Part shown: positions 1-37,102 of the stretch, in pieces | How positions within the stretch are numbered: position 1 is the stretch's first letter | Layout: each line of letters opens with the position of its first letter | DNA from: an uncultured Candidatus Saccharibacteria bacterium | GTDB taxonomy: Bacteria > Patescibacteriota > Minisyncoccia > Sungbacterales > SURF-37 | Reading direction: 5' to 3' | NCBI GenBank assembly: GCA_964395285.1 | Contig: CAYNAP010000002.1 | Location: 1 to 37,102, forward strand | Length of the DNA stretch: 37,102 nucleotides | The notes under the pieces: generated by a model | What the model was told of the DNA's origin: nothing | The model's input: the letters and a program-made list of their open reading frames with translations, nothing else | The model's database searches: none | Position numbers and translations under genes: made by a program

Positions 1-8526: not shown

Positions 8527-8943
8527 ATGGCAAACTACCAAAAAATTGAATTGCCAGCCGACAAGCTCAAGAAACTAAAAGTTGGGCTGGTTTATCTTTT
8601 CGGGTCGCGCGCGGAAGGAACGGCGGGACCCTCAAGCGATTACGATATCGGCGTTGTCTTCACCGACCCGACCATTGTTCGCGGGGATACAACCGGAGTC
8701 TATAATATCCTGTTTGATATTTTCTCTGGCGTGCTGGACTTAAGCGATTTCAGATCTGTTGATATTGTATTTTTGGAACGCGCTTCACTGGAATTGCGTT
8801 TTGACGCGATTCGGCATGGGGTTGTTCTCTTTGAAATTTCATCTGAATTTCGGGCGGAGTTCGAAGAGCGCGTGAGTATGCTTTACCGCGATTTCAGGCC
8901 GCTTTTAGACGAATTTAACCGAGCCATACTCGAGCGCGTATGA
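8527..8943 (+). CDS. mntA: Minimal nucleotidyltransferase (MNT-type antitoxin), pair 2
   Basis: Contains the NTase motif LFGSRAEGTAGPSSDYDIGVV. Confidence 0.75.
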   Translation: MANYQKIELPADKLKKLKVGLVYLFGSRAEGTAGPSSDYDIGVVFTDPTIVRGDTTGVYNILFDIFSGVLDLSDFRSVDIVFLERASLELRFDAIRHGVVLFEISSEFRAEFEERVSMLYRDFRPLLDEFNRAILERV

Positions 8944-9069
8944 ATCCTGTTAGAGATCGTGGTTGCGGCGCCTGCTCTTTAGCAGGGTAACCAAAATTAA
9001 ATTTGCGTATTGTATAAAAGTTTAGCAAAGAGGCAATAGCGAATTTGACCGCGACCTGTCTCTAACGGG

Positions 9070-9534
9070 ATGAACAAATTGCCTTTGAAGCTCCAATCCA
9101 TCACTCCGCGCATGGACGGCATTATGAAGGACGTGGCGAAATTGCAGAAGCTCGGTGGTATTGCGAGGGGTGAATTTATTTCGGGGAAAAATGATTACTT
9201 TGACGTAGCGAAGTTGCGGCTCCGCGAAGCGCTGGAAGGTGTGTTTAATATTGGCGTTCACATTCTATCGCGTATCGAAGGCGGCCGGACAACAGAGTAT
9301 AAGGAGATAGCGAACAAGCTTGGTGAGTTCGGCATTGTTGATCCGAATTTTGCAAAAGAAACGCTTTTAAAAATGGCGGGATACAGAAATCGACTTACTC
9401 ACTTTTATGCGGAAATTACTCCAGAGGAAATGTACGATATTATTCAGAATAACCTAAGGGATTTTGATGTTTTCTTGAAAGCGGTAAAAAATTTGCTGGA
9501 ACGCCCCGAGAGATTCAACTTAACGATTGAGTAA
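9070..9534 (+). CDS. hepT: HEPN/DUF86 (HepT-type toxin), pair 2
   Basis: Contains the YRNRLTHFY motif. The start codon is uncertain because several in-frame ATGs exist. Confidence 0.7.
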   Translation: MNKLPLKLQSITPRMDGIMKDVAKLQKLGGIARGEFISGKNDYFDVAKLRLREALEGVFNIGVHILSRIEGGRTTEYKEIANKLGEFGIVDPNFAKETLLKMAGYRNRLTHFYAEITPEEMYDIIQNNLRDFDVFLKAVKNLLERPERFNLTIE

Positions 9535-9598
9535 ACTTTCTTAAGATAGGCACTTCGCCCCGTTAGAAATCCATTCCTGCTCACCACAAAGAGTTAAT

Positions 9599-10501
9599 AT
9601 GATCTATTTCCTTTACGGCGCGGATACTTACCGCAGCCGGAAAAAGCTAAAAGAGATTGTTGAAGAATTCCGCAAGAAGAGCGGAGGGGTTTTGGGGGTG
9701 ACGCGCGTTGACGCCGGAGAGAATCCCGAGGCGGTTTATGATATCGGGCGAACCGGATCGTTTTTTCAAGCCAAAGAACTTTTCATAATCGAAAATGTCT
9801 TGTCGCTAGACCCCAAGCCGGCCGATTTCGCGGCCGAACGTTGTGATTTTTGGGCGAACAGCAAAGAGGTGATAGTTGTTTTCTGGGAGGCAGAAATTGA
9901 CAGCAAAAAGTCCAAACTTTTCGAAGGAATAAAAAAGAGAGCGGCTAAGGAGCAGAACTTTGAATTGCTTTCCGGGGCGAAACTTGAAGCGTGGATTTCT
10001 AAGGAGGCGGCAGCGAGAGAGGCAGGTTTGGGTGCAGCGGAAATAAAGTTATTAGCCGCGCGGCTAGGCGGCGATCTATGGTCTGCGGCCAATGAGCTGG
10101 ATAAAATCTCCTGCGGCTGGTCGGCGGCGAAAGGAGTAAAGGAGGAAGAAAAAATATGGAACATGACCGATGCGTTTTTGAAGAACCGGCGGAGCAGTTT
10201 CCGGCCGCTCATGAACTTGCTCGCGGACGGCTATGACCCGATTTATATAATCGGCGCTTTGGCCGGAGCTCTCCGCAATTTGGCGCAAGTTTGGCAGGGG
10301 GTTCAGGACGGTGAGGTCAAAAAAGCCACGGCTAAGCTTAGTCCTTATGTCGCCAGAAAAAACACAGAACTTGCGCGAGGGATGGACGCTAGCAGGCTAG
10401 ACCGCTGCTTCGACGATTTGGTTCGAGCCGATCTCGAATTAAAAACTGGTCGCCTGCCCCCGCCTTGGCCGTTGATTAAGCTTGTTTTGAAACAAGGTTG
10501 A
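9599..10501 (+). CDS. holA: DNA polymerase III subunit delta
   Basis: The N-terminus MIYFLYGADTYRSRKKLKEIV and overall 300-aa architecture are typical of HolA. Confidence 0.7.
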   Translation: MIYFLYGADTYRSRKKLKEIVEEFRKKSGGVLGVTRVDAGENPEAVYDIGRTGSFFQAKELFIIENVLSLDPKPADFAAERCDFWANSKEVIVVFWEAEIDSKKSKLFEGIKKRAAKEQNFELLSGAKLEAWISKEAAAREAGLGAAEIKLLAARLGGDLWSAANELDKISCGWSAAKGVKEEEKIWNMTDAFLKNRRSSFRPLMNLLADGYDPIYIIGALAGALRNLAQVWQGVQDGEVKKATAKLSPYVARKNTELARGMDASRLDRCFDDLVRADLELKTGRLPPPWPLIKLVLKQG

Positions 10502-10583
10502 TTGGTAAATCCTCTCACCAAGTATTAGCGGGAGGGGTAAGAGACCGCAAGGTATTCGGGAAGATGGGAGGGTAAATCAAATA

Positions 10584-10617
10584 CCCCGTTCCAGTTGACC
10601 GGAACGGGGCTGATTTT
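10584..10617. terminator. Bidirectional intrinsic terminator between holA and rpsT
   Basis: The stem pairs ccccgttcc with ggaacgggg (9 bp). It is followed by ctgatttt on the + strand and by a T-rich run on the - strand. Confidence 0.6.
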
Positions 10618-10643
10618 AGATCGAGAGCCGGAAAATTGATGGC

Positions 10644-10913
10644 TTATTTTGCCGCGACGGAATTGATTCGCTTCATCATTCGCGATTTTTTCCGGGCGGC
10701 CGCGTTTTTCTTGATGACACCGGTTTTGGCCGCTTTGTCGAGGGCTTTGTAAGCCGTCGGCGCGAGTTTTCTCGCTTCATCGGTTTTTTGGGCTTGAACC
10801 AGTTTTTCAACGCGTTTGAGAATGTTTTTATAGGCCTCTTTTTTCCGGAGGTTTCTTACGGTTCGCCGCTTGGTTTGGCGGAGGGCTTTTTCGGCTGACT
10901 TGGTTATGGGCAT
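10644..10913 (-). CDS. rpsT: 30S ribosomal protein S20
   Basis: MPITKSAEKALRQTKRRTVRNLRKKEAYKN... is a typical S20 sequence. Confidence 0.9.
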   Translation of the reverse strand: MPITKSAEKALRQTKRRTVRNLRKKEAYKNILKRVEKLVQAQKTDEARKLAPTAYKALDKAAKTGVIKKNAAARKKSRMMKRINSVAAK

Positions 10914-11182
10914 GTTTCCTCGCTTCGCTCGATCAAATGCAAAATGACGGAGATGGACTGTTAAAGCCTATATCAAAAATGCCTGAAAGTAATTACTCTT
11001 CGAGCGAGGTCGAGAAGATACCTTGCGCTTATGCCATTTTTGTTCTTCTCTCGACCCTAGTCCGACCTGGCGGGTCTAGGACAAGCTCGAGATAAACTAG
11101 CCCGAACAATACCTGCGCAACTGATTTTTGAGATAGGTTCTAGATACTTATAGATGATATCTTATTTAGTTTTTTGGTCAAG

Positions 11183-13228
11183 CTACTGTCTGTACTTTCT
11201 GATGCGGTCGCGTATTTTGGCTGCCAGTTCAAAATCCATTTCCTTGGCCGCCTTCCGCATTTCGCGCTCGAGCGCCAAGATCATCTCGCGCGTGGGGCCG
11301 GCGGGAAGAAATATCTCCTCATCTTTTTTGGGCGAAAGTTCTTCAAGGAGTGATTTTCGGATGGCCTTTTCGATCTTTATCGGGGTTATATTGCGTTCTT
11401 GGTTGTATGCTTCCTGAACTTTCCGGCGGCGCGCCGTTTCATCCATGGCTTTTTGCATTGATTCGGTGATTGCATCGGCGTAAAGGATGACTTCGCCATT
11501 GGTGTGGCGCGCCGCCCGGCCGATTATCTGCAACAGCGTGGTTTCGTTTCGCAAAAAGCCTTCTTTATCGGCATCCAAAATGGCGATGAACGAGACCTCC
11601 GGCAAGTCCAGACCCTCGCGGAGAAGATTTATACCAACGAGCACGTCGTGCTCGCCTTCGCGGAGTTTTTTCAAAATATCCGGGCGGTCAAGAGTTTTTA
11701 CTTCGGAGTGGAGATACTCGGCCTTGATTCCGGCTTCGGATAGGTACTCGGCGATGTCTTCAGCCAGGCGCTTGGTCAGGGCCATGACGAGCGACCGCTC
11801 TTTTTTGGCGACGCGTTTTTTGATTTCGGCAATGACGTCTTTGATTTGATTTTTGGTGGGCCGGACTTCGATTTTCGGATCAAGGACGCCGGTGGGGCGG
11901 ATGAGTTGTTCCACAACGCGACACGAATGATGCGAATGATCACCCGAATGATCCGAATATTCGGGTAATTCGGACGCCATTCGTGTATTGGGGTCACATC
12001 CCGAGCGCCTTAACTCATATATTCCCGGAGTGGCTGATGCAAAAAGCACGCGCTTAACTTTTTCATTGAACTCTTCAAACTTGAGCGGGCGGTTATCTAC
12101 GGCGGACGGCAGGCGAAAACCGTACTCGACTAACGTTTCTTTTCTCGCGCGGTCGCCGTGGTACATGCCGCGGAGTTGGGGCAAAGAAACATGCGATTCG
12201 TCAATGATGACGAGAAAATCATCGCCGAAGCGGTGGCGGTAATAGTCAATCAAGGTGAAAGGCGGCGAGCCAGCCGGGCGGAAAGATAGGTGTCGCGAAT
12301 AATTCTCGATACCATTCGCGTAGCCGGTGTGTTCGAGCATTTCCATATCGAAATTGGTGCGTTCGCCCAAGCGTTCGGCCTCGAGAGGTTTATCTTCCTT
12401 CTTAAATCTTGCGACCTGCTCCTTTAGTTCTTCCTTTATATTGCGGATGGCAAGCTTGAGTTTGGAGCGCGGAGTCACAAAGTGCTTGGCCGGGAAGAGT
12501 TTGAAGGAGGGGATAGCGGATAGGGAATGGGGGCTAACGAGGCCGACTTTTTGGAGGCCAAGGCTTTTTATCTGGTTACGGTCAAGTTCGATTTCGATAA
12601 TGAGTTTTTCTTCACCGGAGGGCAGGAAAATCTCAACTGCATTATCGCGGATGCGGAAATTGCCCTGGCGCGGATCAAAGTCATTTTTGGAGTATTGCAG
12701 TAAAACAAGATCGCGGGCTATTTGGCGCAAGTTAATTCTTTGGCCGATCTTAAACTCAATAGCTATTTTTTCGTATTCTTCGGGATCGCCGATGCCGTAG
12801 ATGCAGGATACCGAGGCAACAATCAGCACGTCGTTTCTCATCAGCAAATCGGCCGTCGCCGCATGGCGGAGCGAATCAATCAACTCGTTAATTTTCGCAT
12901 CCTTTTCTATATAGGTATCGCTCTGGGGGATGTAGGCCTCGGGCTGGTAGTAATCATAGTAGGAGACGAAGTAGTGAACGGCGTTTTCGGGGAAAAATTC
13001 TTTGAACTCTTGGTAGAGTTGGGCGGCAAGAGTTTTATTATGAGAGATGACGAGGGTAGGCTTCTGGATTTTTTCCACGACGTTTGCCATGCTGAAAGTT
13101 TTCCCGCTGCCCGTTACGCCAAGAAGCGTCTGATGCGTTGCGCTGTCGCGAAAACCGGCCACAAGTCTTTCTATCGCTTGCGGCTGATCTCCAGTTGGTT
13201 GGAAATGTGAAAACAGTTTAAATACCAC
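11183..13228 (-). CDS. uvrB: Excinuclease ABC subunit B
   Basis: Contains FKLFSHFQPTGDQPQAI, GVTGSGKT, DESH and VEQLIRPTGVLDP, with a UVR domain at the C-terminus. I chose the GTG start at 13228 (VVFKLF). The longer ORF running to 13336 would overlap the divergent ruvA start. Confidence 0.9.
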   Translation of the reverse strand: MVFKLFSHFQPTGDQPQAIERLVAGFRDSATHQTLLGVTGSGKTFSMANVVEKIQKPTLVISHNKTLAAQLYQEFKEFFPENAVHYFVSYYDYYQPEAYIPQSDTYIEKDAKINELIDSLRHAATADLLMRNDVLIVASVSCIYGIGDPEEYEKIAIEFKIGQRINLRQIARDLVLLQYSKNDFDPRQGNFRIRDNAVEIFLPSGEEKLIIEIELDRNQIKSLGLQKVGLVSPHSLSAIPSFKLFPAKHFVTPRSKLKLAIRNIKEELKEQVARFKKEDKPLEAERLGERTNFDMEMLEHTGYANGIENYSRHLSFRPAGSPPFTLIDYYRHRFGDDFLVIIDESHVSLPQLRGMYHGDRARKETLVEYGFRLPSAVDNRPLKFEEFNEKVKRVLFASATPGIYELRRSGCDPNTRMASELPEYSDHSGDHSHHSCRVVEQLIRPTGVLDPKIEVRPTKNQIKDVIAEIKKRVAKKERSLVMALTKRLAEDIAEYLSEAGIKAEYLHSEVKTLDRPDILKKLREGEHDVLVGINLLREGLDLPEVSFIAILDADKEGFLRNETTLLQIIGRAARHTNGEVILYADAITESMQKAMDETARRRKVQEAYNQERNITPIKIEKAIRKSLLEELSPKKDEEIFLPAGPTREMILALEREMRKAAKEMDFELAAKIRDRIRKYRQ
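11921..11986. repeat. 66-nt CGAAT-type palindromic element inserted in-frame in uvrB
   Basis: The outer arms acacgaatg (11921-11929) and cattcgtgt (11978-11986) are exact reverse complements, and there is an inner ccgaatattcgg palindrome. The element encodes TRMASELPEYSDHSGDHSHHSC (22 aa). Confidence 0.8.
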
Positions 13229-13301
13229 GGTATTATTTTGGATGGTGATCACCTGTAGGGCTGAACTTTGATACAAGTTTAAACATCGGTATGATTGACT
13301 T

Positions 13302-13889
13302 ATGATAGCATTCGTTGAAGGCGAGGTTTTGCTCAAAGGCGAAAAATTTATTGTACTTGATGCCGGCGGGATCGGCTATCGCTTATTCGTTAGTCCGGAA
13401 ACACTGCGAAAAATACCAGAAAAAGGGCAAAAAGTAAAGGTTTTCACTCATCTCTACCAGCGCGAGGACACCCAAGAGCTTTACGGCTTTTTGAATTACG
13501 CCGAACTGGAGTTTTTTGAAACGCTGATTCAGATTTCGGGTATCGGGCCGAAAAGCGGACTCGGGATAATGGCTATTGCCCCGCTCGACACTTTGAAAAA
13601 GGCCATTGCCAGCGGCGACACTTCTTATCTTACGCGCGTCTCGGGTATCGGACGAAAAACCGCGGAGAAAATAGTTTTGGAATTGCGCGAAAAAATGGCG
13701 GGTAAAGGCGTATCTTCGGTTGAGGCGCCGGAACTAAAAGAAGAGGCCGATGCACTGGAAGCCCTAGTGTCTTTAGGCTATACCCAAAGCGAGGCGCGAG
13801 AAGCGTTGAATAGAGTACAAAAAGAAGTTAGCGGAGCAAGCGAGAGAGTCAAGGAGGCGCTGCGACAATTAGGGGATCATAAGAGGTAG
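13302..13889 (+). CDS. ruvA: Holliday junction DNA helicase subunit RuvA
   Basis: Contains MIAFVEGEVLLKGEKFIVLDAGGIGYRLFVS and the HhH motifs ISGIGPKSG and VSGIGRKTAEKI. Confidence 0.9.
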   Translation: MIAFVEGEVLLKGEKFIVLDAGGIGYRLFVSPETLRKIPEKGQKVKVFTHLYQREDTQELYGFLNYAELEFFETLIQISGIGPKSGLGIMAIAPLDTLKKAIASGDTSYLTRVSGIGRKTAEKIVLELREKMAGKGVSSVEAPELKEEADALEALVSLGYTQSEAREALNRVQKEVSGASERVKEALRQLGDHKR

Positions 13890-13892
13890 GGC

Positions 13893-14768
13893 ATGTCATT
13901 TCTGCAATCCCGCGAATGGGAGGAAATTCAGAAAAAGATAGGCCGGACGGTGAAGCGCATCGGGCCGGTTTTGGTCATAAGGCACGACCTGCCCTACGGC
14001 TATAACTATTTGTATTCTCCGCGGCCTAGGGCGCTATCGCCGGAGTTTCTTGCGGCGGCTGGCAAATGGGCTAAAGAGAACCAATCAATTTTCCTTAAGG
14101 TCGATCCGGATCGGCCGCTGGACGGCTCTCTAGGCGGTAAGAAAGGCAACTCACTCCAACCAAGTTCGACTATTTTAATTGATTGCCGCAAAACGGAGGA
14201 TCAGCTGCTTGTGGCTATGCACCCAAAGACTCGCTATAACATCCGCTTGGCCGACAGGCGGGGAGTGGTTATACGGCCGATAGCCGCGGCGAATGTCGGC
14301 AGTTATTTTGAAACTTTCTGGGCACTCATGCAGGAAACGGCCAGCCGTGATCGCTTTTTCGTTCATCCCCGGGAACATTATCAAGCTCTTTTTGCGGTTA
14401 AGGACAATGATTTCGAAAATCAGCTCTGGCTCGCGGAGTATGGAGGGGAAATCGTCGCCGCGGCCATAGTCAACTTTTTCCGGCCGGAAGCCAAGACAAC
14501 TTACCTTCACGGCGCATCAGCCGGCGAGGCGCGCGAGGTCATGGCTCCGCATCTTTTGCATTGGGAGATAATACGCGCGGTGAAATTCCGCGGTTTTGGG
14601 AGTTATGATTTTGGCGGGATTGATGAAGAAAAGTGGCCGGGGCTGACCCGCTTTAAAAAGGGTTTCGGGGGTGATATGGTTAACTTTCCCGACGCGCGCG
14701 ATTTTGTTTTTCGCAAGGCCCTTTATTGGCTTTATAGCTTTCAGCATAGGATTCGGCACGGTTTTTGA
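13893..14768 (+). CDS. FemAB/FemX-family peptidoglycan bridge-forming aminoacyltransferase (short form)
   Basis: Contains FLQSREWEEIQ and HPKTRYNIRLADRRGV with a GNAT-like C-terminal half. It sits next to murE. Confidence 0.65.
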   Translation: MSFLQSREWEEIQKKIGRTVKRIGPVLVIRHDLPYGYNYLYSPRPRALSPEFLAAAGKWAKENQSIFLKVDPDRPLDGSLGGKKGNSLQPSSTILIDCRKTEDQLLVAMHPKTRYNIRLADRRGVVIRPIAAANVGSYFETFWALMQETASRDRFFVHPREHYQALFAVKDNDFENQLWLAEYGGEIVAAAIVNFFRPEAKTTYLHGASAGEAREVMAPHLLHWEIIRAVKFRGFGSYDFGGIDEEKWPGLTRFKKGFGGDMVNFPDARDFVFRKALYWLYSFQHRIRHGF

Positions 14769-14869
14769 TTTGCGAGTTATGCATCTTAAGGTATCGGGCA
14801 TCAGGGTATAAGGTTATCTGGCCGATCGTCCAAATAACCTTATATTGCCTATCTTGCGAGCCTTCTTTT

Positions 14870-16261
14870 ATGAGTTTTCTTATCATTGTTAAAAAAATTG
14901 TTCCGCTTGGAATTTTGGAAGCCGTCCGTCCTTTTTATCATTGGCTTCTTGCGGCACTGGCCGCGTCAGTTTACGGGCGGCCTTCGCGAAGGTTGATAGT
15001 CATCGGCGTGACCGGCACCAACGGCAAAACCACGGTGGTCCACCTCTTGCATGAGATATTCCGGGCAGCGGGGTTTAGAGTCGGGTCGTCTTCATCGCTG
15101 CGGTTTAAAATCAATGATACGGAAGAGAAAAACCTGCTTAAGATGACAATGCCCGGCCGCTTCCGGCTGCAGAAGTTTTTAGCCCGATGCCGCGACTCCG
15201 GATGCCGCTTTGCTATTATCGAGGTGACTTCCGAAGGCATAAGGCAATCGCGCCACCGGTTTATAAATTTCAAGGCCGCCGTGCTTACCAACATCCGGCC
15301 GGAGCATATTGAGGCGCACGGCAGTTTTGATAACTACCGCGGGGCCAAAATGGAGCTTTTTAAAAAACTGCCGCGATCGGGTTTCGCTGTTCTTAATAAA
15401 GAAGACGAGTCGTCGAAACTTATTGCCGAAGACACTAAAGCCGAAACTATTTGGTATTCGCCTTCATTCATCGAGGTAAAGCATATTGGCCATCCGGTCC
15501 ACGTTAACGCTGCTTACCCTTCGCGCACGCTATTTGAGGTAGAGAACGTTTTTATGGAAATGAATCTCGGCGGCGATTTTAACGTGATGAATGCGCTTGC
15601 CGCTATCGCCGCAGCTATGGCTTTTAATGTTTCACTTTCGGCAGCGGCACAAGCATTAGGCCAGTTCAAGGGTGTTGCCGGGCGGATGGAGTATATCCAG
15701 AATAAGCCGTTTGCAGTGGTGGTGGATTACGCGCATACGCCGGATGCGCTGGAAAGCGTCTATGGGACGCTTTCCAGTGCAAGCTCAAAGCTCAAAGCTT
15801 CCGCCTACGCCGAGGCTTCCGCCGCCGGTAAACCTTTGGCGGACAAGTCGGCGGGCAGGCAAAATTCAAAACTAATCTGCGTTCTTGGCGCGGCCGGAGG
15901 AGGGCGCGACAAGTGGAAACGTCCGGAGATGGGCAAAGTCGCTGCCAACTTTTGCAGAGAGGTTATTTTGACCAGCGAGGATCCAGACGACGAAAATCCT
16001 CAGCGGATTATGGAAGAGATTGAAAGAGGATTTTCGTCAAATTCCAAATTCCAAATTCCAAATTCCAAAAAAGTCGTAGATCGGCGGGAAGCAATTTGTT
16101 CCGCGTTGCAGGATGCTAAACCCGGTGATACAGTCATCATAACCGGCATGGGCGCCCAGCCGTGGTTTATCGAGAAAGGCAGAAAGATACCGTGGGATGA
16201 CAGGGAAGTTGTTAAGGAAGAACTAGTTAAATTAGCGGATGTTCCTACGAATTACGAATAA
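14870..16261 (+). CDS. murE: UDP-N-acetylmuramoyl-tripeptide synthetase (MurE-type Mur ligase)
   Basis: Contains GVTGTNGKTT, DYAHTPDALE and GAAGGGRDKWKRPEMG. The start was taken at ATG 14870 (MSFLIIVKK). Confidence 0.8.
   Translation: MSFLIIVKKIVPLGILEAVRPFYHWLLAALAASVYGRPSRRLIVIGVTGTNGKTTVVHLLHEIFRAAGFRVGSSSSLRFKINDTEEKNLLKMTMPGRFRLQKFLARCRDSGCRFAIIEVTSEGIRQSRHRFINFKAAVLTNIRPEHIEAHGSFDNYRGAKMELFKKLPRSGFAVLNKEDESSKLIAEDTKAETIWYSPSFIEVKHIGHPVHVNAAYPSRTLFEVENVFMEMNLGGDFNVMNALAAIAAAMAFNVSLSAAAQALGQFKGVAGRMEYIQNKPFAVVVDYAHTPDALESVYGTLSSASSKLKASAYAEASAAGKPLADKSAGRQNSKLICVLGAAGGGRDKWKRPEMGKVAANFCREVILTSEDPDDENPQRIMEEIERGFSSNSKFQIPNSKKVVDRREAICSALQDAKPGDTVIITGMGAQPWFIEKGRKIPWDDREVVKEELVKLADVPTNYE
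16038..16072 (+). repeat. Heptamer microsatellite (CAAATTC x4 plus a degenerate copy) inside murE
   Basis: Sequence caaattc caaattc caaattc caaattc caaaaaa, translated as SNSKFQIPNSKK. Confidence 0.9.
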
Positions 16262-16307
16262 TTTTGAATTACGAATTCGCAATTCGGTGAAATTCGTAAT
16301 TCGTAGG
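16244..16307. repeat. 64-nt CGAAT-type palindromic element spanning the murE stop codon
   Basis: cctacgaattacgaat (16244-16259) is the exact reverse complement of attcgtaattcgtagg (16292-16307). The inner sequence is gaattacgaattcgcaattc. Confidence 0.85.
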
Positions 16308-16313
16308 ATTACC

Positions 16314-17213
16314 ATGAACACTTTTGATCTCCAAATGCATTCAACGGCTTCGGATGGAGTCCTCGCGCCGCGGGAGCTGGTCCGCAAAGCTAGAAAATTT
16401 GGTATTGCGGTGATGGCGCTTACCGATCACGACACGGTAGTCGGGGTTAAGGAAGCTGAAGCTGCTGGCAGGGAATTCGGCGTTGAGGTTATCCCCGGCA
16501 TTGAGTTATCATGCGGTCACGGCGATCTCGGGTTGCATATTTTGGGCTACGGGGTTGACATCGACAACCCCAATCTGCTTGCGGCTTCGAAGAAAATAAA
16601 GCAATTACGGATTGAACGCGCCAAAGAAATGGTGCGGCGGCTTAAGGAAGAAGGATTCCAGATTGATTACCAGAGCGTTGAAAGGCGGGCCTCGGGCGGG
16701 ATGGTGATGCGGCCGCATATCGCTTTCGAGATTTTGGAAAACCCCGTCAACCATGAACTCTTGGGGGGCATAAAAACCAAGGGCGAGTTTATCAGGAATT
16801 TTCTTGTTTCCGGCAAACCCGCTTACGTGGAGCTTGAAGATTTGGATTCGAAGGCGAGCATAGAGTTAATCCATAGCGCCGGGGGAGTCGCCGTTTGGTC
16901 TCACCCGGCGGTGCATTTCTCCGAAAGTTTTGAGGGACTTGAGGCAACTTTAACCGAGCTTGTGACTTTGGGGCTGGATGGCGTTGAAGTTTTTAACTCC
17001 AGTCATACCGAGGCGGCGACAAGGCTTTTGGCTCGACTGGCGTCAAGCAAAAAACTTCTTTCCACTGCTGGTTCGGATTTTGAAGTAGAGCCGCCAGCCG
17101 GCTCCCCAGACGTTAAACCGCGAAGTCCCGGCGACTACGATACATACGGTCTATCAGCCGGTGACATTATTCCGAATTTAAAGCTGGCCATCGCCGCGCG
17201 GCAAAACAAGTGA
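16314..17213 (+). CDS. PHP-domain phosphoesterase (TrpH/YciV-like)
   Basis: FDLQMHSTASDG....MALTDHDT is a PHP motif. The start was taken at ATG 16314, downstream of the palindromic element. Confidence 0.75.
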   Translation: MNTFDLQMHSTASDGVLAPRELVRKARKFGIAVMALTDHDTVVGVKEAEAAGREFGVEVIPGIELSCGHGDLGLHILGYGVDIDNPNLLAASKKIKQLRIERAKEMVRRLKEEGFQIDYQSVERRASGGMVMRPHIAFEILENPVNHELLGGIKTKGEFIRNFLVSGKPAYVELEDLDSKASIELIHSAGGVAVWSHPAVHFSESFEGLEATLTELVTLGLDGVEVFNSSHTEAATRLLARLASSKKLLSTAGSDFEVEPPAGSPDVKPRSPGDYDTYGLSAGDIIPNLKLAIAARQNK

Positions 17214-17223
17214 ACCCCGGTTA

Positions 17224-17448
17224 TTGCCAACTTCAGATAATACTGCTATAGTAGCCGCTGTGCCCGATAAAGAATTGCCGCGATCTATTCGAAAATTTTT
17301 GCGGAGAAAGAAAGCCGAAATACGTCGGCAATTTTTAAATTCGCCTGAAGCTGAAGCGAAAATAAGAGAACTTGTCAGGAAGACTTTCGGGGAGTATAGT
17401 AAAGCCAGGAAAGGTGGGGGCAAAGAGCCAAAAATACTCAAGGTTTAG
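17224..17448 (+). CDS. Hypothetical small basic protein
   Basis: A 74-codon ORF with a TTG start, Lys/Arg-rich. No family recognised. Confidence 0.3.
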   Translation: MPTSDNTAIVAAVPDKELPRSIRKFLRRKKAEIRRQFLNSPEAEAKIRELVRKTFGEYSKARKGGGKEPKILKV

Positions 17449-17485
17449 ACGATTGCCGCATTAATCTTTTAGCAAACTATAACCG

Positions 17486-17698
17486 ATGACCATGCTTAAA
17501 AATCACAACCACGATCTTGTAAAACAACTGTCCGAGGATTCTTCAAGTTTATGGCGCTACGATACTTATGTTAAAAACTCAAAAGGGTGCCAGCGCTGCA
17601 CTAAGATGTGGAAGGGAATGAAGGCGACGGACGCGAAGAAGGTTAAGGTGCTGAAAGACGAGATTGAGCGCCACGTCAAAGAAGGGAAGTTTAATTAA
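17486..17698 (+). CDS. Hypothetical small protein with a CxxC motif
   Basis: A 70-codon ORF containing GCQRC. No family recognised. Confidence 0.4.
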   Translation: MTMLKNHNHDLVKQLSEDSSSLWRYDTYVKNSKGCQRCTKMWKGMKATDAKKVKVLKDEIERHVKEGKFN

Positions 17699-17719
17699 TT
17701 CTTTAATTGAGTTTCAACC

Positions 17720-18016
17720 ATGAGCGAAAGAGTTGAAGATGAAAAAGGATTCACCCCCAAGCCAGCAGAATCGTTTCAGGCGGAGTTTCTGAATGAGAAA
17801 GGGCTGGATATCCAAAAAGGGATGTCGGGAATTGGTTTTAGTTTTAGAAGGAGCGGGCCGGAAGGCAATGATGCGGTTACTTTTGAGGGTGAGCGGCAGA
17901 CTGGGGATGGCACAACTATACAAATAACTATAAAAAGAGGCGCGGATTACAAATCGCCTGCCGAGCTTGCTATAGCGAACGCAGAAGACAAAGAAGGCAA
18001 ACAGGTGGCTGGCTAG
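17720..18016 (+). CDS. Hypothetical protein
   Basis: A 98-codon ORF that fits the gene spacing. No family recognised. Confidence 0.4.
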   Translation: MSERVEDEKGFTPKPAESFQAEFLNEKGLDIQKGMSGIGFSFRRSGPEGNDAVTFEGERQTGDGTTIQITIKRGADYKSPAELAIANAEDKEGKQVAG

Positions 18017-18036
18017 ACGCGCTTAGCAAAAAAACC

Positions 18037-18864
18037 ATGCAAATATATCAAGACCTGAACGAAGCGCATAAAATCAAAGTCCAACGCTGGGGAGTTTTGC
18101 TTTTAGCTCTGGCCAACGTTTTTCTTGCGGTTCTCATTGTTAATTATCTTGCTTCACTGTGGCTCGAGGCCAAGAATATAAGCGGTACTACGAGAAAACT
18201 GGAAATCAGCGTTACGGGTGAGGGCAAAGTCGCCGCTGAAAAATCCGACGTTGTGGCTGAAATTTCGGTGTCGGTCCTTACTGAAAAAACTTCATTAAGC
18301 GATGCCCAAGCCGAGAATTCCAAGAAAACCAACGCCGTGGTTGATTACTTAAAGAAGCAGGGGATTGAAAACAAGGACATTAAGACCACCGGCTACAATA
18401 TATATCCGCAATATAGCTACCCCCGGCCGTGCTACGGCGTCACTTGCCCGCTTGAAACGGCGAAGCCGAGAATAATCGGCTATCAAGTAACCACAACTTA
18501 CGGGATAACTATCCGCGATACTCTTAAAGCCGGAGATATTTTGGCTGGGGTGGTGGCGGCCGGCGCTAATGAGGTCAGCGGCATAAGTTTTACCATTGAT
18601 AAGCCGGACGAGTTGAAAGCCAAGGCGCGGACCAAAGCGATCGAAGACGCCCGAACTAAGGCCGAAAAGTTGGCTAAAGATTTGAGCAAAAGAATTGGAC
18701 GGATGGTGGCTTTCTCCGAGAGCGGGACTTTTCCGCCTATATATTATAAGCAAAGCGTTGCTCTTGAGAGCGGAGTTGGCGCCGCGGCTCCGGCATCACC
18801 TTCAATCGAAACGGGAGAAAACGAGATAGTGGCAAACGTTACCATTACTTACGAGTTTAAGTAG
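18037..18864 (+). CDS. SIMPL/DUF541 domain protein with an N-terminal membrane anchor
   Basis: Contains GYNIYPQY, GYQVTTTYGITIRD, ANEVSGISF, KAKARTKAIEDARTKAEKLA and GENEIVANVTITYEF. Confidence 0.7.
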   Translation: MQIYQDLNEAHKIKVQRWGVLLLALANVFLAVLIVNYLASLWLEAKNISGTTRKLEISVTGEGKVAAEKSDVVAEISVSVLTEKTSLSDAQAENSKKTNAVVDYLKKQGIENKDIKTTGYNIYPQYSYPRPCYGVTCPLETAKPRIIGYQVTTTYGITIRDTLKAGDILAGVVAAGANEVSGISFTIDKPDELKAKARTKAIEDARTKAEKLAKDLSKRIGRMVAFSESGTFPPIYYKQSVALESGVGAAAPASPSIETGENEIVANVTITYEFK

Positions 18865-18907
18865 ATTCGCCGTGGCGGTTGTCGAATAAGTCAATTTTTT
18901 GGAACAT

Positions 18908-19879
18908 ATGAACGATTACGCTAAGGCTTCGCCTAAAGACGTATTCATGCATCTTTTGGCCGTAGTTGCGCTCTACATTTCCGCGGTCAGTTTCGGCGCG
19001 CTGACTTTTCAGTTTATTAACCGCTGGCTGCCCGATCCGCTGACCGATCACGGATATTATCGCACGGCCATGGCTGACGCTATCCGTTGGTTCGTGGCCA
19101 TGCTCACTATCGTTTTTCCGGTTTATGTTTGGACGGCATGGTCAATTCAAAAGGAAGCGACAGCGCATGCCAGTAAACGAAATCTGAAAATCAGGAAGTG
19201 GCTCCTTTACCTCACGCTTTTTCTCGCGGCTGCGGTCATAATCGGCGATCTTATTGCGCTGATTTACAACTTTCTCGGCGGCGAACTTTCGGCGCGTTTC
19301 CTGTTGAAAGTCGGCGTGGTCCTTTTCATCGCCGCTTCGGTGTTCGGTTATTATCTCTGGAATCTTAAGAGCGACATTATGGCCTCGCGCGATCCCTACA
19401 TGCGCTGGTTTGTGTGGGCGGTTGTTGCCATTGTTGTCGCGGCCGTGGTTTATGGTTTCGTTGCGGCCGGGTCGCCTTTTGCCGAGCGAATGAGACGGTT
19501 TGACGAAAGACGGGTTCAAGATCTGCAAAATATCCAGTGGCAGGCGGTCAATTACTGGCAGAAGAAGGAGAAACTGCCAAATCAGCTTTACGATCTTCGC
19601 GATGAGATTTCCGGTTTTGTTCCGCCGCGTGATCCGGAGAGCGGGAATGCCTATGAGTATCGGGTCCTTGCCGATCTTAAGTTCGAGCTATGCGCAACTT
19701 TTGCGACCGAAAGTTCCGACGAGCCGGCTTCGGAGCCGAAACCGGCTGGGCTGGGTTATGATGGATCATATATGAAGCCGACCAATTGGATGCACTCCGC
19801 GGGCCGCGTTTGTTTTGAGCGCACCATTGACCCCGCACTTTACCCGCCGGTTTATAAGACCGCACCGCCGCGGGGATAA
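18908..19879 (+). CDS. Polytopic membrane protein, DUF5671-like N-terminal region
   Basis: PKDVFMHLLAVVALYISAVSFGALTFQFINRWLPDPL, followed by further TM segments and a C-terminal soluble part. Confidence 0.5.
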   Translation: MNDYAKASPKDVFMHLLAVVALYISAVSFGALTFQFINRWLPDPLTDHGYYRTAMADAIRWFVAMLTIVFPVYVWTAWSIQKEATAHASKRNLKIRKWLLYLTLFLAAAVIIGDLIALIYNFLGGELSARFLLKVGVVLFIAASVFGYYLWNLKSDIMASRDPYMRWFVWAVVAIVVAAVVYGFVAAGSPFAERMRRFDERRVQDLQNIQWQAVNYWQKKEKLPNQLYDLRDEISGFVPPRDPESGNAYEYRVLADLKFELCATFATESSDEPASEPKPAGLGYDGSYMKPTNWMHSAGRVCFERTIDPALYPPVYKTAPPRG

Positions 19880-19917
19880 GCCAGAGTAAGTCAAAGAAAG
19901 TGTTGCAGTTTTCCAAG

Positions 19918-19955
19918 TTACATCATTTTCTCACGATCGTAAGAAAATGATGTAA
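19918..19955. repeat. Perfect 14-bp hairpin downstream of the DUF5671-like gene
   Basis: ttacatcattttct / agaaaatgatgtaa with loop cacgatcgta. Confidence 0.6.
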
Positions 19956-19987
19956 TTCCGATTTGGGCTATAGCTATAATAGAAAAG

Positions 19988-20794
19988 ATGAAAGCGGCGA
20001 TAATTGTTCTGGCAGTACTGGTCGCGGCCTCGCTTTTGCTCTACTTCCTTATTGTTATAGAAAAGCCCCTCCGCCAGTTTAATAACTCCGTACCCTCTAT
20101 TGTTACCATGGCCGAGCGTGTTGAATTTAGAACGGGGGACAATTTAACGATAGCCGGCGACTACTACGCGCCGGCCGATGCTTCGACCAAGGGCCTTTTG
20201 CTTTTGCACATGATGCCGGCGACACGGGCGAGTTGGAAAGTTTTTGCCGAAAGGGCCCGAGGTCTTGGTTTTAATACTTTGGCTATAGATTTGCGGGGAC
20301 ACGGCGAATCAGAAGGCGGGCCGCCAAAGGCGAGCCTCGCCAAGGGCGGGCCCGATGGCTACAAAAGTTTTTCCGATGCCGAGCACAAAGCCTCACGTTA
20401 CGACGTTGAAGCCGGCGTTGGGTTTTTAAAGTCTAAAGGCGCGAAAGAAATTTACCTTGGCGGAGCGTCCATTGGCGCCAATCTCGCTTTGCAGTATCTC
20501 GGCCAACATAGCGAGGCTAAAGCCGCTTTTCTTCTTTCGCCCGGATTGAATTACCGCGGAGTTGTGACCGAAAACTACGCTAGGGCTCTTGTTGAAGGAC
20601 AAGCTGTTTATTATGTCGCTTCTCGGGATGATCCGGCTTCGGTTGAAGCGGTAGGGAAACTCTCGGCCGCAACACCGAGCGCAGTCGCGAAAGAGACGAA
20701 AATATTTGACGAGGCCGGGCACGGTACGACGATTTTTGATCGCGAGCTGGAATTTGCGGATACCATTGCGACATGGCTGGCGGCTCAAAAGTAA
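19988..20794 (+). CDS. Alpha/beta hydrolase with an N-terminal TM anchor
   Basis: Contains LLLLHMMP, DLRGHGES and the nucleophile elbow GGASIGA, with a C-terminal GHG. Confidence 0.6.
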   Translation: MKAAIIVLAVLVAASLLLYFLIVIEKPLRQFNNSVPSIVTMAERVEFRTGDNLTIAGDYYAPADASTKGLLLLHMMPATRASWKVFAERARGLGFNTLAIDLRGHGESEGGPPKASLAKGGPDGYKSFSDAEHKASRYDVEAGVGFLKSKGAKEIYLGGASIGANLALQYLGQHSEAKAAFLLSPGLNYRGVVTENYARALVEGQAVYYVASRDDPASVEAVGKLSAATPSAVAKETKIFDEAGHGTTIFDRELEFADTIATWLAAQK

Positions 20795-21264
20795 CCAAAC
20801 TAATTTTTTGGTTTTTGGGAGGCGGGTTGGCGATTTTAATTTTGGGTAATGTGGTTTTGCTGATCTCTAATTCTAAAGTGTCAGACAGAAAGACCGCTGT
20901 TTACCTTAGCGGCGAGAAATTTTACTTGGATGTTGCCAAAACTTCTTCCAGTCAGCAAAAAGGCCTCGGCGGTCGCTCGAGCATCCCTCAAGACGGAGGA
21001 ATGCTGTTTTTGTTTACCCGCGCGGATCGCTACCCGTTTTGGATGAAAGGCATGATCTTGTCCATAGATATTTTTTGGCTAGACGGCGACAAGATTGTTT
21101 TTATAAAGGGAAATGCCGAGCCGCCGCCGACCGGGACTCCAGATGCCGAACTCGAAGTTTTTACTCCGCCCGTCCCGGCCGATAAGGTTATTGAGGTTAT
21201 GGCCGGCACGGCCGAGCGTCTTGGCATCGAAACTGGACAGAGGGTCAATATTCTGCTACCTTAA
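20773..21264 (+). CDS. DUF192 domain protein
   Basis: GGMLFLF....YPFWMKGMILSIDIFWLD is typical of DUF192/COG1430. Confidence 0.7.
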   Translation: MAGGSKVTKLIFWFLGGGLAILILGNVVLLISNSKVSDRKTAVYLSGEKFYLDVAKTSSSQQKGLGGRSSIPQDGGMLFLFTRADRYPFWMKGMILSIDIFWLDGDKIVFIKGNAEPPPTGTPDAELEVFTPPVPADKVIEVMAGTAERLGIETGQRVNILLP

Positions 21265-21310
21265 GTAGGCAATTGATGCTGATATTAGCTAGAAAGGAGA
21301 ATCAGTTGGG

Positions 21311-22120
21311 ATGCGCAATGAAGTCGTTTTGGATCTTGAAACCAAATCTGCGCCGCGCGATTGGGGGGTGCGCGACGAATTAAAAACGCTCGGTGTGTCG
21401 GTCGTCGGCGTTTGGTTTTCGGCGGACGACAGTTTTAAGGTTTTTCGCGAAACGGAGCTCGGCGAACTTGCCGGGCGACTAAAAAAAGCCGATCGGCTTA
21501 TCGGTTTTGCCGTAAGAAAGTTCGACATCCCGGTTCTTCAGCCGTATATAAACTTCGATTTAGACGAGATTCCGGTTCTTGATATGTTTGAGGATATAAG
21601 CGCGACTTTGGGTCACCGCATGTCGCTGGCTAGTTTGGCCAAGGCGACATTGGGGCAGAATAAGAATGGCCATGGCCTTGAAGCCATCACTTGGTACAAG
21701 AACGGGGAGTGGGAGAAGCTTGAGGAGTATTGTCTCAAGGACGTGCGTATTACCCGCGATTTATATCACTACGGGAAAAAGTTTGGCCATCTTTTATTCG
21801 AGTCTTTGATTGATCAAAAGACTATTTCGGTGCCGGTTTCATGGGGCTTGCCGGATGAAGCGGAGATCAGGGCGCTCATCGACAAAGCCCGGGCCGAAAA
21901 CAAAGTTTTGGAGATTGACTATGTGTCGCGCGAGAACTCGGGCGAGGGTTTTCTTAAAACCCGCAGAATTGAAATTCAGGCGGTGAAAGGGGATGATATT
22001 GAGGCTTACGATCATCTGCGCCAAGATGTGCGCAGTTTCCGCATCGGGCGGATAGTCAGCGCAAAAGTACTGGATGATGCGGTAAAGCCAAGACCGGTGG
22101 TTCAATCACTTTTCCGTTAA
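21311..22120 (+). CDS. RNase H-fold (DEDD-like, PolB-exo/YprB-like) exonuclease domain fused to a WYL-like C-terminal domain
   Basis: The N-terminal part has VLDLET, FAVRKFDIPVL and YCLKDVRITRDLY. The C-terminal part, LEIDYVSRENSGEGFLKTRRIEIQAV..IEAYDHLRQDVRSFRIGRIVSAKVL, resembles the WYL beta-barrel pattern. Confidence 0.5.
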   Translation: MRNEVVLDLETKSAPRDWGVRDELKTLGVSVVGVWFSADDSFKVFRETELGELAGRLKKADRLIGFAVRKFDIPVLQPYINFDLDEIPVLDMFEDISATLGHRMSLASLAKATLGQNKNGHGLEAITWYKNGEWEKLEEYCLKDVRITRDLYHYGKKFGHLLFESLIDQKTISVPVSWGLPDEAEIRALIDKARAENKVLEIDYVSRENSGEGFLKTRRIEIQAVKGDDIEAYDHLRQDVRSFRIGRIVSAKVLDDAVKPRPVVQSLFR

Positions 22121-22139
22121 GTTTTTGGGATCATAAAAT

Positions 22140-22631
22140 ATGAGCGGGGACACGCAATTCCACAGCTGGTCAAAAGGAACTCTTACCCTCACGCGGGTTT
22201 TCGACGAAATTATAAGTTATATAAAAAGTCAGCCGGAGAGGTCCTATCAAATAATCATCGGCTCGGATTCTGCAGCGCGGAGTCCGGTATCTTTGATTAC
22301 GGCAGTTACCATCAGGAGAGTAGGCAATGGTGCGGTGCATTTTTGGGTTGAATCGGATAAGAAGATATTCCACACTTTTCGCGACCGCATTTATGAAGAG
22401 GCGATGCAATCAATAACTTTGGCTCAAGAGTTTCGCTCGGGGTTGCGCGAGAAGTTTGGCGAGGACTTTTTTTGGAACGATAAAATTCAGGTGCATATTG
22501 ATGTGGGCGAAAACGGCCCAACGCGTGAGATGATCGATCAGGTAGTAGGCATGGTCAAGGGCTTCGGTTTTCAGGCAGTGATAAAGCCGGGGTCGTTCGG
22601 GGCTTCACAAGTGGCGGATCGCCATACCTAG
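22140..22631 (+). CDS. YkuK/DUF458 family RNase H-like protein
   Basis: FHSWSKGTLTLTRVFDEIISYIKSQPERSYQIIIGSDS matches my recollection of the YkuK N-terminus. Confidence 0.6.
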   Translation: MSGDTQFHSWSKGTLTLTRVFDEIISYIKSQPERSYQIIIGSDSAARSPVSLITAVTIRRVGNGAVHFWVESDKKIFHTFRDRIYEEAMQSITLAQEFRSGLREKFGEDFFWNDKIQVHIDVGENGPTREMIDQVVGMVKGFGFQAVIKPGSFGASQVADRHT

Positions 22632-22704
22632 GTAGAATGAATAAGCGGGCCTGCCCCGTTAGAAATGGAGTTTCTAATGGGGTGGCCGATACACACATAA
22701 GAAG

Positions 22705-22767
22705 GCCAAAAGCCAAAAGTTAAAAGCCAAAAGTTAAAAGGCAAAAGTTAAAAGGCAAAAGGCAAAA
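22705..22767 (+). repeat. Nine tandem GNNAAAA heptamers
   Basis: Sequence gccaaaa gccaaaa gttaaaa gccaaaa gttaaaa ggcaaaa gttaaaa ggcaaaa ggcaaaa. Confidence 0.9.
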
Positions 22768-22774
22768 CTTTGGA

Positions 22775-22810
22775 AGCCAAACGCTCCGATACTCCTCGGA
22801 GCGTTTGGCT
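22775..22810. repeat. Perfect 15-bp hairpin
   Basis: agccaaacgctccga / tcggagcgtttggct with loop tactcc. Confidence 0.8.
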
Positions 22811-22932
22811 GTATATTACTTCTATCTATGTATTATTTTCATAATTCCGGAAATGGATACGATCGTATTTATTTCCGGATATTTTAATTTGCGAACTGTT
22901 ACATCTGTGTTATTGTTGATTGATCGATTGAT

Positions 22933-22961
22933 TTGACAAATCATTTTTTGGAGTGTATAAT
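22933..22961 (+). promoter_or_regulatory. Exact consensus sigma-70 promoter (TTGACA, 17-nt spacer, TATAAT)
   Basis: TTGACA is at 22933-22938 and TATAAT at 22956-22961. The spacer was counted as 17 nt, and the upstream DNA is AT-rich. Confidence 0.7.
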
Positions 22962-22967
22962 AGTTAA

Positions 22968-23505
22968 TAGTATTGAAAAACTGTCAGTTTTTATGGCTTT
23001 TTCTCCCCAAACATGGGGCTTTGAAAAGGGTTTTCGACCCTATGGGCGAGCCCGGAGCAGACCCTCCTCTGCCACGGGCTTTAGCCCTCCTCGGAAACCC
23101 CCGGCTATATGCCTAAAAGGCCCCATATTTGGGGAGAAAAGCAATCTCGGGCCGTGACGGCCCGGGTCTGCGGCTGGCGGCGCTTTCTAGCTTACGCCGT
23201 TCGGCCGCTAAACGCCGGCGGTGAAAGAAATACCGGCGGCGTGACAATAGGGGAGCGCGGGTTTCATAGATTGATTCTTCCGCGCTCCTCCACCCTTTGA
23301 GGTTTCTTATTCTGATTTGCCCTGTTATCATCAAAAACCATCGAGATAGATTAATGGAAGAATTATGGTTTGAGAAACTTGATATAGTTAGCAGTTAAAT
23401 AACTGTGGTAGCAAGGGTTCAATTCGATAGGTGATCTCAAAGGATGGAGGGAAGGCAGTGGATGGCAACTGAACTCCGAGCTTGGCTCGGAAAGGAGGAG
23501 CGGCC
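22968..23505 (+). ncRNA. Candidate structured RNA or long structured leader (unclassified)
   Basis: It lies downstream of the consensus promoter. It has a series of GC-rich helices (listed in the findings) and no convincing ORF. The ends are not determined. Confidence 0.35.
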
Positions 23506-23778
23506 ATGGCGCGCGTGTTAAAGCGGGGAGAGGGACTAACGCTGGGAGAAGTGCGGGAGGCGACGGATGGATTCCTTGCTTCTTTCGTCTTTGGTGAGAG
23601 AAGCCCCCAGTTTATGGAGGATCTCCGCCTTCTTGCAGAAATCGGGGCCGCAGTCTGCGAAGGGATGCATCTCTCGCCGGAGTTGGGTCTGTTTTTATCC
23701 TCGGAGACTATTCTGCCCCATCAGGCAATGATTAAGTACCTGGAATGGGATGCGAGGCTGGAAGCACGCCCCGAGTAG
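23506..23778 (+). CDS. Orphan small protein (90 aa)
   Basis: GGAGG (23494-23498) lies 7 nt before ATG 23506. The composition is not low-complexity, and an intrinsic terminator follows. No family recognised. Confidence 0.4.
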   Translation: MARVLKRGEGLTLGEVREATDGFLASFVFGERSPQFMEDLRLLAEIGAAVCEGMHLSPELGLFLSSETILPHQAMIKYLEWDARLEARPE

Positions 23779-23792
23779 CGGGCGAATGGTAG

Positions 23793-23837
23793 TCTCGCCG
23801 GGCGCGAGGGCTGGTTCGCGTCGGCGAGAAAGTTTTT
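23793..23837 (+). terminator. Intrinsic terminator
   Basis: tctcgccg (23793-23800) pairs with cggcgaga (23822-23829). An inner cgcga/tcgcg helix is present, followed by aag and ttttt (23833-23837). Confidence 0.6.
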
Positions 23838-23877
23838 GTCTTGAGGAGCGCCTGCTAAAGCATTGCTTGTGCTCCTC

Positions 23878-23953
23878 CCACCTTCCAAGATTCCATAAGA
23901 TCCTAGCACCTTTAAAAAAACTGGTTTGAAACTTATGGAATCTTAGAAGGTGG
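23878..23953. repeat. 22-bp inverted repeat with a 32-nt loop
   Basis: ccaccttccaagattccataag pairs with cttatggaatcttagaaggtgg, with one mismatch at C23886/A23945. Confidence 0.8.
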
Positions 23954-23960
23954 TGTTGGT

Positions 23961-23986
23961 AAAACCCCGTTTTAGTACGGGGTTTT
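23961..23986. terminator. Terminator-like hairpin flanked by A and T runs
   Basis: aaaaccccgt / acggggtttt with loop tttagt. Confidence 0.5.
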
Positions 23987-23990
23987 AAAG

Positions 23991-24019
23991 TTGAATGCCG
24001 CATGAGCTTATGATAGATT
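23991..24019 (+). promoter_or_regulatory. Possible promoter for tRNA-Arg
   Basis: TTGAAT (23991-23996), a 17-nt spacer, then TAGATT (24014-24019). The tRNA starts 11 nt later. Confidence 0.3.
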
Positions 24020-24029
24020 GTTTTTACTT

Positions 24030-24101
24030 GTCCCCATAGCTCAATGGATAGAGCGCAAGCCTCCGGAGCTTGAAATCGGGGTTCGAATCCTCGTGGGGAC
24101 G
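24030..24101 (+). tRNA. tRNA-Arg (anticodon CCG), CCA not encoded
   Basis: Manual cloverleaf: acceptor GTCCCCA/TGGGGAC, D stem GCTC/GAGC, anticodon stem CAAGC/GCTTG, loop CTCCGGA, T stem CGGGG/CCTCG, T loop TTCGAAT. Total length 72 nt. Confidence 0.9.
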
Positions 24102-24150
24102 TAAATAGGTAATATTTCCCGTGGGGTTTTTTGTTTGGTAGAATCGTCTT

Positions 24151-25551
24151 ATGTCTAAAGTTTCGCTTTCATTTCACGGCGCGGCGCGGGAGGTGACTGG
24201 CGCTTGCCATTTGCTGGAAATTGAGGGGCCCTTCGACTCGCCCCGAGCCGCGTCGAGGGGCTCGCTCGGGGCGACGAGAACGCTTCGCGTTCTCGTCGAC
24301 TGCGGCATGATACAAGGCGGGGATGAGTATGATTCTCGGAATTTTGAGCCATTTTCTTTCTCCGCGGCCGATATAGACGCGGCGATGATAACCCATGGCC
24401 ACATTGATCATATCGGCCGCTTACCCAAGCTCTATCACGAAGGATTCCGCGGGCCGGTTTACTCTACGGCGCCGACGCGGGATCTCGCTGAAATTTTGCT
24501 TGAAGACATGTTGGGGCTTTTCCACCATGCTGGACACGAAAGTTTTTTCTCCGCGGATGATCTTGACGGGGTGATGAAGCTTTTCAAAGCGGTTGAGTAT
24601 AACCAACGGGTGGAACTGGATAAAAATGTTTCTTTCAAACTTTTGCAAGCTGGGCATATTTTAGGATCCTCTTTTGTACGCATTGAGGCCGATGGCAAAG
24701 TTTTTCTTTTCAGCGGGGACATCGGCAACTCGCCAAGCGCGCTTCTTCCGCCGCGCGCGTCCGTGCCCGATACCAATGTTTTAGTGGTGGAGTCAACCTA
24801 CGGCAATAAAATGCATAAGCACGTCAGCGACCGGCGGCTGATGCTTGAGCGCTCGATTGAAGACGTGGCTACGCGCGGCGGCGTTTTGATGCTGCCGGTA
24901 TTCGCCACCGAGCGAACCCAGGAAATTCTTTTCGAGATGAATCAAATGATTCAGCATAAGCGCGTGCCTGAAATGCCGGTTTTTCTCGATTCGCCCCTCG
25001 CGACCAAAGCTACGGTAATTTTTGCCAAGTACTCAAGTTATTACAGCGACGAGGTGCAGAGGCTTTATAGCGAGCACCGCCACCTCTTCGATTTTAAAAA
25101 TCTAAAGTTTACGGTTTCGGTTGAGGAGTCAAAAGCCATCAACGATGTCCGCTCGCCAAAAGTAATATTGGCTGGATCGGGCATGTCTTCCGGCGGGCGG
25201 ATATTGCATCACGAAAGGCGCTATCTTCAGGATCCGGCGAGTATCCTCGTCATTACCGGCTACCAGGCGGCGGGGTCTCTGGGGCGACGGCTTTTGGACA
25301 AGGCTGGTGAAGTGAGAATTTACGGCGATGTTGTGCCGGTGCGAGCCGAGATAAGAATCATTGACGGCTACTCGGCTCATGCCGACGAGGAACAACTTTT
25401 GCAGTTTGTGGACGAGATGCGCGATAACCTTGAGCGGGTTTTTGTGGTCCAAGGCGAGCCAGCGGCGGCGCTGAATTTCCAGCAATTGATCCAGGATCGT
25501 ATGGGCGTTCAAGCTCATGCGCCGATTTACGGAGAAAGTTTTAGTTTATAA
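24151..25551 (+). CDS. Beta-CASP family metallo-beta-lactamase-fold RNase (CPSF/RNase J-like)
   Basis: Contains THGHIDHIGRLP and HILGS. The C-terminal beta-CASP and RNA-specificity region has GYSAHADEEQLL. Confidence 0.8.
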   Translation: MSKVSLSFHGAAREVTGACHLLEIEGPFDSPRAASRGSLGATRTLRVLVDCGMIQGGDEYDSRNFEPFSFSAADIDAAMITHGHIDHIGRLPKLYHEGFRGPVYSTAPTRDLAEILLEDMLGLFHHAGHESFFSADDLDGVMKLFKAVEYNQRVELDKNVSFKLLQAGHILGSSFVRIEADGKVFLFSGDIGNSPSALLPPRASVPDTNVLVVESTYGNKMHKHVSDRRLMLERSIEDVATRGGVLMLPVFATERTQEILFEMNQMIQHKRVPEMPVFLDSPLATKATVIFAKYSSYYSDEVQRLYSEHRHLFDFKNLKFTVSVEESKAINDVRSPKVILAGSGMSSGGRILHHERRYLQDPASILVITGYQAAGSLGRRLLDKAGEVRIYGDVVPVRAEIRIIDGYSAHADEEQLLQFVDEMRDNLERVFVVQGEPAAALNFQQLIQDRMGVQAHAPIYGESFSL

Positions 25552-25637
25552 GTTCTTAAGTTTGCAGGTTGTAAGTTTTGTGCGGCGCGTTATCATAAAC
25601 TTATGAACTTTAAAACCCGCAAACTTACCAACTGGTT

Positions 25638-26216
25638 ATGAAACCTTCACCTCACACCCATCTTAAATACAAAATCGCCATATCCGGCGCGGCCGACACC
25701 GGGCACTGCGGGCCTAATGTTCTTGAACTGACCAAAGAGCTTGGGCGTGAGATAATTTGGCAGGGAGCAGTGCTCTTGACCGGAGCAACGACCGGGGCTC
25801 CGTACTGGGCGGCGATCGGCGCGAAAGAAGCCGGCGGGTTTGTGATTGGTCTTTCGCCGGCTGTTTCCGAAACCGAGCATATTAAGAAATACCGGCTGCC
25901 GGTTGACTACCATGATATGATTATCTATACCGGTTTTGGCTATTCGGGGCGCAACCTACTCTTAACGCGGAGTGCTGACGGCGTTATCGTAAGTTGCGGG
26001 CGAATGGGCACTTTAAACGAGTTCACCATAGCTTTTGAAGACGAAAAACCCATCGGCGTTTTAACCAATCCGGGGTGGATGACCGATGACATCATTAAAA
26101 AAATCATCGAGGAGGCTCACCGCGGCGGCGGCAAAGTGGTTTACGACAGTGATCCCAAGAGCCTGGTCGCTAAGGTTATCCAGCTTATTCGCAAGGAGAA
26201 GCTGATCAAAGTTTAA
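25638..26216 (+). CDS. TIGR00725/LOG-SLOG-like Rossmann-fold protein
   Basis: Contains KIAISGAADTG, LLTGATTG, GRNLLLTRSADGVIVSCGRMGTLNEF. Confidence 0.6.
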   Translation: MKPSPHTHLKYKIAISGAADTGHCGPNVLELTKELGREIIWQGAVLLTGATTGAPYWAAIGAKEAGGFVIGLSPAVSETEHIKKYRLPVDYHDMIIYTGFGYSGRNLLLTRSADGVIVSCGRMGTLNEFTIAFEDEKPIGVLTNPGWMTDDIIKKIIEEAHRGGGKVVYDSDPKSLVAKVIQLIRKEKLIKV

Positions 26217-26217
26217 A

Positions 26218-27365
26218 ATGCTTTCGCGGCAAGCGCAGGCAACACTGTTGTTGTTAGGCACGATTGTGGGAGCGGGGATGTTCGGCATCCCTTTTGTTTT
26301 TGCCAAGGCCGGTTTTGGCGTCGGCGTCGCCGAACTTTTAGCGCTCGCCGCCGTGACTTTGGCAGTTAACCTAGCCTACGCGGATGTGGTTTTGGCAGCG
26401 CCGGCTTTCAACTATCTCCCGGGGTACGTTTCCCTTTATTTTGGCCGAAGAGCTGGCTGGGTGTCTCTCGGTTCATATGTTTTGGGGATTGTCGGAACGC
26501 TTTTGGCCTACGTTATTTTGGGCGGAGCGTTCCTCCAAGTTTTATTGGGTGCGGCGATCCCGAACTTGCATCTCGGCGCGGGACCGTTGCTGTTCTTCCT
26601 CTTCGGTACCGCAGTGATTTACCGCGGGGTGCGCTTTGAAGGTTGGGCTAACGCGCTCTTGACCGCGCTGCTGATTCTGGCTGTTTTGGCCTTGGCTATA
26701 TACCTCTCTCGTTTTATTTCCATTTCGGAATATGGTTACTTCAATATCGGTGAGGCGTTCTTGCCTTACGGCGTTATTCTTTTTGCCATGGCCGGTTCGG
26801 CGGTAATACCCGATGTCTGCCGGCTGCTCAATGGCAAAAAGCGGCGGGATTTAAAGAGAGTGGTCTTTTCGGCACGTTATCGGCTGCGGCGATATATTTT
26901 GTTTTTGCCGCGGCGGTGGTTGGCGTGACCGGGCGGGCGACGACACCGGATGCGATAACCGGCTTGGCCAGCAATTTGGGGCAGAACTATTTGCTGCTCG
27001 GCAGTTTGGTTGGCTTTCTTGCGACCATAACTTCGTTTGTGGCCTTGGGAGCGGTGCTTAAAGGGGTATTTGTTTCGAGTTTGGGCGTCGGCAAAAGTTT
27101 AGCCTGGTTCGCGGCCGCATTTTTGCCGGGGGCGCTTTATTTTCTCGGCCTTAAGGATTTTATTCAGATTATAGGCGCGGTCGGCGCGTTGGCTATTGGT
27201 CTAGACAGTATTTTCATTATTTTTATTCGCCAGAAAGCGGGGTTGGTTAGTTCCAGTTTGCGACCCAAAGCGCTGGGGCTTGGGTTGGGGCGTTGGGCCC
27301 TGATTGCGGTATTTGCGGCTGGCGTGGTCCAAGAACTATATACCCTCTTGAAAAGTCATATCTGA
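26218..27365 (+). pseudogene. Amino-acid permease (aromatic amino acid/Aa_trans-like) split by a frameshift
   Basis: ORF 26218-26928 ends in an Arg-rich out-of-frame-looking tail. The -1 frame reads ...GLFGTLSAAAIYFVFAAAVVGVTGRATTPD and joins ORF 26916-27365 seamlessly. An A5 run lies at 26836-26840. Confidence 0.6.
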
Positions 27366-27369
27366 TTTT

Positions 27370-28014
27370 ATGAAGTTACTTGCGTGGTTTGACTTGGCGC
27401 AACTTATAAAAACTTTCGGCTACGCCGGGATTTTCGGCATAGTTTTTGCCGAGTCCGGCCTTTTGATCGGCTTCTTTCTGCCCGGCGATTCGCTTCTTTT
27501 TACCGCCGGTTTTCTCGCTTCGCAAAACTTTTTAGACGTGTGGGTTCTGATATTGGGCAGTTTTATCGCCGCGGTTCTCGGCGACAACGCGGGCTACGGT
27601 TTTGGCAAGCGGGTCGGTCCGCGAATTTTTAGGCGCGAACAGTCGCTCTTATTCAATCCGGCTAACCTGGAAGTAGCGCGCAAATTTTACGAGCGCCATG
27701 GCGGCAAGGCCATAGTGCTGGCCCGCTTTTTGCCGGCGATCCGCACCTTTGCGCCGATTCTCGCCGGTGTCGGCAGGATGCGATGGTCGAGGTTTTTCTT
27801 TTATAATATTGTCGGAGGATTTCTTTGGGTATTCGGCTTATCTTTGGGGGGATACTTTCTTGGCCGAGTAGTGCCCAACGTTGACCGCTATATCATCCCC
27901 ATAGTTTTACTCATTATCGTTGCCTCAATCGCGCCGACGCTCGTCCATTTGCTGCGCAACAAGGAAAGCCGCCGGCGGATTATCGCCGCGTTTAAAAAGA
28001 CGTATAATAGATGA
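27370..28014 (+). CDS. DedA family membrane protein
   Basis: Contains VFAESGLLIGFFLPGDSLLFTAGFLA and ARFLPAIRTFAPILAG. Confidence 0.8.
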   Translation: MKLLAWFDLAQLIKTFGYAGIFGIVFAESGLLIGFFLPGDSLLFTAGFLASQNFLDVWVLILGSFIAAVLGDNAGYGFGKRVGPRIFRREQSLLFNPANLEVARKFYERHGGKAIVLARFLPAIRTFAPILAGVGRMRWSRFFFYNIVGGFLWVFGLSLGGYFLGRVVPNVDRYIIPIVLLIIVASIAPTLVHLLRNKESRRRIIAAFKKTYNR

Positions 28015-28015
28015 A

Positions 28016-28645
28016 ATGGCTGACAGAAAACAGGTTTTAGAAAGCTTGAAAAGCGAAATGGAGCGGGATCGCGAGCTGCCGCTTTTTGGCCGGGCTAATT
28101 TGGTTTTTGGTGAAGGCAATCCGGAGGCAGGAGTCATGTTTATTGGCGAGGCGCCGGGGTTCCACGAGGACCGGCTTTCGCGTCCTTTCGTCGGGCAGGC
28201 CGGTCAGCTCCTAAACCAGCTGTTGGCTAAAATCAACTGGCCGCGCGAAAGCGTTTACATCACCAACATCGTCAAGCGCCGGCCGCCGGAAAACCGCGAC
28301 CCCCTGCCGGAGGAAATCGAGGCCTACAGGCCCTATCTAAAAAAACAAATTGATATTTTAGAGCCGAAAATAATTGCGACTCTCGGACGTTTTTCAATGA
28401 ACTATTTTTTGCCTTTGGCCAAGATTTCGCGCGACCATGGCAAAGCTACCCCGTTAAACCCCTATTTAATCGCGCCTCTTTATCATCCGGCCGCCGCATT
28501 GCGCTCGACCTCGGTATTGAAAGAACTCGAGGAAGATTTTTTGAAGCTGCCGGATCTTTTGCGCGATTGGGACAAACTGATGGGTAATATCAACATTGAA
28601 GCAAGCCCGCCGGCTGAAGCGGTAAAACAAGTTTCGTTGTTTTAA
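28016..28645 (+). CDS. Uracil-DNA glycosylase, family 4
   Basis: Contains GEAPGFHEDRLSRPFVGQAGQLLN and HPAAALR. The start was taken at ATG 28016. Confidence 0.8.
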   Translation: MADRKQVLESLKSEMERDRELPLFGRANLVFGEGNPEAGVMFIGEAPGFHEDRLSRPFVGQAGQLLNQLLAKINWPRESVYITNIVKRRPPENRDPLPEEIEAYRPYLKKQIDILEPKIIATLGRFSMNYFLPLAKISRDHGKATPLNPYLIAPLYHPAAALRSTSVLKELEEDFLKLPDLLRDWDKLMGNINIEASPPAEAVKQVSLF

Positions 28646-28647
28646 GC

Positions 28648-29289
28648 GTGAAACTTTATATTCCAAAACTGAATCAAGTTGTGCTGATTATAATATTTGC
28701 CGAGTTTCTTTTTGTCATGGCTGCGGGTATCATCGTGCCGGTCTTCGCCATATTCATATTAAGAGACATTAAAGATGCGGCAATACCAGTCATTGGATTT
28801 GCGACGGCGATATACTGGCTGGTCAAATCCGTTTTGCAGCTGCCTATCGCGCGCAAGCTCGATAAAAACCACGGCGAGTATGATGATTTCTATTCGTTGA
28901 TTTTAGGCACATCCATCACTACGATGGCTGTTTTTTCTTTTTACTTTGCAACGGAGATTTGGCATATTTACCTCTTGCAATTTATAGTTGCCATTGGCGA
29001 TGCGTTTGCCGTGCCGCCGTTCTACGCCATTTTTACCCGACATCTTGACGCCAATTCCGAGGGTTTTGAATGGTCGCTTCGTTCGAGTTTCTCCTTGGGC
29101 GCCGGTTCGGCCATATCCGGCGCTCTTTCGGGGGTCTTGGCCGCAATTATCGGCGTTCGCCCCTTGTATCTGGTCAACGGGACACTGATGATGATCGGGG
29201 TTATAATTTTACTTTTCCTTAAACCATACATAAGACCCAAGGCCGAGAAGCCGGTGGAAAGGGTGTTTATTGAACAAAAAAGGGTATAG
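28648..29289 (+). CDS. Six-TM MFS-like membrane protein (half-size)
   Basis: GTG start, about 6 hydrophobic segments, and a short positively charged loop (ARKLDKNHG). Weak family call. Confidence 0.45.
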   Translation: MKLYIPKLNQVVLIIIFAEFLFVMAAGIIVPVFAIFILRDIKDAAIPVIGFATAIYWLVKSVLQLPIARKLDKNHGEYDDFYSLILGTSITTMAVFSFYFATEIWHIYLLQFIVAIGDAFAVPPFYAIFTRHLDANSEGFEWSLRSSFSLGAGSAISGALSGVLAAIIGVRPLYLVNGTLMMIGVIILLFLKPYIRPKAEKPVERVFIEQKRV

Positions 29290-29292
29290 GGT

Positions 29293-29363
29293 AATCGCGA
29301 ATATACGAATTAAAAACAAATATACGAATTCGTATATTCGTGAACATTCGTATATTCGCGATT
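29293..29363. repeat. 71-nt CGAAT-type palindromic element upstream of polX
   Basis: aatcgcgaatatacgaat (29293-29310) is the exact reverse complement of attcgtatattcgcgatt (29346-29363). An inner 20-nt perfect palindrome aatatacgaattcgtatatt lies at 29319-29338. Confidence 0.85.
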
Positions 29364-29369
29364 GCTCTT

Positions 29370-31100
29370 ATGATCAATCAGGAACTCTCCAAAATTTTCT
29401 ATGAAATGGCCCTCCTGCTCGATATGCAGGAAGTGGCGTTTAAGCCGCGGGCTTTTGAGAAAGCCTCGCTTTCGATCGGATCGATGGAGGAAGACCTCCG
29501 CGATATTTATAAGCGCGGAGGGCTCAAGGCCTTGGAACAAATTCCCGATATCGGCAAAGGCATTGCCGAGCGAATCGAGGAATATATCAAGCGCGGGCAT
29601 GTTAAGGATTATGCGGCCATGAAGAGAAAAGTGCCGGTTGACTTGGAAGGCATTAAAAGGATTGAGGGTATCGGGCCGAAGACGATTAAACTTTTGTGGC
29701 AGAAATTAAAAATTCGCACGGTTGCCGATTTGGAAAAAGCGGCGCGGACCGGAAAAGTCCGCGGCATCCCCGGGCTTGGCGCGAAAACCGAGGAAAATAT
29801 TTTGAAGGGCGTTGAGTTTGTCAAAAAATCGGGCGGGCGGTTTTTGCTCGGCGATATACACGGTTTGATAAAAGAAATTGAAGCGCGGCTTGAAAAGTTG
29901 CCGGGAGTTGAGCGGGCGCTCGCGGCCGGATCGTTCCGGCGGATGAAAGAAACGGTGGGGGATGCCGACATGCTGGTTATTTCCTCCAAGCCCCAGCCAG
30001 TGATGGATTATTTTATCCACATGCCCGAAGTGGCCCACATTTACGCTCACGGCGCGACTAAATCAATGGTTAAACTCAAAAACGGCCTCGACGTTGATTT
30101 GCGCGTGGTCGAAAAAGAATCGTTTGGCGCCGCACTCAACTACTTTACCGGATCGAAATATCACAACGTGGCTTTGCGCGAAATAGCCATTAAAAAGGGC
30201 CTAAAACTTAACGAATACGGACTTTACAAGGGTAAAAAGCAAGTCGCCGGGCGCACCGAGGAGGATTTATACAAAGCACTAGGGCTTAAGTATATTGAGC
30301 CGGAGTTGCGGGAGAATACCGGCGAAATAGAGGCGGCGCGGGAGGGGAAGTTGCCCAAAGACTTAATAGGCTATAACGATCTTCGCGGCGATCTTCAAAT
30401 CCAAACCGACTGGAGCGACGGCGCAAATTCGATAGAAGAAATGGTCAAGATTGCTATTGAAGTCGGACTTCAATATATAGCGATAACCGATCACACGAGG
30501 TCCTTGGCCATGACCGGCGGCGCGGATGAGAAAAAGTTGGAGAGGCAGATGGCGGCGATTGACCAAATCAACTCAAAAGTCAAAAGTCAAAAGTCAAAAT
30601 TTCGGGTGCTAAAGGGAGCAGAAGTCAATATTTTACCGAGCGGCAAATTGGATATTGACGATAAGACACTCGCTAAGTTGGATTGCGTGGGCGCGGCGGT
30701 GCACTCCAATTTTAAAATGTCAAAAAGCGAGATGACTAAGCGCATTATAAGAGCGATGGAGAATCCCCATATTGATATTTTGTTTCATCCCACCGGCCGG
30801 ATCATCAACCGCCGCGCGCCTTACGAAGTTGACATGGATGAGATTATAAAGGCAGCTAAGCGCACCGGGACGATTCTCGAGATTGACGCTTCGCCGGAGC
30901 GGCTGGATATTAAGGACGAATATGTGAGGAAGTGCGTTCGCACCGGAGTTAAGATGGTTGTCGACTCCGATGCTCATTCGCTTGGCGGCTATCAGTTTTT
31001 AAAGTTCGGCATCGCCCAGGCGCGAAGAGGGTGGGCGGAGAGGAAAGACGTTTTGAATACTAAGCCGTTAAAAGATTTGCTAAAGTCTTTAAAAGGATGA
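29370..31100 (+). CDS. polX: Family X DNA polymerase with a C-terminal PHP domain
   Basis: HhH motifs IPDIGKGIAERI, IEGIGPKTIKLL and IPGLGAKTEENI. Pol-beta NTase motif GSFRRMKETVGDADMLV. PHP motifs ITDHT and VDSDAHS. Confidence 0.85.
   Translation: MINQELSKIFYEMALLLDMQEVAFKPRAFEKASLSIGSMEEDLRDIYKRGGLKALEQIPDIGKGIAERIEEYIKRGHVKDYAAMKRKVPVDLEGIKRIEGIGPKTIKLLWQKLKIRTVADLEKAARTGKVRGIPGLGAKTEENILKGVEFVKKSGGRFLLGDIHGLIKEIEARLEKLPGVERALAAGSFRRMKETVGDADMLVISSKPQPVMDYFIHMPEVAHIYAHGATKSMVKLKNGLDVDLRVVEKESFGAALNYFTGSKYHNVALREIAIKKGLKLNEYGLYKGKKQVAGRTEEDLYKALGLKYIEPELRENTGEIEAAREGKLPKDLIGYNDLRGDLQIQTDWSDGANSIEEMVKIAIEVGLQYIAITDHTRSLAMTGGADEKKLERQMAAIDQINSKVKSQKSKFRVLKGAEVNILPSGKLDIDDKTLAKLDCVGAAVHSNFKMSKSEMTKRIIRAMENPHIDILFHPTGRIINRRAPYEVDMDEIIKAAKRTGTILEIDASPERLDIKDEYVRKCVRTGVKMVVDSDAHSLGGYQFLKFGIAQARRGWAERKDVLNTKPLKDLLKSLKG
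30574..30601 (+). repeat. Heptamer microsatellite (CAAAAGT x3 plus CAAAATT) inside polX
   Basis: Sequence caaaagt caaaagt caaaagt caaaatt, translated within NSKVKSQKSKFR. This is the same heptamer as the arms around the four-helix-bundle gene. Confidence 0.9.
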
Positions 31101-31591
31101 AGCGTGAAATTTCAGCCGGGGCGGTGATATTCCGCCGCGAGAACCGCGGCGAGGTTAAATTTTTGCTACTATATCACGGCCGGGGTTACTGGAATTTCCC
31201 CAAGGGTCATTTGGAGCAAGGCGAGCGCGCTTTAGGCGCTTTTCTCCGCGAAGTGGAGGAGGAAACCGGCCTCAAGTCCCGCGATTTAAAAGTAATTTCG
31301 GGATTTAAGACCACTGACCGTTATACTTTTTTCAAAGGAGCGGGCTACGACTTTCGCGACAGCAGGGAGCATGCAAGAACAGCGCGGAGTCCGGTGTTCA
31401 AGATCGTGATCTTCTATCTGGTGGAAACTAAGAAGCGCGGCATTGCAGTTTCGGATGAGCACGAAGGATTTGGCTGGTTTAGTCACAAAGAAGCTCTGCG
31501 TCTGGTGAAATATAAAAACACCCAAAACATTATCGAGAAAGCTTATGAATTTATACAAAAAAGTTTATCAAGCCGCAAGGCGCATACCTAA
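31097..31591 (+). CDS. Nudix hydrolase
   Basis: Contains the Nudix box GHLEQGERALGAFLREVEEETGL. Confidence 0.8.
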   Translation: MKREISAGAVIFRRENRGEVKFLLLYHGRGYWNFPKGHLEQGERALGAFLREVEEETGLKSRDLKVISGFKTTDRYTFFKGAGYDFRDSREHARTARSPVFKIVIFYLVETKKRGIAVSDEHEGFGWFSHKEALRLVKYKNTQNIIEKAYEFIQKSLSSRKAHT

Positions 31592-31847
31592 AGGCAAAGT
31601 GGCAACTTACGCCGATGTAGCTCGGGCTATCGGCCGGCCGAGGGCGTGGCGTTTTGTCGGAACGGTGTTAAGCTTTAACCGTGACCCAAAGACCCCTTGC
31701 CATCGGGTCATAAGGTCGGATGGTTACGTCGGCGGGTTCGGCTGGCCGGGCGGCAACGCGGCCAAGCGGGAAAGACTTAAGGGCGAAGGAGTGGCGGTAG
31801 AAAGCGGCAAGGTTAATCTTGGGATATACGGAGTCAGCAGGCTATGA
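31545..31847 (+). CDS. MGMT-family (O6-alkylguanine-DNA alkyltransferase DNA-binding/active-site domain) protein
   Basis: Contains IPKGKVATYADVARAIGRP..R.VG and the PCHRV active-site motif. This is a single-domain, 100-aa form. Confidence 0.8.
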   Translation: MNLYKKVYQAARRIPKGKVATYADVARAIGRPRAWRFVGTVLSFNRDPKTPCHRVIRSDGYVGGFGWPGGNAAKRERLKGEGVAVESGKVNLGIYGVSRL

Positions 31848-32563
31848 TCAGAAATAACATCTTGGAAGTTCGCGACCTCGCGGTTGTTTTGGATGGCGAG
31901 TCAATAATTAGCCAGGTGTCTTTTGACGTTGGCCGGGGAGAGATGCTGGTTATAATCGGGCCGAACGGCGCCGGCAAGACGGTGCTTTTCCGGGCGCTTC
32001 TGGGGCTGGTCGCGCACAAGGGGATGATCAAGTGGCGGGAGGGAGTGCGCATCGGCTACATACCTCAAAAACTCCATTTGGACCGCACGGTGCCGATTAC
32101 GGTGCGCGAATTTTTTCTTCTTAAGTCAAAACGGTTTTGGCTCCCCGCAGCCGAGTTTATTAGTCACATAAAAAATGAGCTCGAATTGGTCGGGCTTAGC
32201 GCGGCGATTTTATCCAAGCCAGTGAGCGAACTATCCGGCGGGCAGTTTCAGCGCATCATGGTTGCCTGGGCGCTGGTTGATCACCCGGATGTTTTGCTTT
32301 TCGACGAGCCAACTACCGGTGTCGATATTGGCAGTGAGGAAACCATTTACAACTTAATTCTTCGTTTGCAAAAGGAACGAGAGACGACCGTCCTCGTAAT
32401 ATCCCACGATCTTCACGTGGTCTACCGCTATGCTAGTCACGTTCTTTGTCTGAATAAGCAAATGATGTGTTTTGGCGTACCGAGCGAAGTGTTGAGCTCG
32501 AAGCAGCTCGCTAAGTTATACAGCGAGCCGGGTTTTTACAAGCATGGCGCGCATCACCCATAA
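31844..32563 (+). CDS. Metal (Zn/Mn-type) ABC transporter ATP-binding protein
   Basis: Walker A GPNGAGKT, signature LSGGQFQR and Walker B LLLFDEPT. It is paired with an ABC-3 permease. Confidence 0.8.
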   Translation: MIRNNILEVRDLAVVLDGESIISQVSFDVGRGEMLVIIGPNGAGKTVLFRALLGLVAHKGMIKWREGVRIGYIPQKLHLDRTVPITVREFFLLKSKRFWLPAAEFISHIKNELELVGLSAAILSKPVSELSGGQFQRIMVAWALVDHPDVLLFDEPTTGVDIGSEETIYNLILRLQKERETTVLVISHDLHVVYRYASHVLCLNKQMMCFGVPSEVLSSKQLAKLYSEPGFYKHGAHHP

Positions 32564-33336
32564 TGGATTCTCTAGTCAACTTATCAAATCAGTATATCGT
32601 CATCGCCGTATTAATCGGCATAGCTTCGGGAGTAATCGGCTCTTTCGCTATTTTAAAGCGGATGGCCTTAGTCGGCGATGCGCTGTCGCATGTGGCTTTA
32701 CCGGGCATCGCTCTAGCTATAGCTTGGCGGGTTGACCCTTTCTGGGGCGCGCTGCTTTTGCTGGTCCTCGCCGCGGTTTTTGTGTGGTGGATTGAGGGGC
32801 GCACTAAATTACCGGGAGACGCCATCGTCGGCTTGCTTTTCACCGCGAGTTTGGCAGCGGGTATTCTTGGCATACCGGACGAAGAAATACTTGACTCGCT
32901 TTTCGGTTCATTTCCGCCGCTGGACGATGTCCAGTTTATTTTGGTGGCGCTGGCAGCGGTTTTTATGACGGTACTTATGATGGCTGCGGCTAAGAAAACT
33001 CTCTTCTCTATCTTTGCTCCGGACATAGCCGCGATATCCGGACCCAAAAGATCGACAACTTTGGTTTTTCTGATTCTCTTTGCAACTGTTGTCGCTTTGG
33101 GCATTAAGCTGGTAGGCACGCTTTTGATGGGGGCGCTGACTATAATTCCGGCTTCGGTAGCTAAAGTTGCCAGCCGCAGCATGACATCTTATGTCGTTTT
33201 GAGCGGGTTTATCGGCGGGGCGGTGGCTGGCACCGGGACGTGGTTGGCGGCCAGTTACCACCTGGCCCCGGGGCCGATAATCATTCTTATCGGTGTTGGG
33301 CTTTTCTTTCTCGCTATCACCTTTCGGCGGGAGTAG
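32563..33336 (+). CDS. Metal ABC transporter permease (ABC-3 family, ZnuB/MntC-like)
   Basis: Polytopic. Contains GDALSHVALPGIALA. Its start overlaps the ATPase stop codon. Confidence 0.75.
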   Translation: MDSLVNLSNQYIVIAVLIGIASGVIGSFAILKRMALVGDALSHVALPGIALAIAWRVDPFWGALLLLVLAAVFVWWIEGRTKLPGDAIVGLLFTASLAAGILGIPDEEILDSLFGSFPPLDDVQFILVALAAVFMTVLMMAAAKKTLFSIFAPDIAAISGPKRSTTLVFLILFATVVALGIKLVGTLLMGALTIIPASVAKVASRSMTSYVVLSGFIGGAVAGTGTWLAASYHLAPGPIIILIGVGLFFLAITFRRE

Positions 33337-33349
33337 TTTGGCTTAATAA

Positions 33350-33384
33350 CAACCCCCCCGATGGCCATCGGGGGGGTTGCTTTT
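33350..33384. terminator. Bidirectional terminator between the ABC permease and rplT
   Basis: Perfect palindrome caacccccccgatgg/ccatcgggggggttg, followed by cttttg. Confidence 0.7.
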
Positions 33385-33413
33385 GAGGAGGTCTTTTGAG
33401 GCGCAAGCAGGCG

Positions 33414-33758
33414 CTACTTTACCGCTTTGACAATCTTTTGGAATATTTTCGGTTCGTGCTCGGCAAGATCAGCGAGGATTTTTCTATCCAGCTCGATATT
33501 TTTCTTTTTTAACGCGGCGATAAATTTGCTGTAGCTTAATCCGGCGACGCGGACCCCGGCGTTTATTTTTATGTTCCAAAGACGCCGGAATTCGCGCTTT
33601 TTTCTTTTGCGGTCACGGAACTGATGAGTCCAGGCGTGCAAAAGGGCGTCATGGGCGGCGCGTTCTTTGGATTTGCGCCCCCATTTAAAGCCCTTGGCGT
33701 AGCGCAGGATTTTTCTTCGTCTTTTTATGGCGATTACGCCGCGTTTGACTCTGGTCAT
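33414..33758 (-). CDS. rplT: 50S ribosomal protein L20
   Basis: MTRVKRGVIAIKRRRKILRYAKGFKWGRK... is a typical L20 sequence. Confidence 0.9.
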   Translation of the reverse strand: MTRVKRGVIAIKRRRKILRYAKGFKWGRKSKERAAHDALLHAWTHQFRDRKRKKREFRRLWNIKINAGVRVAGLSYSKFIAALKKKNIELDRKILADLAEHEPKIFQKIVKAVK

Positions 33759-33820
33759 GGTCTAGGACGTTGAATGTGGAATGTGGGGTGTAGAATATTG
33801 CCGCGAGTGGTGAATGAACG

Positions 33821-34003
33821 TTAAATACGGTTCCTGAAGAGTTTGGCGGTTTTGCCGCCAATAGCCAAATGCTCTCCCTTTCTGCGTTGAGAGCGGCGCG
33901 ATTCTTTGGCGTTGAAATGGTTTTGGCCTGATTTTCTGCGGATAAGCTTGCCGCGTTTGGTTACTTTTATTCGCTTTAGGATTGATTTGTTGGGTTTGGG
34001 CAT
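33821..34003 (-). CDS. rpmI: 50S ribosomal protein L35
   Basis: MPKPNKSILKRIKVTKRGKLIRRKSGQNH... is a typical L35 sequence. Confidence 0.9.
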   Translation of the reverse strand: MPKPNKSILKRIKVTKRGKLIRRKSGQNHFNAKESRRSQRRKGEHLAIGGKTAKLFRNRI

Positions 34004-34104
34004 ATGCTTAGAAGCAAATTAAACGCAAGCAGGCGCGCAAGGCGTAAACGCAACTTGCGTCTAGTCTTGCCGTTGCATCGCGTGTCTACTTGTTTCTACC
34101 ATAC

Positions 34105-34605
34105 CTAGGCTTTTTTTAGAATAGCGCTAAGGCCTTGAGGGGTGAATTTAATGTCTTGCTCCAAAGAGTGCCCGGGCACGAGGGCCAGGAATTCCTGAAA
34201 GCGCTGGCGGGCGAAGTCGCGCAGGGATTTTTCCCGGCCGCGCAGCACCATGTCAACTTTTACTTTGTGGCCCTCGTTAAGAAACTCTCCGGATTGCCGG
34301 GCCCGCAACTCCAAGTCGTGCTTCCCGGTTTTGAAACCAATTCTTATCATTTTGACTTCGGAATGCTGTTCTTTGGGCTTGCGTTCCCGTTCTTTACGCG
34401 CTTCCTCGTACTTAAACTTGCCGAAATCCATTATTTTGACCACGGGCGGATTGGCGGTTGGCGCGATTTCTATGACATCGATTTCTTTTTCCTCGGCAAT
34501 TTTAAAGGCCTGTTCCAAAGGCATCTCACCTAAATTCTTGCCCGAGTCGTCAATAGCCCGGACAACAGTTGCGCGTATTTGGTTGTTGATGCGGTAGCGG
34601 CGGAT
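34105..34605 (-). CDS. infC: Translation initiation factor IF-3, probable non-AUG (AUC) start
   Basis: The conserved N-terminal sequence RINNQIRATVVRAIDDSGKNLGEMPLEQA extends 27 codons upstream of the first ATG. The in-frame ATC at 34603-34605 lies 4 nt after the upstream gene's stop codon. Confidence 0.8.
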   Translation of the reverse strand: MRRYRINNQIRATVVRAIDDSGKNLGEMPLEQAFKIAEEKEIDVIEIAPTANPPVVKIMDFGKFKYEEARKERERKPKEQHSEVKMIRIGFKTGKHDLELRARQSGEFLNEGHKVKVDMVLRGREKSLRDFARQRFQEFLALVPGHSLEQDIKFTPQGLSAILKKA

Positions 34606-34609
34606 AGGG

Positions 34610-35038
34610 TTACTCTTTCTTATTTTTATTGAATACTTTCTTAATTAGGCCTTCTGGTCCGAATAAACCGAGGGACAAAATTATAGCTCCAGCCAAATAT
34701 CCACTCAGCGAGAATATTTCATTCATGTACTCATATTTGGAATTTAAGTACGAGCTTAAGAGTATAGCTGCACCTAATAGAGTGACAATCGATGGGCTTA
34801 GGGTTGCTTTAGATACTTGTTGGGATCGTTGTATTCCTCTTTTTCTTCGAATGGTTTGAGTTATTGCTAGTGCTAGAAATACTATTCCGATGGAAAAAGA
34901 AATAAAGATGTATATTCCTGCTTCCAACGCCCCGAAGGTAGCACGAGATTTAGCCGGCAATAAAATAGCTATGAGTGCCGGGATTACTATAAGGAATATT
35001 CCTGTGAAGATATAATAACTTTTTTCGTTTGAGTTCAT
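34610..35038 (-). CDS. Hypothetical 4-TM membrane protein (low GC)
   Basis: 142-aa ORF with hydrophobic segments. A sampled line, 34681-34740, has 22/60 G+C. Confidence 0.5.
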   Translation of the reverse strand: MNSNEKSYYIFTGIFLIVIPALIAILLPAKSRATFGALEAGIYIFISFSIGIVFLALAITQTIRRKRGIQRSQQVSKATLSPSIVTLLGAAILLSSYLNSKYEYMNEIFSLSGYLAGAIILSLGLFGPEGLIKKVFNKNKKE

Positions 35039-35060
35039 TGTTTTGGTTAACTTTTCGATT

Positions 35061-35085
35061 GAGATGGCGGGAGTTGAACCCGCGT
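35061..35085. repeat. 25-bp duplicate of the tmRNA 3' end (att-like)
   Basis: gagatggcgggagttgaacccgcgt is identical to 36045-36069. Confidence 0.9.
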
Positions 35086-35124
35086 TGCTACTTTACTCGG
35101 GGGTCTTGTAAAGTACTTACGGTT

Positions 35125-36000
35125 TTATTTTTCTTTGTAGTATTTAACGAAGGCAGGCGTGTCTTTTTCCTTAGGCATTCTATTTATTTGTACCAGCACT
35201 TTTTTATAGTTATCCAAGAAACCGTAAAAAATGTTGTTGTAACGATCCGTCTTTGTGCGACAAGCCCAAAAATCGTTATAAACTTCGGTTATATCAAAAG
35301 CATCATCGGGGTCGCATTTTTTCTCGACTGTCTGGACTAGCGGTTTAGTGAGAGTGTAAAGCAGAAACATATACTGCTCTTTGGAGTTAGTCGGATTTGA
35401 ATACCCTCCTCCGCCAGAAAGATCAATGTCTTGCGTGTACCAATCCGGTTTGAGAAAGTGCGGGTTCGCGATACCGAAACTTGTTGTTCCAGGTGGGAAC
35501 GCCTCTTTACCCGAAGCGTTTCGCAACGTTTTTATAATGGTGTTTATAGCTAGCCGCGGGTCAATAAAATTTCTTTTGACTTGGTAGGCGCCAGCGAGGA
35601 CGAAAACGACCCAAACGAAAGCGAGCACAAGCTTGAGTTTTAACAGCATCCGAGTATCGCCTCCAGCTCTTTTTCTCAAAAAAGAAGCAGCGAGTCCCCA
35701 ATACATCAGGAACAAGACGATAACCGCTGGCACTCCAGTGATGGCCCAGAAACCGCAGCCTATTTCTTTGCATTTGAGCTGGGAAACAATCGACCACGGT
35801 GAAATGATTACCCACGGCATCGTTCCTTTTGCCGCGGTCAGGGCTATTTCTGAAAATGGTATTTCTTTTATGGCATTAACACTTGTTGCTTCATTATGGA
35901 ACTTATCTAAATCGATGGGATAAAGATCCCACGGAAAAATAAAGTATGTTACCGCAAAGAAGAGGAGAGTAATTAGAAACGACGTAAAAAAAGTTTTCAT
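35125..36000 (-). CDS. Hypothetical membrane protein (low GC), the only gene between the tmRNA-end repeats
   Basis: 291-aa ORF with several TM segments. A sampled line, 35881-35940, has 21/60 G+C. No family recognised. Confidence 0.55.
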   Translation of the reverse strand: MKTFFTSFLITLLFFAVTYFIFPWDLYPIDLDKFHNEATSVNAIKEIPFSEIALTAAKGTMPWVIISPWSIVSQLKCKEIGCGFWAITGVPAVIVLFLMYWGLAASFLRKRAGGDTRMLLKLKLVLAFVWVVFVLAGAYQVKRNFIDPRLAINTIIKTLRNASGKEAFPPGTTSFGIANPHFLKPDWYTQDIDLSGGGGYSNPTNSKEQYMFLLYTLTKPLVQTVEKKCDPDDAFDITEVYNDFWACRTKTDRYNNIFYGFLDNYKKVLVQINRMPKEKDTPAFVKYYKEK

Positions 36001-36039
36001 GGTAGTTATCTATCAGATTGTGGTTCGTGTAAATTGAAC

Positions 36040-36435
36040 TGGTGGAGATGGCGGGAGTTGAACCCGCGTCCAGATCGGTCGAGATTCAAATTTGTACAGG
36101 AATAGTTTGATTGATTTGAAACCAGAAACTTAAATCAAACTAAATATTTCTGATTTTTTCCGGTCTTGGTCGAGCGTCTTACCGGAGTTAGCGCCCCGAG
36201 CCCAAATGGTTGGCACCGCGTTTATCCCTATGGGCGCGGAATAAGGCGATGGCTTACGCTTAAATTTAAACGAAAGCGGGAGCAAAGGAATTAACTCCGA
36301 AAGCCGAAGCTAAAGCTGACTTTGCTTTTGAGAATAAGTTTGCACTTATTTGGTTGCGAGTTTTTAACGAGGTGGCTCAAGCGCCCTCGTCCTGAACTTG
36401 AATCTGTCAATGATCTGTCGAGGCCTGTCATCCCC
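36040..36435 (-). ncRNA. ssrA: tmRNA (SsrA), one-piece, CCA encoded
   Basis: On the minus strand the 5' end reads GGGGAUGACAGGCCUCGAC. The 3' end reads GACGCGGGUUCAACUCCCGCCAUCUCCACCA. The acceptor pairing GGGGAUG/CAUCUCC includes the G3-U pair. A candidate tag reading frame is present, and smpB lies immediately upstream. Confidence 0.9.
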
Positions 36436-36447
36436 GTGTCAGTTTTT

Positions 36448-36497
36448 GAGTTTAATGAGTTGCTGGGTTTTTGTTAACTGCTTAACTCATTAAACTC
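36448..36497. repeat. 14-15 bp perfect hairpin between the smpB stop codon and the tmRNA 5' end
   Basis: gagtttaatgagtt (36448-36461) pairs with aactcattaaactc (36484-36497). The right arm overlaps the last smpB codons. Confidence 0.75.
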
Positions 36498-36954
36498 ACA
36501 AACTCGTTAAACTGTCTCTCATTGCCCGTTCCGTTTTGCGCCTATCCTCCCGCTCTCTAATTTTTTCTCGCTTGTCGTACTTTTTCTTGTGACGGGCCAA
36601 ACCGAATTCCAGTTTGATTCGCGGGCCTTTATTATACATCCTTAGAGGCACCAAAGTCAAGCCCTTCTGGGCCGACTTGCCGATCAGCTCTTTTATCTCC
36701 GATTTATGCAAAAGGAGTTTACGCGAACGAGTTGGCTCGTAACTGGGTGGCGTGTTGGCGGCCTGATAGGGCGATATGGTGGCGCCAAGAAGGAAGGCCT
36801 CCCCATTCTTTATGATCACAAAAGAACCGGCGAGACTAACCTGCCCGTTTTTTGCAGATTTGACCTCAAAGCCAAAAAGCTCGATGCCGGCTTCATGGGT
36901 TTCGAGTAAGTCGTAGTCGAAAGTCGCTCGGCGGTTGACGGCAAATATGGTCAT
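36496..36954 (-). CDS. smpB: SsrA-binding protein SmpB
   Basis: Contains NRRATFDYDLLETHEAGIELFGFEVKS and the basic C-terminal tail KKKYDKREKIRERE. The start was taken at ATG 36954 (MTIFAV). Confidence 0.9.
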   Translation of the reverse strand: MTIFAVNRRATFDYDLLETHEAGIELFGFEVKSAKNGQVSLAGSFVIIKNGEAFLLGATISPYQAANTPPSYEPTRSRKLLLHKSEIKELIGKSAQKGLTLVPLRMYNKGPRIKLEFGLARHKKKYDKREKIREREDRRKTERAMRDSLTSL

Positions 36955-37102
36955 CCTATACTTAAAGTAGCAGTTAAGTTGCTTTTCGTCATTAGAGGAT
37001 CGAAGGCAAAGATAAGGAGGGATCAGACATGGCAATGTCAAGAGACGCTTGGGGCGATCCGAGCTCCAACCAGGCGCCGCGCAGAACTTTGAATTTTTAT
37101 AC

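What the first reader, a model, noticed from the sequence alone, without database searches (positions are those of the whole stretch)
11921..11986. Exact 22-codon palindromic-element insertion inside UvrB
A 66-nt element has exact 9-nt outer arms (acacgaatg / cattcgtgt) and an inner ccgaatattcgg palindrome. It sits in-frame in uvrB and adds TRMASELPEYSDHSGDHSHHSC.

The insertion lies between the conserved YEL..SG segment and VVEQLIRPTG. From memory, in E. coli UvrB these two segments are almost contiguous (YELEKSGGDVVDQVVRPTG).

This resembles the in-frame palindromic elements (RPEs) of Rickettsia. Related CGAAT-built palindromes of similar length occur intergenically at 16244-16307 and 29293-29363.
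Basis: partly seen in the sequence, partly recalled or inferred. Interest (0 to 1): 0.65.

Follow-up and report, generated by a model that had tools for sequence, protein, structure and literature searches.

The report
Palindromic repeat inserted in-frame in UvrB
An 80-base palindromic repeat, one copy of a family scattered through ultra-small "CPR" bacteria, sits in frame inside the DNA-repair gene uvrB and adds a floppy 27-residue loop; this resembles the Rickettsia palindromic elements, and I found no earlier report of it in this bacterial group.

Summary
Window 11921-11986 is an imperfect palindrome inside uvrB (minus strand), read in frame. It is absent from Bacillus UvrB and from the closest relative (84% identical).

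The element is longer than reported: 80 nt (11918-11997), 27 codons (CDPNTRMASELPEYSDHSGDHSHHSCR). It belongs to a dispersed repeat family. A metagenome scan found 17 loci, with consensus GCGATCCGAAT...ATTCGGATCGC. An HMM built without the window matches 11919-11995 without gaps (E 5e-18).

The same element, in the same orientation and frame, lies in frame in MnmA (SDSNLRIASELSEYSEHSDVNSDHSDR). It lies in another frame in MurG. The frame used in UvrB and MnmA is the only one of six without a stop in the consensus.

The UvrB site is the linker between the two helicase domains. AlphaFold predicts it disordered. It is a hotspot: 39 of 120 Parcubacteria UvrBs carry at least 8 extra residues there, from several unrelated hairpin or tandem-repeat sequences.

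Across six conserved proteins, 38% of lineage-specific insertions fold as hairpins, against 3% of control segments.

Best reading: a non-autonomous, MITE/REP-like element that is tolerated and translated, analogous to Rickettsia RPEs but not one of them. How it moves is unknown. A RAYT-like transposase gene in the window is only a lead.

The parts
11918..11997 (-). 80-nt palindromic repeat element (CGAAT-unit family). Its arms are built of four CGAAT units and three ATTCG units, and its ends are GCGACAC...GGGGTCAC (family consensus GCGATCC...GGATCGC).
   Evidence: An HMM built from metagenomic copies without the window matches 11919-11995 without gaps, at 59.4 bits and E 5.2e-18. It is 65/80 identical to the consensus, and 39/52 outside the pattern used for the search. 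DNA fold z -3.5.
11918..11998 (-). The 27 extra codons in uvrB: CDPNTRMASELPEYSDHSGDHSHHSCR, residues 419-445 of the called 689-aa protein P0001.
   Evidence: ORF translation. Unaligned against B. caldotenax UvrB. Absent in P0002 and in 65 of 120 homologues. In the AlphaFold2 model the blocks of ten residues 421-430 and 431-440 average pLDDT 54 and 44, 426-430 and 432-441 are below 50, and there is no secondary structure between helix 411-416 and strand 446-448.
11921..11986 (-).
11183..13252 (-). Host gene uvrB (called product P0001, 689 aa; the mechanical ORF runs to 13336).
   Evidence: E 1e-233 to UvrB 2fdc. Pfam UvrB domains and Candidatus Sungbacteria UvrB names among the homologues. Conserved ruvA/femAB/S20/holA synteny.
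16243..16308 (.). Intergenic palindrome of TACGAAT units, between the Mur-ligase gene (its stop lies inside the left arm) and a PHP-domain gene. Same build as the uvrB element; family membership not shown.
   Evidence: (I5). Not detected by the family HMM.
29288..29368 (.). Intergenic palindrome of ATATACGAAT units, between an MFS gene and the PolX gene. Same build as the uvrB element; family membership not shown.
   Evidence: I20; second strongest local fold in the window. Not detected by the family HMM.

Best explanation
The segment is one copy of a short, non-coding, palindromic repeat family of about 80 nt. The family consensus is GCGATCCGAATGATCCGAATTTTCATCCGAATGCTCCGAATATTCGGATAATTCGGATGTCATTCGTAGATTAGGATCGC. 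Copies are dispersed in Parcubacteria/Minisyncoccia (CPR) genomes, mostly between genes.

Shown:
- This copy landed in the codons for the linker between the two RecA-like helicase domains of UvrB.
- It lies in the one orientation and frame of six that has no stop codon in the consensus.
- The gene stays open across it.

Inferred:
- The element is transcribed and translated as a 27-residue, Ser/Asp/His-rich disordered loop that UvrB tolerates.
- Selection acts as a filter. Only insertions that keep the frame, lack stops and fall in permissive loops survive. That would explain why the same linker (and a second loop near residue 343) carries different elements in different lineages.
- After insertion the copy drifts, and probably expands or contracts by slippage among its 8-9-nt units.
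- The element itself is probably selfish or neutral rather than a functional part of UvrB.

Unknown: how copies spread. No target-site duplication is visible. That would fit a single-strand, hairpin-recognising HUH (Y1) transposase such as the RAYT-like gene at 6513-7208, but this link is speculation.
For: Family membership.
- A 22-fixed-base pattern from the element's core finds 17 metagenome loci.
- Their flanks align over 80 nt.
- An HMM built without the window hits 11919-11995 without gaps at E 5.2e-18.
- Identity outside the searched pattern is 39/52.

In frame in unrelated genes.
- MnmA in L088/L095/L096/L100/L102 carries SDSNL(R/P)(I/M)(A/T)SELSEYSEHS(D/N)VN(S/L)DHSDR. UvrB carries DPNTRMASELPEYSDHSGDHSHHSCR.
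- MurG in L092 carries the element in another frame.
- The consensus has a single stop-free frame of six, and it is the one used in UvrB and MnmA.

Presence and absence.
- The element is absent in P0002, the closest relative at 84% identity.
- Insertions are scattered over the UvrB tree.
- About 8 of 120 MnmA homologues carry the element.

Other copies at the UvrB site. The family HMM also hits L086 at both UvrB hotspots, L001 and L003 (sequences).

Hotspot.
- 39 of 120 UvrBs have at least 8 extra residues here.
- Many of these fold as hairpins: z -3.3 to -7.0 in L001, L003, L012, L043, L082, L084, L085.

Generality.
- Lineage-specific insertions of at least 10 aa in six conserved proteins fold with z < -3 in 38% of cases, against 3% of controls (Mann-Whitney p 9e-10).
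- Another family has three copies within 14 kb in L047.

Tolerance. The insertion is a low-confidence loop with no secondary structure, between helix 411-416 and strand 446-448.

All 88 loci examined are uninterrupted and in frame at the site.
Against: - Only one HMM-detectable copy lies in the 37-kb window, so the copy number in this genome is unknown.
- The metagenome copies were fished with a pattern taken from the window. The central 28 nt therefore match by construction, and the family sample is biased towards this subtype.
- No terminal duplication, autonomous partner element or transposition intermediate was found.
- No covariation supports selection on the hairpin: the units are simply conserved.
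- Translation of the loop is inferred from frame conservation, not observed.
- Read-level support for the junctions could not be checked.
Confidence: 0.8

Rival explanations
1. The insertion arose locally. Replication slippage and hairpin-templated strand switching expanded a short native repeat in a permissive linker, and no mobile element was involved.
For: - The arms are iterated 8-9-nt units, and the right arm encodes (D/H)HS repeats.
- Other lineages carry pure tandem repeats at the same site: L007 GGAAGN, L020 CCTACAACC, L044 TTCGGGT units.
- Insert length varies among copies that match the same family HMM: WIN, L086, L001 and L003.
Against: - The whole 80 nt aligns without gaps to copies in unrelated genes and between genes, at E 5e-18.
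- The terminal inverted ends, which are not part of the repeated units, are shared.
- Local slippage probably reshapes copies after insertion, but it does not explain the origin of this one.
Confidence: 0.07
2. The hairpin is a selected functional structure in uvrB mRNA or DNA at this position. It might act as a pause site between the two helicase domains, a processing site, an attenuator or a protein-binding site.
For: Hairpin-forming inserts recur at exactly this codon position in many lineages. In L082 versus L084 a 9-bp stem is unchanged while its 18-nt loop differs at many positions.
Against: - The inserts are unrelated in sequence and length.
- They are absent in 65 of 120 homologues, including the closest relative.
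- Some inserts are not palindromic at all.
- No terminator-like site is found.
- No compensatory changes are seen.
- The same kind of insert is found in many other proteins.
Confidence: 0.06
3. The segment is not part of the mature protein. It is removed from the mRNA or bypassed by the ribosome.
For: It is a compact hairpin within a coding region. Precedents exist elsewhere from general knowledge (T4 gene 60, mitochondrial byp elements).
Against: - Every one of 88 loci and 120 proteins is open and in frame across the site.
- The element sits in its only stop-free frame in both UvrB and MnmA. That is what selection for read-through translation predicts, and removal before or during translation would not require it.
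Confidence: 0.03
4. It is an assembly artefact, a chimeric join or a collapsed repeat.
For: Palindromes and repeats can mislead short-read assemblers. The exact protein is a singleton on one contig.
Against: - The insertion is a whole number of codons (81 nt) and leaves the gene in frame and stop-free.
- Diverged family copies at the same site occur in independent assemblies: L086, L001, L003.
- A different insert at the site (P0003) was assembled on six contigs from separate JGI and ENA samples.
Confidence: 0.03

Closest known systems
Rickettsia palindromic elements (RPE-1 to RPE-10; Ogata et al. 2000, as summarised in PMC10969869)
   Same: - Short, non-autonomous palindromic repeats in a reduced-genome, host-dependent bacterium.
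- Inserted in frame in unrelated housekeeping genes.
- Each family contributes a recognisable peptide.
- Insertions fall where the fold tolerates them.
   Different: - About 80 nt, against roughly 100-150 nt for RPEs.
- A different phylum (Patescibacteria).
- Arms built of iterated CGAAT units.
- Sequence similarity to RPE families was not tested.
- The same protein loop is hit repeatedly by several different families.
Bacterial MITEs that fuse to ORFs (Coxiella QMITE1, intragenic ERIC, pneumococcal BOX; review PMC10969869)
   Same: Small size, terminal inverted repeats, no coding capacity of their own, many copies, and occasional in-frame fusion with host genes.
   Different: No target-site duplication and no parent insertion sequence with matching ends were found here.
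REP/REPIN elements and their RAYT (Y1, HUH) transposases
   Same: - Short imperfect palindromes, mostly between genes.
- No target-site duplication.
- The window encodes a Y1_Tnp protein whose best NCBIfam match is 'REP-associated tyrosine transposase'. GC-rich hairpins flank it.
   Different: - The hairpins flanking that gene (TTACGAGGCCSGGCCTCGTAA) are a different sequence from the CGAAT element.
- The NCBIfam score is far below the cut-off (27 against 80 bits).
- REPs are by definition extragenic.
- No link between this enzyme and the CGAAT family was shown.
Repetitive hairpin-forming elements of sponge mitochondria (PMC2800124, found; title and abstract only)
   Same: Several families of small hairpin repeats invading compact genomes.
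   Different: An organellar setting. I did not read the paper beyond its abstract.

Membership tests
UvrB (host gene) | Full-length similarity to solved UvrB, with helicase domains, UvrB interaction domain and UVR domain | tested here: met
   E 1e-233 to 2fdc over residues 39-713 of the ORF. The expected Pfam domain set is listed for P0001.
CGAAT-unit 80-nt palindromic repeat family (defined here) | End-to-end match to a profile built from independent copies | tested here: met
   nhmmer E 5.2e-18, HMM positions 2-78 of 80, no gaps, window excluded from the model. 65/80 identical to the consensus.
CGAAT-unit 80-nt palindromic repeat family (defined here) | Copies at unrelated genomic sites | tested here: met
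   17 metagenome loci in several distinct contexts: MnmA, MurG, upstream of a hydrogenase gene, and between genes. Further copies lie in L045, L065 and L086.
Rickettsia palindromic elements (RPE) | Palindromic repeat inserted in frame in unrelated genes, contributing a conserved peptide | tested here: met
   The UvrB and MnmA peptides share DxN..M.SEL.EYS.HS...HS.R.
Rickettsia palindromic elements (RPE) | Sequence belongs to one of the RPE-1 to RPE-10 families of Rickettsia; length about 100-150 bp | not tested
   No RPE consensus sequences were available in the tools. The length here (80 nt) and the host phylum differ, so I call it an analogue, not a member.
MITE | Terminal inverted repeats, small size, no ORF of its own, many copies | tested here: met
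   GCGATCC...GGATCGC ends in the consensus. 80 nt. Multiple loci.
MITE | Target-site duplication flanking each copy | tested here: not met
   The flanks of independent copies show no shared or duplicated bases, by eye. For example, AAG|GCGAT...ATTGC|TTTT and AAC|GCGAC...GTCAC|ATCC.
MITE | A parent autonomous insertion sequence with the same ends | not tested
   Only fragments of genomes were available. No such element was seen in the loci held.
REP/REPIN-RAYT system | A RAYT gene flanked by copies of the very repeat it mobilises | tested here: inconclusive
   The Y1_Tnp gene at 6513-7208 (Pfam E 6e-9; NCBIfam REP_Tyr_transpos 27 bits against a cut-off of 80) is flanked by a different, GC-rich hairpin family (D4), not by CGAAT elements.
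REP/REPIN-RAYT system | Extragenic location | tested here: not met
   This copy and the MnmA and MurG copies are intragenic.
Intrinsic terminator | GC-rich stem followed by a T run | tested here: not met
   No terminator-like site at the element on either strand.

The most novel reading that the evidence does not exclude
Parcubacteria/Minisyncoccia proteins are being remodelled on a large scale by many families of short palindromic and tandem repeats.

These repeats hit the same inter-domain loops again and again. At least eight unrelated insert types occupy one UvrB linker, and the picture is similar in an MnmA loop.

This recurrence would reflect either a targeted, hairpin-dependent insertion mechanism (for instance HUH/Y1 transposases acting on single-stranded DNA) or an exceptionally high insertion flux. 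Either way it would make these repeats a main source of new protein loops in ultra-small genomes. That would be a second and broader instance of the phenomenon so far regarded as a peculiarity of Rickettsia.
Probability: 0.45. Interest if true: 0.75.

Novelty: new member of a known kind. Interest (0 to 1): 0.6.

Why it matters
In-frame palindromic repeats have been treated as a near-unique oddity of Rickettsia. The 2024 MITE review (PMC10969869) says only that a similar process is 'conceivable' in other prokaryotes.

Here a defined 80-nt family does the same thing in an unrelated, very large and poorly understood bacterial radiation. It is found in UvrB, MnmA and MurG. Hairpin-forming DNA is also strongly enriched among lineage-specific insertions in conserved proteins.

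Three consequences follow.
- It explains part of the unexplained length variation and low-complexity loops in CPR proteins.
- It warns annotators and structure predictors that such loops are repeat-derived.
- It offers natural presence/absence pairs for testing how essential enzymes tolerate 20-50-residue insertions at a helicase hinge.

I found no paper describing this in four literature searches. That is not proof that none exists.

Tried and rejected
- A strict palindrome scan (score at least 13, mismatch -2) missed the element because its arms are interrupted.
- A sliding 80-nt fold ranking did not place it among the 32 strongest local folds of the window. As a hairpin it is moderate. The family match is the strong evidence, not the fold.
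- blastn-short of the 66-nt core against the window and 80 loci gave only weak unit-level hits.
- A protein word search with the 54-aa local segment returned nothing and cost one search.
- RNAalifold on 16 copies gave only the two inner 7-bp helices and no useful covariation. Selection on structure can therefore be neither shown nor excluded.
- The family HMM does not find the two intergenic palindromes of the window. A small HMM built from them found only themselves, L007 and a weak L045 hit.
- I first took the shared GAC(C/T)CCAAY flank in the window, L086, L001 and L003 as evidence of one ancestral insertion. It is simply the end of the element. The junctions differ: the element ends directly before VVEQ in the window and L086, but before P-C-I-V in L001 and L003. 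So there were at least two insertion events, or later indels.
- I considered a target-site duplication of YTGY around the Cys codons but could not establish it.
- The pattern scan of viral contigs found nothing.
- The RAYT-like protein has no match among solved structures.
- Homologues of the RAYT-like gene occur in four other loci, but none lies next to a CGAAT element.
Full report
**1. The observation**

On the plus strand, window 11921-11986 reads acacgaatg atgcgaatgatcacccgaatgatccgaatattcgggtaattcggacgc cattcgtgt.
- It lies in a minus-strand ORF (11183..13336) whose product is UvrB. The segment is read in frame as TRMASELPEYSDHSGDHSHHSC.
- phmmer against solved structures gives E 1e-233 to Bacillus caldotenax UvrB. 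The alignment breaks into two stretches, and residues 446-468 of the ORF have no partner, between YELEHS and VVEQ.
- As a hairpin the segment is moderate. RNA fold of 86 nt gives z -2.75, and the DNA fold gives z -2.34. It was not among the 32 strongest local folds of the window.

**2. Organism and orthologues**

- The best UvrB homologues are from Candidatus Sungbacteria and other Parcubacteria. The window's own product (P0001) is 689 aa.
- The closest relative, P0002 (84% identity, 654 aa), lies in the same ruvA-femAB / uvrB-S20-holA neighbourhood. It reads YEILKSKDHIAEQ at the site, with no insertion.
- Among the 120 best homologues, 65 have the modal nine residues between YE and EQ. 49 have at least four more, and 39 have at least eight more, up to 42 more.
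- On a neighbour-joining tree the insert-bearing sequences are scattered, and sister sequences often differ.
- A second hotspot lies after residue 343.
- Every one of the 88 loci for which I obtained DNA is open and in frame across the site.

**3. What occupies the site elsewhere**

- Many inserts fold as hairpins far better than shuffles: L012 z -7.0, L043 -6.6, L003 -4.7, L084 -4.7, L001 -3.9, L082 -3.5, L085 -3.3.
- Others are plain tandem repeats of 7-9 nt: L007, L020, L010, L044.
- The sequences fall into several unrelated types, so the linker has been hit many times by different DNA.
- One type (P0003) was assembled on six contigs from separate samples. This argues against assembly artefacts as a general explanation.

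**4. The element is a member of a dispersed family**

- The pattern CGAATNNNCCGAATATTCGGNNNATTCG has 22 fixed bases, so 4^22 is about 2e13 and chance matches are not expected. It found 17 metagenome loci.
- Their flanks, which the pattern did not constrain, align into an 80-nt consensus: GCGATCCGAATGATCCGAATTTTCATCCGAATGCTCCGAATATTCGGATAATTCGGATGTCATTCGTAGATTAGGATCGC.
- An HMM built from these copies without the window matches window 11919-11995 without a gap (59.4 bits, E 5.2e-18).
- The window copy is 65/80 identical to the consensus, and 39/52 outside the searched pattern.
- The true element is therefore 11918-11997. The added coding segment is 27 codons, CDPNTRMASELPEYSDHSGDHSHHSCR (residues 419-445 of P0001). 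As DNA the 80 nt fold with z -3.5, with 0 of 200 shuffles as good.
- The HMM also hits L086 at both UvrB hotspots, L045, L065, half an element in L044, and weakly the UvrB inserts of L001 and L003.
- In the window and L086 the element ends directly before VVEQ. In L001 and L003 it ends two codons earlier, before P-C-I-V. The family has therefore entered this loop at least twice, or the junctions have since been altered by indels.

**5. The same element in other proteins**

- In five related contigs the element lies inside mnmA, in the same orientation and frame as in uvrB. It encodes SDSNLRIASELSEYSEHSDVNSDHSDR or SDSNLPMTSELSEYSEHSNVNLDHSDR. Compare DPNTRMASELPEYSDHSGDHSHHSCR in UvrB.
- In L092 it lies inside murG in another frame (HPNDPNIRNIR...).
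- Other copies lie between genes.
- The consensus has only one stop-free frame of six, and that is the frame used in UvrB and MnmA.
- The one MnmA homologue that carries an organism name is from a Minisyncoccia (Parcubacteria) genome. About eight of 120 homologues carry the element. The same MnmA loop holds other sequences of 20-30 residues in most of the rest.
- No copy was found in viral contigs.

**6. Generality**

I took six conserved proteins encoded in the 88 loci: UvrB, a Mur ligase, RuvA, FemAB, HolA and PolA.
- Lineage-specific insertions of 10-60 residues fold with z < -3 in 38% of 64 cases.
- Only 3% of 128 length-matched coding controls do so (Mann-Whitney p 9e-10).
- Without UvrB the figure is 30% (p 0.0015).
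- Some inserts have further copies nearby. The L047 UvrB insert recurs twice, 2.8 kb away, in another ORF.
- The window's own Mur-ligase gene carries a different in-frame hairpin insert at 15803-15859.

**7. Where it sits in the protein**

An AlphaFold2 model (56-sequence alignment, mean pLDDT 78.6) shows helix 411-416 (YELRRS), then no secondary structure, then strand 446-448 (VVE). Within that stretch the blocks of ten residues 421-430 and 431-440 average pLDDT 54 and 44, and residues 426-430 and 432-441 are below 50. From established knowledge of UvrB structures (from memory, not tested here), this is the connection between helicase domains 1a and 3. A disordered surface loop there is plausibly tolerated. 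That it has no effect on function is an inference.

**8. Mechanism**

Shown:
- a dispersed repeat;
- in-frame residence in three unrelated genes;
- use of the only open frame;
- patchy presence;
- hotspot loops.

Inferred:
- insertion followed by purifying selection that keeps only insertions compatible with the frame and the loop;
- translation into a disordered loop;
- later reshaping by slippage among the 8-9-nt units.

Unknown: the mobilising activity.
- I saw no target-site duplication.
- The window encodes a 231-aa Y1_Tnp protein (6513-7208; Pfam E 6e-9). Its best NCBIfam match is REP-associated tyrosine transposase, but far below the cut-off.
- That gene is flanked by six copies of a GC-rich hairpin, TTACGAGGCCSGGCCTCGTAA.
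- This shows that a hairpin-repeat/HUH-transposase pair probably exists in this genome. The flanking hairpins are a different family, so the link to the CGAAT element is only a lead.

**9. Rivals**

- Local slippage alone cannot explain an 80-nt gapless match to copies elsewhere.
- A selected RNA or DNA structure in uvrB is unlikely. The inserts are unrelated, the closest relative has none, there is no terminator and there is no covariation.
- Removal or bypass is unlikely, because the frame is always preserved.
- An artefact is unlikely, given the diverged family copies at the same site in independent assemblies.

**10. Comparison and novelty**

- The closest known phenomenon is the Rickettsia palindromic elements, as summarised in PMC10969869. 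The behaviour is the same. The length, phylum and architecture differ, and sequence membership was not tested.
- MITE membership fails on target-site duplication.
- REP/RAYT membership is inconclusive.
- Four literature searches found no description of such elements in CPR bacteria.
- I rate it a new member of a known kind, of moderate to good interest.

Noticed in passing
window 6513-7208 (-), with hairpins at 5525-5548, 5571-5594, 6416-6439, 6476-6499, 6999-7022, 7233-7256 and direct repeats 6431-6476 / 7270-7315: A 231-aa Y1_Tnp (IS200-like, HUH) protein with RAYT-like motifs (YHVYSRG, PNHYHLLL, LFQGRFKA) is flanked by six copies of a GC-rich hairpin, TTACGAGGCCSGGCCTCGTAA. One copy lies inside the gene itself, in frame (VYEARPRKI). 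This looks like a REP/RAYT-type system in a CPR genome.
   Followed up: partly
window 2498-2982: A 132-aa ORF of the '23S rRNA intervening sequence protein' family (PF05635) at 2513-2911 is bracketed by 66-nt inverted repeats made of AAAGTC-type units (2498-2563 / 2917-2982, 74% complementary). It lies between protein genes, not in an rRNA gene.
   Followed up: no
window 15803-15859: The Mur-ligase gene (14765-16261) carries its own in-frame hairpin insertion, AYAEASAAGKPLADKSAGR (fold -32 kcal/mol, z -3.5). It lies at a position where other Parcubacteria carry other inserts. The sequence family differs from the uvrB element.
   Followed up: partly
window 16040-16069 and 30567-30599: Short tandem repeats are read in frame inside genes. 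(AATTCC/AAATTCC)n in the Mur-ligase gene encodes NSKFQIPNSK. (AAAGTC)n in the PolX gene encodes NSKVKSQKSKF. The second is 91% complementary to the repeat at 2933-2965.
   Followed up: no
UvrB homologues, site after residue 343 of P0001 (window about 12223): This is a second insertion hotspot in UvrB. At least 18 of 120 homologues carry 8-37 extra residues there. L086 has a CGAAT-family copy at this site as well as at the linker, and L012 has a very strong hairpin (z -9.8). The window's own UvrB has no large insert there.
   Followed up: partly
UvrB homologues at the linker site (P0003, P0006, P0008, P0014, P0018, P0050, P0056, P0073, P0097 and others): Many insert-bearing alleles from distant parts of the tree are bracketed by cysteines (S-C ... 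S/P-C-[IV]V), where empty alleles read K-P-H. At the DNA level this is a flanking direct repeat, YTGY. It could be a target-site duplication, a footprint or a protein-level feature; this remains unexplained.
   Followed up: partly
MnmA homologues P0121-P0240, loop after ATGHYAR: Nearly all Minisyncoccia MnmAs carry 20-30 variable residues in this loop. Recognisable repeat-derived peptides (DELRSSSR, RRRTSSLRGR, HPVKSR..KFNGV, PAFAKATAGK, SAEASAKAD) recur at different positions in different MnmAs. This suggests many further element families.
   Followed up: partly
window 3249-3548 and 4356-4655: An exact 300-nt direct repeat, 1107 nt apart, lies inside the 790-aa LamG/DUF2341 protein gene (3133-5505). 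It may be a recent internal domain duplication or an assembly issue.
   Followed up: no
window 7502-8392 and 8527-9534: Two adjacent nucleotidyltransferase (MNT) / HepT toxin-antitoxin pairs.
   Followed up: no
P0119 (UvrB homologue, 1194 aa): It carries a 540-residue insertion right after the Walker A GKT, with LAGLIDADG/intein Pfam domains. This is an intein in UvrB of a related bacterium.
   Followed up: no
L092 2520-2601: A CGAAT-family copy sits in frame in murG on a contig of 64% G+C, far above the 30-42% of most other carriers. The family may therefore extend beyond low-GC Parcubacteria, or may have been transferred.
   Followed up: no

Follow-up and report, generated by a model that had tools for sequence, protein, structure and literature searches.

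The question raised by this locus is what kind of element fills the interval between a YkuK-like gene and a tRNA-Arg gene in the 37,102-nucleotide stretch of DNA that was analysed here as a whole (the window). The original prediction had offered two readings, either an unusually long structured leader that controls a small orphan protein or a large structured RNA in its own right with a small gene behind it, with the caveat that the helices could be palindromic DNA repeats of the kind abundant in this genome. We compared the interval with about 10 related Candidatus Sungbacteria loci (designated by L numbers; 4-9 sequences per alignment). Judged from its sequence features, the interval 22933-23986 may well represent one self-contained, modular transcription unit of approximately 1.05 kb that extends from a promoter to a predicted terminator, and there is a similarly good case that the unit is restricted to one clade within Candidatus Sungbacteria (Parcubacteria, CPR).

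Layout of the putative transcription unit

The unit is headed by a sigma-70 consensus promoter on the + strand (TTGACA-17-TATAAT, 22933-22961), which agrees with the consensus at 12/12 positions, as had been claimed, and is the sole match to a relaxed near-consensus pattern in a scan of the 37-kb window. In 10 further relatives the unit likewise begins with an equivalent promoter, which was recognized in L003, L005, L007, L012, L063, L065, L066, L071 and L072 by pattern scan and in L074 by eye. According to the pattern scan, the near-consensus promoter occurs once per locus and is the strongest promoter of each locus. Transcription of the + strand is predicted to start at about 22968, and processing and termination of the transcript are likewise predictions. 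Upstream of the unit reside DUF192, RNase_H_2/WYL protein and YkuK-like genes. The YkuK-like neighbour was considered as a functional partner and set aside, since its RNase H-like family is uncharacterised and the association may reflect no more than synteny. Downstream and outside of the unit, the gene for tRNA-Arg(CCG) was located by ARAGORN and Rfam at 24029-24102 on the + strand; in most relatives an ABC exporter gene is situated between the unit and this tRNA gene.

The region behind the promoter is conspicuously rich in G+C. The earlier count of 43/60 in 23161-23220 was reproduced exactly, and the G+C content of 22996-23292 amounts to 59.6% compared to 35.7% in the upstream spacer and 49.8% in the window. 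The minimum free energy (MFE) fold of 22968-23300 on the + strand reaches -177 kcal/mol (z = -10.8 against 100 dinucleotide shuffles) and includes every helix that had been drawn by hand, whereas the minus strand reaches -159.8 kcal/mol (z = -7.8), i.e. the + strand fold is 17 kcal/mol more stable.

The first element of this fold is hairpin A (22995-23144, + strand), a three-way-junction RNA captured by model R1 with 104 bits on the + strand versus 36 on the minus strand. Its closing stem A1 (22996-23022 with 23117-23142) comprises about 25 bp and is the second-longest inverted repeat of the window; inside it follow the stems A2 (23028-23037 with 23091-23100) and A3 (23103-23105 with 23111-23113), all on the + strand. 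In the window, the A2 loop has received a 47-nt insertion (approximately 23042-23088) with its own hairpin, which presents the sequence CCCUCC (23062-23067) resembling the anti-Shine-Dalgarno sequence of 16S rRNA. A k-turn reading of the internal loop in hairpin A was rejected by inspection, because the non-bulged strand does not show the G·A/A·G signature. Hairpin A is followed on the same strand by a variable middle part, V1, consisting of three GC-rich hairpins in the MFE fold (23146-23166, 23170-23207 and 23212-23242). V1 is clade-specific: all three hairpins have homologues in L003, while L012 and L074 share the third one only. More distant relatives harbor a different conserved GC-rich domain of 200-580 nt at this position, which in L065, L066 and L072 includes long invariant single-stranded stretches; this large domain is absent from the window, L003, L012 and L074.

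The remaining unit is built around a tandem-hairpin module, in which a short GGAG...CUCC helix (H1) abuts a 22-bp helix (H2). It occurs twice on the + strand of the window. Copy D (23250-23452), recognized as inverted repeat I10 with a duplex energy of -33.5 kcal/mol and by the fold of its H1, is composed of H1 at 23250-23291 (GGGGAGCGCGGG...CCGCGCUCCUCC) and H2 at 23293-23310 with 23427-23444, extendable to 23286/23452. The H2 loop of copy D contains an AT-rich insertion of 116 nt (23311-23426), which explains its low score of 13 bits with model R2; the short-loop homologues in L003 and L074 score 70 and 41 bits, respectively. Copy E (23843-23953) obtained 94.5 bits on the + strand versus 45 on the minus strand, its helices are H1 at 23843-23877 and H2 at 23878-23899 with 23932-23953, and its apical loop bears the motif AGCACCUUUAAAAAAACUGG. 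The cassette between D and E consists of a small hairpin C (CCGAGC-UUG-GCUCGG) followed by a very strong Shine-Dalgarno (SD) sequence (together 23475-23498, + strand) and of ORF90 (23506-23778, + strand).

The original prediction placed the end of the transcript at 23837. The hairpin behind ORF90 on which this was based does exist in the MFE fold, with a stem at 23793-23830 and a T5 run at 23833-23837 on the + strand. L012 and L074 retain the stem without the U-run, hence this structure is probably not the main terminator of the unit, and module E as well as a second terminator-like hairpin are located beyond it. The latter (AAAACCCCG...CGGGGUUUU, 23961-23986, + strand, MFE fold) did not pass a simple terminator scan; nevertheless, it is the likely terminator, and in the relatives a terminator-like hairpin was found by eye between the last module or cassette and the gene that follows.

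Conservation of the helices and their level of action

The helices are conserved in the relatives and display compensatory changes, a conservation on which the original prediction had made its own validity depend. Eight versions of hairpin A each fold independently into the common architecture with a CCCUCC loop. The loop sequence GACCCUCCUCGG, which resembles an anti-Shine-Dalgarno sequence, is retained by 7/8 genomes, with two substitutions in L005, and persists while the stems turn over; in L007 the stem sequence has been wholly replaced with pairing preserved. Over the whole hairpin A alignment 96% of the cells are paired and 14/26 pairs show compensatory changes, compared to 1-7 in slid controls. 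Versions bearing inserts were lost by model R1 (filters off), hence inserts were trimmed by hand for the alignments, and large loop insertions likewise degraded the MAFFT alignments of the B-D region and the middle domain. The tandem-hairpin module is present in 16-17 copies across 10 genomes. H1 exists in every module with a different inner sequence each time, H1 and H2 are separated by 0-2 nt throughout, and H2 comprises 18-22 bp plus extensions with terminal loops varying from 4 to 130 nt. For H2, 92.8% of the cells are paired among nine modules and both sides have changed in 13/22 pairs, a value reached by 0/500 shuffles. The E-type loop motif is conserved among the relatives, as is the loop sequence AGCACCUUnnAA. 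Insertions fall at helix tips (A2 loop, A3 arm, H2 loops), as in RNAs constrained by structure.

These findings are relevant for the caveat that the helices could be selfish or neutral palindromic DNA repeats of the REP or MITE type without RNA function. Such elements do exist in this genome, since REP-like palindromes and in-frame GC-rich palindromic inserts were found. However, the REP-like palindromes of the window (5525-7260, adjoining an IS200-like gene; ACGAGGCCGGGCCTCGT) belong to a different sequence family, and models R1 and R2 match this locus only within the 37-kb window and approximately 140 kb of the relatives' flanks. Moreover, the position of the helices relative to promoter and ORFs is fixed, and apart from the covariation the pairs are biased towards one strand, with 37 G·U wobbles versus 15 A·C mismatches and with scores of both models on the + strand about twice those on the minus strand. 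The sequence comparison thus favours a structure acting at the RNA level on the + strand, and the repeat reading is largely refuted; we regard it as exceedingly unlikely.

Model R2 gave no match in 389 kb of unrelated DNA used as negative control. A scan of metagenome contigs with the pattern of the hairpin-A arm retrieved L011 only, which is essentially identical to L005, and viral contigs matched neither this pattern nor that of the E2 arm. The 49 viral matches to a loose H1 pattern are due to chance; model R2 finds nothing in them, and they therefore served as negative control.

No RNA class in Rfam accounts for the unit, in agreement with the original statement. Only tRNA and tmRNA reached the gathering score in the Rfam scan of the window, and the models for RNase P, SRP, 6S, tmRNA, riboswitches, OLE, GOLLD, ROOL, HEARO and raiA were not encountered at the unit. 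At E<=10, the interval 22600-24150 gave chance-level matches far below gathering, mostly of miRNA models on the E2 hairpin. Scans of seven relatives returned tRNAs only, and the L072 and L066 units gave nothing even in permissive scans. Identities with RNase P, SRP or 6S RNA were also rejected because neither model matches nor conserved P4-like or GNAR-loop features were found. A literature search retrieved no description of Sungbacteria ncRNAs.

Exchangeable cassettes between the modules

The 90-aa ORF described earlier starts with the ATG at 23506, is preceded at a spacing of 7 nt by GGAGG (23494-23498) and stops at 23778. In comparison with its homologues in L012 and L003, it shows a dN/dS of 0.20-0.27, a predominance of third-position changes and indels that preserve the frame, hence the sequence data indicate that ORF90 is a genuine gene under purifying selection. 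Its product is predicted to be a soluble four-helix protein (AlphaFold model, pLDDT 80.5). The orphan status of this protein was borne out: it belongs to no family in Pfam, NCBIfam, PHROGs or PADLOC, and Foldseek searches against PDB and BFVD gave a best E of 0.38, with weak helix-turn-helix-like rows that were not significant. The ORF90 family has 4 members in total among 5.8 billion sequences and 1.84 billion cluster representatives, and the exhaustive profile search returned its own cluster alone, without relatives outside the window's clade. Hairpin C is part of a wider pattern, because a hairpin with covarying stem plus SD precedes 7/7 cassette ORFs in the window's clade. The SDs of the cassettes are far stronger than those of the 33 other genes in the window, and their complementarity to the A2 loop (-10 to -19 kcal/mol versus a mean of -4.3) is indistinguishable from ordinary SD/anti-SD complementarity.

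The relatives vary in what lies between the modules: other small ORFs, several ORFs or no ORF at all. L065 and L072 share promoter, hairpin A, middle domain, D and E, but their ORFs are unrelated, and the homology breaks at the end of H2 in D and at the start of H1 in E. The number of cassettes ranges from 0 to 3 per unit, with three in L074. The two readings of the original prediction are therefore only partly supported. A structured, conserved RNA and a real ORF both stand, whereas the ORF is not a fixed partner of the RNA; hence the unit is more than an RNA that happens to adjoin a gene, and it is not a leader dedicated to ORF90. Each of the two readings holds some truth, and the data separate them incompletely.

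This exchange of content at the module edges invites comparison with integrons. In integron arrays, as in this unit, a single strong promoter serves promoterless small ORFs (0-3 per unit here), which are bounded by imperfect hairpins of 60-200 nt whose stem is conserved and whose terminal loop varies, and close relatives carry different cassettes that are delimited by the hairpins. The tandem hairpins, with their imperfect 22-bp helices and loops of 4-130 nt, might thus be DNA recombination sites in folded single strands, at which cassettes are swapped, inserted or excised by a recombinase encoded elsewhere. Differing cassettes between near-identical modules fit this assumption, and folded single-stranded DNA would also tolerate G·T wobbles. 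Public assemblies also break at this locus: the L001 contig terminates where H1 and H2 of D meet, several others stop behind the YkuK-like gene, and the L003 scaffold is interrupted by a gap accompanied by a 33-nt duplication. However, tyrosine or serine recombinases were found neither among the larger ORFs of the 37-kb window (Pfam) nor in the relatives' gene tables, and the sole transposase in the window, the IS200-like gene, is located 16 kb away and has its own distinct palindromes. The attC cores (GTTRRRY / RYYYAAC) are absent from the module ends, which were read directly as 5' CGUCC... and ...GGGCGAAC 3'; the reverse complement GTTCGCC fails at 2/4 degenerate positions, and the copies in the window end with GGAUGG and GGUGGUG. 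Unlike integron sites, the two-helix modules are conserved in sequence across species, and they cluster as D-type and E-type across genomes and are therefore old rather than recently inserted. Furthermore, the array lies behind a large structured RNA leader, the conserved framing from promoter to terminator and the SD-adjacent hairpins fit an RNA function, and the evidence favours selection at the RNA level. Collectively, an integron-like role of the hairpins appears improbable.

The nature of some cassette products raises the possibility of a toxin-antitoxin or addiction module of type I or type III, in which a structured RNA controls a toxic small protein. Small membrane proteins are encoded by the cassettes of L005 (61 aa), L063 (41 aa), L065 (88 aa) and L072 (123 aa), and the 5' leaders of type I toxin mRNAs are known to contain anti-SD tracts. 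The protein predicted for the window's ORF90 is, however, soluble and, with 90 aa, longer than the hydrophobic type I toxins, which usually stay under 60 aa, and some units are without ORF. In addition, the minus strand has no promoter-like site inside the window's unit from which an antisense RNA could arise, tandem repeats of the type III kind were not detected by TRF in 22968-23990, and PADLOC gave no match. An addiction function is hence very unlikely. It is somewhat less disfavoured for the relatives with membrane-protein cassettes.

Function of the unit and comparison with known systems

The explanation that we prefer, and which quite plausibly holds, is that the unit serves as a high-output RNA platform, whose modules process and stabilise the transcript and throttle the translation of small accessory-protein cassettes. 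The consensus promoter would be followed by hairpin A, the variable GC-rich middle part and one or more tandem-hairpin modules, which would punctuate cassettes made up of small hairpin, strong SD and small ORF, with ORF90 bracketed by D and E. The RNA modules would act in cis on their own transcript. The long helices A1 and H2 (at least 20 bp) might delimit and stabilise segments of the RNA and are plausible sites for processing by a double-strand-specific RNase, while exposed or releasable CCUCC tracts in the A2 loop and the 3' strands of H1 could pair with the GGAGG of the cassettes to temper translation. CCUCC occurs 4 times in the unit compared to 1.0 expected. Transcription, processing and translational control are inferred here from these features. 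The conserved loops (CCCUCC and AGCACCUUnnAA) would be superfluous for mere stabiliser or processing helices, which hints at a specific partner.

Such a partner is central to another view, in which an independent, trans-acting ncRNA (in relatives about 0.7-1 kb, made of hairpin A, middle domain and terminal module) binds with its conserved loops to a cellular partner, for instance a protein, the 30S subunit or ribosome-binding sites on other mRNAs, while the ORFs hitch-hike on the strong promoter. The L066 unit without any called gene between its modules and the L071 unit with just a 31-aa ORF, in units of about 0.6-1.1 kb, agree with this view, as do the retention of the CCCUCC loop despite stem turnover, the conserved E-type loop motif, the extra domain with its invariant single strands in L065, L066 and L072, and the rank of the unit's promoter as the strongest in each locus. 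On the other hand, hairpin A of L007 resides about 20 nt upstream of the ribosome-binding site of an ORF, like a 5'UTR element. L063 and L071 retain promoter and terminal module without hairpin A, which is thus dispensable, and since the large middle domain is also missing from some units, no single RNA part is universal. Moreover, the unit is absent from the syntenic site beside the YkuK-like gene in the close relatives L062 and L068, and no target can be named. An RNA acting in trans is therefore possible but doubtful. The dispensability of hairpin A and the missing units of L062 and L068 count against the platform acting in cis as well. Rather unlikely is, in our opinion, a platform of a kind not known before, in which an ornate ncRNA of about 1 kb carries a 3' slot exchanging unrelated small-protein genes, possibly by recombination that reads the hairpins. 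Its core, the anti-SD-mimic loop and the middle domain of the relatives, would then have a function of its own, and the platform would be akin to an integron that lacks its integrase, or to an RNA that also functions as a site of gene capture and expression.

The expression platform acting in cis shares single traits with several described systems. Helices of at least 20 bp between cistrons in strong polycistronic RNAs also characterize the RNase III sites of phage T7 and REP/BIME elements in operons; A1 (about 25 bp) and H2 (18-22 bp plus extensions) are of the length required for RNase III-type sites, at which cleavage is putative. Unlike these elements, the modules are locus-specific, always combine two helices in the same design and bear conserved loop motifs. 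An unpaired C/U-rich loop complementary to GGAGG, here CCCUCC, is likewise known from sRNAs of the RsaE/RoxS type and from the anti-SD tracts of toxin leaders; the unit differs from these sRNAs by having no Rfam match and by displaying the loop on a three-way junction of about 100-250 nt at the 5' end of an mRNA-like unit. The units of the relatives resemble OLE (with the adjacent small membrane-protein gene oapA) as well as ROOL and GOLLD (near tRNA genes), as they are GC-rich, gene-free multi-domain RNAs of 0.7-1.1 kb beside small membrane-protein ORFs and tRNA genes, but they match them neither in sequence nor in structure, the window lacks the large middle domain, and the ORFs are embedded and exchangeable. 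Finally, the put antiterminator RNA of phage HK022, which acts in cis on RNA polymerase, comprises two adjacent stem-loops in the nascent transcript, located between a strong promoter and terminators. The spacing of the two stem-loops by 0-2 nt in our modules recalls this arrangement; in contrast to put, the helices are much longer, several copies exist per unit and a phage context is missing.

The bacteria of the Candidate Phyla Radiation have tiny genomes, and their regulatory RNAs are almost uncharted. The present locus contributes two covariation-supported RNA motifs that are new to Rfam and are tied to the region's strongest promoter and to a slot whose orphan small proteins differ between strains. 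If the modules act on RNA, they would represent a compact and reusable solution for the expression of small accessory proteins, possibly membrane-bound or secreted ones, in an episymbiotic lifestyle; if they act on DNA, they would define a new gene-cassette system. The models R1 and R2 provide a handle on fast-evolving small-protein genes that are missed by gene callers and family databases.

Promoter, fold and setting of the unit

The unit begins with an exact TTGACA-17-TATAAT promoter on the + strand (22933-22961), just as originally described, and is closed by a terminator-like hairpin (23961-23986, +) recognised from the fold and from relatives, where such a hairpin was found by eye 3' of the last module or cassette. 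A relaxed near-consensus promoter pattern has no second match across the 37-kb window, and in the compared loci it occurs exactly once per locus, always at the head of the unit. The GC content amounts to 59.6% in 22996-23292, against 35.7% in the upstream spacer and 49.8% in the window, and the earlier count of 43 G+C among the 60 nt of 23161-23220 is exact. Folded as RNA, 22968-23300 reaches -177 kcal/mol on the + strand (z = -10.8) in a structure that recovers all helices drawn before, and -159.8 kcal/mol (z = -7.8) on the - strand, both relative to dinucleotide shuffles. The view that the interval belongs to no known RNA class was borne out by the proposed Rfam scan, which left it without a family and gave nothing beyond chance-level rows at E<=10. 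The Rfam matches in the window are tRNA-Arg(CCG) at 24029-24102 and the tmRNA at 36040-36435, nothing else. A 25-nt exact duplicate of the tmRNA gene 3' end (35061-35085 and 36045-36069, about 1 kb from the gene), which encloses a 291-aa ORF without Pfam family (35125-36000, -), resembles the att duplication that a small element leaves on integrating into ssrA. One 790-aa ORF with Laminin_G_3/DUF2341 domains contains 300 nt repeated exactly in direct orientation (3249-3548 and 4356-4655), the outcome either of a very recent duplication inside the gene or of an error in assembly.

In all relatives checked, two RNase H-fold genes immediately precede the unit. The first (21311-22120) codes for an exonuclease-like protein of 269 aa that carries a WYL domain (PADLOC WYL, E = 6e-11); the second (22140-22631) is a member of the YkuK/DUF458 RNase H-like family, with relatives in MAGs of Candidatus Sungbacteria/Sungiibacteriota, a Parcubacteria (CPR) lineage. 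Comparison loci were retrieved via this YkuK-like protein and ORF90 homologues, and the sample comprises about ten genomes. The element is present in the related contigs L003, L005, L007, L012, L063/64, L065, L066, L071, L072/73 and L074 (L005 and L011 are the same organism) and, among the fetched loci, missing at L062, L068-70, L008 and L009. Ancestrally, the YkuK-like gene appears to have been followed by the unit, an ABC exporter, a tRNA, one more gene and a beta-CASP nuclease; the exporter gene is absent from the window's version. Within the beta-CASP gene (24151-25551), GC-rich nested palindromes at 24225-24300, reading GPFDSPRAASRGSLGATRTLR in frame between conserved N-terminal nuclease motifs, look like a palindromic element inserted into the coding sequence. 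A palindrome of 34 nt around the core TACGATCGTA (22846-22879), located 55-90 nt 5' of the unit's -35 box and similar to one at the equivalent site in L066 (5570-5605), could either bind a regulator or act as terminator for the YkuK-like gene. Tandem repeats of a purine-rich AAAAG type (period 7/14, GCCAAAA) at 22705-22767, 2497-2567, 16040-16069 and 30570-30599 stand immediately after stop codons and ahead of terminators at several gene ends, and also just past the YkuK-like stop codon in L065, L066, L071 and L072.

Conserved hairpins and their strand

Hairpin A (22995-23144, +), defined by comparison and folding, is closed by a long stem, A1, and further has an internal loop, stem A2 with a 6-nt CCCUCC loop and a small stem A3, an architecture to which all eight versions folded independently. 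The sequence GACCCUCCUCGG is retained in seven of them, with two substitutions in L005, while the stems vary; A1 of L007 is wholly different in sequence and still pairs over about 24 bp. In the 8-sequence alignment, whose insertions were trimmed by hand as in several others, 96% of the cells are paired and 14 of 26 pairs carry both-side changes, compared with 1-7 after sliding of the partner column; with four sequences, 9 pairs of this kind were counted, and shuffles gave 4.7. Insertions are confined to helix tips in the compared versions, for example 47 nt in the window's A2 loop presenting a second CCCUCC loop (23062-23067), or the extension of A3 by roughly 140 nt in L065, L066 and L072.

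The tandem-hairpin module combines a short H1 (GGAG...CUCC base, variable interior), a gap of 0-2 nt and a 22-bp H2 followed by G-R-A-A, and comparison placed two copies in the window, D (23250-23452, +) and E (23843-23953, +). The H2 loop of D holds a 116-nt AT-rich insertion in the window and measures 4-14 nt in L003 and L074; E-type copies share the apical loop motif AGCACCUU(U/A)(A/C)AA. Across nine modules H2 is 92.8% paired with both-side changes at 13 of 22 pairs (1-5 in slid controls). None of 500 shuffles reached the observed percentage paired, number of both-side-change pairs or cells, or covariation score, and four of 500 reached the value for further pair types. R2, the covariance model of the module, matches 16-17 copies in 10 genomes. 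It has no hit elsewhere in the 37-kb window, nor in 389 kb of unrelated viral DNA that is GC-rich and was pre-selected for an H1-like pattern. D-type modules are closer to D-types of other genomes than to the E copy of their own genome; therefore, the D/E duplication is old.

Between hairpin A and the first module, one to three GC hairpins are present in the window (23146-23242), L003, L012 and L074. A conserved GC-rich domain of 200-280 nt occupies this place in L065 (6074-6346), L072 (5140-5345) and L066 (6250-6470), with long invariant stretches such as GGCGCCYGUGYGGYGCCKGGCAKGCGGAU, UCGCGGCUAAG and AAACSGGGACGA, and a different or more diverged domain is found there in L063, L005 and L071. 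Gene callers found no gene in either type. The large domain of L065, L066 and L072, absent from the window and without Rfam match, could act as functional core within a larger ncRNA. A possible, though rather doubtful, reading is that the RNA core acts in trans as an RNA of its own, with the ORFs as passengers.

The helices contain 37 G·U pairs against 15 A·C mismatches, which would be G·U on the opposite strand. One U·G pair of A1 is kept in seven of eight genomes (U-A in L007), and both R2 and R1, the model of hairpin A, give roughly double the score on + that they give on -. Together with fold stability, these results and the conserved framing by promoter and terminator favour a structure at the RNA level, read from the + strand. 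It is conceivable, if less likely, that the helices instead fold as single-stranded DNA from this strand; modules serving as DNA recombination sites of an integron-like system are unlikely, with no recombinase in the window or in the gene tables of relatives and no attC core sequences at the modules. The original caveat of genome-wide DNA repeats did not hold within the window and the flanks of relatives, where R1 and R2 match this locus alone; the palindrome family near the window's transposase differs in sequence from the unit's hairpins, and that the helices are meaningless palindromes is scarcely credible. Six copies of that palindrome, ACGAGGCCGGGCCTCGT, flank an IS200-like Y1 transposase gene (6513-7208, -; PF01797, E = 6e-9) at 5525-7260 in a REP/RAYT-like arrangement and are likely the source of the "abundant palindromes" mentioned earlier.

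Exchangeable cassettes and a possible role

The predicted 90-aa ORF (ORF90) was confirmed, with GGAGG 7 nt before the ATG at 23506, a stop at 23778 and a 15-bp stem plus T5 behind it (23793-23837). Its orphan status also stands: no family was assigned from four libraries, the AlphaFold model (four helices, pLDDT 80.5) gave no significant fold match, and the family totals four proteins across 5.8 billion sequences and 1.84 billion cluster representatives. Identity to the homologues in L012, L003 and L074 is 54-67% with indels in frame, most changes fall at third positions and dN/dS is 0.20-0.27. Other units carry different small ORFs, mostly membrane proteins and all orphans, and the units of L066 and L071 have no cassette ORF; a toxin-antitoxin module is a very improbable reading of the unit. 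Judged from sequence, ORF90 is a gene, yet not a fixed partner of the RNA. Hence, of the initial choice between a long leader and an independent RNA followed by a small gene, the structured RNA and the gene persist, and the ORF as fixed partner does not.

L065 and L072 are homologous across promoter, hairpin A, middle domain and D, diverge totally from the last base of D-H2, and resume homology at the first base of E-H1. L074 has three cassettes against one in its close relative L012; the extra cassette of L003 may be an assembly join, because the region holds a scaffold gap with a 33-nt duplication. The Logan contig L001 of the window's organism (99.6% identical) ends at about 23297, within a few bases of D's H1|H2 junction, L002 ends at 22905, and L004 and L006 reach no further than the YkuK-like gene or a short way past it; such clustered breaks could reflect strain-level cassette variation.

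A spacer follows the module and, in the window's clade, leads to the small hairpin C (CCCGRGC-nnn-GCYCGGG), which runs straight into AGGAGG and the start codon in all seven cassette ORFs of that clade. Duplexes with a generic 16S 3' end average -4.6 kcal/mol at 33 other gene starts of the window and range from -9 to -23 at 14 cassette ORFs; with the hairpin-A loop sequence GACCCUCCUCGG as probe the values are -4.3 and -10 to -19 kcal/mol. CCUCC occurs four times in the unit (1.0 expected), in the A2 insertion loop, on the A2 3' side and in the 3' strands of both H1 helices. We infer that these anti-SD look-alikes could compete for the cassette SDs, and do not count this as a result, because ordinary strong SDs predict the same duplex numbers.

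Collectively, it is well supported that the flagged stretch belongs to a modular unit of structured RNA that is conserved and lineage-specific and in which an exchangeable cassette for a small protein is embedded. Our best guess, held with moderate confidence, is that the unit serves as a high-output expression platform with RNA modules acting in cis, which would delimit, stabilise or process transcript segments and might temper the translation of the cassettes.

Follow-up and report, generated by a model that had tools for sequence, protein, structure and literature searches.

We identified a ~0.96-kb, single-gene unit bracketed by two copies of the 3' end of the tmRNA gene (ssrA) in a 37,102-nt contig (CAYNAP010000002.1 of assembly GCA_964395285.1; the whole contig is hereafter called the window) from an uncultured member of the order Sungbacterales (GTDB, lineage label SURF-37). 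The second, downstream copy is probably the attachment-site scar of an integrase-less mini-island, akin to the ssrA islands without integrase genes in Dehalococcoides. An earlier note on this DNA had suggested a minimal or decayed ssrA island, and this remains the best reading because an intact copy is paired with a displaced one, relatives have empty sites, and the segment is foreign in composition and lacks an integrase. The orphan status that the note gave to the enclosed gene did not survive. In addition, the neighboring gene orf142 lies outside the unit, and a simple story of a single recent integration does not account for all loci. The genome is a metagenome bin of 917 kb in 104 contigs and is 83% complete.

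The repeat, GAGATGGCGGGAGTTGAACCCGCGT, is 25 nt long and exact, and its two copies have the same orientation and lie 984 nt apart from start to start, the second one downstream of the tmRNA gene (Table 1). That the last 25 nt of the tmRNA T-arm and acceptor recur exactly, and far beyond chance, had been claimed before, and we confirmed both points. The 25-mer was absent from all 100 dinucleotide-preserving shuffles of the window, still had just two copies in the window when up to 3 mismatches were allowed, and occurred twice in the whole 917-kb genome, both times at the ssrA locus. Within ssrA, the repeat takes in the complete T-arm (GCGGG/UUCAACU/CCCGC) together with the 2 nt preceding the T-stem and six of the seven bases on the acceptor 3' strand; identity is lost 1 nt short of the acceptor end, which leaves 5 nt to the encoded CCA terminus of ssrA. 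In Rfam, the full-length gene matched RF00023 over model positions 1–374 (143.7 bits, E = 1.6e-57), and the downstream copy matched as a tmRNA fragment (model positions 346–363, E = 1.8e-4). The tag peptide encoded by this tmRNA is ANLFSKAKSALASAFGVNSFAPAFV. The described geometry also held: an intact tmRNA gene is followed downstream by a cognate 3' fragment in direct orientation, as the Islander criteria ask of an island. No third, degenerate repeat was found after orf142, where the conserved infC start is present instead. A model of tandem islands was rejected because there is a single displaced copy even at 3 mismatches and none after orf142.

Table 1. Features of the smpB-ssrA-infC region of the window (+ strand coordinates).
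Feature	Position	Strand	Evidence or sequence
smpB, 152 aa, upstream partner of ssrA	36496..36954	-	Pfam PF01668 SmpB, E = 9.9e-52
ssrA (tmRNA gene), full length, encoded CCA	36040..36435	-	ARAGORN; Rfam RF00023
Repeat copy 1, attL-like core inside ssrA	36045..36069	-	exact repeat, Rfam, shuffles
ssrA last 5 nt (CACCA) and 39-nt spacer to orf291 start	36001..36044	-	sequence
Sequence at the join in the window			...GTAAAGTAGCA
orf291, sole gene inside the repeat-bounded unit	35125..36000	-	ORF list; orthologue; AlphaFold2
8-bp hairpin TACTTTAC/GTAAAGTA	35089..35115	-	RNAfold of 35039-35127; no U-tail
Repeat copy 2, putative attR-like scar (displaced ssrA 3' fragment)	35061..35085	-	exact repeat, Rfam fragment match
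Right flank of repeat copy 2 (DR2)			AATCGAAAAG
orf142, low-GC, outside the repeat-bounded unit	34610..35038	-	ORF list
infC (IF3)	34105..34605	-	Pfam IF3_N and IF3_C; non-AUG (AUC) start at 34603-34605

Copy 1 continues as CACCA and copy 2 as AATCG. The AATCG continuation, which had been taken to weaken a recent integration, is real, but it is a weaker objection than it looks, since most relatives do not encode CCA in ssrA and the trailers of some read ...CTCCAxTCGA. The observed end of the displaced copy could arise by one substitution or a 1-nt deletion. In its present form, this copy could not have served as a 3' end, as G1 would be opposite A; this point, like the 1-nt shortfall of the repeat at the acceptor end, speaks against a scar. 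We also considered the 22 nt after copy 2 as a native ssrA trailer by comparison with relatives G003, G004 and L034; this was unsupported, as shuffles matched often (local alignment, p ~0.06 at best). Under excision, the expected empty-site junction is ...CCGATCTGG-25-mer-AATCGAAAAGTT, and the expected junction of the 984-bp circle is ...AAAGTAGCA-25-mer-CACCAGTTCAATTT.

The 959 nt between the repeats hold one ORF, orf291 (291 aa), on the ssrA strand, and ORF and domain searches agreed with the earlier description of a one-gene segment with no integrase. The GC content of orf291 is 0.425 and that of orf142 is 0.366, compared to a genome mean of 0.503 (sd 0.037, 900-nt windows), which places the two genes in the lowest 2.6% and the lowest 0.1% of genome windows, respectively; the unit as a whole has a GC content of 0.41 versus 0.50 for the genome. 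The AT-richness of both genes noted previously was therefore borne out. In contrast, orf291 is not an orphan: an orthologue that is 75% identical was detected in another metagenome at the same locus position, together with ~20 distant relatives. Judged by the comparison with this orthologue (dN/dS 0.165, dS 0.78), orf291 is a real gene under purifying selection. Its family is rare, with ~20 representatives in 1.84 billion proteins, and searches of 61 genomes of the order and 400 of the class, a profile search included, gave no member; protein-pattern scans of metagenome and genome contig collections also gave no relatives. The distant members occur in contigs of 36–42% GC and have a GC content that matches that of their contigs. 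By composition and distribution, the orf291 segment is foreign DNA that carries a member of a foreign family.

The orf291 protein had no Pfam, PHROG, PADLOC, NCBIfam or PDB match. AlphaFold2 gave a poor model with a 2-sequence input (pLDDT 37) and a better one with 15 sequences (pLDDT 82.6). The latter contains long hydrophobic helices (residues 2–21, 82–113 and 116–163), which may be membrane segments, and at the C-terminus a beta-rich domain whose cysteines are conserved. A Foldseek search of this model against PDB gave nothing at E <= 0.001; the best matches were TiME- or LolA-like half-barrels with TM-scores of 0.2–0.35.

The gene order smpB-ssrA-infC-rpmI-rplT is conserved in relatives, in which infC is the usual right-hand neighbor of ssrA and has a conserved start region (ATCCGCCGCTACCGCATCAAC). 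A comparison of the ssrA-infC interval, proposed in the earlier note, showed the site to be empty in G003, G004 and G012 as well as in most of 25 further genomes of the order. The arrangement is not shared by all relatives. In these genomes the infC match begins ~100–200 nt after ssrA, compared to 1516 nt in the window, and the true spacer is even shorter because the IF3 alignment starts ~75 nt into the gene. Empty sites in relatives and a foreign composition are both features by which Islander-type islands are recognized. One genome, G036, has two ssrA genes, which were tried as an occupied/empty pair and were unusable, their sequences being unrelated.

Two Logan contigs contain related loci. 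In L035, which comes from an independent assembly of a different run, the ssrA end, orf291, the second repeat and the start of orf142 follow one another without a break, with 4 base differences from the window in 1216 nt and an identical repeat copy 2. As an independent assembly reproduces the layout, it is not an assembly artefact of our contig. Indeed, L035 already largely refutes the view that the locus results from assembly or binning, either as a collapsed repeat or as a chimeric join at a 25-mer shared between species, and we consider this view extremely unlikely. The bin is fragmented into 104 contigs, the ssrA 3' end is common to several species, and both L034 and L035 break exactly at the 25-mer, all of which would fit such an error; however, the 25-mer is shorter than the k of these Logan contigs, and both flanks of the unit are contiguous with the conserved neighbors smpB and infC.

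The L034 locus consists of ssrA, an orf291 homologue and infC, with neither a second repeat nor orf142. The presence of the homologue without the second repeat makes one recent integration insufficient as a simple story: in L034, either the scar has decayed or been deleted, or orf291 is resident there. Between the window and L034, the linkage of the ssrA 3' end and orf291 is kept across a dS of 0.78, and the flanks are unalignable. Such linkage would be expected if the gene travels with its att copy. On the other hand, if the insertion is dated to the divergence of orf291, a neutral 25-mer should not have stayed perfect, which counts against a scar.

The perfect 25-mer in what looks like an old orf291-ssrA association (dS 0.78) fits another explanation, in which the second copy is kept for an RNA function, its T-arm-like hairpin being a processing or stability signal in a long smpB-ssrA-orf291-orf142-infC transcript. 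Selection or gene conversion would in that case preserve the repeat, which would not be a recent scar. The genes are indeed tightly packed on one strand, and a scan detected no terminator-like site at the join between ssrA and orf291 or anywhere between ssrA and infC. In addition, the fragment folds as a T-arm hairpin beside the 8-bp hairpin, which is located in the 39 nt that separate the orf291 stop from repeat copy 2. We regard this explanation as very unlikely, since the L034 locus manages without a second copy and no comparable signal was found behind a gene in any other genome. The fragment is also not a mimic of an RNase P or RNase Z substrate, as the acceptor 5' strand is missing.

The second low-GC gene, orf142, starts 22 nt past repeat copy 2 and ends 4 nt short of the AUC start of infC. 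It contains four hydrophobic segments, as read from sequence, and matched membrane families at sub-threshold scores only. A search of 5.8 billion proteins gave no homologue besides orf142 itself; the gene was absent from the ssrA-infC spacers of relatives, and the junction on its upstream side gave no exact-word match in collections of metagenome and genome contigs. As relatives mostly have infC straight after ssrA, both orf291 and orf142 are inserts, orf142 representing either a separate event or older cargo. In other species the spacer contains unrelated single genes, GIY-YIG nuclease genes or small structured inserts, and in many relatives such unrelated cargo is present without repeats. 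The ssrA-infC spacer in this order has thus taken up unrelated small genes repeatedly.

We further checked the occurrence of recombinases. None was found in the enclosed segment with Pfam, PHROG and NCBIfam, so that the on-board integrase required by the Islander criteria is lacking. The genome (83% complete) encodes a single Xer-like tyrosine recombinase, located on another contig (C26), and no serine recombinase; tblastn with serine recombinases of relatives also detected no remnant in the window or the genome. With no recombinase gene on board and none that fits in the genome, the unit is best described as an integrase-less mini-island. The same lack counts against a scar left by a site-specific enzyme, although the genome is only 83% complete. 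Among 30 relatives, none has a tyrosine integrase beside ssrA, and most have one Xer-sized gene elsewhere. Large serine recombinase genes, in contrast, were detected in 26 of 61 genomes of the order. When adjacent to a tRNA or tmRNA gene, they ran antisense into its 3' end in seven of the nine cases examined. Two cases involved ssrA, one checked by translation (G036:C26, whose recombinase tail ...WWRWPELNRR is the antisense of tmRNA) and one taken from coordinates only (G031:C124). Serine recombinase genes that read into tRNA or tmRNA ends were seen across the order. In such islands it is the recombinase gene that directly adjoins the tRNA or tmRNA gene, whereas orf291 has this position in the window, which counts against our preferred reading. 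In G006 and G008, where islands with a serine recombinase at a tRNA gene could be followed, no repeat of at least 11 nt was found within 8–20 kb. They therefore offered no template for the scar, and scars of this type are not demonstrated for large serine recombinases in the order.

At ssrA in G009, G024 and G035, small inserts are flanked by repeats of 17–28 nt that start in the T-loop and reach the 3' end; the same pattern was found at tRNA-Pro and tRNA-Ser genes of the window's own genome. We also noted a family of tiny inserts in T-loops.

The tmRNA of the window groups with that of G003 (support 96/92) and not with that of its congener G001, and long-tag and short-tag ssrA alleles are intermixed within genera, suggesting that ssrA alleles move between lineages. 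Such apparent mobility is in line with an import of the locus from a relative with a resident orf291 after ssrA. Homology in smpB/ssrA would have served on one side and an illegitimate join or a short-homology Campbell-type crossover in the ssrA 3' end on the other, leaving the last ~25 nt of the recipient gene stranded as a fragment before its own orf142-infC DNA. The L034 arrangement, with its orf291 homologue but no second repeat or orf142, fits the donor type, the lack of a recombinase on the unit and in the genome agrees with an import, and the unrelated, repeat-free cargo in many spacers fits exchange via homology of flanking genes. Nevertheless, an import, although the main rival to the scar reading, appears unlikely. 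A chance breakpoint would have to fall exactly 2 nt outside the T-stem, leaving the T-arm and acceptor strand, whereas the recurrence of T-loop repeats at four other tRNA/tmRNA genes points to a site-directed process; a later mutation would also be needed for CATCTC-A. Moreover, the sampled relative is 25% diverged in protein, and we know of no real donor.

Under the preferred reading of the second copy as an attachment-site scar, recombination within the T-arm/acceptor portion of ssrA would have introduced a ~0.96-kb segment, which brought along a further copy of the ssrA 3' end beside a single cargo gene, orf291. The incoming copy would now complete a functional tmRNA gene including the encoded CCA, and the original 3' end would have been displaced 984 nt downstream. 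The unit may have been trimmed from a larger element, or it may be a cis-mobilizable cassette moved by an enzyme supplied in trans; orf142 would be separate low-GC cargo at the same hot spot. We infer the action of a site-specific recombinase, its class and any present mobility of the unit; the likeliest class would be the large serine recombinases that converge on tRNA/tmRNA 3' ends in the same order. The unit is small and probably stranded.

A broader view, to which we give little credence, is that the T-arm of tRNA/tmRNA genes is a general capture site in Sungbacteria, with the enzyme encoded elsewhere, and that the orf291 cassette entered the window and L034 independently. Recombinase-free units, ranging from ~120-nt structured non-coding elements to single genes such as orf291, would then be inserted with duplication of the 3' part of the gene. 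If true, this would be an integron-like gene-capture system built on the ends of tmRNA/tRNA genes.

Taken alone, the unit is a small example of the known integration into tmRNA genes with a displaced 3' fragment. It illustrates that the ssrA-infC spacer is a hot spot in these ultra-small, streamlined genomes and that the signature of an island can shrink to one gene. Island finders based on integrases would miss such a unit. To our knowledge, serine integrases have long been thought not to use tRNA genes, and for this reason the serine recombinases at tRNA/tmRNA ends and the T-loop inserts merit study.

Several known systems resemble the unit. In integrons, the IntI integrase is encoded with attI beside the cassette array, and attC hairpins are present at cassette ends. 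Integron cassettes are single promoter-less genes acquired one by one at a fixed chromosomal site through an enzyme that the cassette itself does not encode, and the unit would resemble them in this. However, it has no IntI by the site, no attC-type imperfect palindrome and no array: the only tyrosine recombinase is on contig C26, the site is a copy of the tmRNA end, and the cassette end is a tmRNA fragment. The unit also resembles cis-mobilizable elements (CIMEs). In the Streptococcus thermophilus ICESt1 family, CIMEs were reportedly described by Pavlovic et al. in 2004 as derived from ICE/IME by deletion. As in a CIME, the copies form an attL/attR-type pair (25/25 identity) with no recombination, integration or transfer genes between them. 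CIMEs are thought to depend on the recombinase of a related element, whereas we found neither a cognate element nor a cognate recombinase in the 83%-complete genome, there is one gene, and the displaced copy is imperfect at its 3' edge. The term CIME also appears in the work on the Dehalococcoides islands (PMC3146451).

In the Islander survey, the T-stem region was the commonest att sublocation in tRNA/tmRNA genes and ssrA was the most enriched target (Hudson, Lau & Williams 2015, PMC4383910). The unit shares with Islander-type islands the geometry, a putative att site in the T-stem region, the favored target ssrA and, under the preferred reading, the regeneration of the gene by the fragment (PMC4383910; Williams 2002, PMC100330). 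The Islander definition also asks for identity that extends from the crossover region (T-stem or anticodon loop) up to the 3' end of the gene, and in the unit identity spans the T-arm and all but the last acceptor base. In contrast, Islander islands must carry a tyrosine integrase, whereas the unit carries none, and no relative has one near ssrA; at <1 kb, it is also far smaller than multi-gene islands with an integrase of their own.

In Dehalococcoides, a 20-bp repeat of ssrA marks the ends of the ssrA islands; the 31 islands carry 47 rdhA and 75 hypothetical genes, approximately half have a six-gene integration module, and the 15 without this module were proposed to be cis-mobilizable or fixed (McMurdie et al. 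2011, PMC3146451). Their cognate enzyme, a large serine recombinase, is encoded on the reverse strand by a gene overlapping attL (PMC3146451). That layout is present in the same order as the window at G036 and G031, and at seven of the tRNA genes examined, but is absent from the window and its genome. The islands of Dehalococcoides can carry multi-gene cargo, form tandem arrays in which each island ends in a repeat, have a known recombinase and use the terminal 20 bp as the repeat. The unit, in a host of a different phylum (candidate phyla radiation), is 0.96 kb with a single gene for a membrane protein and a single displaced copy, its repeat stops 5 nt before the ssrA end, and no recombinase was found for it anywhere in the 83%-complete genome. 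Nevertheless, both directly follow ssrA and have a direct repeat of the ssrA 3' end as their far boundary, of 20 bp in Dehalococcoides and 25 nt in the window, and the unit is recombinase-free like approximately half of the Dehalococcoides islands.

The 25-nt sequence GAGATGGCGGGAGTTGAACCCGCGT occurs twice in the window, at 36045-36069 inside the tmRNA gene ssrA (copy 1) and again as a displaced ssrA 3' fragment (copy 2), with a separation of 984 nt. No further copy was found in the window with up to 3 mismatches allowed, no third copy in the whole genome (917 kb in 104 contigs, 83% complete, the window being all of contig C2), and none in 100 dinucleotide-preserving shuffles. Both ARAGORN and Rfam (143.7 bits, model positions 1-374) called a full-length tmRNA gene at ssrA. 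On the minus strand the sequence is ACGCGGGUUCAACUCCCGCCAUCUC; the repeat comprises two bases ahead of the T-stem, the entire T-arm and 6 of the 7 bases of the acceptor 3' strand, and stops 5 nt short of the encoded ...CACCA terminus. The two copies enclose one gene, orf291, and no recombinase; the neighboring orf142 lies outside the repeat-bounded unit. No terminator-like site was detected from ssrA to infC. GC content was 0.425 for orf291 and 0.366 for orf142 against a genome mean of 0.503 (sd 0.037, 900-nt windows), placing them in the lowest 2.6% and 0.1% of genome windows, respectively. Thus, the exact repeat beyond chance, the absence of an integrase and the AT-richness of both genes, all claimed in the earlier note, were confirmed.

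Features of the ssrA locus in the window, spacer nuclease genes in relatives and small inserts at T-loops
Feature	Location	Strand	Details
smpB	36954-36496	minus	
ssrA	36435-36040	minus	
Spacer ssrA/orf291		minus	39 nt
orf291	36000-35125	minus	
Spacer orf291/repeat copy 2		minus	39 nt, holds 8-bp hairpin
Repeat copy 2	35085-35061	minus	
Spacer repeat copy 2/orf142		minus	22 nt
orf142	35038-34610	minus	
Spacer orf142/infC		minus	4 nt
infC	from 34605, extends downstream	minus	AUC start
rpmI, rplT	3' of infC	minus	
GIY-YIG gene (G001)	L005 540-809		
GIY-YIG genes (G010)	L037 584-892, 2567-2830		
GIY-YIG gene (G025)	L014 about 2021-2220		
Insert at ssrA of G009	L010 1861-2365		repeat 28 nt, insert 449 nt
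Insert at ssrA of G024	L011 1829-1981		repeat 17 nt, insert 119 nt
Insert at ssrA of G035	L087		repeat 21 nt, insert about 130 nt
Insert at tRNA-Pro, own genome	tRNA at C17:12571-12641	minus	repeat 17 nt, insert 120 nt
Insert at tRNA-Ser, own genome	tRNA at C40:892-983	minus	repeat 18 nt, insert 158 nt

Within the order, we located ssrA in a further 55 genomes, and smpB-ssrA-infC-rpmI-rplT synteny was the rule at loci where infC was located. In most of them (e.g., G003, G004, G012, G041 and G048), the infC match started 100-200 nt past ssrA and, because the aligned IF3 part begins ~75 nt into the infC gene, such sites are empty, with infC directly after ssrA. The corresponding distance in the window was 1516 nt. 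The comparison of empty and occupied sites proposed in the earlier note therefore revealed mostly empty ones, and compared with the ancestral state both orf291 and orf142 have been inserted; of the two, orf291 alone is bracketed by the repeat. The AUC start of infC (34605-34603, within positions 34603-34612 of the window) lies 4 nt past the orf142 stop codon, and the start region, ATCCGCCGCTACCGCATCAAC, shows nucleotide-level conservation throughout the family, empty-site genomes included.

The ssrA-infC spacer is a hot spot. It contained GIY-YIG nuclease genes (Pfam PF01541) in G001, a member of the same genus, and in G010 and G025; these genes are small and free-standing (E from 1e-12 to 1e-16), and the G001 insert opens with an ~18-nt inverted repeat beginning at the ssrA end. 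In G006, G007, G002, G027 and G030 the spacer was occupied by unrelated orphan ORFs that lacked a Pfam match, one with a signal-peptide-like beginning and others small membrane proteins as read from the sequence; some other species had no gene there at all. A tmRNA tree (window 36040-36435 and 16 relatives) conflicted with taxonomy: the window tmRNA (25-residue tag) paired with that of G003, from a different genus (support 96/92), and not with that of the congener G001 (15-residue tag), and long-tag and short-tag alleles were both present in genus g3. Such patterns suggest that ssrA alleles pass between lineages. G036 contained two unrelated full-length tmRNA genes (C1:645-1019 and C26:1957-2318), one of which bears a serine recombinase island; bin contamination, a strain mixture or an element-borne copy could account for them.

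The arrangement is real, since an independent Logan metagenome contig from another run, L035, spans the ssrA end, orf291, repeat copy 2 and the start of orf142 and differs from the window at only 4 bases; an assembly artefact is thus extremely unlikely. A second Logan contig, L034, opens with 30 nt of the ssrA 3' end identical to those in the window, followed after 60 nt by an orf291 homolog and, 78 nt past its stop, by the conserved infC start. Both orf142 and the second repeat are absent from L034, and its non-coding flanks do not align with the window. A functional RNA signal is a very unlikely role for copy 2, which Rfam also scored as a tmRNA fragment and which this locus lacks. L034 and L035, from different runs, both have the initial base of the 25-mer (ACGCGGG...) as their first, consistent with branching of the assembly graph at the shared tmRNA end; this branch could stem from further species in the sample or from an alternative junction.

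The L034 protein, P0002, was 75% identical to orf291 (dN/dS 0.165, dS 0.78), and orf291 is a real gene. It is not the orphan that the earlier note took it for, having this ortholog and ~20 distant relatives (23-30% identity), the only ones recovered when 1.84 billion representative proteins were searched with a profile. The relatives share motifs along the full length (FPW..LYP, PW..SPW, C..GC, SGK.PFP.GT, W.C, GFLD and PTFF.YY). Searches of 61 genomes from the order and 400 sampled from the class did not turn up the family, and orf291 had no match in Pfam, PHROG, PADLOC or NCBIfam. Distant members on fetchable contigs resided in sequences of 36-42% GC, with gene GC matching, which points to a lower-GC lineage as the donor; one of them adjoins pyrD and efp, not ssrA. 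A confident AlphaFold2 model (15-sequence alignment, pLDDT 82.6, pTM 0.78) had a helix at the N terminus, two long helices and a beta-rich domain at the C terminus, with no significant PDB match by Foldseek. We read orf291 as a putative membrane-anchored envelope protein, and orf142, which had no homologs anywhere in the protein search, showed four hydrophobic segments by sequence.

The association of orf291 with the ssrA end is thus old or recurrent. The perfect 25-mer of the window looks young, as a neutral 25-mer would not stay intact at dS ~0.8. Two readings fit: orf291 may move with an ssrA-end copy of its own and have entered both lineages separately, the L034 scar having since been lost, or it may have been a resident gene just after ssrA in a lineage like that of L034 and have reached the window's lineage along with the ssrA end, through homology at one edge and an irregular join at the other. 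We regard such homology-anchored import as unlikely, though the main rival.

Of 61 genomes of the order, 26 carried large serine recombinase genes (500-600 aa). The recombinase gene had a tRNA or tmRNA gene as its neighbor at 9 of 12 loci examined, and at 7 of these 9 the recombinase ORF converged on, and read antisense into, the RNA 3' end, so that the C-terminal tails are antisense translations of T-arm and acceptor. Targets were tRNA-Arg, -Ala, -Leu, -Glu and -Met, and tmRNA in G036:C26, where the final residues (...WWRWPELNRRPEDL) correspond to the tmRNA end translated in antisense; G031:C124, judged from coordinates only, looks like a second ssrA case. The loci concerned were L063-L072, L077 and L089 (G015, G020, G023, G017, G006, G008, G036 and G031), and in two G015 cases the gene was instead co-directional, just 3' of tRNA-Ala. 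The own genome (83% complete) had one Xer-size tyrosine recombinase (contig C26), no serine recombinase and no remnant of one by tblastn with the relatives' enzymes; no tyrosine recombinase was found near ssrA in 30 relatives. A 103-codon open frame on the plus strand (35029-35340) begins before repeat copy 2, crosses it (...RLRWRELNPR...) and runs antisense to the orf291 3' end, where the recombinase tail would fall in a DsiB-type element; it had no similarity to any recombinase and is probably due to chance.

Repeats extending from the T-loop to or past the 3' end bracketed small GC-rich inserts at five sites (see table), so insertion with duplication at T-arms has occurred repeatedly in this lineage. 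The inserts are non-coding (about 120-450 nt, 17-28-nt direct repeats) and, in the examined sequences (those of all sites except G035), carry the T-loop and T-stem of their own target in inverted form (GGGAATCGAAGG, GGGATTTGAAGG or GGGAATTGAAGG), in the order hairpin (CTGC loop in three copies), inverted T-arm copy, GC-rich hairpins and repeat. The G024 insert with its repeat had a folding energy of -59.7 kcal/mol. These inserts look like an undescribed family of T-loop-targeting elements. In contrast, the window repeat begins ahead of the T-stem and encloses a gene, and inspection of its segment revealed no inverted T-arm copy; it is probably a different element at the same kind of site. Partial 3' copies were also seen behind other tRNA genes of the own genome (C44:7839-7975, C96:3019-3209 and C17:3340-3475). 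In C44, a fragment from anticodon loop to 3' end with a different acceptor stem lies 24 nt behind tRNA-Pro, and tRNA-Val and tRNA-Ile have similar copies; these may be old integration scars or adjacent pseudo-tRNAs.

We favor, with some reserve, an integrase-less mini-island, copy 2 being an att scar. The repeat sits on the T-arm, the commonest att sublocation, in ssrA, the most enriched target (PMC4383910); relatives have empty sites; orf291 is foreign in composition and family; and the lineage has both recombinases and repeated T-loop duplications. Against the att scar count the lack of a recombinase, the repeat-less L034 locus and the serine recombinase islands, at which no repeats were found where these could be followed. 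The minimal or decayed ssrA-targeting island of the earlier note is partly upheld, by empty sites, low GC and foreign family. Also counting against the scar, and raised there as a caveat, is that the displaced copy ends in CATCTC-A where a working end requires CATCTC-C. One substitution or a 1-nt deletion would account for the difference, given that CCA is not encoded in most relatives and that three have ...CTCCA(T/C)TCGA trailers. An attempt to demonstrate the 22 nt after copy 2 as native ssrA trailer was not significant. Some other explanation takes the remaining probability.

The main importance of the unit, invisible to island finders that demand an integrase, is as a piece of a wider pattern in these genomes. 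The boldest of the readings, a capture system served in trans at tRNA and tmRNA T-arms, is doubtful; if true, it would merit far more attention. Serine integrases were not known to target tRNA genes according to the Islander paper of 2015 (PMC4383910). The window unit is an unusually small ssrA island of a kind already known, integrase-less ones included: Dehalococcoides ssrA islands have a 20-bp ssrA repeat at their ends, and 15 of 31 have no integration module (PMC3146451). Dehalococcoides DsiB has the same layout as the recombinases that converge antisense on 3' ends in this order (PMC3146451).
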